The notes under the pieces: generated by a model
Seen by the model: the letters and a program-made list of their open reading frames with translations, nothing else
Databases searched by the model: none
What the model was told of the DNA's origin: nothing
Part shown: in pieces, positions 1 through 64,000 of the stretch
Layout: each line of letters begins with the position of its first letter
Position numbering within the stretch: the stretch's first letter is position 1
Source: Zancudomyces culisetae HAW-14-8
Taxonomy: Eukaryota > Fungi > Kickxellomycota
DNA: 64,000 nucleotides
Direction of reading: 5' to 3'
Assembly (NCBI GenBank): GCA_052426225.1
Contig: JBNJNM010000011.1
Span: forward strand, 806,001 to 870,000
Translations under genes and position numbers: made by a program

Positions 1-1203
1 GCTGATGTCATCAGTTAGAGGTAAAATGTTGGACGTTGATTGACGCATTCTTTCAACGCCAAAGACAGGATGCTCAGAAAAGATGCTTTTCCTGTTGTTG
101 TTGTTGTTGATGTTGATGTTGTTGTTGTTGGGGGTAGGAAACGCTACCAAGGTTTGTGAACGCAGTCTCGAAAAATTTCGTATACTGGATAGCGGGGTTT
201 TGACTTCAGGGGTAGCAGTACTAGATACATTTTTCGCGAGTGAATTTGTAAGAAGTTGAGAACTAGGGAATAGTGAGGGTTGCGATGGTTGCGATGGTTG
301 AGAGGGTGGGAGAGGATGGAATGGCGTTTCTGTGGACTGTGTGCCGTTGTTATTGAGATGAGAGCGTGGGATACCGAATGGGGTTGCGGAAAATCCAAAA
401 GATGTGGTCTGTGCCCGCCTCCGATTTCCGATGCTCAATTCGTTTTCTGATATTCCACCAGTACTACAGGAAGTAGATTTTAAGCTTGTGCTATTGATTT
501 TTACAAGGCTTGAATAATGATCCACATCAATGTGTAACTCTGGATTGTAGTGTACAGTTCCGTAGCTACGGGTTGAGTCACCCATCAGGTACCTGGATAT
601 TTCTTGCACTGCTAGTTTTATTCCATCAGGACGTCCGTAAATTTCCACAACTCTCTCTGTCGATTGAGGAAGCAATCCTTTTGGTGACACAATTCTTGTG
701 TTTGAGTTATGCTGAATATTGTGAATATTCAATCCCTGTTTTCCGATAATTGTCCCCACCATCAAATGTGATACAAGCAGTCTTACCAAAACCAGGTTTT
801 CTGTGTTGAAGCTTCTATCCTTAATTTTTGAAAAATCAGTGACCACTATAAACTCGGAGAGTATTTGTGCAATATCATAAAATGCGTTTCCAAGCATCTC
901 TTCATTTCCTGTTATGGTCAAGATGCGGTTGTTTGACCCTGGAACTAGCTTTGAAACATTTGCTTTAATTTCGTACTTGCCTCTTAGGTCTGTTATTCTC
1001 GATCCTGATTTTCCTATGATCACGCCAGCTTCTTTGCAGGTGACAAGCGCTCTCAATGCCAGCTTCCCCCCCTTTCCTTTACTTTCTGTAAAGTATGCAT
1101 CTTCCTGTAAAGTACTTGTGCTACTTTGTGCTACTGGGTGGCGTTCTGGCCTGACAAAAGCACCACTTTCGTAGCTTGTAGTTATACCGTTGTTTATGTT
1201 CAT
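1..1203 (-). CDS. KH-domain RNA-binding protein, Rnc1/Pbp2/hnRNP-K-like (3' partial, runs off window)
   Basis: Manual translation from ATG at 1203 (absent from the ORF track because there is no stop in the window). KH1 reads LRALVTCKEAGVIIGKSGSRITDLR..NRILTITG and KH2 reads VRLLVSHLMVGTIIGKQGLNI..LLPQSTERVVEIYG, both with GxxG loops and closely resembling S. pombe Rnc1. A low-complexity P/S/N linker follows. Confidence 0.88.
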   Translation of the reverse strand, partial: MNINNGITTSYESGAFVRPERHPVAQSSTSTLQEDAYFTESKGKGGKLALRALVTCKEAGVIIGKSGSRITDLRGKYEIKANVSKLVPGSNNRILTITGNEEMLGNAFYDIAQILSEFIVVTDFSKIKDRSFNTENLVLVRLLVSHLMVGTIIGKQGLNIHNIQHNSNTRIVSPKGLLPQSTERVVEIYGRPDGIKLAVQEISRYLMGDSTRSYGTVHYNPELHIDVDHYSSLVKINSTSLKSTSCSTGGISENELSIGNRRRAQTTSFGFSATPFGIPRSHLNNNGTQSTETPFHPLPPSQPSQPSQPSLFPSSQLLTNSLAKNVSSTATPEVKTPLSSIRNFSRLRSQTLVAFPTPNNNNININNNNNRKSIFSEHPVFGVERMRQSTSNILPLTDDIS

Positions 1204-4200
1204 TTTTTCGAGTTTTGACACTTTATTCTTCCCTTCTAAATCAGTAGTTATGGTTATGTTTATGGTTTTGGTTGTAGATATAGGGGCAATGCCTGTTTAA
1301 TTCGTTCCGCGGTTAAAATTAGAGTGCAAAAAAAGCAGCAAAAGTGTTGCAGTTAGGTTTTTGTAATATAACGGTTCGATCGAGGGTTGGGGTATTATTG
1401 TGTTTCTAAGGGAGAGTAATTTCAATCTATGCAGATGTTGTGTGTGTCTGGGATATTGTACTGACCTCCTTCCTTTATTATGCTTTGTTCTACCCTACCT
1501 CGTTATGTTACAAGAAGTTGGATATATGTAAAAAACAGCGGTATTGATGGGAGGGGAAGGGTGAAAATATACTATGCTTCTGCTCGGGTAGATAGAAATC
1601 ACAAGAATAGAAAAAGAACGTGGACTGTAAAAGTTGCACTTGAGATTCTGAAAAAGTGAAAGAGGTGTTTTTCTTTATTATGTGGAATTCAGTTCTTTTT
1701 TATTCACCTTTCCTATTCTGTTTGCTGTTCTTTATTTTCCTGTTTGCTGCTTTCTATTCCTTTAGATTTTTTTTCTTTGGACAGAAACATCTTTACTTTT
1801 CCAAGATTAGCAATGTCCAAGTTTTTTTTTTTTTTGAATGACCTTTTTATCTAATTTAAATCCCTTGCAATTACTAAAGTCAAATTTACTAAAAAATATC
1901 CATTCCACCCACGCTTTTCCCCAATTTTCTTGTGACCCTTTAGCGAACATATTTCCAATGTATTTCACTTTTCCAGTTTACGTACCTTGATTTTTTAACA
2001 ACAAATTTATGTAATTTTTGCGGTAATAAAAAACAAGCTGTTTTAATACTATTCGTTTAACGCGTATTCTTAGGTAATGTTAAAAAAACCATACTCCAAA
2101 TTACTAAAAAAGATATTTAAAAAAAATCATGTAAATAAGCTGAACCAAAGTTAGTTGGTTTTACTAAATTTCAATCTTCCATTAACCCACATAAGAAGCT
2201 CTGATTGAATCCGTTTTACAAAATCAGGTGAATATTTTTTAAAATACATCAATTGGCTAGAAAGGTAAGCGTGAGGATATTTAACCTCCCCCATTTGGTA
2301 AAGCCCTTAGTAACAATTTTCTCATTTGAAGTTGTCTTAGTGGCACTCTAAATCGCCAAAACACTAGCACAAAAAACTAGTGATAATGAGAATATGGATG
2401 TCCGTTTAGTAATATTTCCCAAGATTCAGGATAGTTTGGACGCACCGCACATTTGCATTAGTACAAGACAGTTTGTTCCGAAATGAAAACGGCGGACAAC
2501 CTTTGAAGATTATCAAAGTTAGTCCTTTGCTATCCAATTACTGGTGTAAATATATATAAATTTATTTAAAACCTCGAGTTGTATCTAGTCTGAACATAGT
2601 GGTAACAAAAAGGAATTTGGGATAAAAGCTGGGGCAGCCAACATCAGATCTGATACCCTTTCCTCCATATCACTACAAGCTCGATTTACTTTGCTTTTGG
2701 CCTTTTTTATATTCGGGTATATGGTGACATTGAGCATTTTAAAAAAAAGATGTGTTCATTTACCTCCACTATTCCTAATAAACTCGGTTGGCATTTAAAG
2801 GTGTTGACACTCCATAATTCGATTTTACATCTTTTGCAGCCATTTTTGACTGTTGACCACTGCTTAAATTGCGAGGTGAGAGTCTTGTGTCCTTGTTTTC
2901 ATCTCATTTGATTTCTATCCTCCAGCCACCTCTCCTCCTCTGATAGTTTGATTTATAGGCGCGCAAGTAACCTTGCGTTTTTTTTTAAAGCTAATGCTGC
3001 TATTAGGCGATTTAGGCTTTACACAGTACAATTATTTTTTTGGTTTTATAAATTTGGTTCTTCCTCTTTTGTTTTAGATGATCGAAGAGTTTTGTAAAAT
3101 TTCATTGTGAAATTCAATTTACCAACCTCGCAAAAGCAAAATAAAATAAAAAAGCTATATGAATACGCCAATTTACCGAATTCCGGAGCAACAATAAAAA
3201 GAGCCCATTATATTAACATTTCAAACTAGTCGAGATAGACTCTTTTTAATATACATACAAATTGGTAAAGTTGCAAAACGGATTCTAGTAAAGGGTACGA
3301 AGAAGTAACGAGTGAACAATCAATCTTAAATTGTACCTTGTACAGAATTACACTTTTTGAGTTTCCTTTTGTTTTTTTTTTTTTAGCCTTGAAAATTTCA
3401 ATAATGTATTTCTACGACCGAGATATAGAGGGAAAGTAACAAAAGCACACGGTATAAACACAGAATTTGAGATATTCGATATGGTACTTTGATTATGCTC
3501 TTACTTTTAACTGCAGTTTTAATATCAATCATAGTTAACAGATGAGGTTTGATTAATTGAATTGATAAAAATCTAATGATTAGATCAGATATATTTTGGT
3601 TCAAAACCGCCAAGGAAAAACACGAATAGAAAAGTGGTTTTTGCCAGTAACTTTTCAAGAAAAGGCTAAAATCAAGACCGATCTTCATTCATTGATACTT
3701 ACAAGGGATGAAAAACATCAAAGCAACTTTATAGAGGTATGATTCATTGCGCTCAGTTGTTTAATAACTAGTTTATAAGTTACCTGTTAGATAAAATATA
3801 CGGACAGTTTGATAAAATCAACGGTCAATTAGGAGAACGAAGAAATAATACCAATCAATGACAAAACTTTCTAAATAGACAGAAGAGTACAGGATAGTAT
3901 ACCGCAGATATGCTGGATTGTATTTTTGCTTTTGTGTAGATACTTCGGATAATTTATTGGGATACTTTGAGGTTATACATTTGTTTGTAGAGGTTCTGAA
4001 TGAGTTTTTTGGAAACGTAACAGAACTCGATTTGATATTCAACTTTTTTAAGGTAAGCTGGTTTTTAGTAGCGCAAATGCTGCTTTCCTCATGATTTTTA
4101 ATATCTTTGCTTTTTTTGATTTTATTTATTTATTTTTTTAAAAAAAACAACACAATAGTATATATACTATATGTCTGGAATATAAAATTAGGTATATGGT

Positions 4201-7200
4201 GTGATTGACGAAATGTTTTTTGCAGGGGAGATCGAAGAGACACGACTTAGAGATATTGTAGATCGTGTTTTGATTCTAGATAGCCTTCAATAACATAAAA
4301 GAGGCATTTTTCTTGCTTTCATTTGATGGTGTCGAGTTACCAGAACAGAGCGTAGAGGGTTTGTAATTTCATTTTTTTCTACTAGAGAACTAGTTTTATT
4401 AGACATGTCAAGCTTTATTATAAATAACATAATAGCATTTTGTAATAAATGTGATAGTAGTGAAATTGGCTATTTCCTCTATGTAGTCTACACTAAAGCA
4501 TAAAGCTTTTAAGCAAAAGTTTAATACACTTGACGTATTGAGTTTTAGATTTGTATGTGGTAGTATATGTGGATAGTTCTATTACAAGGAGGCTTTTGTG
4601 TGTCATCTACTTATCAAGTGCATCCTCATAATACAAAAGTATTAAAAATACTTTTGTACATATTCGTTAGATGTACTGTAATAATAGCATTTGCGGCCTT
4701 GTTCTTTGCAGCAATTTGCGAGCCATTATGTATAAAATAGTGTATTTTGGCATGCAGGCTGTCTCAGTATCATGAGCCGGTGTTAAATGTGTTGAATCTG
4801 CGCGATTGGGATTAGAATCTTCAATTCAAGAGCAAAAAGGATTTATATATGCGACAAGCTTGAGCTTGAGCGTGAGCTTGTTCGCATTCTACATTTGTTT
4901 TATGTTATGTTGTATATGAACTCTCTAACCGGATTATGCAAAAAAAAAAAGTGTGGAAGTTCGGAGAAAAGTATAGGGGAGGAGGAGGCGTACTAATGTG
5001 TTGAGGCGTTTGTTATTTGTCTCTAGTGGTACATTTAGTGGCTATTCTATAAAATGGAATAGGCTCGTACAGATTCTGGTACAAGACAAATGTGTTAAAG
5101 GGGTAAAAACGATTCATCATTACACTGGATGCAAAATGATTCAAAGAAAGCAATTCTGTCTGTATGGGTTTTAGAGCCCGATTCAGAACCATTCAAGTAA
5201 ATACTATTGATCATAATTTATGTTTTTATAGTACTAAAAGAAAGTATAGTGGAAAAGTTAGTTATTCGCAAACAATATAGAAAAGTGCAAGTGGTAATGA
5301 AATTATTTCTACTAAATTATTCATGAGGGTAGTGCAGGTGGGGATGTACCAGAATAAGAAACCTGTGTGGTTGAAGAGTGCTTGGATATTGAGCGGAGGT
5401 ACAACAAAAATAGGAATTATACACATATGCATGTGTGCATGAGGCATGTGCGTTATTGCTCTTTTTCTCACATTGTCTTACCTTTGTATATTCTCCTCTT
5501 GTTAAGTTCAATTCCTGTAAATAGATGATAGCAACAGACAAATGTGAACTTGATAAAGGTCAGGGGTAAACAATAAGAAGACATATTTTATCACCAGTGT
5601 CCGCAGTAGTGAGGTTAGAAAAAGGATGTATCAATAAACCAAATGATTCATTTCAACTTGGATTGGGGCAGGTGGATATGGGGCAACATTCCAGGCGCAT
5701 TCATTATTTTCGGATCAAGAAAGCTTACAGATCGAAACCAGCGAATTAAGTTGAATAAGTTGAAAGATAGCTAAAGTAAAGGCGTGGTGTAAATGGGTCA
5801 ATATCTAAAAATATTCTAAAGTTGCATTATAAATAGATGACAATATATGAGAATATTTGCTGAAAAATTGGGGAAGGGTGAAGGATGATTAGCGTTTACA
5901 AATGTGCAACTACCGGAATGAGATCATCTTTTATCAACAAAGCTACACCAATGGCGACCCTACATGAATTTTTGTATATTATTTAAGTCTGCATACTTTT
6001 TTTTAGTAAGTGAACTGCAGCAAGTATAAACAAAAACCAAAATTCTGCGGATTGTTAGTGACACAAGGATGTGCAAATGCACTTAAAGTTATATAATGAA
6101 AGCAGTTCAGCATTAAATGGTTAATGGTTGTAAAGGCCTTGGGCAGGCATTACTATTTTAACCCAAAATAAGAACATTTGCAACGCTTTATGACTCAGGA
6201 TACAAATGTGAAGTTGGATGTGTAAATCCCAGAGCTTTAACAAACGTTTATTCGACAGGTCCAACTGTTGGCTTTCAAACCCATGCATGAACTTGTATAC
6301 TTTTTAATCTCTGACAAAATGCCTTGTAAAAAAACACAGCCAATAGAAACGTTATAAACCACCCCATCCAAAATTGATAAAACCAGAGCTTATCACATGA
6401 AAATTTGCGATTTATTTTTTCATTCGAGTCAAAAAAGGTAAAAATGAAAAAAAGAGCAAAAGAGAGTATATTTCGTTTTATCAGGTGATCAAACATGTCC
6501 TACACATGCCGAGAAGTTACTGAATTAAAGTGTGGCTGTTGTACATAAAGAAATGGGCAAACAGTACTATGAATAGAAGAGTATAGTAGATCGTGTGTAG
6601 TAAGGAACGGTTGCAGAGTTGAGTACACTTTATGAATGTGCCATCTGTTTAGATAGTTTGTATGCGTTTAGAGGGGAGGAGTGGGAGTGGAGGATGGGGA
6701 AGGGAGGGTCAATTTGAAAAAAAAGTGTATATCGTATAGAATCTGGTTTGTATTTTACATGTAATGGTGGGAGTGTATTTGGACGAGTGTACTCTGGTTG
6801 TGCTGTTTTACTGGGCTAAAACCGCGGATTAAACCAAGGTTTTGGTTTGCAATTTCTTATTTATGTATATACATATGCCTTCTAGTGCACTTTTTAGATA
6901 CAAGTTCTGATTGATAGGTGTATTTATCTGTCACATAACAATCGAGAACAGATGGTTACATCAAGACAAAACCATCTGAGAGTTTTAAGATGTATGAGCT
7001 TGATAGCATTTCATTCTTAATGTGAAACTAGAAAATGATACATCAAGAAAAGCCGGGAAAAAGGGGGGGGATAAGTAGAGAAGCATAAAAAATATACACG
7101 ATTGTTTATGATTACTAAATTCCAATAACGGAATATAGCAAAATTTGGAGATTAAATAAATAAATTAAAATTCACAAAGGGCGGTGTTAGGCGGATGGCT

Positions 7201-8478
7201 GGGGTTAGAATTTTGAGTCAACAATAACAAAAAAAATTGGGGATTTGATTTGTTTCAAAAGGCATAAAGTACACTAAATTATCAGGAAAAACAGTTGGAT
7301 ACAAGATGAATTAAAGACGAAATAGAGGAGAAATATTACTCTAGAGAGTAAAATTCAAAGTGTGGCCCAAAATATGAAGAAGGTTCTGGAATCATATTGC
7401 GATAAGATTGGTAAGATATTGCGACAAAAACCGTTTGGAGTAAAGTGGCAAGTTTTTATTGTGGGTGGATGAGTGTGTTCTTTTCTTTTAGTAAAAACAC
7501 AAGGTTAAATTGCTCAATTTCATTAACTTGAAGAAAATACATGTACAAGTACAAATATTAAAAAAGCTAATTACTTATAGGCCTTTTTTATAAATGTAAA
7601 CAGGAAAACACACGTAAAAAAAAAGAAAAACATTCAAATCGTCAATTGCAATAAAAAAAAGTAGATAAAATTACCAGCTTGATAAAAAAAAACAATGTTG
7701 TTGCAAAAAAAAACTTTTTACTAAATGCGATTTAGAAAAAAAAAATTGGGGAATCGTAATTTAAGTAGGCAGGATAAACTTGCCACATTGGTTGTACTTG
7801 AAAATTTGATTAGGTGTTTGTCAAAGACTTAGAGTAAAGCAGAAATAAATCGACGAATATTAACTAATCGATATCATCAACAAATATGTGGTAATTTTTA
7901 ATAAAATGGGTTTTTAGCTCCAGTAAAATTGAGGTTTGAATTGGTTATTGGATTAGAAAAGGTTCAGAAAAAAAATTTTATGAGCCAATACAGCAAATTA
8001 AAAGCTGATTACATAGACTTTTAGATGTGCTTTGAGAAAAAAAAGCAAAAGTTCTAGCATGGGATATTTCATCGTTTACGAAACAGAGAAGAAACTAATA
8101 CTCGTTTTGGGTAATAATGAATTTGTAGTGAATTAAAGAGCCTATCTAAATGAGTTTGTCGATAACTTTGAAGGTATTAACCATGAGAATTGGACTAAAA
8201 GGCATCAACAAAGTGCAACTTTGAAAAAAACTAAAAATTGCGATTACAAATTGGTAAGGTAGAGTTAGTTAGCGCTAGATTGCAGAAAAGGCAAATAGAA
8301 CAAAAATATTAACTAGCACCAAGGAAAAGCTTGGAAGCAAAGAAAAAAGCTGATTCAAAAGAAAAACTATATAAAGCAAACACAATGATATCCAGGAAAT
8401 AGAGAACTAAAAAGTCTTTTTCCCCTAAAACAAAAATTCTTAAGCGAATAGAGAATATACCATAGAAAATACTCGAAA

Positions 8479-10668
8479 ATGATGATGAAATTGGATAATG
8501 CATTACTTATGCTTTTGGCTACAGTCGCCTCATCAGCAAATGGTGCCGTAGTAAACAGAAACGAGTTGCGTATGCTTAATCTCAGAGATGCCGCTGTAGT
8601 TGCATACCCAGTAGCCTCATCAACTGTTACAACAGAATACCCAGTAGCACCAACCACCACTGGATACCCAACTGTTGATCCAACAACCACCACCACTGGA
8701 TATCCAACTGTTGCACCAACAACCACCACCACTGGATATCCAACTGTTGCACCAACAACCACCACCACAGCATACCCAACTGTTGCACCAACAACCACCA
8801 CCACTGGATACCCAACTGTTGCACCAACAACCACCACCACTGGATACCCAACTGTTGCACCAACAACCACCACCACTGGATATCCAACTGTTGCACCAAC
8901 AACCACCACCACCGCATACCCAACTGTTGCACCAACAACCACCACCACCGCATACCCAACTGTTGCCCCAACCACCACCACCACCGCATACCCAACTGTT
9001 GCCCCAACCACCACCACCACCGCATACCCAACTGTTGCACCAACAACCACCACCACCGCATACCCAACTGTTGCCCCAACCACCACCACCACCGCATACC
9101 CAACTGTTGCCCCAACCACCACCACCACCGCATACCCAACTGTTGCCCCAACCACCACCACCACCGTATACCCAACTGTTGCTCCAACCACCACCGTATA
9201 CCCAACTGTTGCCCCAACAACCACTGAGTCATGCGATTGCCCACCAGTAGTCACTTCAGACTGTATTAGTGTTACACAATATGCGCCAGCAGTTACAGTT
9301 ACCGCTGCTCCAGTTACTGTCACTGTTCCATGCACCACCACTGTACACCCAACTGTTGCACCAACCACAACTGAATACCCAACTGTTGCACCAACAACCA
9401 CCGTATACCCAACTGTTGCTCCAACCACCACTGAGTACCCAACTGTTGCACCAACAACCACCGTATACCCAACTGTTGCACCAACCACCACTGAATACCC
9501 AACTGTTGCACCAACAACCACCGTATACCCAACTGTTGCTCCAACCACCACTGAGCACCCAACCGTTGCACCAACAACCACCGTATACCCAACTGTTGCT
9601 CCAACCACCACCGAGCACCCAACAATCTGCTACACTGGACCAGAGGTTATAACTGTCACTGCAACTCCACCACCACAAACAGTCACTGTTACTGTACCAA
9701 CCACCGTATACCCAACTGTTGAACCAACCACAGTCTACCCAACTGTTGAACCAACCACAGTCTACCCAACTGTTGAACCAACCACAGTCTACCCAACTGT
9801 TGAACCAACCACAGTCTACCCAACTGTTGAACCAACCACAGTCTACCCAACTGTTGAACCAACCACAGTCTACCCACCACAACCAACAACCACAGTCTAC
9901 CCACCACAACCAACAACTACAGTCTACCCACCACAACCAACAACTACAGTCACCAGCAGTGTACCAGTCTACCCAACCGCCTCTACTGTAACAGTCACCA
10001 GCAGTACTCCAGTTTACCCAACTGCCTCTACCATTACTGTCACATCCACTGGATACACAACTGTTACCCCAACCACCACCACTGGATACCCAACTGTTGT
10101 CCCAACCACTACCGTCACTTTGTACCCAACCCCAGCTCCAACCACCACTACTGGATACCCAACTGTTGTACCAACAACTGAATCAACCACCTGTGACACC
10201 CCAGTCCCAACCACTACTGGATACCCAACTGTTGTACCAACAACTGAATCAACCACCTGTGACACCCCAGTCCCAACCACCACTGGATACCCAACTGTTG
10301 TACCAACAACTGAATCAACCACCTGTGACACCCCAGTCCCAACCACTACTGGATACCCAACTGTTGTACCAACAACTGAATCAACCACCTGTGACACCCC
10401 AGCTCCAACCACCACTGAGTACCCAACCGTTGCACCAACAACCACCGCATACCCAACCGTTGCCCCAACCACCACTGAGTACCCAACTGTTGCACCAACA
10501 ACCACCGCATACCCAACCGTTGTCCCAACCACCACTGAGTACCCAACTGTTGCACCAACAACCACCGCATACCCAACCGTTGCCCCAACCACCACTGAAT
10601 ACCCAACTGTTGACCCAACCACCACTGGATACCCAGTAGCACCAACCACCACTCCTGCACAATACTAG
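8479..10668 (+). CDS. Secreted Thr/Pro/Tyr-rich tandem-repeat (mucin/extensin-like) protein, 729 aa
   Basis: Intronless ORF with a hydrophobic signal peptide (NALLMLLATVASSANG|AVV) and dozens of xYPTV(A/E/V)PTTT units with synonymous codon variation. No TM segment or GPI signal at the C-terminus. Confidence 0.88.
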   Translation: MMMKLDNALLMLLATVASSANGAVVNRNELRMLNLRDAAVVAYPVASSTVTTEYPVAPTTTGYPTVDPTTTTTGYPTVAPTTTTTGYPTVAPTTTTTAYPTVAPTTTTTGYPTVAPTTTTTGYPTVAPTTTTTGYPTVAPTTTTTAYPTVAPTTTTTAYPTVAPTTTTTAYPTVAPTTTTTAYPTVAPTTTTTAYPTVAPTTTTTAYPTVAPTTTTTAYPTVAPTTTTTVYPTVAPTTTVYPTVAPTTTESCDCPPVVTSDCISVTQYAPAVTVTAAPVTVTVPCTTTVHPTVAPTTTEYPTVAPTTTVYPTVAPTTTEYPTVAPTTTVYPTVAPTTTEYPTVAPTTTVYPTVAPTTTEHPTVAPTTTVYPTVAPTTTEHPTICYTGPEVITVTATPPPQTVTVTVPTTVYPTVEPTTVYPTVEPTTVYPTVEPTTVYPTVEPTTVYPTVEPTTVYPTVEPTTVYPPQPTTTVYPPQPTTTVYPPQPTTTVTSSVPVYPTASTVTVTSSTPVYPTASTITVTSTGYTTVTPTTTTGYPTVVPTTTVTLYPTPAPTTTTGYPTVVPTTESTTCDTPVPTTTGYPTVVPTTESTTCDTPVPTTTGYPTVVPTTESTTCDTPVPTTTGYPTVVPTTESTTCDTPAPTTTEYPTVAPTTTAYPTVAPTTTEYPTVAPTTTAYPTVVPTTTEYPTVAPTTTAYPTVAPTTTEYPTVDPTTTGYPVAPTTTPAQY
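8636..10650 (+). repeat. Coding minisatellite blocks (36-bp, 30/60-bp, 27-bp and 66-bp units) within the mucin-like gene
   Basis: Directly visible units: (G/A)YPTVAPTTTTT, alternating VYPTVAPTTT/EYPTVAPTTT, VYPTVEPTT, VYPPQPTTT, and GYPTVVPTTESTTCDTPVPTTT x4. Confidence 0.95.
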
Positions 10669-10844
10669 AAAGCAGTTTTTAATTTTGTCTAATTATTTCT
10701 GTTTTTATAGCAATGCAATATAACTAATATCATTAATAGCTAGGTTTTCCATTTAAACCTTGTTTCATGTTAGCAATATTAATATACACATTCTAAACCC
10801 TAAATTTTTTGCTGTATGTATTTTCCATTTAATTTTTGTCCAAG

Positions 10845-11570
10845 TGTTAGGGCATAAAATGGATGAAAAAGCATATTGGATCGGAGAGGGACAAAACAGC
10901 GAGGAGCGTACTATTAGAACGATACTCTCGTAATGACAAGTCCAAAATCTCAAGATGGTTGTTAGACAGGAATCTCGAGGGAATGAGTAATTGGGTTTAC
11001 CTACAACTTATATACCCTGAGCATGAGCGGGGGCTTATGGAGATAGGGAGAATAAGAACAGGTAGGTTCTGGACAGCAGAGAGGCTGGTAAAGTTGGAGA
11101 CAGTAGATGAAAAGTTCAAGACCAGGTGCCCATTTTGTAAAAAAAAAAACAGCGCAGAAACCATTGAACATATTCTACTGGACTGTAAATACTCGCTGGA
11201 GTTAGGTATAAAACTCTGGAACATATCCTAGATATGTCAATTATAGGAAGTGAGGAGAGAGGTAGTAGTGAAGGATGGCGGAATTTTTTTGTAGGGCGAC
11301 TCCTTGAAGGGGAGTCAAAAAAAATGGTGACTCTCTCCGTTAAGAAGAGAGAAACCGAAGCACCGTCTTTGGTTGAGCTGGTAACGGCACAATTTTTGGA
11401 CGGAATATGTTGAACGAGGATACAAATCTTAGACCGACTTAGATCAGAAACAGCCTCCTTGAACCAACGCCCGGTGGGTATGGAGTCCCTAGAGGGACGG
11501 AGGGGAATTGGTTAGGTAGATATTTTATAGGATTATTTTTTGTAGTTTTATGGGATATTTATTTAATATT
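10845..11570 (+). mobile_element. 5'-truncated, decayed non-LTR (LINE-like) retrotransposon 3' end (zf-RVT-type zinc finger)
   Basis: ORF 10863-11231 contains RIRTGRFW...RCPFCKKKNSAETIEHILLDC, the CxxC-ETxxH-xxxC motif typical of LINE ORF2 C-termini. It continues through frameshifts/stops (LLEGE, TAQFLDGIC*) to about 11515. Boundaries are approximate. Confidence 0.72.
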
Positions 11571-11620
11571 TTCACCTAACAAAAAAAATTCACTTCGCAA
11601 GTTAATAAATAAATAGTAAA

Positions 11621-12297
11621 ATGGACAAGGATAAAGGTATTCAGGCCTTCGAGAGCTTGCTAAAAGGAAGAGAAGAGAACATAAGAAGAGGTGCCTGCCA
11701 AAAATGTGGCGGATGTAAGTATATATACTTTTCTACATTTCAATTAACATATAAATCATGTGTCCTTGCAAAGTTGCACATCCAAAACCTTTTCTAAATA
11801 GTATGTATGATATAGTTGGTCACTTGACCTACGAATGTAAAAACGACATTACAATTCAAAAATCAAAACAGGAGAGTGGCTCCAACAATGCTGGTAGACG
11901 TCATGACAGAAATCAGGCTTCAAAAGATCATTCCTTGAGTCACAAGAACTCCAAATCTACAACACATTCACTATCCTTAAAAAAAGAGCGCTTGAAAAGA
12001 CAGCTTTTAGAAGAAAAGGCTAAGCTCGAAAAGGAAAAAATATCATTGGAGAGACTTAAAGCCAAAAGGCAATCGAGAGGGAAATCGCATAGCAGGAAAC
12101 GTCATAAAAATAGTGATACATCTAGCTCAGAGTCAGAGTCAGAGTCAGGGTCGGGATCGGGATCGGGATCGGAATCGGAATCGGGATCCACATCTCTATC
12201 CGATTTTGATACAAGCTCATCGTCTTTGACCAAAACTTCTTCAGAAACTCGTAAGCGGAGTAAAAAAAGAATTAAAAGATCAAATTCTCGCCGGTAG
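11621..12297 (+). CDS. CCHC zinc-knuckle, Arg/Ser/Lys-rich protein (SREK1IP1/CAX-interacting protein 4-like); intron 11715-11815
   Basis: Exon 1 MDKDKGIQAFESLLKGREENIRRGACQKCGG, then a GTAAGT..TAG intron, then FGHLTYECKN, which together give CxxC-x4-H-x4-C. A K/R/S-rich tail follows. Confidence 0.8.
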
Positions 12298-12542
12298 TCA
12301 GATTCATAACAGCTTGATGTACATTTTTTGTTTCTTTGTTCAATCTTTATCCTCCTTTGATTTTTTTACACTCTCTTCTCACACATATTTTGCTCTTTTC
12401 CTTCATTTAGCTCTTTTTATTTATTGTCGTTATTATTTCGAGCCTTCAGGTTATTGTGGATGAGGCTTTATGTATATTAAGACTATTCAATACAAACTCA
12501 ACTCGCTATATAAGTTGGCTATGGTTAATAGGCTTAGTTTCA

Positions 12543-12595
12543 ACTTTTACTTTTACTTTTACTTTTACTTTTACTTTTACTTTTACTTTTACTTT
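12543..12595. repeat. (ACTTTT)n microsatellite, ~9 copies
   Basis: Directly visible; explains the spurious FTFT/FYFY ORFs. Confidence 0.95.
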
Positions 12596-13116
12596 CTCTC
12601 TTCAGCACCAGTTTTTCCAGCTCATATTGTTGGCACCTTCTCACACGATAAAGTGACACGAAATTCTTCAAAAAACACATCAATGTACTGGGGCATTGTA
12701 TCTAGTAAAACTTCTATTTATTATCTGTCTACTTTGAAAAAATATAATTGTAATGAACTTTGAAAGTAAACCTATAACTTTCATCGCTCTATTTTCATCA
12801 GCTGTGCCAATGCCAGAGTTTAGTTTCAGGTCATTATAAAAATGGCATAAGACATGCATCAATAGAAAGAAAGCTCAGGGGTGTGTGATATCAGGAAATG
12901 GAGTGGCAGAAATATATACCTGTACAACATATATTATTTTCGATTATGAGCTTGATCGCTTGACCATCTAATCGCTTAATCATATTTAAGAGCGAGGCAA
13001 AACAATACTTTAGTGTGCTAGAATACAAGAGATTTCTACAAGTCGAAAAAAAAAATAAAGCTCTCTATTTTCTAAAAAAAATAGTAATATAGCCAAGTAA
13101 AGTGGAGTACTGGCCT

Positions 13117-16100
13117 TTAATCATACCTGTTGTGAGTGTCGAACATACATTTTAGATCCTGTAGTTTTACAATGACATCAACAATCAGGAAAGTATTATA
13201 CATATTGACGGCTCTCTCCCAATTCAAATGGAAATCTGAAGGGCGCTGTGGATCTAAGCACTCAGAACTGTTTGAAATGAACGAAGAGTTACCATGTGAA
13301 CCTGTGTAGCTTTCCAGATATGTCGATCTTTCATTGATGGGAGTGCTATTTTGACATGGGGCACAAGGATATTTGGTCTCCAAAGGTTCACCACCGCTAT
13401 ACACCTCTATATTACTGGTAAAAGACTCGATGTGTCCTGATCTTTTATCAATAGATCCATTAACTATTCCAGATGTGTTTCCTAGAGTTACTTTCAGATG
13501 TTGTCTGTTCCATATTCTCCAACACCGAAGTAAGGTCCTATTTACTCTATCGCTTTTATTTGTCAGCATATTACGTTTATCGACATGACCGAATTGAATT
13601 AATCCATTGCTACACTCCACATAAAGCTGGTAAAGACATGATAGGTAATGGTATACAAGTGAAGATGAAAGCTGGGCTCTGAGCCCCATGGCTATAGCAA
13701 AAAGTTGTTCAGTATATTCATCATTGGGAGTTTCAAGTAAAGAGGACTCTGTACTATCTTCAGTAAATTGTTTACTTGAGGATCCGCAAGTAGAATTTTC
13801 AAAAAGTTTATCAAGGATGGTGTTTCTATCGGCGTATACGCTGGTCTGACCATGTGTATTTTCGTTTTTTTCTTTGATATCACAGTCCAAGTGGTTCTTT
13901 TGTCCATTGTTTGTTATCACACTTACCTCACTTAGTAGCTTTTTCGGCGTTTTATCCATTATTCGATTGATACAAACATTTTCGCTGTAGAGTCGCAGCT
14001 TTTTAATAGCTTGTTCTGTTTTTTTTCGAAAATAATGACTATCTGCTGTTTTTATTGCTCTATCGAGTATCACCAACTTTTTAAAAGCGTTGACCTTTAA
14101 ACGAGTAGCGATCGACTCTGCAAATTCATCAAGTCTCCGTATAAGATCCCCACTCAAGTTCTCAGCAAAATTCGAACCAGAACCTCTCTTATCTTGTGCA
14201 CCTGAGGTCATGTCAGATACCGGCTGCTTCGAAGTGTACCTAAACATAGATTTACTACTATCTCCCGCCTGGAGTTGTCTATTGTACCTTAAATTATTCC
14301 AAATGTCGCTGACTCCAAAGTCGTAAAGCGCGGTATCCGAAAAAAATATTCGCTTGGACAACTCAGGACGCATAAGAGAAGGTGAACTATTTTTTGTTGG
14401 CAAAAGTTTGTTGTTTATGCGTAGTGTTTCTTCTGATAATGAGTCTGAATGAACCCTGAAATGTTGCGGCATTTCACTAAAGATTCTGGGTGCGGGAGGT
14501 GACACCTCCACACCTTGAGTAGAGCAACCACCGGTTTTGTTCGTCTCTGAAACCAGATTTAAAAGCGCGGGTTCCTCAACTAGACTATGTGTTGTTTTTT
14601 GCAAATCACAACTATTTGTGTTTCCATTGGTATTCAGCACACAATGGGCGTGTAAGTCCGCATGGTCGTCAACCATCAAAACATTATTTGCTATTTTTGA
14701 TTCTGAAGACTTTTTTCTGGCATTCTCCTTATAAGTCACCCCTAAAGGTTCATACGAGCCGTAAATATGGCTGCTTTTTTCATTCACCAAGACGTTATTG
14801 TGGTAGCTGGCTCTACCGCACAAATCTTGATTGTTATACTGGCTGCGCTTATACGCAAGATAGCCTTGTATACCGTTTGATACATAGTTCCTATCACTTC
14901 CCAATCTCTTTATATCGTCAAATGCCTTTAGCCATACAGAGAATGCATGTTTTCTGAGACCATTTGTATAGGATTTTACTCTTTGTGTATATATGTTTGT
15001 GGATTTGTAATACGCATTAGATGTTGCAATATGTTGTACACGTATTTGACTGCCGCACCTGAGTCTGCAGATTAGAATGTTCATTGTGTGCCGTAGATAC
15101 CAGACATGCCACTTATTTTCTATGTTTTTGAGACAAGCATGCTCTTCACGCCACTTCGTTAAAGCTAAATAAAAAATCGCCCTTGTTTTTTTTTCATGAT
15201 ATTTCAAAAGCATCTTTTTCGTCTGCAAGCACTCATGACGAACATGTAAAAATAACTCCTTGCAAACTGCTGAGCGATTATTCTGGGCCAACAACTTGCA
15301 CTTTTCTAAAAGCATTCCAGTGTATAAAATATGATTTAGCAATTTCCGCTTAACGTCTTTATGCCAAAATAATTCTTTTGATTCTATATCTGCAAAATAT
15401 TTTTTACATGCCTTTAGCTTATTCAAAAAGGAGAATTCAATCCGTGTATTTTTCCTAGTCAGAAAAATCATCTCCAATCTTTTTAAGCGCCTAATCCTTG
15501 AATCCGAATAATTTACAACTTCAATAAATTCCAGAGTATTGCGAGTATAAACATTATCTTTCCGAGCAAACAAAACCACCTTATGGAGAACATCATATTT
15601 CAGTTTTTCCGTCCTTATTTTTACATATTCGCGAAAAAGTATGACCAAATGTTTAATTTTGACTAACTCAGCGATGGTTCTGCTATAGACCATATTTTTT
15701 CTAAATGTTTCGCCCTTTTTAGCTAATAGCAAGAGGCTGTACTCATTTTTATTATTCATGTCGACTGCATTTGTTCTTAATACGTGATTTGAGCTCGCGA
15801 ACTCGCTCTCAAAAGCCGAGTTGAAAAACGAGTGTTTTACGCCCTCGCTCTGCGCTGTAAGTTTCGATATTTGTGACCCCATCAAGAAAAGATTGTACAT
15901 AACTCTACTATCATGTGCATTTTGGTCGTCTTTATCCGCAAAATTATTTTCAAATGGGAAAATACTCGATAAGAGCCTCTGATTATTTCTCTCTAAAGAC
16001 CGAAGCAACAATTTTCTCCACCTATTTATCTGCTGTTCTTCTCCCGTTTTACACCTTCTATTCAACCATAACTCAAAAACTCGCTTCTTTAGCTTTTTAT

Positions 16101-16167
16101 TGTAGAATTCAATTGCTATAGACCAATTTAGCAATGCAACCTCACGTCGCTGTACGCCTTTTTTCAT
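13117..16167 (-). CDS. Large hypothetical protein with Sfi1-like Trp repeats (possible spindle-pole-body/centrin-binding protein); 5' exons unresolved
   Basis: 1016-codon open frame. Recurring basic helical segments ending in F/L-x-x-W: AIEFYNKKLKKRVFELW, FYLALTKW, KHAFSVW, LLRCWRIW. Confidence 0.55.
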   Translation of the reverse strand: MKKGVQRREVALLNWSIAIEFYNKKLKKRVFELWLNRRCKTGEEQQINRWRKLLLRSLERNNQRLLSSIFPFENNFADKDDQNAHDSRVMYNLFLMGSQISKLTAQSEGVKHSFFNSAFESEFASSNHVLRTNAVDMNNKNEYSLLLLAKKGETFRKNMVYSRTIAELVKIKHLVILFREYVKIRTEKLKYDVLHKVVLFARKDNVYTRNTLEFIEVVNYSDSRIRRLKRLEMIFLTRKNTRIEFSFLNKLKACKKYFADIESKELFWHKDVKRKLLNHILYTGMLLEKCKLLAQNNRSAVCKELFLHVRHECLQTKKMLLKYHEKKTRAIFYLALTKWREEHACLKNIENKWHVWYLRHTMNILICRLRCGSQIRVQHIATSNAYYKSTNIYTQRVKSYTNGLRKHAFSVWLKAFDDIKRLGSDRNYVSNGIQGYLAYKRSQYNNQDLCGRASYHNNVLVNEKSSHIYGSYEPLGVTYKENARKKSSESKIANNVLMVDDHADLHAHCVLNTNGNTNSCDLQKTTHSLVEEPALLNLVSETNKTGGCSTQGVEVSPPAPRIFSEMPQHFRVHSDSLSEETLRINNKLLPTKNSSPSLMRPELSKRIFFSDTALYDFGVSDIWNNLRYNRQLQAGDSSKSMFRYTSKQPVSDMTSGAQDKRGSGSNFAENLSGDLIRRLDEFAESIATRLKVNAFKKLVILDRAIKTADSHYFRKKTEQAIKKLRLYSENVCINRIMDKTPKKLLSEVSVITNNGQKNHLDCDIKEKNENTHGQTSVYADRNTILDKLFENSTCGSSSKQFTEDSTESSLLETPNDEYTEQLFAIAMGLRAQLSSSLVYHYLSCLYQLYVECSNGLIQFGHVDKRNMLTNKSDRVNRTLLRCWRIWNRQHLKVTLGNTSGIVNGSIDKRSGHIESFTSNIEVYSGGEPLETKYPCAPCQNSTPINERSTYLESYTGSHGNSSFISNSSECLDPQRPSDFHLNWERAVNMYNTFLIVDVIVKLQDLKCMFDTHNRYD

Positions 16168-17171
16168 TGCACTAGTTACAATTAAATGCTTGTATTATTA
16201 GATTTTTTACGCTCTCGTGCACTATGGTGTGTATATTTGTAATCATGCACTATCAAAATTCATAAAAGTGCAGGGGATAGGGGGCCTATACTAATGTATA
16301 CGTACCTCAATCTTGTCGAATAGTCCATTTCATTCATTTGGTTTAGTATTTTCATCTCAGTTTATCTATCCTTATGCTTGCCTTACCCATGTGTACAATA
16401 AAATAGTCCCTTGATAAATATCTGTCTTAGAATGGATTTTTTTATACATCCATGCTGACTTTATTTCCAGAATTTTAAATAATTAAATATAAAAGTTTCG
16501 CGTTCGTATTTCTTGTTGTATTATCTATACCATATTCCCTAGTTTTTGGTGCAGTAACTAAATAGTTACTTTGTTTGCTCTATTTTTTTTATCTCGAAAC
16601 GCTAAAAGGTCAATTTCTGAGAGAATAACCAACATATTTCAAGATTTATCAATCATGCCAGCCAATAAAAACCAAAACCCAATCCAGATACGTGAATAAG
16701 AAAAAAGAATAAACGCGAAGTTTTGCCAATTATCCGTTAATATATGTCCATGAGTTGGAAACAAGAGCGCAAATCGGCGAATACCTCTTTTCCTCATATA
16801 TACACCAATATAGTCATTTCTCTGTTCTACAATTAGATTGAGTTAACGAGTTTTTCATAGACATTTAGTGGGCCACCCGCAGCTAAAAAAATCTCCAAAT
16901 AGTAATACTAGCGACTCTCTTTCGTATATTTCCTCCCAACAGCTGTTTATAAACATATTGAAGATAATCAGGGCTTCAAAACCAAGTACAATTTACCCAT
17001 TATAAACCAGAAATTCTTTTCAAAGAAATTTTATTTGCTATCTACAACAAAATAAAAAAGTAGTATCAATACCAAAGAAAAAGATAAGAAAGGAGGAGTG
17101 GTCAAGCCACGATAACATCAGCAACCGACTATTCAGATCCTGAAAAAATTTAAAACACAAGCAACGCGTGT

Positions 17172-18107
17172 TTAAGAGGCGGCATCACTAGGGGCATCTG
17201 ATGAAGCCTCTTCAGTATTATCAGAGGTGGCTTCAGATTCAGAGCTCTCAACTGAGGTATCGGCTGGAGCCTCAGTTGTCGCGCTCTCAGCTGAAGTGTC
17301 GACTGAAACCTCTCCAGCAGCATCAGACGAGGTCTCAGTTGCAGCTCCAGTGGCTGATGCTGATGAAGCGGATGAAGCAGATGAGTCAGTTGAAGTGGAT
17401 GTACCGGTGGTTGAACCCTCTGATTTCTCATCCGAATCCTCTGAATCCTCATCTGAATCTTCAGTATCTGAACCATCTGAGGTTGGTTTTGATGGACTTG
17501 GTTTGTTCCCTCCGTCATTACCTTTCATTTTAACCAATACATCGTGTAATGCGTCCAAGTAGTTTTTCTTTTCTTCGGAGGTCATCTGTGCGTACGGCTT
17601 ATCAGGAAACAATGGCTTACTAGATGCATCACCTCCACTTCCGCTTCCACTCCCACTCCCACTCCCACTTCCGCTTCCACTTCCACTTCCACCCCCAACT
17701 CCACTTCCGCTTGCACCACCTTTCATTTCAATTCGCATTTGGTTCAAAATGTTTCGCAAAACGTTTGCATCAATGACAAGAGTATTTCCTGGTCCTCGCT
17801 TAGAGTTAGATAGAATCATCTGGTACGCTTTAAGAGTAGAAATATCAACTGCAGTGCCTGGCACACTTACTGGAGCAGTAGAAGAGGAGACTGCACTACT
17901 TGTAGCACTTGGAGCTGAAGATGCTGGAGCTGTACTGCTTGGAACACTTGCAGCACTTGTGGCACTTACAGCGCTTGTAGCATTTACAACACTTGAAATA
18001 GAAGATGCTAGGCTTGTACTGCTGGCTGCTGATGTATCAGTGCTTTGGGCCAATACTGATAGTCCGAATAGTGAAAGAACTGAGACGTATTTCATAATCA
18101 TTTTCAA
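17172..18107 (-). CDS. Secreted Ser/Ala/Thr-rich protein, paralog A (311 aa) with (GS)n linker and acidic tail
   Basis: Signal peptide MKMIMKYVSVLSLFGLSVLA|Q; intronless ORF; paralogous to 26319-27104. Confidence 0.85.
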   Translation of the reverse strand: MKMIMKYVSVLSLFGLSVLAQSTDTSAASSTSLASSISSVVNATSAVSATSAASVPSSTAPASSAPSATSSAVSSSTAPVSVPGTAVDISTLKAYQMILSNSKRGPGNTLVIDANVLRNILNQMRIEMKGGASGSGVGGGSGSGSGSGSGSGSGSGSGGDASSKPLFPDKPYAQMTSEEKKNYLDALHDVLVKMKGNDGGNKPSPSKPTSDGSDTEDSDEDSEDSDEKSEGSTTGTSTSTDSSASSASSASATGAATETSSDAAGEVSVDTSAESATTEAPADTSVESSESEATSDNTEEASSDAPSDAAS

Positions 18108-18524
18108 TTACTTTGTTATTTTCTGTTGTTTTAGTTGTAGACTAATTATTATATTAAGACTGGTAATTAACACTGTATAATAAATATACTTTATATTTTT
18201 GTAATGAAAAGAAATATGGGAAAGTCGATACGATATTTATAGTTTTTTTTTTTTTTCTCGTTTTCAGTGTCATTTAGATTCTTGGTACTAAACATGTATG
18301 AGTATATGGGCTACTATCAGGTGCAATATGGTAACAAACATATGAATATTCTATTATGTGCATGTATTGATGTAATATTTGTTCCGAATTTAGCTAATGG
18401 CCATTTAAAATGTAAAGAAAGTGGATATTTGGAAGCTAATACAGAAAATTGTGCAAACAAAAGAGAAATGTATTGAAGGTGATTAGAGTATACAGTGGGC
18501 TATGCATTAACGAGTATAAACTCT
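17898..18524. repeat. Left arm of inverted duplication (promoter + 5' CDS of paralog A)
   Basis: Reverse complement of 25902-26510. 17985-18524 appears identical to 25902-26441 (coordinate sum 44426 at both the ATG and the outer edge), followed by an 18-bp indel and ~69 bp near-identical sequence. Confidence 0.95.
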
Positions 18525-19733
18525 CCTATGGTACGATCATTTTCTGATCTTTCCCAGGTACCCATTTACTTTTTCTTTTTTTGCTAGATAGATTGCTATT
18601 TAATTTGTTTTGTTTTGTTTTTTATTCACTGCCATGATTATTTCAAGGCTTTTTTTACGCCAACTTGGTACAAATTGTCTATAGAGGGTATTATATTACC
18701 ACTCTATTAGCTGAATTGTATCCACTATAATACTTTTAAATCAAAAAATTTCTCGACAGCCTGTAACCAAAGTCTTCTAAATCGTAATGATCAGCCACAA
18801 AAATGTATATGCCAAGTCCAAAGCAAATAAATAAAACAATGAGTGGTAAATGGAACAAACTACGAGGCTTTGCTGCACTCACAAACACATTTAACATGAT
18901 TGAGGTATAGCTAGTAAATTAATTTTATTTAAAAACCAAAAACGAATACACCAATCCAATAACCTCATTGAATACTCAGATATTCCATATCCCTCTTTTC
19001 ATGCATCCCTCCCTATCTGCAAATGCGCCAAATCTTTCAAGACAATTTAATTTTTTCTCAATCCTACTAGGGGCCCAAAAAAACTTCAAAGTAAATAAAC
19101 CCAATGGTCCAGTCGCTCTGATTTTCAAGAGCAAAATACTATCTTGACAGTATTTGTTGCAATGTTCTGAAAATAGAGCTATTAACCATTTATATTACTC
19201 GACCAAATGTGTAATTCTCAGTACTTGAAGTTTGAGGGGCTGAAGCTTGGGTAGGGGAGGGGGAATGTTATTCTTGAAGCTTTTGCAAAGCTCGAGTTCT
19301 TGGGTTTAACTTGTTCTGCCATCGTGTTATTTCCGAGTAAACTCAAATACTATACAGTTTGCTAGCTTTTAAATTGTTACGTTTTTGATCTGGTGCCAAA
19401 TAATAATTGCAAATTAGTTTTGCAAGAAAAACTAATGGAAGATAGATAACAATTCAAAAACTTTCCAAGAAACAAATCTTTATTTTTTAAGCACAACTCT
19501 TACTCTAATGAGAAATTTTCATTTAGAAAGATGCTTAGAACAAAATAAAGATTTCAAATCCCCCTCCCCATCCCTGTAATTATCGCTTTAAGTTATCAAC
19601 GAATTCTTCCTATTCGACATGGTTGGTTTATCATGCGAAGTGGTACGTTGATCCCTGTTTATTTATTTACAAAAGAATTATATTTTCTATTTTGGCAATT
19701 CCGAAATAGATTAAAAAAGGAATCAAGTAAATT

Positions 19734-21149
19734 TTAGTCAAGTAAAAGTTTAAATGGGTAGCTAGGATCTTTCGTTCCTATAGCTGAAAATACAAAGCTC
19801 CATGTGAAGACCAGCGTAAAAACACAAAGAATCACTACACCAGCTTCTGATCCCTTATCTTCCAAATCGCTAATATAACTTGTTAGAATAACAAATGTAC
19901 CTGCCAATACGAGATCTAAATAATAAGCATCAAGTTAATACAAATTAATACAAATACTCATTTAGCACTTGGTAGAAATAAACTTTAGACTTACATGCAA
20001 GAAAAATTGTATGCATTTCTACTCCGAGCTGAGACTGAGTTCCGGGAACAAAAATTATCGGATCCATGGACTCTCGTTTAGCCAAAATATAACTAGGTCT
20101 GTTGATATTTACCCACATATACCCAGCTTGAAGTAAAAGAATAAAAATTATTATTAGAGTCAGCACTATGTTCTTAACATATGCTTGTATTTCGGGATTG
20201 AGGTGGCTTCTAAAAGCCATAACGAGCACCATAGAAATAATAACTAGAAGCTGAGCATAACCATATAATGATTGCTTTGTACGCACTAGGATCTAATTTT
20301 TATATATCTGTTAACGTCATAAAAAACCCTCTCACAGCTTTTGCAAATATGACATACATTATCCTCTGTCTGCAATACTTTGCATATTTCCATCTCTAAT
20401 TCATCGTGCTTGACTCTATAATATTAACAAGGAAAGTATAGGCTATATCGCAGAAATATGTGAATAAAAATTTACAGGCTATTGATATATACCTCTTGTT
20501 TAAAGCGATCTCTTTAATAGAGTTTTTTGGAGATTTATCGTTCGAGGTAGGAGGTTTCAAGATAAAAAGTTTAGGAACCTCAATCTACAAGTATTCGCAT
20601 AGAGGCACCAATATATATGTTTACATTTATCCATAAATATAAACATAAAAATATATGTATTTACCAATATTAAAACAGATATCCAAGTATAATATAAAAT
20701 GGAACATTACCTCTAGTTCGGCGTTTGAAATGTCTAAAAAATCAACTTTTATAAAATACAACTCATGAATACCACATTTTTTGTTCTCAGACTGAATAAT
20801 TTTAGACACTTCCTCTTCTATTGTCCTATATACTCGGTTGTATTCAAAGTTAAATCAAAATTTTGATCAAAACAAAAACATCCCTACTCTGCAATATAGG
20901 CATAAAATTGAATAAATGGCAGTACCTGCAATATTTGCATTTTATGTCGCTTCTTATTGTCGTCACTAAAAGAACTAGTGGCACTTTTTGATTTTCCAGA
21001 TAAATATATCTCTCCAGCTGCTCCTTTCCAACAGTGTTCCAACCTCCTTTCCTCAAACCAACGTCCGAGGCCCCAGTCTTAAAAAAATAACAAAGAATGA
21101 GTGTAAAGCACACCCGCATAAAGCGTAAACTAATCTCTGTTATTCTCAT
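19734..21149 (-). CDS. OST3: Oligosaccharyltransferase subunit OST3/OST6 (MAGT1/TUSC3 family), multi-exon
   Basis: Signal peptide, thioredoxin-like CKYC, GYMWVNINRPSYI..IFVPGTQSQLGVE between TM helices, C-terminal KDPSYPFKLLLD*. Confidence 0.82.
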
Positions 21150-21505
21150 TGGTACTTTTTAAAATCTAGTTCGTATTCTCGGCTTTCTGTATTTGATTTG
21201 AATGTCTTTTTATTGAGGATGGAGCACAGAATAAACCAAGTAATCACAATAACCCAGTTTGAGTGTGGGTCAATTTGTCAAACTTTGAGTTTTTTTTTGT
21301 TTAATTTACCCTATTTACAACATAATCTAAAGCATTGCTCAACTCTGGCAATTTCGAGCCATTTACGTAAACTGTCCTAATTATTTGTTGTTGTGATCCA
21401 CTAGATCTGGGAGTTGGCAAAATGGATAAAATATGAGATAATTACAAAACTACTTATGACACTTACTTTAGAGCAAGTCTACCTATTTATGGATATTGTA
21501 AGGAT

Positions 21506-22751
21506 ATGGCAGAACTAGAAAAACGCATAATGAAAAGGGAGCTTAGGAAAAACATAAACTCAATTCTTCGTAGAATACCGGATTCTCAAGTCAGCACACA
21601 ATGTATGTGTTTTCTTTGTTATATGTTTTTTTTTGTTATATGATATTAGAACTTAGATACCACTTTGTATAGCTGCACAGATTTACAAAAAGTTGCTAGA
21701 GTTGCCACAGTTTAACCACTCCAAAAGAATATGTATTTATCTACATATGAATAAGGAAGTTTGTACATCAATGATTTTGCAGAAATGTTTTGAAATGAGT
21801 AAATTCCCAACACTAACTTTTAAAATAGAATTCCCTTTCTCTGTTCTTCTCGCTTTCTGAATATTTGTATTATGACACATATTACAACACTCATAGTTTA
21901 CTGGAAACTATCTGAATATACGAATAGAAAAGGAATGCTTTATACCTCTTATCAAAAATGACGATATGGACATGGTGAAATTAGACTCAATGTCCGATTA
22001 CTACAGCTTGCCCAAGAATAACTGGGGCATACCTGAACCAGGTTTGAGTGATAATAGGGCGACGTGTATGTATATTTTTATCGGTTCATTTGTTTATTAT
22101 CTCTTTATGTGCACCGTTTTTTTAGGATGGCTGGATTGATAAGAGCTATTCCTGAAAGGAGAGGGAAGGGTTGTTAATCTGGCGTTTGTTTGCTTGCTTG
22201 TTTTTCATCTAACAGTTATCATTTCTAATACAAATATCCTTACTGTATTTTAATAGGCTTCGATAACAAGAACCAGGCTCCTGACCTGGTAATAGTTCCA
22301 GGGTTGGCGTTTGATAGGGGTGGAAACAGATTGGGTCGTGGAAAAGGGTAGCATCTCGCATCTTATGGTTTTTAAATACTTTGAACAAAGTCATGATAAG
22401 ATGCTATTTACGGACCTGAATATTTTTGTGCTTTGAACTTTAAAAAGTGTAATGTGTGTATTTGTAATACAAAATAGTTTTTACGATCGCTTTTTCCAGA
22501 GATGTCATGAGTTTTGTAAAACTCACAATATGAACCCACCTCATCTAGGTAAATATGAGCATACATCAATTCATGTTTTTTACAAGTAAAATTTGGTCGT
22601 TATAACGATTTATGCTGGACCACATATAGTTGGAATTGCCTTTGACGAACAAATCGTTGAAAATGTGCCTGTTTCACGCTTGGATGTCCCACTTGACTGC
22701 ATAATCTCGCCATCGCTTTCTGTTTGCAGAAGCCCAGAGTCACATGTTTAA
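21506..22751 (+). CDS. FAU1: 5-formyltetrahydrofolate cyclo-ligase (MTHFS/Fau1), multi-exon
   Basis: Spliced manual translation: KRIMKRELRK.., IYLHMNKEVCT, LPKNNWGIPEP, DLVIVPGLAFDRGGNRLGRGKG|FYDR, GIAFDEQIVENVP..DVPLDCII. Confidence 0.88.
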
Positions 22752-23051
22752 ACTTCACCAGACAACATAGATGTTATTTTCATTTAGCCACCTTTTTAGA
22801 GGCGCTTTTTTTCTAAAAAAAAAAAAAGCTTGGTTGTTTTGGATGTGTTTACGTAGAGCTTCTTAAATCATAGCGCGTTTTTTTATTACTGCATATATCG
22901 ATCTGCAAACCTTTTAAAAATGAAAACTATCTGGATCAAAAAATAAACACTCATAAAAATATGAGAGCAAACCACCATAAAATTGAACAATATGCACACA
23001 CAAAAATTCACACGCAAACTCACACTAATTTTGAGCTGCTGTTACCTGTAC

Positions 23052-23981
23052 TTAACTATCTGCTTGACAAAAATCACAAAATAACTTCAAGAGGGTATCA
23101 TTTTCAAGAGCTCCAAAATGAGTTCCATAATCCTCTTCAACAAGCCTAATGTTTTCCATTTTCAACTCTTGGAGATGCTTAAAGTAATCCTGGGACTGCT
23201 GGTGATCTAATAGCTCGTCTTTTGTGCTACGGATAATCCAGTACTTCAGATGATGCATCATTTCTCCGTGTGGCCTGAATGTGGGAGGATACAACGAATT
23301 CATAACTTCACAATCAGCTTGGCTAAACGGTGCGTGCATAGGTGCAGTAGCATTCCACTTAGTTCTATCAGTGCCAAATGTCATTTCTGTAAACTCTAAA
23401 TAGTCAGGATATCTATCTACTAGTGATGTGTGATCATAGATTCCGCAAAGTCCAATTACACCTCTGATTCTTTTTGAAATCGGAAGATCACTCCCATCAG
23501 CATCTAAGCTCTCCCACCAAGCTTGGGGAGGGTCAAGAGCTGTCAAACCTGTCAGATGACCGCCTGCAGAATGTCCACACAGATATATTCTTGATGAATC
23601 ATAGCCGTATTTTGTACCATTCTGCACCAGAAACTCAATTGAGCTCAAGCAGTCAAGCCAGTGTTTTGGGTGTTTAAATGAGGGCGGAAGCTCTCTGTCA
23701 GTCAGCCTGTAATTGATTACACAAATAGAAACAAGCCCACCAGTGGCAGATTTTTCTGTTCCCGTCGCACATGCCTGTTGACCGAATTTGGCCATCGTGG
23801 TGCCCAGATAGACATACTCCGACTTGTCACTCGATCTCCAACAGCCTCCATGAATGTAGACAAAGAGGGGTGGTAGGCGCTCCTGATCGAATGCCTGTTG
23901 AGGTATATACAAGTCAAGGGTTTGTTCCTTATCAGTACTTCCTTCGATGTATGGTATATCCTTGTGTACAATTGTACTCAT
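23052..23981 (-). CDS. Alpha/beta-hydrolase, kynurenine formamidase-like (AFMID/Bna7)
   Basis: QTLDLYIP, YIHGGCW oxyanion motif, GHSAG nucleophile elbow, DELL and THF catalytic Asp/His region. Confidence 0.8.
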   Translation of the reverse strand: MSTIVHKDIPYIEGSTDKEQTLDLYIPQQAFDQERLPPLFVYIHGGCWRSSDKSEYVYLGTTMAKFGQQACATGTEKSATGGLVSICVINYRLTDRELPPSFKHPKHWLDCLSSIEFLVQNGTKYGYDSSRIYLCGHSAGGHLTGLTALDPPQAWWESLDADGSDLPISKRIRGVIGLCGIYDHTSLVDRYPDYLEFTEMTFGTDRTKWNATAPMHAPFSQADCEVMNSLYPPTFRPHGEMMHHLKYWIIRSTKDELLDHQQSQDYFKHLQELKMENIRLVEEDYGTHFGALENDTLLKLFCDFCQADS

Positions 23982-25901
23982 TTTATCTCCTAATTCTTTC
24001 CTCGACTGTTATCTTTTTTTTTTCGTTTTGTATCGAGTTCACTAAAAAAACAATAATAACTAAAACAAACAAAAGGAAAACGTCGGCATTGAGCTAGTTA
24101 ACTACAACTCACCTTAAATATCGCTTTACTAAGTATTTTCCTTTTTTTTATTTGTTAACCTGAATATTGCAACTAATTTCCCTTATCACTTGCACATATA
24201 ACATTTTTGATTGAAACAAGACTTGTCACATCAAATCAGCGCCGATTATATACTTTCCGTCCTTTTGCTCTATTAAATCAATTCGATAGTTGGCCAAATC
24301 AAATTTGCAGCCTTATAATTTGCATCACATAAGTGGTAATATATATTTCCGGAAGCGTAACCTTCACATGTAGCATTCTGCTTCATAAACACGAGTAATG
24401 GTCTAAGAAACATATTTTCCATTTGATTGCTGGTTTTACAACACTTTAGTAGTAAAGAGCCAAAATTTTTAATTTGCCGGTGCACTCTTTTACAAGGTGG
24501 TCTAATATAGGTCCATGTTACAGACTTTTTTTTTGATAGCCTGAATATCTTTAATTCATCCAAAATGAGTCTTCAAGTACACGGATGCATCCTGAACCAC
24601 AGTATACTAAAATACCAAGTTTTCATAATTTAACGCCTGAACACTCAGTTGCTACATTCATCAACACCCTTTTTAAAGCTGATCTTCTTTTCTTTCAAGA
24701 AACTTTCATATTTAAGAAAATATCATGAATGTACTGCGATGAGATGGTTGAAGGTGCGCTGGGGTTGGCATCCAGGTTTTGCTTTTTTATTTTCATATGT
24801 TTAAATTACCATGTTCCTATTTACATTGAGTAACTAAGCCGAGGGTTACTCACCAATAACATTGCTTATAGGAATAACTGCTATTCTGCGTGTGATGTTT
24901 CGACCTTTATGTTTACTCTTGAAAAGAAAGGGTCTACATGTTTATAGTTTTGTATATGTAAATTATATCAGAGTTATTTTCTAAAAATTTTACCCAAAAT
25001 GGTCGAATCACAGCATTTGCTGAAAATACACTTTGATTGTTACCAACACTAAAAATATATGATGTGACATGCGGTCACACATTCTCATCAACAAAGGTTT
25101 TGCTCAATCCAGCCCAGCCGAGTGCTTTAAAGCCTATAATACGCCAACTGATTTTTATCGGCGAATGTGTACCATAACCCATTACAACATAGACGCAAAA
25201 TGATGGTTGGCGTTGGTATATAGGCTAGTGTTTATGAAACAAGCGAAAAACCAACAACTGTCGATTCGTGCTGATATAAATAAAATAAACTAGGGCTACA
25301 AAAACCATGCATTACTTTTATTTTTACTTGCTATGAATGATAATTCCGGTAAAAAAGGTGGTTCAGACGCCAGGATATGATTATTGACTCCTATTTTTGT
25401 GTCGTTGTTTGGCCAGGTAGTCGTTTGGGTTGTATCTTAAACAAAATAAATAGGGATAGTGTGGTGGTTTGTATCGGACCGTAAAACATGGTTTTATTCA
25501 CTAGTACTACATCCACATCGAAAAGCACAATTCCACGCGTTTAAAGCAAGAGACTCTTCAATGATAAACAGCATAGAATTTATTAAGTGCTAGCCCAATT
25601 TTAGCAACCAGTGCTTTATTAGCCAAAAAAAACTGTGTTCAACCTTATATATTTATATTTTTTGTGGTCCCAGTCCAAACACAATTTTTGATTTTGAATG
25701 GAGGGAATTTTTGGGGAGAGGGGTAAGCCTCGCCCCCAATTATGGCGATTTGTTGGAAATCTATTCTAAAGTGAATTCAATTGGCTGATGCACGATTCGC
25801 AATTATTAACGAATGGTATTCTTTTCCACTTGTTTCTAAAAGGTGATCTATTTCTGAAAAACAAACAATTTTAAAATGGATCAAACACATCTTTACAAAG
25901 C

Positions 25902-26510
25902 AGAGTTTATACTCGTTAATGCATAGCCCACTGTATACTCTAATCACCTTCAATACATTTCTCTTTTGTTTGCACAATTTTCTGTATTAGCTTCCAAATA
26001 TCCACTTTCTTTACATTTTAAATGGCCATTAGCTAAATTCGGAACAAATATTACATCAATACATGCACATAATAGAATATTCATATGTTTGTTACCATAT
26101 TGCACCTGATAGTAGCCCATATACTCATACATGTTTAGTACCAAGAATCTAAATGACACTGAAAACGAGAAAAAAAAAAAAAACTATAAATATCGTATCG
26201 ACTTTCCCATATTTCTTTTCATTACAAAAATATAAAGTATATTTATTATACAGTGTTAATTACCAGTCTTAATATAATAATTAGTCTACAACTAAAACAA
26301 CAGAAAATAACAAAGTAATTGAAAATGATTATGAAATACGTCTCAGTTCTTTCACTATTCGGACTATCAGTATTGGCCCAAAGCACTGATACATCAGCAG
26401 CCAGCAGTACAAGCCTAGCATCTTCTATTTCAAGTGTTGTAAGTGCCACAAGTGCTGCAAGTGTTCCAAGCAGTGCAGCTCCAGCATCTTCAGCTCCAAG
26501 TGCTACAAGT
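25902..26510. repeat. Right arm of inverted duplication (promoter + 5' CDS of paralog B)
   Basis: Reverse complement of 17898-18524; identical shadow ORFs at 18267-18476(+) and 25950-26159(-). Confidence 0.95.
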
Positions 26511-27104
26511 ACTACAGGAGGCGCAAGTCTAGCATCTCCGAACCCAAGTTCTACAAACAGCGCAACCTCATCACCAAGCAGCACCTCAGCATCCCCGCCA
26601 AGTGATGTTGATGCCTTCGCAAAAGAGGCGTATGATGCCATAATAAAAGGCGCTAAAAACCGCCATGGTAGATATGTGAGTATTGATAGAGCTCTTCTTA
26701 AAAAAATACTGAAGCAGCCAGATGATTCAGATGATGATGACAAGAAAAAAGATACAAAAACAAAGGATGATGATGATGATGACGACGACGACGAGCACAA
26801 GAAAAAGCCCACAGAAACGAAGGCACCCCCACGTCCTCCAGCAAATAAACCATACAACAGTATGACGCCTGAGGAAAAAAAACAAATATTAAGCGACTTA
26901 ATTGACATGTTGACAAAGCTTAGAGGTGGAAATGTCGCAGCTGCATCAAGTAGTGCAGTACCCACTCCTTCTAAATCTACATCTGCATCCGCATCTTCAT
27001 CTGCAGCTAGCAGCTCGGAGACCGCTGTTTCTTCATCCAAAGATTCTGGATCAGCTAGTGTAAGTACTTCTGTCACAGGCGCCTCACAAGCTACTAGTGC
27101 CTAG
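26319..27104 (+). CDS. Secreted Ser/Ala/Thr-rich protein, paralog B (261 aa) with Asp/Lys-rich linker
   Basis: First 41 aa identical to paralog A; shares the AY..I....K..G....ID...L..IL.Q and KPY..MT.EEKK..L..L.D.L.K..G motifs. Confidence 0.85.
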   Translation: MKMIMKYVSVLSLFGLSVLAQSTDTSAASSTSLASSISSVVSATSAASVPSSAAPASSAPSATSTTGGASLASPNPSSTNSATSSPSSTSASPPSDVDAFAKEAYDAIIKGAKNRHGRYVSIDRALLKKILKQPDDSDDDDKKKDTKTKDDDDDDDDDEHKKKPTETKAPPRPPANKPYNSMTPEEKKQILSDLIDMLTKLRGGNVAAASSSAVPTPSKSTSASASSSAASSSETAVSSSKDSGSASVSTSVTGASQATSA

Positions 27105-27407
27105 ACTTATGGAGGTCGACATCGCCACACTGTTCTAGATTCAAGTCTTTTTTATAGTAATTACTGAACACTGATTTAGATTTTAATTTTTTGAATCTTA
27201 GCGGGACTTTAGATATAAAAACTTTAAATTATTATTATATTTTTTGCTGTTATCGCTGGTGTCTTTCTAATTACAACTTGTATATTTTATTATCATAGTA
27301 AAAATTGCTTATTTCTTGTTCTCCGAATGTGTTTGCATTTTTTAAAAAAAGAGATAAAATGTGAGTGTTGAGAACACTATTCGTAACACATTGCAAGTAT
27401 AAACTTC

Positions 27408-27441
27408 CCATATCCATATCCATATCCATATCTATATCCAC
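27408..27441. repeat. Imperfect (CCATAT)n microsatellite
   Basis: Directly visible. Confidence 0.8.
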
Positions 27442-27574
27442 ATACATCCCTGTTCCTGTTCTTGAACTCAAACGAGTTTGGAGATTTCAGACACTAGTGA
27501 GGTAATGATATGGTAATCCCAAGCCATTGTCTTAAAAACATACAAAACAAGTGTTTACATCACAGAATACACGC

Positions 27575-30500
27575 CTACAGCAACTCCTTGATGATTACAG
27601 GTTTCTTGACTGCGTTTGAGTAGCCTTCGTTGAACGAAAACCAAAATTCTGGTAGTTTTGTTATGTCTTTTTTAGGAATGTTCTGAAGTTCTGAATCAAC
27701 GTCATCTATTTAAAGCGTAGTTAATACAGCCAAGTGTTATGTCGGTTGTTTGTAAACTAAAACCATTTCTACCTAAAGACTAAAGAGGATGAGCGCAGAG
27801 AAATTTGGTTAGCCCACCCAAGTGCCAGATATTGAAAGAAAATTCACTTTTGAGTTCAAAACATTTCAAACCTCAGACAAGCAAAAGTATTCGGCTCTGT
27901 GATGGCAATTAGTGGATGAAATAAACGTAAGAAAAGGATCTAGTAATATTAGAAATGTATACTGACCGTCTTTTTTGGAAAGAGCAATGTTACTGCCTTT
28001 CTGAGTTTTTGCAACCGGTTTTACTGAAAAAAATGAAAGCATGCTAGTAAATTTTTTTTGTGCTTGAGGTTCATTGGGGTTTTTATTTTCAGTAGCTTTG
28101 ACTTCCTTGCCTAAAAGTGGTAGCTTTGAGCCTGAGTTTGTATTTTTCTTTACACTACTTTGCTTGGTTGAGTGGATTTTCAATTGCAGACTCTGTGAAT
28201 TCCTGTTGGTATTTAGCAGATCAGAGGAGATACTATTCATTTTTTCTGCCCCATCAGTTATGTGCTGTTGACTTTTTTGAATGCTGTGCCGTTTTAGGTA
28301 TGCTAGTTCGAGCTATTAGCAGTCAATACTTTCATTAGAAAAAGTCTTCAAGAAAAATATGTCTGACAATAAATCTTACTTGATGGTTGGCAAGCATTTT
28401 AACTTGATACTTTAATGGAGTCGCCTGTACTTTTGATACAGTCGAATATCGAGTGAGCTTATCTATTGGTCTAGTGTACAAGAATGTCAAGATAAGTTAA
28501 GCAGATAGCAAGTATATGATCGTATGATCAGTGTTTACATAGTTTTGAACATGAGATCACGAGGATGACTTACGGGGAGAGGTCAAATACAAAAGTGGTT
28601 TCGTTGATACGATTCTGCACAAATCTCAGGTTAAAGGACATCATCACTTTAATTAAGTGGTTTAGGGTCTGTTTCATTTCGTTAGTATATAGTGCTAGGT
28701 TTCCACCGGTTAGGCGTGGAGATAGTATTAAATTTAAATAATACGCCAGTTGTACAGAGTAGTTAACAGGAGAGTACGTTAGCCTGGTACTTTGAACTGG
28801 GCATTCGTTGAAAAATCTATCAACAGTGCTAACGAAAGCACGTGCCATATTTTGTGCCTATGGTAACATTTATACAGGTCAATTATTGGTAAAGTTATAA
28901 GTCTGTCTATAAAATAAGAAAACAGAAACGCCAACACCAAAACCAACAATAGTATGAATGTCAGCGGGCGAGCCCGGGCACTGTCACTTTAAATCATAGC
29001 TATCTACATAAAAAAAGACTGATGGTCTGATCTATAGTACTTACCAGCATTTCAGATTTTGGAAATACAAAGTTCCTATTTATTAAACCTAGTGAAGACC
29101 CACATGCTTGGTTTATAGCTACAAAGGGATACGAAATGTATTGCCACAAGTCGAATGTGTTTGAAGGATTTGATACCAGAAATAGATTCAAAGTATCATA
29201 GAAATAAATCCAATCGTGTAGCAAGCTTGAGAATTTATCATGTGTCAAGTCACGAACACCAAGCTTCAAATAGTTTTCAAAACAGCCTAGTTGTATATAA
29301 CGACAAATTAACATTTGTAATGCAAGTATATACATGTATGTACATTAAAAAAATACTGTAAATGTGGGTTTTGTTATGAGTAGCACATACCTTGCATAAG
29401 TTTGTCAAATTCTCCATTTGATTCTAATAATTTTATGAGGTGCGATTTTGCATCTCGGGTGCTAGTTGAATTGTCATATTGCTGGCTTTGTGAATTTTGA
29501 ATCGTAAAAATCGCCTCCCAAGCCGAAAACAGCGAGGCATGGTGATCCTTATCTCCCAAAAGTAGTTCTTTTTGGTTACTACCGCCTACGGAAATAAACT
29601 ATTGTGAAGGTATAGTATTCACAGAATCGTAAGAAAAAATGCTTTTTAAACACAAAAGTATAGGATTCAATAAAGAGATAAAAATCTGTAGTACCTGTAA
29701 AGAGTTCAAGCAAGATCTCAAATCGCCACGAGAACGCTTAACGAGCTTTGAGATTGTCCAGTTGTCGAGCTTTAGGTTCTCATTTAAACATACCCAGCTC
29801 AAATATTTTGTAGTGGCTAGTTCTGGTGGTGGGTAAATCTGGATACTTTGTGCAACTTCCCGCAACGGTAGTAGTGCTGGGGTGTACAAATCATTGCATA
29901 TACAGATTATAGGTCTAAGCAGCCCCGCGTTGCTGGCTTTTTTTTGCTGCCTCTTGCCCTGGTTTTGATCCAAACGATCAATGTCTTCACTACCCTTTTT
30001 TGAAGACTGGTGATTTTCTATGGTCGCTAGTTTAACCAAGATTGATATAAAATCCTACATTCGTAGTTATTCGCATAGGTTATGTAAACATAACGCCTTT
30101 AGAAAGTAGTACAATATCATCGAGACGAGCTTAGATTGTGAAAAAAAATAAAATACAGTAACCAAAAATAAAAAAAGGTACCTCATCACCAGCTTTGCTC
30201 CACGATACCCCATCTATCTCGTCGATTATTAGAAGCTGAGGAGCCTGGTTCTCTGTTATACTTTTTATTCCTGTTGCTGACAAAATCATGTTTTTAGCCT
30301 TTGCAGCAGTTCGATCATCACTAGCATTGATCTCAACTGGCTTATATCCTGCCTGCCTTGCTACAATGTGCGCCAACGTAGTTTTTCCTACACCTGGGGG
30401 ACCGCTCAAAAGTAGAATCTATTGGGTTTATTTCCAGTCAGCGCTTATTATTATGAGCCCAGCAGTCTAGAAAAGCAAAAAAAGAAAAAACTTACCTTCT

Positions 30501-32276
30501 TAAATGGTCTTTTTAGCGTATCAATCGGTTGGTTAGCCTCATCTCCTCTCATGTCATTTGATTTAGAAAACCCCATACCACCCTTTTTTGAGGAAAATCT
30601 AGTCCTTCCTGGCCTGTAATAATCCATCTGGAGGTGTGCTGGGTTGTCCCTATTAAACACACAATAGTCCCAATGCTTAACCCAGCTCAGTACCATTCTA
30701 TTTATTTTCTCGTTTCCAACCAGATCAAAAAAGGTTTTAGGTTTGTATTTATCTACCCAAAGCTGTCCCATAACTTTAGCTTTTTGAGGTTGGGAAGGAA
30801 CTTTGGTATAAATCGCATTTTTAGAGGATTCCATAGAGCTCCTTAGCGGGTCAACATTCCTGGATAGTTCAATATTCCTAACATAATTTTTATATAATAG
30901 CCAGATCAGCACTTGAATAAATATGATATTTATAAATCCATAACAACTTGGAACTTTTTTTTCTACCTGTTTAATTGCTCACGGTCCATCTTTTGCTCAA
31001 TATTCAGCACTATTTGGTTTATTCTGGGGTTTGTCCAGTTAAGGCTATCCCTGTTTCCTGGAACCCCGCCCATAATGCTTGGTAGGTTTGCTTCGAACCG
31101 CGTAAAATATAGTTTTTTTCCAGAAGATGCTTGTGCAGTGACATAATCCTTGGATTCTGGAATGTTAAAATACGTTTTGGTACCAACCTTAGAAACCCCG
31201 TCCTGTATTTTCAATAGATCCACTTGGTAAACGCGTTTATATATGTTTCTTTTCTTCATTTTTTCAACGTTTTTAGCAATCAGAAATTCAGCATCAATAC
31301 CCAGTTCTTCGGGATCTTCGACTATGATACATGCCTTAGATTTCTTGCGAGCTTCCATCAGCTTCTGATAAGCTTGTTCGGATTCTACCACACCCACCCT
31401 ATTACCCTCCTCATCCATATTATCAGTATTTTCTCTCGCTCTTTTCCCTCTGTTCATTTTTTTAAAGTACTCAGATTTGGCGTTTTTTCCAAAAGGCACC
31501 GCGTTAGGATCGGCATCCTCATATCCCCATTGTTGACCCGCATACACTCTTCCATCTGTAGCCAGTCCCTCATTATAATGGTATTCATTCTTTAATTTCT
31601 GTATAACACTCAACTCGGTGCCTTTTTTGTTTGAATTTTGCTTTCCGTATAACCTTTTCTGAATTCGTTCTTTTTGTATCAGGTTCGCATTTAAATCAAT
31701 GCTTTCTATGGGAATAGACTCATGGTATTGTGCAAAGTCACTGTACCCAGATTCAGACAATATTTTTATATTGGAGTTTTGCTTCGATGAAGAGTCTAGG
31801 TCCATCCTGGAGCTCCAATCGGTGCATGACCCACCTTTCCCCCCAAAATGTTCGGCTTCTAATTCATCGTCAAAAGGTAGCAAAACATTCTCGTCAAGTT
31901 TTCCAAATCCATTCACCTTTTTCTTTTTTAAGATGTCCTCGTCTGATGTATCTATATCGTTGGATTTCTTTGTATTCAACCATTCTGCAAAGCCTTTTGA
32001 CCAACTGTCATTTTTTTCTATTTCCTTGGTTATTTCATCGCCAAATAATTCAATCGAATCGCTGGGTCCGGCTAAGTTTATGTTGCTCGTGGTAGAGTAT
32101 GCATCATTATCAAAGTCAAGCCCTTCTGCGCCTGCATACTCCTCGAATCCGAAGTTTAAGGAAACACCTTCTTTTGTAGACGTGTCGGCCAAGGAATCCA
32201 TGGATAATTTAACTACCGAGCCCCGAGTTTCAGATGCGCTGAGGTAAGGTCTGTCTACTTTGGTATCATCAAGCAT
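27575..32276 (-). CDS. CTF18: Chromosome transmission fidelity protein 18 (RFC-like clamp loader large subunit), multi-exon
   Basis: LWVDKYKPKTFFDLVG, Walker A GPPGVGKTTLAHIVARQAGY..EINASDDR, Walker B IIDEIDG, RPIICICNDLY, GDLRSCLN, and C-terminal FWFSFNEGYSNAVKKPVIIKELL*. Confidence 0.93.
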
Positions 32277-32686
32277 TTTTTTTTAAACAATTGGCCTCAA
32301 AATGTGGAAATAGTACTACTCTCTTGATTTTGAGGGCTACCTTGCTTCATATATTGAACTCAACGAGCCTAGTATAGAGTTGTTTTGATTCTTAATGTGT
32401 TTATTGGAAATATTTAAAATCCTACCTATTTTAGATTAAATAAATTCGATACTCGTAGTTTATTGATCCACATTGTTTATTTTATTCAGCATTGTTTATT
32501 TATTTACTATTTTTAGTTGGGAGAGAATGGAATAACATAATTTGATCAGAAACAGGTGAATGATAAAACAGCCAATACAATATAAAAAAATAATTGAATC
32601 AATCAGCAAGTTTATTTTAGCTTATCATGGCAAATTAACATCCATTGTATACAACACACACTGTATTAAACTTAAAACCCATCTTG

Positions 32687-33325
32687 TCAGCCCTCCATGT
32701 TTTCGGGAAAAGGCAAACGCTTTATAGGTGCAAAAAGCGAGTATGCACAACCTTCGTTCAATGGTTTACTGAGTAATCGCCCTGGCTTTGAGGATACGAA
32801 AAAGAAGTTAGTTGTATAGGTCGATTCTTTGGCACACAACTCTACCTGTATCAAGAAAGAAGTAACCACATCCTCACTATAATGATGCAAATCTTTCTCA
32901 GCATAAGTGAATATGGGGTATTCGCACCTGTATCCAGGTTGGCTATTGTTTACTTTGGGGCTACCTTTTGCCCAATTCACATATTTTGTTGCTACGACAC
33001 CTAGAGCTTGACAACTTTCTTTGATCATAATCAGACCTTCTTTGAAGCTTACATTTTCATCTGAATACGGTATTTTTTGATAACCAACGATGTCAGGCTG
33101 TAGAATATCTGCGTTCAAAGTTCGTGTTGCCTTACCTAACAGGTTACTGCTATTTAATAGCCCATAGTCTGGCGTGAGTTGTGTGCTCGATACGAGGTTA
33201 TAAATATCATCGTTAACAAAGTAAGTCGGTATATCATGCATATAAAAGCCTGGTGAGTTTCCTTTATACCCCAATACTGTGTTCAAAACAGCCAGGAACA
33301 ATAGTGTTACTTTGATTTGACTCAT
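32687..33325 (-). CDS. Hypothetical secreted protein, 212 aa, 4 Cys
   Basis: Intronless ATG ORF with signal peptide MSQIKVTLLFLAVLNTVLG; no family recognised. Confidence 0.7.
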   Translation of the reverse strand: MSQIKVTLLFLAVLNTVLGYKGNSPGFYMHDIPTYFVNDDIYNLVSSTQLTPDYGLLNSSNLLGKATRTLNADILQPDIVGYQKIPYSDENVSFKEGLIMIKESCQALGVVATKYVNWAKGSPKVNNSQPGYRCEYPIFTYAEKDLHHYSEDVVTSFLIQVELCAKESTYTTNFFFVSSKPGRLLSKPLNEGCAYSLFAPIKRLPFPENMEG

Positions 33326-33844
33326 TGCAAAAAAATGTTTTTTTTTCTGGTGATGATTATTGCGATATCAATGTCTTGAATATTTATGTATCATACTCAA
33401 TACTTTTTGAAATATTTTATAGCGCCGAGTAAGGTGGTTATACACATGACCATAAATACATTTTGTGCAAAATCAGACCTAAAAAAAAATATGGGTTACA
33501 GCTATTATGTTGTTACAGGGGTCATATATATTATTTCTCTCAATGATATTGGTTTACTCCTGTTATAACTTGTAACTGAGTTAAACAAGATCCTGGAAAT
33601 GTCCAAACTAGTCTTTTTTATGCGTTTTTGAAGCAATATGTTGTTTTTTTTGGTAAAGCAACTATATTTGTCGAATGCATATTCAGCTTCTAATATATTT
33701 ATGTTGACATGTACTCCAAATACGTTATTCACATTTTACAAAAAACAAAACCAGAAAACAAAATTAAAAATACAGGTATAGATATCTAAGTTATAGTACA
33801 AAAAATTGGCATACAACACCAACTACACAGTAGCCTTAAAATAA

Positions 33845-35965
33845 TTAAGGCTCGCTACCAAGTTTAGAGAAACCTACTAAGTTTCGATGCCTTGTCCTTT
33901 TGTTGTTAGGTTTTTGAGACGCATAAAAACGATCATACCTTAATGTTTCTGGCTTTCCGCCAGAGCTTGGTGAGATAATTAAAACGCGGGTGTCAAAATC
34001 AAAGCCATTAAAACTACGAGAACGTACTATAGTTTCCCCAAGTTTAGAACAAGGTGTATCGGTGATGATGCTATCAAGAAGATACAAAGAGTTTCTTCGG
34101 AGAAAATCTAAAATCATAAACCCTACGTCCCGAGTTTGATCAAAGCAGAGTGATGTGGTGGTGTTTGTGGCATGACTTAACTTTACTGAGGGTATTTCAA
34201 GTGTTCCAGCAGCTACACTAAGCTTCCGCGGTTCCGGCTTACCAGTTGCTAAGTATGAAGTTTTGGCCTGACTCTCAGCGCGTATAGTTGGTGCATTGTT
34301 ATGATTTTTACATGTAGAAGGTATTTCCTTGGTAAGTCCTGATTCTTTATTGGTGATACATATTGCTTGACCTTCCTTTTGTACCTCTTTCCACTTCAGT
34401 GTATTTAATTCAAGATTACAAAGTAGCTCGTTATCGACAGGAATTAAATGTTCAAACTCCAAAAAAAGCGGTTTAACTATAAGCTTAGAGAATGCTATGG
34501 AAACATGACACTGGTCGAATACCTGTTCGTGCATAGAAAGAGTCATTGGTAGGCCGTGTAATCGTTCGGACTCTGCCTGTGAAAGGGATTCGAGGGTCAT
34601 CATATCAGACCAGGCTCTACTCAATCCCCATGGAAGAACGGGGTTAGATATATCTGCTAAATGTACAAGAACACTACTCAATGTTCGCCGCTCTCTACTA
34701 TTCAGCAGACCACCAGGCTCTAAGAAGGCCGCTAAAGGGTTATTATTCGCCACAGGCCCCTCCAGAGGTATATTTTCAATAGGTCTACTGGAATACTTTT
34801 GACACTTGATAGAATCGACAAGCAAGCCTTTCTCGCGCGAGATTTTAGCATTTCCAATTTTATTTCTTTCTAGAACTTGATCACAGTAATGAACTATTTT
34901 TCCAGACGCACTTTCAAAATGCCCATTAACCTGGTGAAATGATTTAAAATCTCCTAGCGTGTTAAAAGATTTGTTATCCACACTGGATTTGATTTTGTCA
35001 TCACCGAATGCACGCAACACCCTTTCTGACAGCGTATTTACAAGTTCTTTGCAATCGGATATACTATTAAAGTGCTGGGTCATATCTGTGTACAATATAG
35101 ACATTTTTATCTGTGAAATAAGAGCAGAAGGCACATCAGTTTCATCGATTGATTCGTCTATATATCGATTGGTAGATTCATTTTTTAAGTACTTAAAAAG
35201 GTTGGTTGAGTTTATGAGGTCCAGAGTAATTCCTACAGAGTGTTTTTCCAAGGTTGAGATAGGATATTTTTTAGCCAACTCACTGTTTAAATTAATCTGA
35301 TAGGTGTTGTTCAGGCCAGGCTAATATACAGTTAATTAGTTTGTCTTTCTTAGTTGAAGCTGTTGCTATAACAATGCTGAATAAAAATAAAAATGATTAA
35401 AAATCTATCTAGAATGTCATACTTACATGCCCAATATCGTGACATAGTCCGGCTATCAAAATAGCTACAAGATCAAATTTGGTAAAATATCCCATCATAA
35501 ACATGTCCCGCAAGAAATAATGGAGCTTTACCACTACATCTAGGCTATGCCTAAAACTGTGATACGGAACTTCTTGATATCCACTTTCCACTCCTAATAT
35601 AAACTCTAGTATACGATCTTCGTCTATCTTTAATGTACTTGGCACACGCAGTTCTTCAAATATTCCTAATACAATTCCTATGTTCTCGAGTCTATGATAC
35701 TTCCATGGATCATAGTTCATTCCTAACCGTGTTCTTCCGTTAAGAAAAATAGACCTCTTGGCCTAGTCGATAAAAATATTTGCATTCGTAATTAACAAGT
35801 ACTTTTTAACTAATATCTGAGATGCCCAAAAAACACTCAGTAGGTTGAACATCTGATAGCTCCAAGGAAAGCCGGCATCTAAATCAAACAAAAAATATTC
35901 GTACTTACCTTTTCAATTACAAGGAGCTCTTCACGGGTCAGTAAGTTTGTGTCTGTAATTGCCAT
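33845..35965 (-). CDS. Class I 3',5'-cyclic nucleotide phosphodiesterase, multi-exon
   Basis: PYHSFRHSLDV, CHDIGH|PGLNN, LEKHS, TDM and HLADISNP metal-binding motifs; probable first exon MAITDTNLLTREELLVIEK from ATG 35965. Confidence 0.88.
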
Positions 35966-37131
35966 TTCGTGTTCTTTAACGCTTGTTAGAGCTTAGAAGA
36001 ATCGAAGTTAGAATGTGCTTTTTTTGAGGATAACAGGGGTTAAAATACAATCGGTGGATTGAAATCCAATATACTCATTCATGGTATTTCTTGGTAAAAA
36101 TATCTTTTATAGGAGTTTTTGTTGTTTATATGTGTATATTTTACTTCGCTTTTTTCAAAAACCTTTTGTTAGCTACAATAAACGAAATGAAATACGGTAA
36201 TGCTATTTACCCGTTTAAGATTTCAAAATAAATAGTAATTCTAATAAATAATTGGATAAAATAGTGACACCACGAAAATAAACTCTGGCAGTTTTATTGT
36301 TCACATTTTAAGGATGTTAGTGGAAACTCGTTATTTGTTATTTCAATAAACGCTAGCTGGTGGCATGCCAGAAGCGCAATAGGCTATAATCGAGCACAGA
36401 TGTGGGTAAAAATTGTAGTTTCAGAACCAACACTTTTGTATGTGTATGTACGTAGTGTTCACCACTCGCCTTGAGCACAGTCCTATTAGATATGTCCCAA
36501 ATGTACTCTAAATGTCCGTGAAGACATGATATTGGAGATACCACTCAAGAGTAAAATCGGTGTTGGTTTCAAAGTCAGGACTCGCCCAAAAAAAACCTAT
36601 TCAAAATAACATAGTCATAAAGCATGGGTGCAAATTGTTTGACCACACGTATATTAGCACAGAGTTCTTCCTTTTTACAGCAATTCTTTACTCGCTTTTC
36701 TTTTCGTTGCGCTCTTGTGCCTAAACCATCAATACAAGTATGGCAACAACCATGAAATATCAAACAAGAAGCGCAAAGCTAAACTCAGATACCCACAGTC
36801 GCCATATCCAGCAGTTACTCTTTTACTGCCTTTTTTTTGTTTATCTCACATTATGTTCTGGCCAATGATTTTTAGGCTCTAGGCATTTTGTGCAAGCTAG
36901 CAAATAGAAATGCATTCGCTTCAAATTAGTTATTAATTTTGTTATCAGAATTTTTATCCTTTTTTTTTTAAAAAAGTTTTTCCAGCTATTATCGCTATTT
37001 GTTTTCCTAGTTATCATTAGAAATTACAGGCGTTGTCTGATACTAATTTATCTTGTTCAAATTTATTTTTCATTTTAAAGAATCTCAACCAGTTGCTCTT
37101 TGGTTTTCAAAATTGAGAAAGGAAATTAACG

Positions 37132-37494
37132 ATGGAGGCACTTAACAGATACCTAGTAAACAACAAGACTTTTAGAGCAGTATTGAAGCCATTTGCTCCA
37201 CTCTGGGTGAAAGCTTCTGGATACCGTAGATTAGGACTTAGATACGACGATATAGTGATCGAGGAATCACCAGAAGCCCAAGAAGCGATGAGAAGATTGG
37301 ATGATGACGTTATGCAAGCTAGAATCTATAGAATGAAAAGAGCATTTCAACTTGATTCTACAATGCAAGAACTGCCTAAGGATCAATGGACAAAACCAAG
37401 CGAAGACAAGGAATACTTTTTGCCAGTTATCGAACAGGTCAGGGCTGAAGTTGCCGAGAGAAAGAAATTCGATAGTCTTAAACTTGAAAAATAA
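37132..37494 (+). CDS. QCR7: Cytochrome bc1 complex subunit 7 (14 kDa)
   Basis: ASGYRRLGLRYDDIVIEE..EAMRRL..RIYRMKRAFQL..LPKDQWTKP..E.AERKKFD. Confidence 0.95.
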   Translation: MEALNRYLVNNKTFRAVLKPFAPLWVKASGYRRLGLRYDDIVIEESPEAQEAMRRLDDDVMQARIYRMKRAFQLDSTMQELPKDQWTKPSEDKEYFLPVIEQVRAEVAERKKFDSLKLEK

Positions 37495-37572
37495 TCTTTA
37501 TTAAATCATTTTTCTCACATGAATAAAAGGCAAGCTACTAAATAAAAACACGATAAAAATTAATCTTATACT

Positions 37573-38760
37573 TTAATGTAGTCTATGTTCAGGACTGTGT
37601 GTGAATTCGTAGTCAACATGAACAAAAGCCCTTGCTACGGTTTTTAGATTTTCTAGTTTGGTTTGTAAGCTTTCGCCTACATCATGACTTATCCACAGCT
37701 CAGTGTTTCTGTCCATGACTACATCTACTTCAACATATAAATGTTCACCAGCATGGTAGGCCTTTACTGTATCGACATACTGAATTTTTTCATGGTGGGT
37801 TAGTGCGATATATGTTACCAATGTCAGAAATTCGGGATCTGCAGAGATACCCACTATCAGTTTGATCTGACTATAAGCTTCAGATGCCCAGGTGCATATT
37901 ATGTACAATGCTAATAATATAGCACCTACTGGATCTATATAATGACTATATAGCATTGACAGATACGCAGCCAGCAAGGCAAAAGAGTTTAGTATTACAT
38001 CATTTCTGTGGTCAGTCAGGAATGTCCTGACTGTAGAGTATTCCCTAAGTGTATAGCAGTAGAGAAACAGACCAGCTTTCATCAATATCGCAAAAAGCAC
38101 TGGTATAACGTTGATAAGGGTTAGATTCGGGGCGCTATGTTCACCGCTGTCCGTTAAACTTCTAACTGCTTCTGTTATCAGCTGGGCAGATAAGGTTGCC
38201 ATTAAAACGCTGAAAACGATTGTTCCTACTGTTTCTATTCTTTTTTTCCCTGTAGGATAGATCAGGAAGTGACGACTTTTGGCAGCATGTGTAGTGTACA
38301 CCAAAATCACACCAGCAACAATATCCATAATAGCATCCACCAATGTTGCTAGCATACTCAGCGATTTGCTACTTATACAAATAAATATCTGAACACCAAG
38401 TAAAATTACATTTCCCGCAAGAGATCCATACAATGCAATCTTCACTTTGGTGTTTTTTTTCTCAAGCTTTTCAAGATATTCCTCATGTTCCTCCTCATCC
38501 TCCATACCACCCGCTAGCAGCCTATCGATCAGCGAGTTTTGCTTTTCATAAAAATTTCCAATCTTCCTTTTGTATTTTTTTCCCAATGAATCTTTTACTT
38601 CTTTTATCTCCCGTTTTTTGCTCCTCAAATCAAAAATATCATGGACAGGAAACGGCGATTCTTCGGGGTTAGCGAACGAAATTGAATTCTCAGTCTGACC
38701 TAAATCCAAAGAATGTGCGTTGCCAAAACCATTCTCTATGGGTTGCTCGTGTGGATTCAT
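37573..38760 (-). CDS. Cation diffusion facilitator, Mn-CDF (MTP8-11-like)
   Basis: FYEKQNSLI N-terminal motif, TM2 DAIMD and TM5 DHRND (Asp-only site), YPTGKKRIE, SHDVGESLQ..RAFVHVDYEFTHSPEH. Confidence 0.9.
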   Translation of the reverse strand: MNPHEQPIENGFGNAHSLDLGQTENSISFANPEESPFPVHDIFDLRSKKREIKEVKDSLGKKYKRKIGNFYEKQNSLIDRLLAGGMEDEEEHEEYLEKLEKKNTKVKIALYGSLAGNVILLGVQIFICISSKSLSMLATLVDAIMDIVAGVILVYTTHAAKSRHFLIYPTGKKRIETVGTIVFSVLMATLSAQLITEAVRSLTDSGEHSAPNLTLINVIPVLFAILMKAGLFLYCYTLREYSTVRTFLTDHRNDVILNSFALLAAYLSMLYSHYIDPVGAILLALYIICTWASEAYSQIKLIVGISADPEFLTLVTYIALTHHEKIQYVDTVKAYHAGEHLYVEVDVVMDRNTELWISHDVGESLQTKLENLKTVARAFVHVDYEFTHSPEHRLH

Positions 38761-40882
38761 TCTTTATTTTTTTAATAGTGTGTATGATATTTTTAAGGTC
38801 GAACTCCCCCGAACTAGAGATATATTTACCTAGTAGTTCGTTTAATCACAGCTTTCAAATTTGTAACTTGCTATTACTGGGGATTGTTTACACATGAGCA
38901 ATTAGTTAACAATATCAAAAAATCGCAAAACTAAAATTTTTTCCGAAAAATAAGACGCTTTTGAATGTTCACATGTATATACCAGAAACCTATGTGACAG
39001 ACAGAGTTCACATAACTGATACTACTCAATTATATGACATACATCTTCAGCTTTTTCTTCAATGAAAAAGTTTTTGTTATTAAAAATTCGGTGATTCTAA
39101 CGTATCAAAGCCAAGGCAAAATCCTAAATACACGATTTTCTTTAATACATGTAAATTTATTAGTCAGCAGCCCCTTTTTATCCAATAAATAACAAGAATT
39201 CCGTTTTGTGTAAAGCCAATATGAATTTGGCTGCCTTTTTTGAAGGCCAAGCTATTGGAACTTCAATTGGGTCTGATGGGAAAGGGAAAACATATTGTGT
39301 TAACGTGGGCAAACCAGAAAAAAGTATCTGATTTCCATATCCTTTTTGTTTGCCCTCTCATTAGAAGGAGGTCTAGCTAAGGATAGCTATACCACGCTCC
39401 TTTATAGAGGCTACAAGCTACCGACCAAATAATTATAACGGCAATCTCTTTAGCACTGCTTATGATGTCCATCAGCAGGCCCAAAAAAATGGAAAAAAAA
39501 CTCCTTATTTCCGACCCGCAAAAATGGCACATTTGTGCCTATGAAAAAATAAAAGTGAAGCTGTTTTATCTTAGATTGTATACCTATGTTTTAGGAGTTC
39601 TAGAACGTGTGTCCATGTCCAAGTGAATGATGCTTGTTGGGGCTAACTCTAGATTTGAAAACGTGCAGTTTAATTTACCTGTAACCCCTCTTTCCTCCAC
39701 ATCGCAATACTTTGTATGGGCATTGAATAAACCCAGTCAAAAATAAGCACAAGAACAGCACAGGTCATTAGTAGTGTAGATATCACCATCACTTTTTATG
39801 CCTGTATGCACCATTGCTTAATTAGATAAATGGAAGGTGGTAAAGCAGATATAGTCACAGTATATATACACAAAGGAAGCACCCTTCGTTCACCACAAAC
39901 CCAGTCTAAAAGACAGAAATAAACAATAAATTTGCAAAGATTTTTGTGTACTAGACACACCACCACCAAGAATCAAGGCAAAAAAATATATAAAAATATA
40001 AAAAAATAAAGTAAAATAAAAACTTTTGAGCCCATAAACTCAACCCGAAGGAGAGAGAGGGGGAAGAGTTTTTTTTTTAAAAAAAAAACAACATTGACGT
40101 TGTAAGATAAGTGCAACATTAAACTCACCTAATTTGGGAAAACGTGTCTGCTAAGGTCTATGGCTAGACCAATATTGATATTAATTGTTGAAAAGACAAA
40201 GTTCCATTTTAAAAAATCCGAACAACAGCACTAAGTGTGGTTGTTCCAAAAAGAACACTTATTAGTGGATAAGTGTATCTTCTCGGTTTTTTGCAAACTT
40301 TTACTGGTTGTAATAAGTATAGCATTGTAACAGGATGCAAGGCTATAGGTTGCAAGAAAGCAGCTAGATGTGTTAGGCAATAATGACAAACGGGTGTGTT
40401 CTGCATTGCTTACTGTGCTACTATCCGTCATGCATACACTTGCAATTCAACAGATTAGTTGAGTCAGTAGTTTTTACATAGGTAATCAAAATTTTTTTTG
40501 TAATATTTGCTCATTGTTATTACCAATTTAAGCTTTTAATCTTTATAGGTTTGGCACTAGCGCTTTTTTCAAATAGTTTATTGACATGAAATGCGAACTA
40601 ACCACAGTAGGAACCTTTAAAGGGGGTAAAAATAAAAAACCACAAAGAATACTGATAACCCAAAACATCGAAATATAGAAATAGATATCTTGCATCTATA
40701 GCGTCCATATACATTCTCCGTAGTTTATACGCTAACACACGCGGAAAAAACCCGAATAAAACAGGCTATACCGAGATATATAGTCGTTCACGCTTGATGG
40801 GCTACTGCTGCATATACATCGACAGTGGTAAAAAAGAAAACGTAGCACAAAAAAACAATAAGGCTACGTATAATTGCAAAGT

Positions 40883-41995
40883 ATGAACGTAGAAATGGAT
40901 GCTCAGCATGTAAATATAGAGCGTGAGCTCAGAGTTGGTGATAACTGCAACCTTGTTGGGGGGTTTTCAATTATACTTCGTGGAGTGGTTGTTATTATCG
41001 CCTTTTCGACATTGCTAGTTAAGTGGCAACTTGAAAAAAACAAGCGAGCATCTATAGTCTGGTAAATATTTTATTGAAGTTTCACTTTATTGTAGTATAT
41101 TTTCACGTAGTACAAACACTTTATTTGTCGATGTGAAAATTTTATGGTGCAGTTAATATATAGTAGTAGACATCTGGTGCTTGATCTATATTTATGCCTA
41201 TTTATTTTAGGGGTATGGACGTATCGAAGCAGATTGTAGGGTCATGTGTAATGCACATATGTAATTTAGTCGTCTCGATAGTTTTAGGGAATAAATCAAA
41301 ACAAAACTCAAATCCCTGTGCATGGTAAGACTTGTACTTTCAGACTTTTATTTCGTTTTAGCTCATTCTTCTAACTTTTTTTATAATGTGAAGAACATAT
41401 GAGGATACCTTGAGTGACCAAAACCAAGCTAACGCCTATCATCATATGCACATATAGGTACACCATTAATCTTTTTCTCGACTGTACCTTTGGGGTCGTT
41501 TTAGTTTATGGGATTCTCAAGCTACATGCTTCTGTTTCAGCTTGGTTTGGTGTTAAGCAACTTGAGAGCGGATACTATGGGGATCCAATAAACTACTGGA
41601 ATTGGATTAACCAGTGTATAGTATTCATATCGGCTTTACTTCTTATGAAGGCACTGGTTGTCTTTTGCATTAAAAGTTTGTCAATTTTTTTACACATTGG
41701 CGAATTTATCCTTTTGCCGTCGAAGCTTATGGACAGTGCCAATTTTGAAATATTCTATGTGCTAGTGGTCCTCCCACTGGTCTTAAATATCATTGAATTT
41801 CTGTTAGTGGATCAAATAATCAAAAGAAAGTCTAAAGGAGAAGAGTACTTGGATTTGGGTCAAAAATCAGTTGTTAGAGATTTCCGACGATCAAGTACAG
41901 AGGATGAGCTCTTTTCCAATGAAACGAAGATTTCGTACGAGCCTTTCTACAAAAGGGCTGATTTAATCGATTCCATAAAAGAGGACAGACACTAG
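40883..41995 (+). CDS. STIMATE/TMEM110/YPL162C-like vacuolar/ER membrane protein (3 exons)
   Basis: CNLVGGFSIIL..STLLVKWQLEK..R..IVW|.MDVSKQIVG..MH..N..NPCAW|YTINLFLDCTFGV..SGYYGDP..W..Q. Confidence 0.82.
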
Positions 41996-42280
41996 GTACT
42001 TTTTTTGCGAATGTAAACGAGTGCACATGGATATTCTATTTTTTTAACCTTTCGATGTGACACCACCTCGAAACAGCCATAGTTCCTATTCCACTTTTAT
42101 TTTGATACCACAGCGCCAAATATGATTCTGCAACATCATTTCCGTCTCCTGTTTTTTTCATATAGTATAGCTGATATTGTTAGATTAGTCTTGCATGTTA
42201 TTTTCTTAATTCTGTAAAACAATAATAATAATATTTTATTACTGCCTTTTTTCAAAGGCATTCTAATTTGCTTTAATTTC

Positions 42281-42383
42281 TTATCTGATCATCCACTGGA
42301 GATTATGAATTGGCTTATCAGATATTAGAAGATCATTTTATTAGTCTATATATCTATTATATTGTGCCCCGCTTATCAGATAA
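42281..42383. promoter_or_regulatory. Cluster of extended GATA sites matching ATC(A/T)GATAA (iron-responsive GATA repressor consensus)
   Basis: TTATCTGAT 42281-42289, TTATCAGAT 42315-42323, and TTATCAGATAA 42373-42383 (matches on both strands). Confidence 0.45.
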
Positions 42384-42883
42384 AAAGCTAATAGATACTT
42401 CTTATAACTAAACATTCGGATAAGCAAAGTGGATGACTTTTTCTGATAGCAACCAACTGGATTGATTTAACCATTCATCTAATAATCAAAAGGAAATAGT
42501 TACCCATTTGTAATTCAACTATATAGCAATAGTTATATCGAATGAGCATCATAATCAAAAGCTTGATGTCACATGAAAGTGTGATTTGTACGGGGGGAGC
42601 TGGTTGTATTGGGGGTGACAGGAACCAAAGCTAAAACCGGGCCGTGAGTATTAAGGTCCAGCCGCCTTTTAATCTTGTTGCACTGCTTTCGGATAGAGAA
42701 ACATGCTAACCATTCGCCTACTCCAAATATATGAGCGAGGACATCCGGAATAATCCCAAGAAGATACTTTTCAAGTTGCTTTATAAGTCATGATTTCACA
42801 ATAATGCAATTGTTGTTAGCTGTATGGTTGGTGGCTCTAATTACTGAACACAATGCCACAAAGTACGAGTATGGCGTAGTGTG

Positions 42884-42937
42884 GGGATGAGGTCGGGATG
42901 AGGTCGGGATGAGGTCGGGATGAGGTCGGGATGAGGT
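42884..42937 (+). repeat. Tandem 11-mer (GGGATGAGGTC) x~5
   Basis: Directly visible perfect repeat ~1.4 kb upstream of pacC. Confidence 0.95.
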
Positions 42938-44328
42938 AGATGTCCCGAACATTATTTCACCTTTGGGTGTGCTGACCCGTGGGAGGTCATAGTTAGGATC
43001 TTTTTTTTTATGGATGAGCTAGCTACCTTTTCTATTCGCCATTTTTTTTGGAGGATAATCAATTTTAATATGTTTTTCCTGGAACTAGCCTTAAACAAAT
43101 ATGTATAAAAAAAAATGGAGAATAATGGGCAGTATACGCTTGGCATCGAAGCTAATAGGTTCAGTTCGAAAGTGTTAGGATTTCCCATTTACAAGTGCAG
43201 CTTTTAAATTTTTGTCCATGATTATAATGTTGAGAATTGCTTTGAAACTAATTTAGAGATAGGTGGGGAGGAAAAGGGGGAGAAAAAAAGGGAATAATGC
43301 AAAAAAGCCAGAGAGAAGGGAAGGAAAAGACATTATAGTTATGAAGAGAATTATTTTTAATGACGGAATAGGTAAGGGTAAAACAACAAAAATGTTCACT
43401 TAAATATTGATTGGATGTTAGTAATTTGCCTAGAAAATTCGAATAATAGACCGACAATTAAGTTGTGTGGAATACAACCAATTAGATAATATTAAGCCAA
43501 TCATATCATTAATCTTACACTCTTCAACTGCTTTTTTAATTTTATTTTTTGATGCAAAGAGTATTTCTAGCGTGTCGGCAGGAAATGATATTGGTTTTTA
43601 TCTTCTGGTAGTAGGAAGCATTATTTTAGGGATTTGATATCCACACTCAATCATTACAAATCAATAACCTTAAATACCAAGAGATTTGAAAGAAAACCCC
43701 CTTCTCCATCCCATCGACCTCGAACTTTATTAAAAAAAATTGCAAATGTCTAGAAAAAGACCAGAAAAGCGGTAAATGCAGCACTTATAAAATAAAAAAA
43801 CCCCCCATTCATGTTTTAATTTGAAATTGATGAGGTCTTTTTTAGGTTATTTTTTTTACCTATTACTTAACTGCGTGTAGTGTATGTTGGGCTTCTTGTC
43901 ACCAATAAATGGTGTTTTCACCATGTCAAAAAAAAACCTGTTGCTTTACACAAAATACATTTAAAGGGGGGGTAGAAAAAAAAAAGCGTTTCATTAATTA
44001 TAATATGTTTTTTTCTCTAAAAGATTTTACTTATATTGAAATATATTTGCACTTTAAAAAAGCAAGGGCGGGTAATTACAAATAACAGCCCTGGATAACA
44101 GCTAACAGCGCTAAAAAGTTTTGGTTTTATAATATATTGAGAAGCTCTGTATATTTTGATATTGTTGTAGAGTAGTATACATAACCTTAAAAGTCCGAGA
44201 ATAAAAAAAGGGACGGAAAGAAATATTTTAAGTTTGATTTAAGTATAATTGAAGGCGAGGTAACACTAAGAGTGAAGCGCAATCATACCAGTGGGGAGGT
44301 AAAGACAATAGGGTCAAGGGAAAAGAAA

Positions 44329-47214
44329 ATGACAAAATACAATAATAAGCCAGTGCAAGCAGAAGAATCCGAGTCAGACGACGAAAAGAACCTTAAGTGT
44401 GAGTGGGAAAACTGCACAGACGGGCCTTTCAGTGATGCAGTTGTGTTGTATGAACACCTGACTTCAGTTCATGTGGGTAGAAAGTCTAAAGGCAATCTGT
44501 GCTTGGATTGCAAGTGGGGTAGTTGTAATGTCAAAACTACAAAACGAGACCATATTACGTCTCATTTGAAGGTACATGTGCCACTGAAACCATTTCAGTG
44601 TGACAAATGTACGAAAAGGTTCAAGAGAAGCCAAGACTTGAAAAAGCATGAAAGAACGCACACGAAAGGGGTTGAAGATCTAGGAGCAGTTAGTAGAGGG
44701 GTAAAAAGGGCAGGAGTAGGAATGGATATAGAGGGTGATGCCAGCCTTGTAGCGAAAAAGCATGGTATAGAAAGTTGGGATGACGTTGGATATTCAATAG
44801 TTCCAAATATATACGCACCGCAATGTCCCATAAAAGTAGATTTCAATGCATATAGGACAGTACAAGATAAGAATGCTATGGCAATATCTCACCTTGAAGA
44901 AATTCGCGATAATTCCAAGAAATTCCGCAACAGTAAGCAGCAAGACAGCGAATCCAAGGACCGTATATACGGGGCGCTCAATAATCTATTGATGATCGAT
45001 CCATCTGATATCTTGGAGCTACCACCAAGTTTGACTACCGAGGAGGGAATTAGAGAATTGAATAGCGAATTTTTGAAGCTATTTCCGGAGCTTGGAACTA
45101 GAAATTTTGACAGTCAGAATCCACCACCATGGACGGAAATTGGCAACGAAAAAGTGACACATATGCTTAACAACCTCATAACGCATTACCCGAGCGAAAT
45201 GTTGTTTGAGAATCTGGTGAACCAGCTCGGAGACCAACAGAAGCCACAATTGCAGTTATCAGGTGGAAAAGGTGGTACTGGCAGTGCGAAGGAACCACAG
45301 CAAATGAATGAACTGAAAGTAGATGAACAATTATTGGTTACACCGGATATAGTCAGAATGGATGAGGTTGGGAACATTATTGAGGGCAGAAGTAAAATGG
45401 ATTTCAGAATCCAGGACCAACAACAAAATGGTTCAAGCATTTTTGGAGGAAGCTCGCCGCTAAACTATAGAGATTCCAGCAGTATCGTTATGGACGCTGG
45501 AGGTAGCTTTGGAGGACAGAAATATGGCAGTTTCAGTAATAATATCGGTTCCCAATCTGCCACGCTCACACATATCGATGGCTTGTCACCATCAGTTCTT
45601 TCGGATAATGTGTTTTCACCAGAGGCGGTTAAGTTTGAGATAACTCAGAATCCGGAGGATATGCTGAACGAAAACATCACTAATTCAAATATGATGTATG
45701 AGATGTTTACAGCCAATGATACGGGAAAAACAGGGTATAGCAATAACACACTTCACGTACCCAGCTTTGGCGTGAGCGAGGGCAGACCTCGCAGTCCAAC
45801 AAGTTCAGAGACAGCAACCGCAAGTCAGGTGGATCAATGTTTGGAACAACACCTGGCAGAGGGGATAGGTGCAACGGTGTCTGGTGGAGCGAAAGAAAAT
45901 GCATGGGAGTTGGAAAATAAGCGCAACTGGAACATTGACAACTATTCAATTAGCGGATTTAACTTTGATGCCGAAAAAATCAGAAACAGCACGGGTGTTC
46001 GTAGTAATGCTAGTGACAGCAGCGATGTTACTATTAAGGCAGAGAGTGCAATGGGTAAAGACCAGATGTCAATTTACAAATTTTTATTGGAGATTTCCGA
46101 TAATATTGGCTTGGAACTTACACCCCTCCAGAAACAGAGACTAAGCAAGTTGGAGGAAATCAGGGAGATAGGGAATAGCTGTATGCAACAGTATCTAGCC
46201 AATAGTGGTAGCACCAATACCAACCAAAACAAGAGACAGGCATGCAGTAACAACATTACTATAAGTGATACATCTGCAACTGCGAGATTACTTAATCCAG
46301 AACAAAGCTATATTCATTCATCAATAATGGCATCCAAATTCAACAGCAGCAACTATAATTACAACAACGACAATCCAAACAATGCTGCACCTTTATCTGG
46401 GTTTGAACCATCATTTAACTTTTATAGCAACACTAGTACTGCTTCAGCGCTCGCAAACCAAGGCATTAGTATTAATAACAATGCTAATAAGGGTAACGCA
46501 GAGATGGTTGATTATCTTAGTCGATTGGCACAGATCAAGAGACAAACTATCCCACAGCCAAAAGTGTTCGATGGAAGCAGTAATGGTGTTATTTATAACC
46601 CAATTTTCAGAACAGTTAACACTCAACAACGCAGCAACTTATCAGATCAGGATGGTGAACAGGACGATGCACAGGAGAAATCTAGTGCTAACTCAAACCC
46701 ATGGCGGCTAGAAGATATTATGCGGTCAGATTTGATGACCTCTAGCAGCAGCGAGTCCTCTGACAGCGAAGATGATGATAGCGATGCCGGTGTATCTATG
46801 TCAATGTATCCTGAGCTTGACGAAATAGATGGTGGTAGGGACCATCCAGCGTCTGAACCTGCTATGTTTACTTTAAACTCTGTACGCTCAGGAATGCCAA
46901 CATCATCTCTTGCTTCTTCTGGTAGACCTGGATCTTTGAAATCAGACTCAAAGCTACATAAAGAGGTCGTTAAACGCAGGGGGGCTAATTGGCTTGTCTC
47001 CAAAATTGTCGAACAGGCTGAAGAATATGATGAGGCTGATGATGACTTTGGGATTGCGGAATTGGCAAAGAAGTTTGGCTGTATGCAAATTCTTGACAAG
47101 TTATGTACTGCAGACCGTAAAGAGCATGCCAAGTCTGTTGCTTCGCTCTTAGCTAGGATTAACCTGCTTTATATTAACAATTTGCTTAACTCATCAATCA
47201 ACGTGAGCCAATAA
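44329..47214 (+). CDS. pacC: pH-response C2H2 transcription factor PacC/Rim101
   Basis: Three zinc fingers with PacC signatures ([50 protein letters not shown]) and a C-terminal YPEL motif. First ATG is at 44329; the track's GTG start is probably not used. Confidence 0.93.
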
Positions 47215-47370
47215 TACTTCTTTTTTATTTTCTCTTCCTTCGATTGGAGGGGAAGGGGTGGGATGGGAGAAGATCAAAGTTTTGATATTCGTTTTGTTAT
47301 TTGTTTTTTTATTTATTTTGTCATACCACAAAGAGTATTTTTAAAAAATGAATAAAGATAAATTAAAATA

Positions 47371-49072
47371 TTATTTGGTAAACATTGATCCACTAGCAGA
47401 GTATACTGATGAGATCTTGGCGATAGCATTAATAAGTGCAGCGGTTTTATAGTCGACCTTTTTGATGTTAGCTGTTGACCGGGTTTCGTGACATGCCACA
47501 ATCATGGTATCCTCCAACCCGCTATACACAAGCTCATGCTCTTCAGCACCATGAATAAGAGTTCGTCGTTCAGCTTCGTTGAGTTTTCTGCCAGCATTTG
47601 CCTCGACCAGATTCAGAAGTTTACTTTTACCTTGTTCATCCCATTTTTTGTTCATTCTGCCAAACCTGACATGGCTCAAGTTTTTCAGCCATTCAAAGTA
47701 CGACACACATACACCACCTGCATTCAACAACATATCAGGAATCACCAATACGCCACGCTGTCTCAGGTACTCGTCCGCTCCTGGAGTGAGTGGTCCGTTT
47801 GCCGCTTCTCCAACCATTTTGGCGCGAATGTTTTTCACGTTCTTGAGCCCAATCTGTCTTTCCATGGCTGCTGGAATCAACACATCACACTCAAGCTCCA
47901 GGAGTTTCATTGGATCGTCAACCACCGTTGCATCAGTGAATCCCTTGAACGATCCAGTTCTTTTCTTGTGTTCGCTTAGTTTGTCAATGTCTAGCCCATC
48001 TCGGCTGTACACACCACAATCATACTCAGCAATCGCAATAATCTTGGCTCCATTGCTGTGGAAAAACTTTGACGCCCAGTATCCAACATTTCCGAAACCC
48101 TGAAGTACCATCGTTGTCCCTTCAATCAAACCGTGATGTTTCATTTTTTCCTGCACCTCTGGATATCCAAGAAACTCCCTAATACCATAATAAACCCCCA
48201 GCCCTGTGGCCTCGGCTCTCCCTCTAACTCCACCTAACGACACTGGTTTTCCTGTAACACACCCGAGTCCATTTACGTCTCCTGGGTTAAACTGTGCATA
48301 TGTATCGGCTATCCATGCCATCTCACGACCCCCTGTTCCAATATCAGGTGCGGGAACATCAATTCCTGGACCGATGAATCCCTTCTGGCACAACTCCATT
48401 GTGTACCTTCTTGTGATTCTTTCGAGCTGCGCTTCAGTCCAGTCATTTGGGTTAATGGCTATTCCTCCCTTGGCCCCTCCAAAGGGAACGTCTACTATTG
48501 CACACTTGTATGTCATCAGCGATGCCAGAGCCTCAACTTCTTGCATATCAACTTGTGATGAATATCTTATACCACCCTTTACAGGCAGTCTGTGTCTAGA
48601 ATGCTGCGCTCTGTAGCCTTTGATATTTACTATTTCTCCATCACTATTTTCAATAGGAAATATCACACTTAATACCGCATCCACAGCGTTCATCGACTGT
48701 AGAATTTTTGGGTTGACGTCCGAGAGTTTGGATGCCCTATCGAATGCAAGCTCTACCGATTGAAGAAAGTTTGGCTCGTCCGGTAAAACCGCAGCACTTT
48801 CTGTTCCATGGTTTCTTTTAAATACTGAAATTACTGGTTGTAATTTGGTCGTCTTGACAGCACTATGGTTTGAACAAAAAAAGTTTTATAGGTTTTTTTA
48901 TTTTATTAGTATATTTACTTTGTTAGAGCTAACTGTATAAATATAAGCGTGAAATAATACTTTAATATAAATACTTTTATATGAACTTGAGTGGCTAATG
49001 ACTCTACACAAAAAATTTTGTATACCTTCTTTTGACAATGCTGGTCAAGGAATTTTTTGTTATTCTAAGCAT
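47371..49072 (-). CDS. Mitochondrial NAD(P)-glutamate dehydrogenase, animal GLUD1-like
   Basis: Presequence exon MLRITKNSLTSIVKR, EPNFLQSV, KGGIRY, MTYKCA, GGAKGG, DVPAPD, GFGNVG, SYFEWLKNLSHVRFGR, and an antenna-like helical insert before LVYSGLEDTM. Confidence 0.93.
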
Positions 49073-51480
49073 CTTATTGTACTTAACTGTGTGTGGTAAG
49101 TTAAAAGCAAGAAACTATAAACAGAAAAATAACTCGATGTATAATACTTATTTATACTTTTTATTGCGCCTTGGTATGTTGAGTTCAAAATTTTTTTTCA
49201 ACTATGCCCAGCAAAATTCACAATTTGAACCTTGTTGATTTCATTCGATCGTTTCTAATTCTTTATCTTAAGCTTGCGGGTCGGCTATTTCAAGAATTTA
49301 ATATATCCCTGATATAATTGGAGGAACAGTTGGAAATTCCTACAACACTAAATAACAACATTTATGGAAGGGCAGAATGAAAAAAGTTATAGGATAAAAA
49401 AAAAATGTGAAAAAAAAACTAAGAGTTTAAGGGTCGTCAAAAAAGGAGTTTTTTAGCTATTCCGCTGAGTCCACTGAATTCTGCTTCAATTCATTTTTTT
49501 TATTTTACAGTTTTGTACATCCAAAAAATGCTCGTTAATTTGGTTATGATAGGCCTGAGCATAGTGTCTACATAGATACAAGCGAAACAGGCAATATACC
49601 GCAACATTTGGACGCTTTTAAGCACACTTGGATGTGATATGTTGAAAAACCGAGATGAATGACGAGCGGATGATGTTGGCTGAACTAAAAACGGCGCAAA
49701 CAAAACTAAACAAATCGCACCCTCTGATCTTCTTCCTCCAACTGGAATGAGCGTGAAGGCTGGTCATGTCTGAAAAATGTTTTGAATAAAATCACAATGG
49801 ATATACTGACATGTAATCCCAGTTGGTCATTGCAAAAGTTAGTTGATTGTTTTATTTTACCTCATTTTTGAGTTCTTATTGTATTGTTTTTGTTATCTTG
49901 TTATTTTAAGAGCTGCTCACTTTTTGCGAGCAATTGGGATGTTACAATGCAAATTCGAGAAAAAAATACCCGCACAACCATACGCTCCTTCTTTTTTTGT
50001 ACTCCTTTTTGCCAATACCAATCTAGTGATTATATTTAATATACTTAATCCCATGAATATCCCAGCTATACTCCCAGGATGCTTCTGAAAAGAACCCATT
50101 TTGTACTTTTCATTTCTCATCTTTATCTCTTGCTACTATAACATTAATTGCATTTTATCAAATTTACATCGGTTATAGTTTGCAAAGGTCTCAAACTATC
50201 GGCTACAACATCTATTTAGAGCAATTTTTAAGTTCATCGTACAGTTTATCGCTTACTCATTTAATTTGCACATGGTAGAATCTAGCTAAACTACTGCTGA
50301 AATACAGCAACTCAACGCAAAAATGATAGTTGATTTCTAATTGAAATATATTCTCATCACTATCCCCAAGTTTAGACCTAGCCCCAAAAATGAAAAAATG
50401 CTAAATTTAAACAGCCAATAATAAAAATGAGATGAATGTCACTCACTATTTTTCTTTTCCCTTTCCGACTTTTAAGGCCATCACTCCGAATTATTTCTTT
50501 CCATGATGGCCCATGCTTATACCCACGTTTGCGCTCGTGCCATGTTGGCTTAAATGTTCTAGAGCAGGTATTGGTGGTAGAAGATCAGTCCGACGTTTTT
50601 AGATGGCGTATATTGTTTTTGCATTCCGTAAACTCCGCGAATACCTACGGCTCTTCAAATCCGACTAATTTTTCTTATAGAACGCCTGCTATATTCCAAT
50701 TGTATGTATTTCTTCCCTAAATAACATTACATGTGATCCGGATATTATCATTTTACAATCATACCACCATTCACCATTCATCATTCGAACAAAAAATGAG
50801 TGTAAAGAAAACTACTCAAAACAATCTGTTGGTATCCGCTTTTGCTGAAGTTGTAATGAGAAGTACAATAGGGCTTAGATATACTTTGGGGTAGAATAAA
50901 AATAAACATAAACATAGCCATAACTATCTATTTTTAGACAAAGTTGAAAGTCATACTTTTCTTTAATGCTTGGACGCATAAGAGCTTATTTCAGAGAAGG
51001 ATAAATGGTATGCGTACAATAATGCTTTTACATCCTACACATACAATTATTTCTGAACTTGTGTGCAGAGAATGCATTATAAACCTCTAACACCTAACGT
51101 TATGTTGATATCAATATGCAATGTCGCAACTTGGACCTTCTTGGTCTATGAAAACGACATTGTTATAGTTGGTCTGAGCCAAAAGCGTTGGTTATTCAAT
51201 CATCACTACTAGACGAAAGTAAAAAATATTTTATGCTACTCGAATGAAATGTAAAATTTTTTTTTTATTCTGCCAGTTTGGTTGGAGAAAATTATAACAA
51301 AATCGAATAAAAAAAAATGGAGGGCGCAAGTAATTTGCAAGCTTGATAATGAGAAAATATTCGATCTGGCTGATATTCTGAATTATATGCTTGAACGAAA
51401 CTCGAGATAAAAAATTTGAATAGAGCGCACTTTAGTTACACATTTAAAAATTTAAGTAATAAAGGTACAAGTACACATAA

Positions 51481-52949
51481 ATGAGGGTATTGGAATTTTT
51501 TAGTGGGATTGGCGGCTTGGTAAGTATCATCACAATATACTAGTAAATCCAGTTAGAAATTCAAACAATAATCTGTTGCTAAAAAAATGTGGTCAATTGC
51601 TCTAGCGATTTGGGCTTTCAGAGGCAGGAATAGAATTCGAAGTAGCAGAGAGCTATGATATAAACGAGTTAGCGAACGAAGTATATGAATACGTATTTAA
51701 AAAACGTCCCAGTAAGGTATACTTGTTTATTTATTACGTTGACTACCAGCTCATGAAAACACTAGTAACCAAGTTCAACTGATAACAAAAAAATACGGTT
51801 AAATAGAAAACAATAGTATACTTGAAATCCCAGGAAATTGAGAAGCATGAGGCAGATGTGTGGTTAATGAGCCCGCCATGCCAGCCATTTACGCGAGGAG
51901 GTAAATATCTAGACGATAAGGATGAAAGAACGAAGCCATTACTGAAAATTTTGGAAATTTTGGAAGATTTGGAGAGAAATAAAGGCAAGGGGCCAAAATA
52001 TCTATTTTTGGAAAATGTAAAGAATTTTGAAAATTCGAATACCAGAAAAAGAATAGTAACGCTGTTGAGGGAGCTTAATTACGAAACGAAGGAGTATTTG
52101 TTGAGTCCAAATCAAATAGGCGTACCAAACAACAGATTGAGATACTACCTAACTGCAGTCAAACAATGTACAAGCCGCAAGACTGGAAAAAATGATCCAA
52201 ATAACGACAGTGCATTAAATGACACAATGTTTACAGAGTTCCCCACAGAGTATTTAAAGCAGGGACCAAATGGCATTGAAAGCACAAAGCCTAAAACTCT
52301 GAAAGAATATTTGAATCCAGAGTTTGATCCACAAGCGACAATGGACGAAAACACGATTGAGCAATATTTAGTACCACTCGAAAAAATAATGAAAAGAAAG
52401 CATAACAATAGGTTTGATTTTGATATTGTAGATATGGATAGCAACAACACAACGACATTTACAAAAGCATATGGATCTAAACACCTGATAGGTAGTGGAT
52501 CTCTCCTGCTAATGTCACAGCAACCAGGTACTCTATCGACGCATTTGTCCTCCACCTCGCAAAACAAAGCTGCGACCGCAGATCCTAGTAGCGAAATAGC
52601 AAATAGTAATAAGACACATTCAATGCCGGATCACGTCAATCGCAATTCTTGTTTTCCTGATGGTTATGATTTGCAAAGTGTCAGGGAAATTCTGAGCCGT
52701 GGGGACGCAGATCAGATTGAGGATATGTTTGTCACAAAAAAAGCTCAACTTCGATTCTTTACACCAAATGAAGTGGCACAATTGATGAACTTTCCTCTTA
52801 AATCCGACAGCTTTTTACAAAATGCGTTAAAATTTCCACCGCAAGATGGAAATTCTGGCATTAGCAATAGACAACAATGGCAATTGTTAGGGAACAGCGT
52901 TAATGTAAAAGTAGTTTCGGTATTATTAAAAAATATGATTGAACAATAA
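51481..52949 (+). CDS. DNMT2: tRNA (cytosine-38-C5)-methyltransferase Dnmt2/TRDMT1/Pmt1 (3 exons)
   Basis: Motif I MRVLEFFSGIGG, DIN, SPPCQPFTR, ENV, RLRYY, LRFFTPNEVAQL, LLGNSVNV. Confidence 0.9.
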
Positions 52950-53047
52950 ACAATTGGATAGTCATAGATACTTTCTATCAATAAAAGTACGCTAAAACAT
53001 TCCATATTTTTTCTATTTCTATCGCCACACCCATTTCGAACTAACTA

Positions 53048-55185
53048 TCATTTTTTTTGTTCCTTCTTTTTGGCTGATTTTTTTGGTTGGCCGCTTTGCT
53101 CTTTTTGTTCCTTCTTGCCTGGTTGTTTTGTTTGACCACCTTGCTCTTTTTGCTGCTTTTTCTGGCTAATAATATTCTTTATCCTAGCTTCTTGTCTCTT
53201 GTCATACGAAGAAACCGTACTGATCGTGCGTCGATCAACAGGCTTGGCCTTAATTGCCTTCTTCAACCGGTTGGATGGGTTCTTAAGATGGAGCAACCAG
53301 TCTTCAACCTGACATCCACTTTGTTTCATGACATTTACGACGTTCTTCAGATATGGCAGATCATCCTTTGTGAAAAAAGTGATTGCTTTGCCATGGTTTC
53401 CGGCTCTTCCTGTACGCCCAATTCTGTGAATATAACTCTCAACGGTCTGTGGAAAGTCGTAGTTTATGACTAGATTAACAGCCTTATCAAAATCAACACC
53501 ACGTGCCATAAGTTCAGTTGAAATCAGCACCCACAGCCTTCCAATCCGAAAACTCTCAATAATTCGATCGCGCTGAGCCTTTGTTTTGTCAGCATGCATC
53601 ACTTCGACATTGATCCCCTCATATAAAAGCTCATGATACAACTCTCTTGCTCTTTCTATCGACTGTACAAAGATCAAACATGGTGGTTTGAATCCGGACC
53701 GAATCATGTTGCGTATCTCCATTATTTTACCCTCTTCTTGTCCCACAAAGACCAACTTTTGCTCGATGTTTTCCGTTGCAGCATTCTGGGTTCCTACAAC
53801 TATTTTTACCGGATCTTTCATGATCCTGTTTCCCAACATCTCTACCATTGAAGGAATGGTTGCACTATACATAACTTTCTGAACGCCCTCAGCTGTACAC
53901 TCTGCCAATATCTCGTCTACTTGCTCCAGAAATCCCTCCTCTAATAGTTTGTCTGCCTCATCCAACACTATTTGCGTTACTCTATCAACTTTGATTTCCT
54001 GTGCTCGTATAGCATATATCAAACTCAAAGGTGTTGCAACCAAGATGTCTATCCTCTTTTTGTTCTTTGGGTCTTGATTTTTCAAAGAGGTCTTGGCCTT
54101 TGAGAGTACGCTGGCTCTTATCTTTTTACTTGGAACCAACAATTTTATTTGCCTGTGAATCTATATACAGTTTAAATTTTGATAATGGTTTTAGATTAAT
54201 ATTAGATTGCAGTATATTACAAGTGATCAATAACAAGACATGAATAAAAAAAAGGTGGAGAAGAAGTGGTAAAAATTAATCCATAATGCTCAACTTACCT
54301 GATTTGCTAGTTCTCTTGTCGGTGAGATGATCAGCGCTTTGATATCACTATTATTTTTCTCTTTTTCGCTCTTGGTAGACAGCCTATGCACTAGTGGTAG
54401 CAGAAATGCAAGTGTTTTTCCCGATCCTGTAGGCGCAACAGCGATCAGATCCCTTTTGTTTATTGATATTGGTATTGCTTGCATCTGGATGGGTGTTGGC
54501 TCCAAATAACCACCCTTATTGATCATATTTTCCTGTATGTATGATTTGAACTGAAAGCGATTCATCATTTCCTTAAAGCCCTGGATCGGGTAGTTGTAAA
54601 AATATTCTTCCTCCTCGATTTCTCCTTCCTCAGCTCCTTTTATATTATGTCCCTGCTTTCCTTCTTTAACCATTTTTTCGAGCCCCCAGATCTTTATTTT
54701 GTGTTTTCTTCGGAATTCGGCAACCTGCTGGCTCGTTTCAAACGGTTCGTAGTCGATTTCTTTGAATTCGGATATCTGTTTTTGCTCTGTTTTTAATTTT
54801 TTATTCGCTTTAGTCTCTCCATTGGTCTCTACTGAGGATAGTTCATTTGATTTCCTCTTGTTCTTGCCCGATATGATCCCCAACACGTCTAATTCTGGTG
54901 GCACTGAGTCAACAATCCCAACAATGGCTTTGTTTTCTGTTTTCACATCCTGGTTCCCCTTGCCTTTTATACCTAACTATGTTATCAGTTTAAATTTTGT
55001 TAATTAATACAACTCCCTTCACGTTTTCATGACTTGTCAGATTTTTAATCTAAGCAATTAAAAAATATGGGTAAATTGCTCTTAAAAGACATTTTAGAAA
55101 TTTATATGTAATCTACCTCTAGCTTTTTGTTATATTGACGCTTGTCAAACTTGATTCCCGCTCTTAGCAGATTGAATGCATTCAT
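53048..55185 (-). CDS. ROK1: DEAD-box RNA helicase Rok1/DDX52, multi-exon
   Basis: PTPIQMQAIP, APTGSGKT, PTRELA, DEADKL, SAT, PPCLIFVQSIERARELYHEL, HRIGRTGRAG; first exon MNAFNLLRAGIKFDK. Confidence 0.92.
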
Positions 55186-55545
55186 TTTTCAATTATTTTC
55201 CAAATATTCGGTCTACACCTATTCTGTAGTAATTTGGTTCTTATGCGCTTAACATTTTTTTTATACATGTTTATGTCATTTAAATCATCATTTTCGATTC
55301 AAGTACTAAAAAAAAAATTTTTTTCAGGCTAAAACACCAAATACATTTCCTTTGAATTGGTAAAATTTTTTATTTTAACATTTGCCCAAGTCGTCGCCAA
55401 AATCACGATGTTGAGCTGATGCCATTGGTAAAAAATAAACCATCAAAAAAAAATAACAATAAAGTAAAAAGGGATTTCTTCAACACAGAACAATGTAATA
55501 TATAATGATCAATACAAAAAGAAAAAGATAATGATGAACGGTTGA

Positions 55546-57125
55546 TTAGCTACCAAACTCGATGCAGAAAGCTACAGCTACCTTGGAAAACTCCAAAGCA
55601 TGATCAAAATTGATTGTTTCTACGGTATCACTGGGTGTGTGGATATATTTGTTATCATCCAGGCTATCGCTCTCAAAGGACATTGAGCTTCGGTAACCTA
55701 GTTTATACCATGGAGCATGGTCTGAGCAAGCATAGCCGCATTTGAGATCTCTAGGTTCAAGTCTGGTATGTTCACGAACCAACAGGCGAACAAAATCATT
55801 CATTTTTGGATCAGTATTGTCAGCGACTATTCCATACACCTCCTGCTTGGAAAAGTATCCAGTCATATCAAAATGCAATTGCCCAACCATGTTGACACCT
55901 GACCTTGAATACGACTTTGCTATGTCCTGCGATCCCAGCAATCCACCTTCCTCTCCTGCATACCAATGAAACTCTACTGTTCTTGCGGGCTTGAAATCGC
56001 TTTCCAATAAAGCCTTAAGTGCTGTCATTATTGTTACTGTCCCACTTCCATCGTCATCGGCACCAGGTGCTCTTCCAAACCTATTTTAATCAACGGGATT
56101 ATCTCATTAACATATTATTTGTGGATCTATGCCGATGACAACCTTGCATATCTTTTTGACGCATATTACGCGCTCGTGTATTATCAAAAAATTTCAAAAG
56201 TGTTACCATGGCAACCACATATTGATTGAATCCAAATGTGCTGTGACTAGAATAACCTGGCTCGCTAAGCTACCTTCTCCTTCTATACGAGCTATTACGC
56301 TGGGTTGCTTGAATCTGTGCGGGAAGGTGTTGACACTAATATCTAACTTTGTGCCTGATTCGGCAATCATCTTTTGGATTTGATCTTTAATCCAATTAGC
56401 AGCTTGTTTCTATTTTTTTCGCCAAGAGAAAAACAGTAAGAAAATGCCACAAACTTAATTAATATGTCATCGTAGCACAACGCTTATCTGTTTTATATTC
56501 ATTAATAAGAGTAAAATAGGCTTACACCAGTGTCTGAATCATAGTATCTGGTGTTGAAGCTTGTCAAATGCTGAAGTTTTTCCTTCATGAATGTTGTAGA
56601 AAGCAAGTTTTTGGCCTTTGAGACTTGCTTTGTGCGAGTCAACTCTGATGGGAATTCTATTTATCACAACAAGTACAATGAATAAGTATAGGTTTTTCTG
56701 GAGTAGTTTAAAAAACGAGATGGATAATAAATAAACCTAGTAAAAGTTCAGGGATTGAACTTTTCTTTTATTTTCATTTTTTGCATCTTACCTGGCAAGT
56801 CAATTGGCTTTGCTGTCTGAATGTCATACAACTGAGATTCAGTAATATCCATAAACTTAATTCCAAGTCTTCGAATCTTAATAATGTCCTCTTCAGTCAT
56901 CCACACAGCAGGTCTTTCGTCACTAGTTTTAATCAATCTTTTTTCTGTGTACATTTGAGAGCCCTTTTCTACCTCTCCGTAAGAATCTAGACCAAAACCG
57001 TTGTCCTTTTTTAGCTCCTCAAATACTTTTTGTCTGTACCTGATTTCATTCCCCCCTTTTGCCAAGACAAATTCAGGGGATAGCTGGGCAATCAAGGCGA
57101 GTGCTAGCACAGATTTGAAATACAT
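55546..57125 (-). CDS. LAP1: Secreted leucine aminopeptidase, peptidase M28 (Lap1), multi-exon
   Basis: Signal peptide, propeptide FMDIT, HLDS, APGADDDGSG, AGEEGGLLGS, DMTGY, CGYACSDH, IHT. Confidence 0.92.
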
Positions 57126-58549
57126 TTTCTTTCTTTGTTCTCTTGGAATCTTTCCTGGTAACTATCTTTTCAAAATACCGCTGTGGTTTATCTGTAGAGT
57201 TTTCTTTATTGTTACTGCTCGTGATTTAGATTAGCGAGGTCCAGTAATGTATATTGGATTTTACTTATAGGGCTACCTGAAGTTGGTTTTTACCTAGCTT
57301 TATTGGCACAGTGTTGCTAATATATATAAATATGATATAGGGCAATATAACTATTTGAATATCTGAACTTAGTGATTCTCTCTAACAAAACAAGGTGAAA
57401 AATAAAATGTAATCTTGGATGTGTATACGTTTATATATGGCTTGTTCCAACTTGTTTCGCTTTAATATATAAAAGATTGTTTGAAAACATAAATGTGATT
57501 GGCACTTTCTTGAAGTCAAATTGGAAAATGGAGAAGGAACGAGCCCATAAAATCGCACCATTACCTTGCACCTGACCTTATTTGGATTTGCGTTTTTTTT
57601 TTCCTTTCCGCTTTGTTTCAGTTTTCACAATATTTTCGCAAAGTAACAAAGTCAGTCATTAATTCAGTCAATAGCTGAAAACTCTTTTGTTCCATATTCG
57701 CTTTATCAACCAAAAGTAACAAGAAATAATGTCAAAGACTCGTTTTACTTTCCCACTGGCGTCATTGGGCCCGCAGCGACCGTATATTATCGCATTGTAC
57801 ACCCAATAAAACTGCTCTTAGCTTATAATCTTGGTCAATGATAACAATAACAATAACGATAACAACAATACACCAAAGATAATGGGTCCACCAAACTACA
57901 CGCTGCTTTAAGAATTCAACTAGCTGTTTAAAACTTGAAGATAGGGTTGCTAAAATAGGAGAGCCTAAACTAAGGTGATGCTGCTGTTTATGTTTTTTTA
58001 TACCATGTTTGTTTTTTCCGGTTAAAAGTAATGCACACGTATAATCAGGCTAAATGAATAAAGATACTTTAACTCGATCTTACAGTTATCAGAACGGTTA
58101 CCTATAGTACAATGCATTATGCAACTAATTCATGTTGTCACTAGCTTAAGTAAACGAGAAATCCCCCTTCCCCACCACCTCGATCACCTCTGTTCTTAAT
58201 ACAAGCATTATTCTCAATCAACACTATGAATCCGACTCCCCAACTGCTTCAACTGCCTCAACTCCAAAAACGAATATATACCATAAAAAAGAAAAGTTTA
58301 TTATGTAAATAAAAATAGACACCTCCTATAAGCAAAAGCAAACATTGCAAATAGGTGCGGCATAAAACTAAATTACAAAAGCAGCGGGAAAAAACAACCA
58401 TTCACGATATACTTGACCACGTTCGCCATGCCTAAAATCTGAATATCGGACGATGGGTCAAACAAATCCGCTGGGAGCAAATGGGCTTGTCAAAGCCAAC
58501 CACCCAAAGGGATGGAAAAGCAAGAAAAAAATAAAAATAAATGCATCTA

Positions 58550-58849
58550 TCAATGTTCAATTTTGAATCCCTTAGGATCCTTTACCACTTTCAACACATC
58601 CTGTACTGATCTTGGAGAAGGGGATACGTCATATTGCTTCTTGTTCCATGGGGCTTCTCCATCCTCATTTCTAAGGAGTTCTTGGATATCCCTCTCAAAA
58701 AATTCACGAGATGTGGCTTCTGGAGAGTAGGCACCACCCACGTCCAGATGTGTATTCTTTGCATTAGGCTGGGTAGCATATCCTAATCTGCTCAATCCAG
58801 CTGATGACTTCAATATCTGTGAAACTGCTCTTCCCTTGAGAGAAAACAT
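58550..58849 (-). CDS. Small hypothetical mitochondrial protein, 99 aa
   Basis: Arg/Ser/Leu-rich, acid-free presequence ending RLGY|A; coding-like composition; T/A-rich flanks. Confidence 0.65.
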   Translation of the reverse strand: MFSLKGRAVSQILKSSAGLSRLGYATQPNAKNTHLDVGGAYSPEATSREFFERDIQELLRNEDGEAPWNKKQYDVSPSPRSVQDVLKVVKDPKGFKIEH

Positions 58850-61329
58850 AACTATTACAGTGTTAACCTTTTTTGTCGGTTGTTTTGATTATTTTGTTGA
58901 GTTTGTTAAAAAACTAAAAAGTCTTCTTTGCAGAATTGTCTCGTTCTTAATTGTAGATACAGCTGTTTATATCCCTTTTTAATGATATTGATATGTTATA
59001 TCACTTCAAATCCGTTGTATTGTGAGAAGGCAAGCCTGATAAGTATTTCACAGTTTGTATTTCTCGGCGCAATCGCTATTTTAAACAGTCTTTGTTTAGT
59101 GAAGAAAAAAAAGAAGTTGGGGTGCTCCATTTCCTTGCCTTTATATACTTTTTCATTGTATGGTAATGATGTTGTCAGTACATCAAATAAGGAACAAAGT
59201 ATGTCGTGCCTCATTGATTTGGTCTATGTTTCAGCACAGTATTATTGGTCATGTTGCCTTCAATTCTCCTCGATTGCGCTATTTGGGAAAAAAAAAGTAG
59301 ATAAAACACTGGCATGTTCAGCGGTGAAGGTAAGTGCCGAATCGTATCATATCATGGAGGATTTTGTAACAATCTAACTTTGTTGTTTTTAAATTGCTTT
59401 GTAAGTGGTTAATAAAAACTTTTCTTATATCTAATATGCTTCTCTGGATTGCAAATTGACATTCAATTAGGGGTTATCGATGAATGTTTGTAAAAAGCGA
59501 AAAGTTTAAATATCGAAATGCTGTAAGAACGCTGTTATTATTCGTTAAAAATATGATAGCTATAATTTTTAAAAAATTTTATTTGCCAATAAATAGCGAC
59601 TTTGCCATCGATATAAAGCTGCATGAAACTTGCTGCGTTTTCTATTTACTTTTCTCAAACAACGCCAATTCCAAGCCGCCTGACTTTCTGTTCTTTTTTT
59701 CGCTTTTTTTCGTTTTGGTTTCATTTATTTCTCGCAAAGTTTTCATGCTAAAGCAAACAAATATCACTGCCATTTATTTGTTGTTGGACAAGTAAAAAGT
59801 GCGAGGATATGAGCTTTGTTTTCTGAACATCCACACATTATTGGGTGAATAATGATTGATTTGTATAATTAAATCGGTCTTGTGATCCAAACTAATAAAG
59901 AGGATAAGTAAAAGGCACTAATTTAAACGAGATTTTCCGTGTTTTAGGGTGCTTATTGAGTATGCTGGCATTGCAGAAATTACAAAGACTAACCCATCTC
60001 CTGACCTTATTTTTTCATAAGAATGTTGCATGTGAAAAAATGTATCTAATCTGACATAAACCTAATTCTGCATAACACCATACCAAATTCACCAACTGAC
60101 ATACTGGTTAGGTTCATTATGGGCGTTATCTGCATTGCGTTTTTATCAAAAGACGTTTTTTTTTCTTTCTTCTTTTTCAATCTGAGCGAATATGAGATCT
60201 GGCTAGTTTTTAATCACGCATTTTGACCCAGGCAAGTTGATATATTTCCACCGTTTAATCTCTGTTAATGTGCGTGCGCATGTGTGTGTTGGCATTAATG
60301 GCAATTACCATATTATTTTCACCATATTCCACCACTTAATAGCAACACATTCTTAGTACATGTTACAGTTCTTTGGTCCTAGAATTCAGTCAGGGTCATT
60401 AAAGTTTTTTTTCGTTTTTTTTTTGTTTTTTTTTGTTTTTCGTTTCTGTAAGTATGGCTGGTTAATTGGGTTTGTGTTGCACATGCAAAAACAAAAATAG
60501 TCTTTTTTTTTAAGGGGGTTTTTTGCTAGTAGAGAACAGAAATCATATGTTTGAAACATCATCACCTTATTCCTAAATGCTTTTCTGCTGTTTGAAAAAA
60601 AAAAACAATGAAATCTGCAGTGAATCAGAACTCCCCTCCCCCACCATCTTTGCAATTTTCGATGGTAATTATGACTTTGTGAATATATCAATATTGAAAA
60701 AATACGAGCGGTATTTACCTGCTTTTCACAGTTACGTACATTTATGAATCAATGCGAGAATGTCACGTTGTTTATATGTAATAACGTCATTATAATTAAT
60801 TACCAAGACTGGTGAGATCCAAAGCTATCATTACCATCCCATAGTCCACACACCAGTTCAGAAAAATATCCTCATTTTGTCTATATTCAATGTCATTGTA
60901 GAAAATTCGGAATACCTGGGGGGGTCTTTGAGAAAGAGTGTGTGAATGGAGTTTATCACTACAGTATCACCAACAAGAGTGTATCTGGTTGAAAGGGTTT
61001 ATTAGTTTTTGTTTACTTTGGCTAGCACTATTAGGAATCACTTTTGTTGTTTGATATCAATATTCACTCTATTTTATGGTTTCCAAAAGAAGGAACAATT
61101 ATTTATACTAATAACAAATAGTAAATAACTACAAAATTAATCAAATATTAAATTGGTCTAAACTAGTTGTAAATAGGAGTAGTACCCATGATAAAAGAAA
61201 ATTTTTAAATCAGCATTGATAGACAAAACAAGATAAATCTACATCAATAACAAATAAAGCTTTGTTTTCAGTAAAAGCAATGGGGAATGAAATGAACATA
61301 GAAGTAGAGATGATTATATGACGTTAACA

Positions 61330-64000
61330 TCAAAACATTTCTCCGTTAACCGAACTGGGGGTATTTTTCAAATATGACGGCATGCTATCATCAAGAGCCT
61401 TATCAGTACCATTATCATTACCATTACCATTACCAGCATCAGTATTAAATCCAGCCGCAGTATTAACACCAAGTTCAGACTTCAGAGTAGAGCTAATCAT
61501 CGTTGAGGGCCCCCCGGTAGCATTAGAAATATATGGGATAAGAGGAATAGTTTGGGCACCAGTCTCAGTATCAACCATGTCAATAAAATCATCAAACTTG
61601 TAGCGCTCAGCCAATCGATCATTCTGTTGTGGAGCTAGAGTAGCATCGTCACCCTCACTGGTTCTGGGAAGAGCACTATCTACATGTGATTTTTTTCTGT
61701 TTTGGACACTATCCAACAGTGCCTTATTTATTTTGCGGGTGACATCAAATTTCTTATCAACATGGCCACCTTTCTTTGAAAGATCATCCCTTTTTTGCGG
61801 TTTGGATGGCTTGAGCATAGAAGAGGTGGTAGCGGCAGGTTCAGGAACAGGTATGAATGGTGTATTGATCGCACCAGGTGGTGATACACCTTGTTGTACT
61901 TTTGGTTCTTCTAGGCTGCCTTCAGGTAATAGCATACCCAAACCTAAACCGCCTGTAATCTCAAAGCTACGTTTTTCATCAGAAGAGTCCAAGTAATCCA
62001 TATTCAGACCCACGTCATAGTATGATGTCGGAGTGACGGATTTTAAAAATGGGCCATTCGCCTTCTTGGTTGGTTCGAGGCTAAGGAATTCAAACTCCTT
62101 GGGCTTAGATTCTTGACGCTTCGGTGCAGCAGGGGTTGTTTCCCCATGAGACTCTATTGCCTTTTCAAAAAAAGCAAGATCAGCCTTCTTTTCTTGTTGA
62201 GCATCATGTGGGGCAAGTGTGCTTGGAGGAATACTATATTCTATTAAACCCTTTTTAGGGAAAATGTCGGTTCTCCGTCTGTAATAGAAGACTCTGTTTA
62301 GGGTCAACTTCAATATCTCTGTGAAAATAACCTGGACGAATATAGCGGCCAAAATCAGTAACCAGGCATAACCGTTTAGAGGCACAACAGTTAGCCAGTC
62401 TGCTATCGGTTTGACATACATACACAGCACGAGCGAGCCAAAGGATCCAGCAACAGCTACCAACATTATTTTGTTTGATAATATTCCGGTTTTGAACACA
62501 GATCTGGTGACGGATCTTGATAAGAAGCAAAGAGATAGCTGAAGAGTGATGATTGTGGCAAAGGCCATGGATTGTCCTATTCGTAATAGTTCTTTCTCAT
62601 TTTCTCTGTTATCGCTAGTATTATTAGAAAGAATAAGCGGACTAAATGTGTCAAAGGTAGCTTGATCAAATGGTGGATTGACTACCACTTTCAAACCAAT
62701 GGACGTGCAAATGGAAACCAAATAGTAGGCCAAGCTGACAACACCAATATAAAATGCCTGACCTAATAACAGAATCAGTGTGGGCATGTTCAAAATACCT
62801 GCAGATGGTTCGCGTGGAGGTCTTCGCAAAATGTTTTGTTCTTGTGGCTCCAACCCTACAGACATTGCAGGTGGAATATCGGCAATGATGTTTGCCCATA
62901 ATACCATTATTGTAGTCAAGGGCAGTTCGGCGTTTATGGCGGATGCGAGCAAAAACAATACTATTTCCGCAGTATTGCACGAAAGTAGGTAGATAATAAA
63001 CTTCAAAATATTATCAAACACACGTCTTCCCTCCTCTACGGCACAAACAATTGTAGCAAAGTTGTCGTTTTGAAGAACCATATCTGCTGCTTGTTTAGTG
63101 ATTTCAGTTCCATTTATTCCCATCGCTATTCCAATATCCGCTTGTCGAACTGCAGGTGCGTCGTTGACACCATCACCTGTCATTGCTGTAATATGTCCCA
63201 TCTTTTGCAGTGCTTTTACTATCTTTAGTTTGTGATCCGGTGAAACTCGTGCAAAGACACTTGGGAAAGGTTTTAATTCCAAAATTGCTTCATCGCTCAG
63301 GAGATCTAGCTCAGGCCCGGCCAATGCCCGCTCCATACTAGGAACACCTGCTTTTAAAATACCTAGCTGACCTGCTATCGCAGACGCAGTCTCAATATGG
63401 TCTCCTGTAATCATCACCACTTTTATTCCTGCACTCTGGCACAGCTCTATTGCTTCTTTAACTCCTTTTTTGGGTGGATCAGTAATCCCAACCATACCAC
63501 AAAAAGTGAGCTCACTTTCAGCCCAGTTTAACTTTCGGTTAATAAGATCCCTTTTCTCTTGTGCTTCTTTGTTTTTGTCGCCCTTGTTTCCATCAGAAAC
63601 ACTTGCGGCACTATCGCTTTTTTCTATTAACTCCTTATACTCATTACTGCTAGTATCCACTTTTTTCATTGCAACTCCAAGTACACGAAGCCCTCGTCTT
63701 GCCATCAAAGTGCACTGCTCAGCTATTTCTCTCGATTCTTTGGTTGTTATTAAAAGGCTTTCTCCATTTTTGTCCATCCTGTGTGTACATGCTCCCAGCA
63801 ACGCCTCGGGCGCACCTTTTGCAAAGACAAACACTTCGCTTTCCATGTTGTTATTCTTGACAATCACACTCATTCTTTTTCTTTCAGAATCAAACGAATT
63901 TTCAAGAATCCTTGTATATGAATAACCAGATTTCTTTTCAAACCCATCCTTTTCACCAGCTTCGTGAGGTATAAGCTTTGATTTGTATGCTAATAAAAGA
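61330..64000 (-). CDS. Type II P-type cation ATPase (Ca2+- or Na+/K+-type), 5' partial
   Basis: FDSERKRMS, KGAPE, DPPK, MITGDH, FARVSP, MTGDGVNDAPA, M5 YLLSCNTAE, M6 LWANIIADIPPA; the frame continues past the window end. Confidence 0.93.
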   Translation of the reverse strand, partial: LLLAYKSKLIPHEAGEKDGFEKKSGYSYTRILENSFDSERKRMSVIVKNNNMESEVFVFAKGAPEALLGACTHRMDKNGESLLITTKESREIAEQCTLMARRGLRVLGVAMKKVDTSSNEYKELIEKSDSAASVSDGNKGDKNKEAQEKRDLINRKLNWAESELTFCGMVGITDPPKKGVKEAIELCQSAGIKVVMITGDHIETASAIAGQLGILKAGVPSMERALAGPELDLLSDEAILELKPFPSVFARVSPDHKLKIVKALQKMGHITAMTGDGVNDAPAVRQADIGIAMGINGTEITKQAADMVLQNDNFATIVCAVEEGRRVFDNILKFIIYLLSCNTAEIVLFLLASAINAELPLTTIMVLWANIIADIPPAMSVGLEPQEQNILRRPPREPSAGILNMPTLILLLGQAFYIGVVSLAYYLVSICTSIGLKVVVNPPFDQATFDTFSPLILSNNTSDNRENEKELLRIGQSMAFATIITLQLSLCFLSRSVTRSVFKTGILSNKIMLVAVAGSFGSLVLCMYVKPIADWLTVVPLNGYAWLLILAAIFVQVIFTEILKLTLNRVFYYRRRTDIFPKKGLIEYSIPPSTLAPHDAQQEKKADLAFFEKAIESHGETTPAAPKRQESKPKEFEFLSLEPTKKANGPFLKSVTPTSYYDVGLNMDYLDSSDEKRSFEITGGLGLGMLLPEGSLEEPKVQQGVSPPGAINTPFIPVPEPAATTSSMLKPSKPQKRDDLSKKGGHVDKKFDVTRKINKALLDSVQNRKKSHVDSALPRTSEGDDATLAPQQNDRLAERYKFDDFIDMVDTETGAQTIPLIPYISNATGGPSTMISSTLKSELGVNTAAGFNTDAGNGNGNDNGTDKALDDSMPSYLKNTPSSVNGEMF

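Follow-up and report, generated by a model that had tools for sequence, protein, structure and literature searches.

Concerted evolution restricted to the promoter and leader of two diverged, inverted paralogs in Zancudomyces culisetae, probably by ectopic gene conversion

The 64-kb stretch of the Zancudomyces culisetae HAW-14-8 genome analysed here (the window) contains two genes in divergent orientation, each transcribed outward: gene A (17172-18101, minus strand), an open reading frame of 309 aa, and gene B (26325-27104, plus strand), an open reading frame of 259 aa. The independent annotation of a second strain, COL-18-3, starts gene A at the identical ATG and gives products of 301 aa for A and 263 aa for B. 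The translation of gene A begins with a hydrophobic N-terminus, a putative signal peptide (residues 1-19; 18045-18101, minus strand) that does not differ from that of B (26325-26381). This is followed by a Ser/Ala/Thr-rich stretch, a small helical domain with a (Gly-Ser)n linker inside it and an acidic Ser/Asp/Glu/Thr tail; the product of gene B has the same layout except for an Asp/Lys-rich linker and a Ser/Ala tail. The domain of A (17520-17849, minus strand) is composed of an N-half (residues 85-121; 17739-17849) and a C-half (residues 168-194; 17520-17600) with the Gly-Ser linker between them, and that of B (26607-26927, plus strand) of residues 95-131 (26607-26717) and 175-201 (26847-26927) on either side of the Asp/Lys linker. 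An AlphaFold2 model of the domain of A displays a helix, a hairpin, a helix and a long helix, at a mean pLDDT of only 56, which does not suffice for a fold search. The two genes flank a 7.4-kb interior (18525-25901, no strand assigned) occupied by unrelated housekeeping genes, namely a kynurenine-formamidase-like hydrolase (23052-23981, minus strand), exon fragments of a 5-formyltetrahydrofolate cyclo-ligase (about 21966-22751, plus strand) and a small membrane-protein open reading frame (19734-20286, minus strand). Rfam and tRNA scans of the whole 64-kb window returned no match.

The starts of the two genes lie in the arms of an inverted repeat, placed by an inverted-repeat search at 17949-18537 and 25889-26477. 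When the sequences are compared without gaps from both ATGs (18101 on the minus strand, 26325 on the plus strand), identity is perfect from -423 to +117, that is over 541 bp (17984-18524 in A, 25902-26442 in B) comprising 423 bp of upstream DNA and 118 bp of coding DNA. An earlier note on this locus had arrived at 417 and 123 bp for the same tract by counting from a TTG that lies 6 bp ahead of the ATG. Beyond the perfect segment, A carries a private insertion of 18 bp (about 17966-17988, the placement being ambiguous by a few bases); once this is removed, the tract gains another 69 bp with a single mismatch, private to A, before similarity collapses at +187 (B numbering), as the note had also reported. 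The entire shared tract thus measures 628 bp in arm A (17897-18524, minus strand) and 610 bp in arm B (25902-26511, plus strand). The sliding-window check recommended in the note bears this out: 50-bp windows are identical at 50/50 positions within the tract versus about 15-25/50 beyond either edge. Past the edges, the non-coding DNA of the two copies is no more similar than shuffled-sequence controls. The 3' edge falls in the repetitive Ser/Ala-coding stretch, beside the 18-bp repeat-unit indel. The upstream part of arm B includes a run of 14 A (-155 to -142) and a TATAAA at -140 (26170-26190, plus strand), mirrored in arm A at about 18236-18256; the run has equal length in both arms, confirming a further observation of the note, and together the two elements constitute a putative core promoter. 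Searched at the DNA and protein levels, the 27.1-Mb genome to which the window belongs yielded exactly two copies of this promoter-plus-leader cassette; the tract is therefore no mobile element. A search of the 64-kb window for other repeats resembling the arms brought up nothing but tandem repeats within an unrelated gene.

In contrast with the tract, the bodies of the two genes are profoundly diverged. Paralogy is supported by a BLASTP match over the domain (E 2e-07). After the collapse, the proteins can be aligned at two motifs only, in agreement with the earlier reading, and are 27% identical across the domain including the linker. Over the 64 best-aligned and best-conserved codons of A and B, pS is 0.83, which denotes saturation, and dN is 0.59. 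By this measure A and B are old paralogs, and their duplication predates the homogenised state, since synonymous sites are saturated and each strain possesses the two diverged bodies. What are these proteins? Pfam yielded no match at or above cut-off. A word search with the protein of gene A returned no relatives, low-complexity words having probably swamped the query. A HMMER profile built from the two-sequence domain alignment found 0 matches among 1.84 billion representatives, a result whose reach is limited to other species and to the sensitivity that two sequences can provide. An ESM Atlas feature search gave weak matches only (0.80-0.81), to fungal hypothetical proteins. A and B appear to be Ser/Ala-rich, lineage-restricted proteins that are predicted to be secreted and glycosylated.

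Strain COL-18-3 harbours both genes, with diverged bodies and two tract boundaries matching those of the window. Within the tract, 602 sites are invariant, 7 are split by strain, none is split by paralog and 1 is private to A; in other words, 7/7 informative sites unite the two arms of each strain and 0 unite orthologues, although the two full COL-18-3 arms, which stem from a short-read assembly, may not be independent, as the arm is entered from one and the same side of the interior in the two contigs. The arm at the other interior side is known for 254 bp and contains one diagnostic site, which is of the strain type. In the worst case of non-independent arms, a single one of three equal branches would need to have received all 7 changes, an outcome with a probability of about (1/3)^7. 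Directly 3' of the tract the pattern reverses: among ~95 aligned columns, 51 are split by paralog and 0 by strain. Identity windows, an edge walk and site patterns delineate the same discrete tract, at whose edges the tree topology switches. The earlier note had named a comparison of orthologues as a test of homogenisation within the genome, and the counts on either side of the edge come out in favour of it. The strains differ at 7/610 positions in the tract, about as much as in the flanks (98.8-99.5% identity), and therefore the tract is not ultra-conserved; one of the seven substitutions falls inside the poly(A) run. In the window, the two arms show 0 differences in 541 bp versus about 6 expected had they been diverging since the strain split (Poisson P about 0.002). 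From one strain to the other, gene A keeps its domain unaltered and gene B shows a single change in its domain; the other protein differences are mostly changes of length in low-complexity runs.

Based on these observations, we propose that ectopic gene conversion acts between these old inverted paralogs and brings about their segment-restricted concerted evolution, an explanation that we regard as probable. A and B, old paralogs in inverted orientation flanking three unrelated genes, have diverged to synonymous saturation in their bodies, while homogenisation would have recurred over about 610 bp, from the complete proximal promoter through the 5' leader and the signal peptide to codon 62. 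The agent is likely to be non-reciprocal homologous recombination between the inverted arms. Such conversion would be possible only where the copies are still alike, so that the tract would be self-maintaining, with sharp edges wherever homology has disappeared. The latest conversion in the window's strain would be younger than the split from COL-18-3. Resolution as a crossover would invert the 7.4-kb interior and leave both genes unaltered. As promoter and secretion signal are identical, A and B should be co-regulated. The note's proposal of recent or ongoing gene conversion that reaches no further than the promoter, the signal peptide and the beginning of the Ser/Ala stretch is thus upheld by the predominance of strain-split over paralog-split sites.

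Could the same pattern have arisen in other ways? If one gene had received the 5' cassette of the other in a single recent event, without conversion thereafter, this would account for the perfectly matching arms of the window's strain and for the lack of residual similarity beyond the tract. However, the tract has the same two boundaries in both strains, so the sharing is older than their split, and it is implausible that two separate transplants would have ended at the same positions. Moreover, strain-specific substitutions common to both arms already exist in two strains, and the lack of any difference between the window's arms at the seven sites that distinguish the strains demands at least one later homogenisation. 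We consider a lone transplant unlikely. Purifying selection acting on promoter and leader without any recombination is scarcely conceivable as the sole cause. The tract does hold functional elements (TATA, poly(A), signal peptide), but selection is not the explanation because identity spans 423 non-coding bp and the tract accumulates substitutions between strains at a normal rate, one of them in the poly(A) run; nor can selection put the same changes into both arms.

An assembly artefact, whether a collapsed or consensus-polished repeat or a chimeric join, deserves attention, as the COL-18-3 assembly (Illumina, 2x150-bp reads, 500-bp inserts, Ray) struggles at this locus, with contigs ending within the arm. 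The HAW-14-8 assembly was produced from PacBio HiFi reads with hifiasm (PMC12611240), and the window, which probably belongs to it, sits within a contig of >1.4 Mb in a 25-contig assembly; reads of the HiFi type span a repeat of ~0.6 kb easily, which counts for the identity of the window's arms. Two independent assemblies of two strains by different technologies place the tract before both gene bodies, and a collapse would need to have selected the opposite variant at all seven sites in the two of them. We therefore view an artefact as extremely unlikely. A programmed system is also very unlikely, be it a flip-flop switch, a constant cassette serving variable modules in the manner of antigenic variation or an obligate A-B heteromer. 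The inverted geometry is suggestive, and identical promoters would yield co-expression. In addition, the COL-18-3 contig LSSK01001578.1 joins the interior to gene A in the orientation of the window, and contig LSSK01000470.1 joins it to gene B in flipped orientation, a flip that is unproven given that the 610-bp arm exceeds the 500-bp insert. Nevertheless, both promoters and 5' coding ends lie within the identical arms, so that a flip alters no link between promoter and gene, and no recombinase was found among the interior open reading frames and the COL-18-3 gene calls, which amount to the hydrolase, the 5-formyltetrahydrofolate cyclo-ligase and small open reading frames. The suggestion in the earlier note of a constant expression cassette joined to variable modules found no support in the genome-wide search that it called for or in the strain comparison: no cassette with another 3' module exists beyond A and B, silent donors are absent from the genome and the modules are nearly invariant between the strains.

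What are the implications of gene conversion at this locus? Gene conversion is a well-known process, and the locus represents neither a new switching system nor a new kind of genetic system. It offers a clean and quantifiable case in which concerted and divergent evolution proceed side by side in one gene pair, the topology switching within a few bases, in a mosquito-gut fungus of the Harpellales, a lineage that has barely been studied. It also suggests that ectopic recombination is active in this genome between inverted repeats as short as about 0.6 kb. This bears on how the many inverted duplications of this genome are interpreted and on how far to trust short-read assemblies of these fungi, in which such arms lead to breaks or false joins. 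The two orphan proteins, putatively secreted and co-regulated, are candidates for wall, holdfast or host-interface functions. More speculatively, the locus might exemplify a genome-wide habit of Z. culisetae, whereby nearby secreted paralogs keep a conversion-maintained promoter-plus-leader cassette as their mature parts diverge freely, selected because it places secreted proteins of different function under one regulatory programme, and the same inverted-repeat recombination generates standing inversion polymorphisms, possibly heterozygous within COL-18-3. We deem this generalization unlikely; the flipped join in one COL-18-3 contig has been counted toward its inversion-polymorphism part.

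How does the A/B pair relate to known systems? Conversion tracts biased to the 5' side of duplicate genes occur in the human G-gamma and A-gamma globin genes and in the inverted Drosophila Hsp70Aa/Ab pair, and the globin tract ends at a simple-sequence stretch. In these cases, as in A and B, the tract spans 5' flanking DNA together with the beginning of the gene and has an abrupt end, but the remainder of those genes is still very similar, whereas the bodies of A and B are saturated at synonymous sites. Cassette-type antigenic variation, as in trypanosome VSG and Neisseria pilin, draws on many silent donors, with conversion replacing the variable part. The likeness consists in gene conversion acting on secreted or surface proteins with a constant 5' part. 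The present locus differs in comprising two genes that look expressed from their sequence, in which it is the constant part that is homogenised and the variable parts that are stable; the window's genome contains no archive of silent copies, and the variable part displays no fast turnover between the two strains. Invertible switches of the Hin, Fim and shufflon kind are set apart by the locus having no recombinase and by an inversion leaving the joins between promoter or 5' end and gene unchanged. The claim of the earlier note that no such system had been described is valid for this orphan protein family only, as segment-restricted, long-term concerted evolution of paralog pairs is already on record for BMP8A/B, DDX19A/B and TUBG1/2 (Carson and Scherer 2009, PMC2720389). 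These are close counterparts: old two-copy families in which one segment, non-coding DNA included, resembles its partner in the same genome more than its equivalent in another genome, owing to ongoing gene conversion, and the rest diverges. The A/B pair differs from them in that the time span demonstrated is that between two strains only, that the genes are inverted and separated by 7.4 kb containing unrelated genes, and that the segment held in common is the promoter and signal peptide of orphan fungal secreted proteins.

Based on the pattern of identity within the window and between strains, segment-restricted concerted evolution is the best explanation for the relationship between genes A and B, the two paralogs, probably encoding secreted proteins, that face outward from a shared interior. 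Gene A (17172-18101, minus strand) is an ORF of 309 aa counted from the first ATG, and gene B (26325-27104, plus strand) one of 259 aa. A repeat search of the window returned inverted arms at 17949-18537 and 25889-26477, extended by a second short inverted pair. An ungapped walk outward from both ATGs placed perfect identity, in inverted orientation, over 541 bp between -423 and +117 (A 17984-18524; B 25902-26442), including an A14 run of equal length in both arms. Once an 18-bp insertion in A is removed, 69 further bp match with one mismatch, and the match collapses at +187. An earlier note had described this same succession of perfect tract, 18-bp indel, ~69 bp more and collapse, and it is confirmed in every detail; its 417 + 123 bp of identity are the same tract, the count having started at a TTG that lies 6 bp upstream of the ATG. 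The sliding-window comparison that it recommended gives 50/50 identical positions in 50-bp windows inside the tract versus 15-25/50 outside on both sides, and in the non-coding DNA past either tract end A and B are no more alike than shuffled sequence. The tract contains the A14 run at -155 to -142 and a TATAAA at -140; besides the likely core promoter it carries the leader and 62 codons, those of the signal peptide included. Its 3' edge falls within repetitive sequence that codes for Ser and Ala. In the window strain the perfect part stops exactly at the 18-bp insertion, a repeat unit private to gene A, which is either younger than the last conversion event or stopped the last tract.

How does the tract behave between strains? 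The window assembly is probably the one of HAW-14-8 that was built from PacBio HiFi reads with hifiasm (26 contigs, 27.2 Mb, GC 35.6%; PMC12611240); the comparison assembly, that of strain COL-18-3 (GCA_001969505.1), was made with Ray from Illumina data (2x150-bp reads, 500-bp inserts, 26x coverage; PMC5026252). COL-18-3 has both genes with the same diverged bodies, and both tract boundaries match those of the window to the base. In a four-way alignment, sites at which the two window arms share one base and the two COL-18-3 arms another were termed strain-split. The 610 tract columns comprise 602 invariant, seven strain-split and no paralog-split sites, plus one private to window gene A and its 18-bp insertion; the next ~95 aligned columns comprise 40 invariant, no strain-split and 51 paralog-split sites, plus four private to window gene B. 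The tree flips at the tract edge, which supports the earlier proposal of gene conversion confined to promoter, signal peptide and Ser/Ala start, and the comparison of orthologous loci that the proposal called for reveals homogenisation within the genome. Had the window arms diverged since the strain split, ~6 differences would be expected per 541 bp, and 0 are observed (P ~0.002). The COL-18-3 arm (610 bp) exceeds the library insert and both full arms adjoin the same interior end; if LSSK01000470.1, the contig in which gene B is linked with the interior, contains a false join at the arm, the two would be one physical arm in two haplotypes. At the other interior end 254 bp of arm are known, with one diagnostic site, of strain type. 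The worst case without conversion, with all seven changes on one of three equal branches, has a probability of ~0.0005, and the conclusion that homogenisation of the window arms followed the strain split holds despite this caveat.

We propose that the inverted arms repeatedly convert one another, which would keep the two genes alike from the promoter through leader and signal peptide to codon 62, and that the bodies, having lost homology long ago, would evolve independently. A single transplant of the 5' segment without later conversion does not suffice: the sharing predates the strain split, since the boundaries are the same in both strains, yet it has been renewed afterwards, since strain-specific changes are common to both arms. 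Conservation by selection is excluded, because strain divergence in the tract (1.1%) is ordinary for the region (98.8-99.5% identity elsewhere) and one of the seven strain changes interrupts the poly(A) run. From their identical promoters, A and B are predicted to be co-regulated.

The two proteins are alike in layout: an identical hydrophobic leader of 19 residues is followed by a stretch rich in Ser, Ala and Thr, a small bipartite domain and a Ser-rich tail, acidic in A. The domain halves are residues 85-121 and 168-194 in A, split by a low-complexity Gly-Ser linker, and residues 95-131 and 175-201 in B, split by a low-complexity Asp/Lys linker. A hydrophobic C-terminus is absent from both translations, and both proteins appear to be glycoproteins that are secreted or part of the wall, without a GPI anchor. 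The 64 codons that align best share 44% of their amino acids and 51% of their nucleotides; with pS saturated (0.83) and dN at 0.59, the duplication is ancient. No match came from Pfam, from a word search for protein relatives or from a HMMER search with the domain profile among 1.84 billion representatives, and an Atlas search gave weak matches only, all to fungal hypothetical proteins. An AlphaFold2 model of the domain (helix, hairpin, helix, long helix; pLDDT 56) is too weak to use. By these searches A and B appear to form an orphan gene family, assignable to no family. Between strains, gene A has three non-synonymous and five synonymous codon differences and two low-complexity indels, its domain being identical; gene B has eight and six, respectively, non-synonymous changes being the more numerous, with a poly-Asp length change and one change in the domain. 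The in-domain linkers (window 17610-17720 in A, 26730-26800 in B) vary in length, by two residues in the Gly-Ser run of A and by four in the poly-Asp run of B.

The earlier note had likened the pair to antigenic variation, a constant cassette with variable modules. This reading is not supported: there are no donors, the modules are stable between strains, and a search of the window genome (27.09 Mb, 25 contigs) for further copies with other 3' modules found the tract exactly twice and no third relative of protein A or B. A promoter-flipping switch is ruled out because the promoters lie within the arms. The 7.4-kb interior that separates A and B holds genes unrelated to them, namely a kynurenine-formamidase-like hydrolase, a small membrane-protein ORF and a 5-formyltetrahydrofolate cyclo-ligase in two exon-like ORF fragments (21966-22751, plus strand), with no recombinase among them. 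The COL-18-3 annotation gives the cyclo-ligase product as only 95 aa, with PF01812, and this model is probably incomplete. The older COL-18-3 model of a neighbouring uninterrupted 1016-aa ORF (window 13117-16167, minus strand; no Pfam match) is probably truncated, being annotated as 655 aa (64% of the query covered at 99% identity). A large repeat-rich ORF at 8479-10668 contains tandem coding repeat families with periods of 27, 30, 36 and 66 nt.

In COL-18-3 the region is spread over four contigs. LSSK01001578.1 runs through hydrolase, interior, arm, gene A and the 1016-aa neighbour, collinear with the window at 98.8% and with the interior in window orientation. LSSK01000470.1 begins 254 bp inside an arm, enters the interior on the hydrolase side and spans all of it, after which come a complete arm, gene B and its right flank. 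Gene B is thereby linked to that end of the interior which, in the window, lies towards gene A, and an arm stands at the other end; the interior is flipped relative to the window (contig positions 1-8249 against 17891-26155), the exact product expected if the arms had crossed over. Between LSSK01001578.1 and LSSK01000470.1 there are 22 differing sites in the 6.1 kb that they share (0.38%). LSSK01001585.1, which holds the left neighbour a second time, differs from LSSK01001578.1 by 1.35%, and LSSK01000230.1, which extends from the right flank through gene B to a point 53 bp into an arm, differs from LSSK01000470.1 by 0.30%; in all three comparisons the differences are spread along the overlap. 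The COL-18-3 assembly thus holds two diverged versions of the whole region, about window 12281-33172, which could be haplotypes (diploidy or heterokaryosis), a mixed culture or a large duplication, and one of which may carry the inversion. We put the odds that the flip is real at roughly even: with an arm of 610 bp, longer than the 500-bp inserts, the assembler may about equally well have resolved the repeat wrongly.

Classical examples exist of conversion tracts that take in 5' flanking DNA and stop at simple sequence, among them the gamma-globin genes and the inverted Drosophila Hsp70 pair, and the tract of A and B compares with these. Prolonged homogenisation of specific segments in old gene pairs has also been described (PMC2720389). 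The kind of phenomenon is known, and A and B are a very clean example of it, one that belongs to an apparent orphan gene family in a little-studied fungus.
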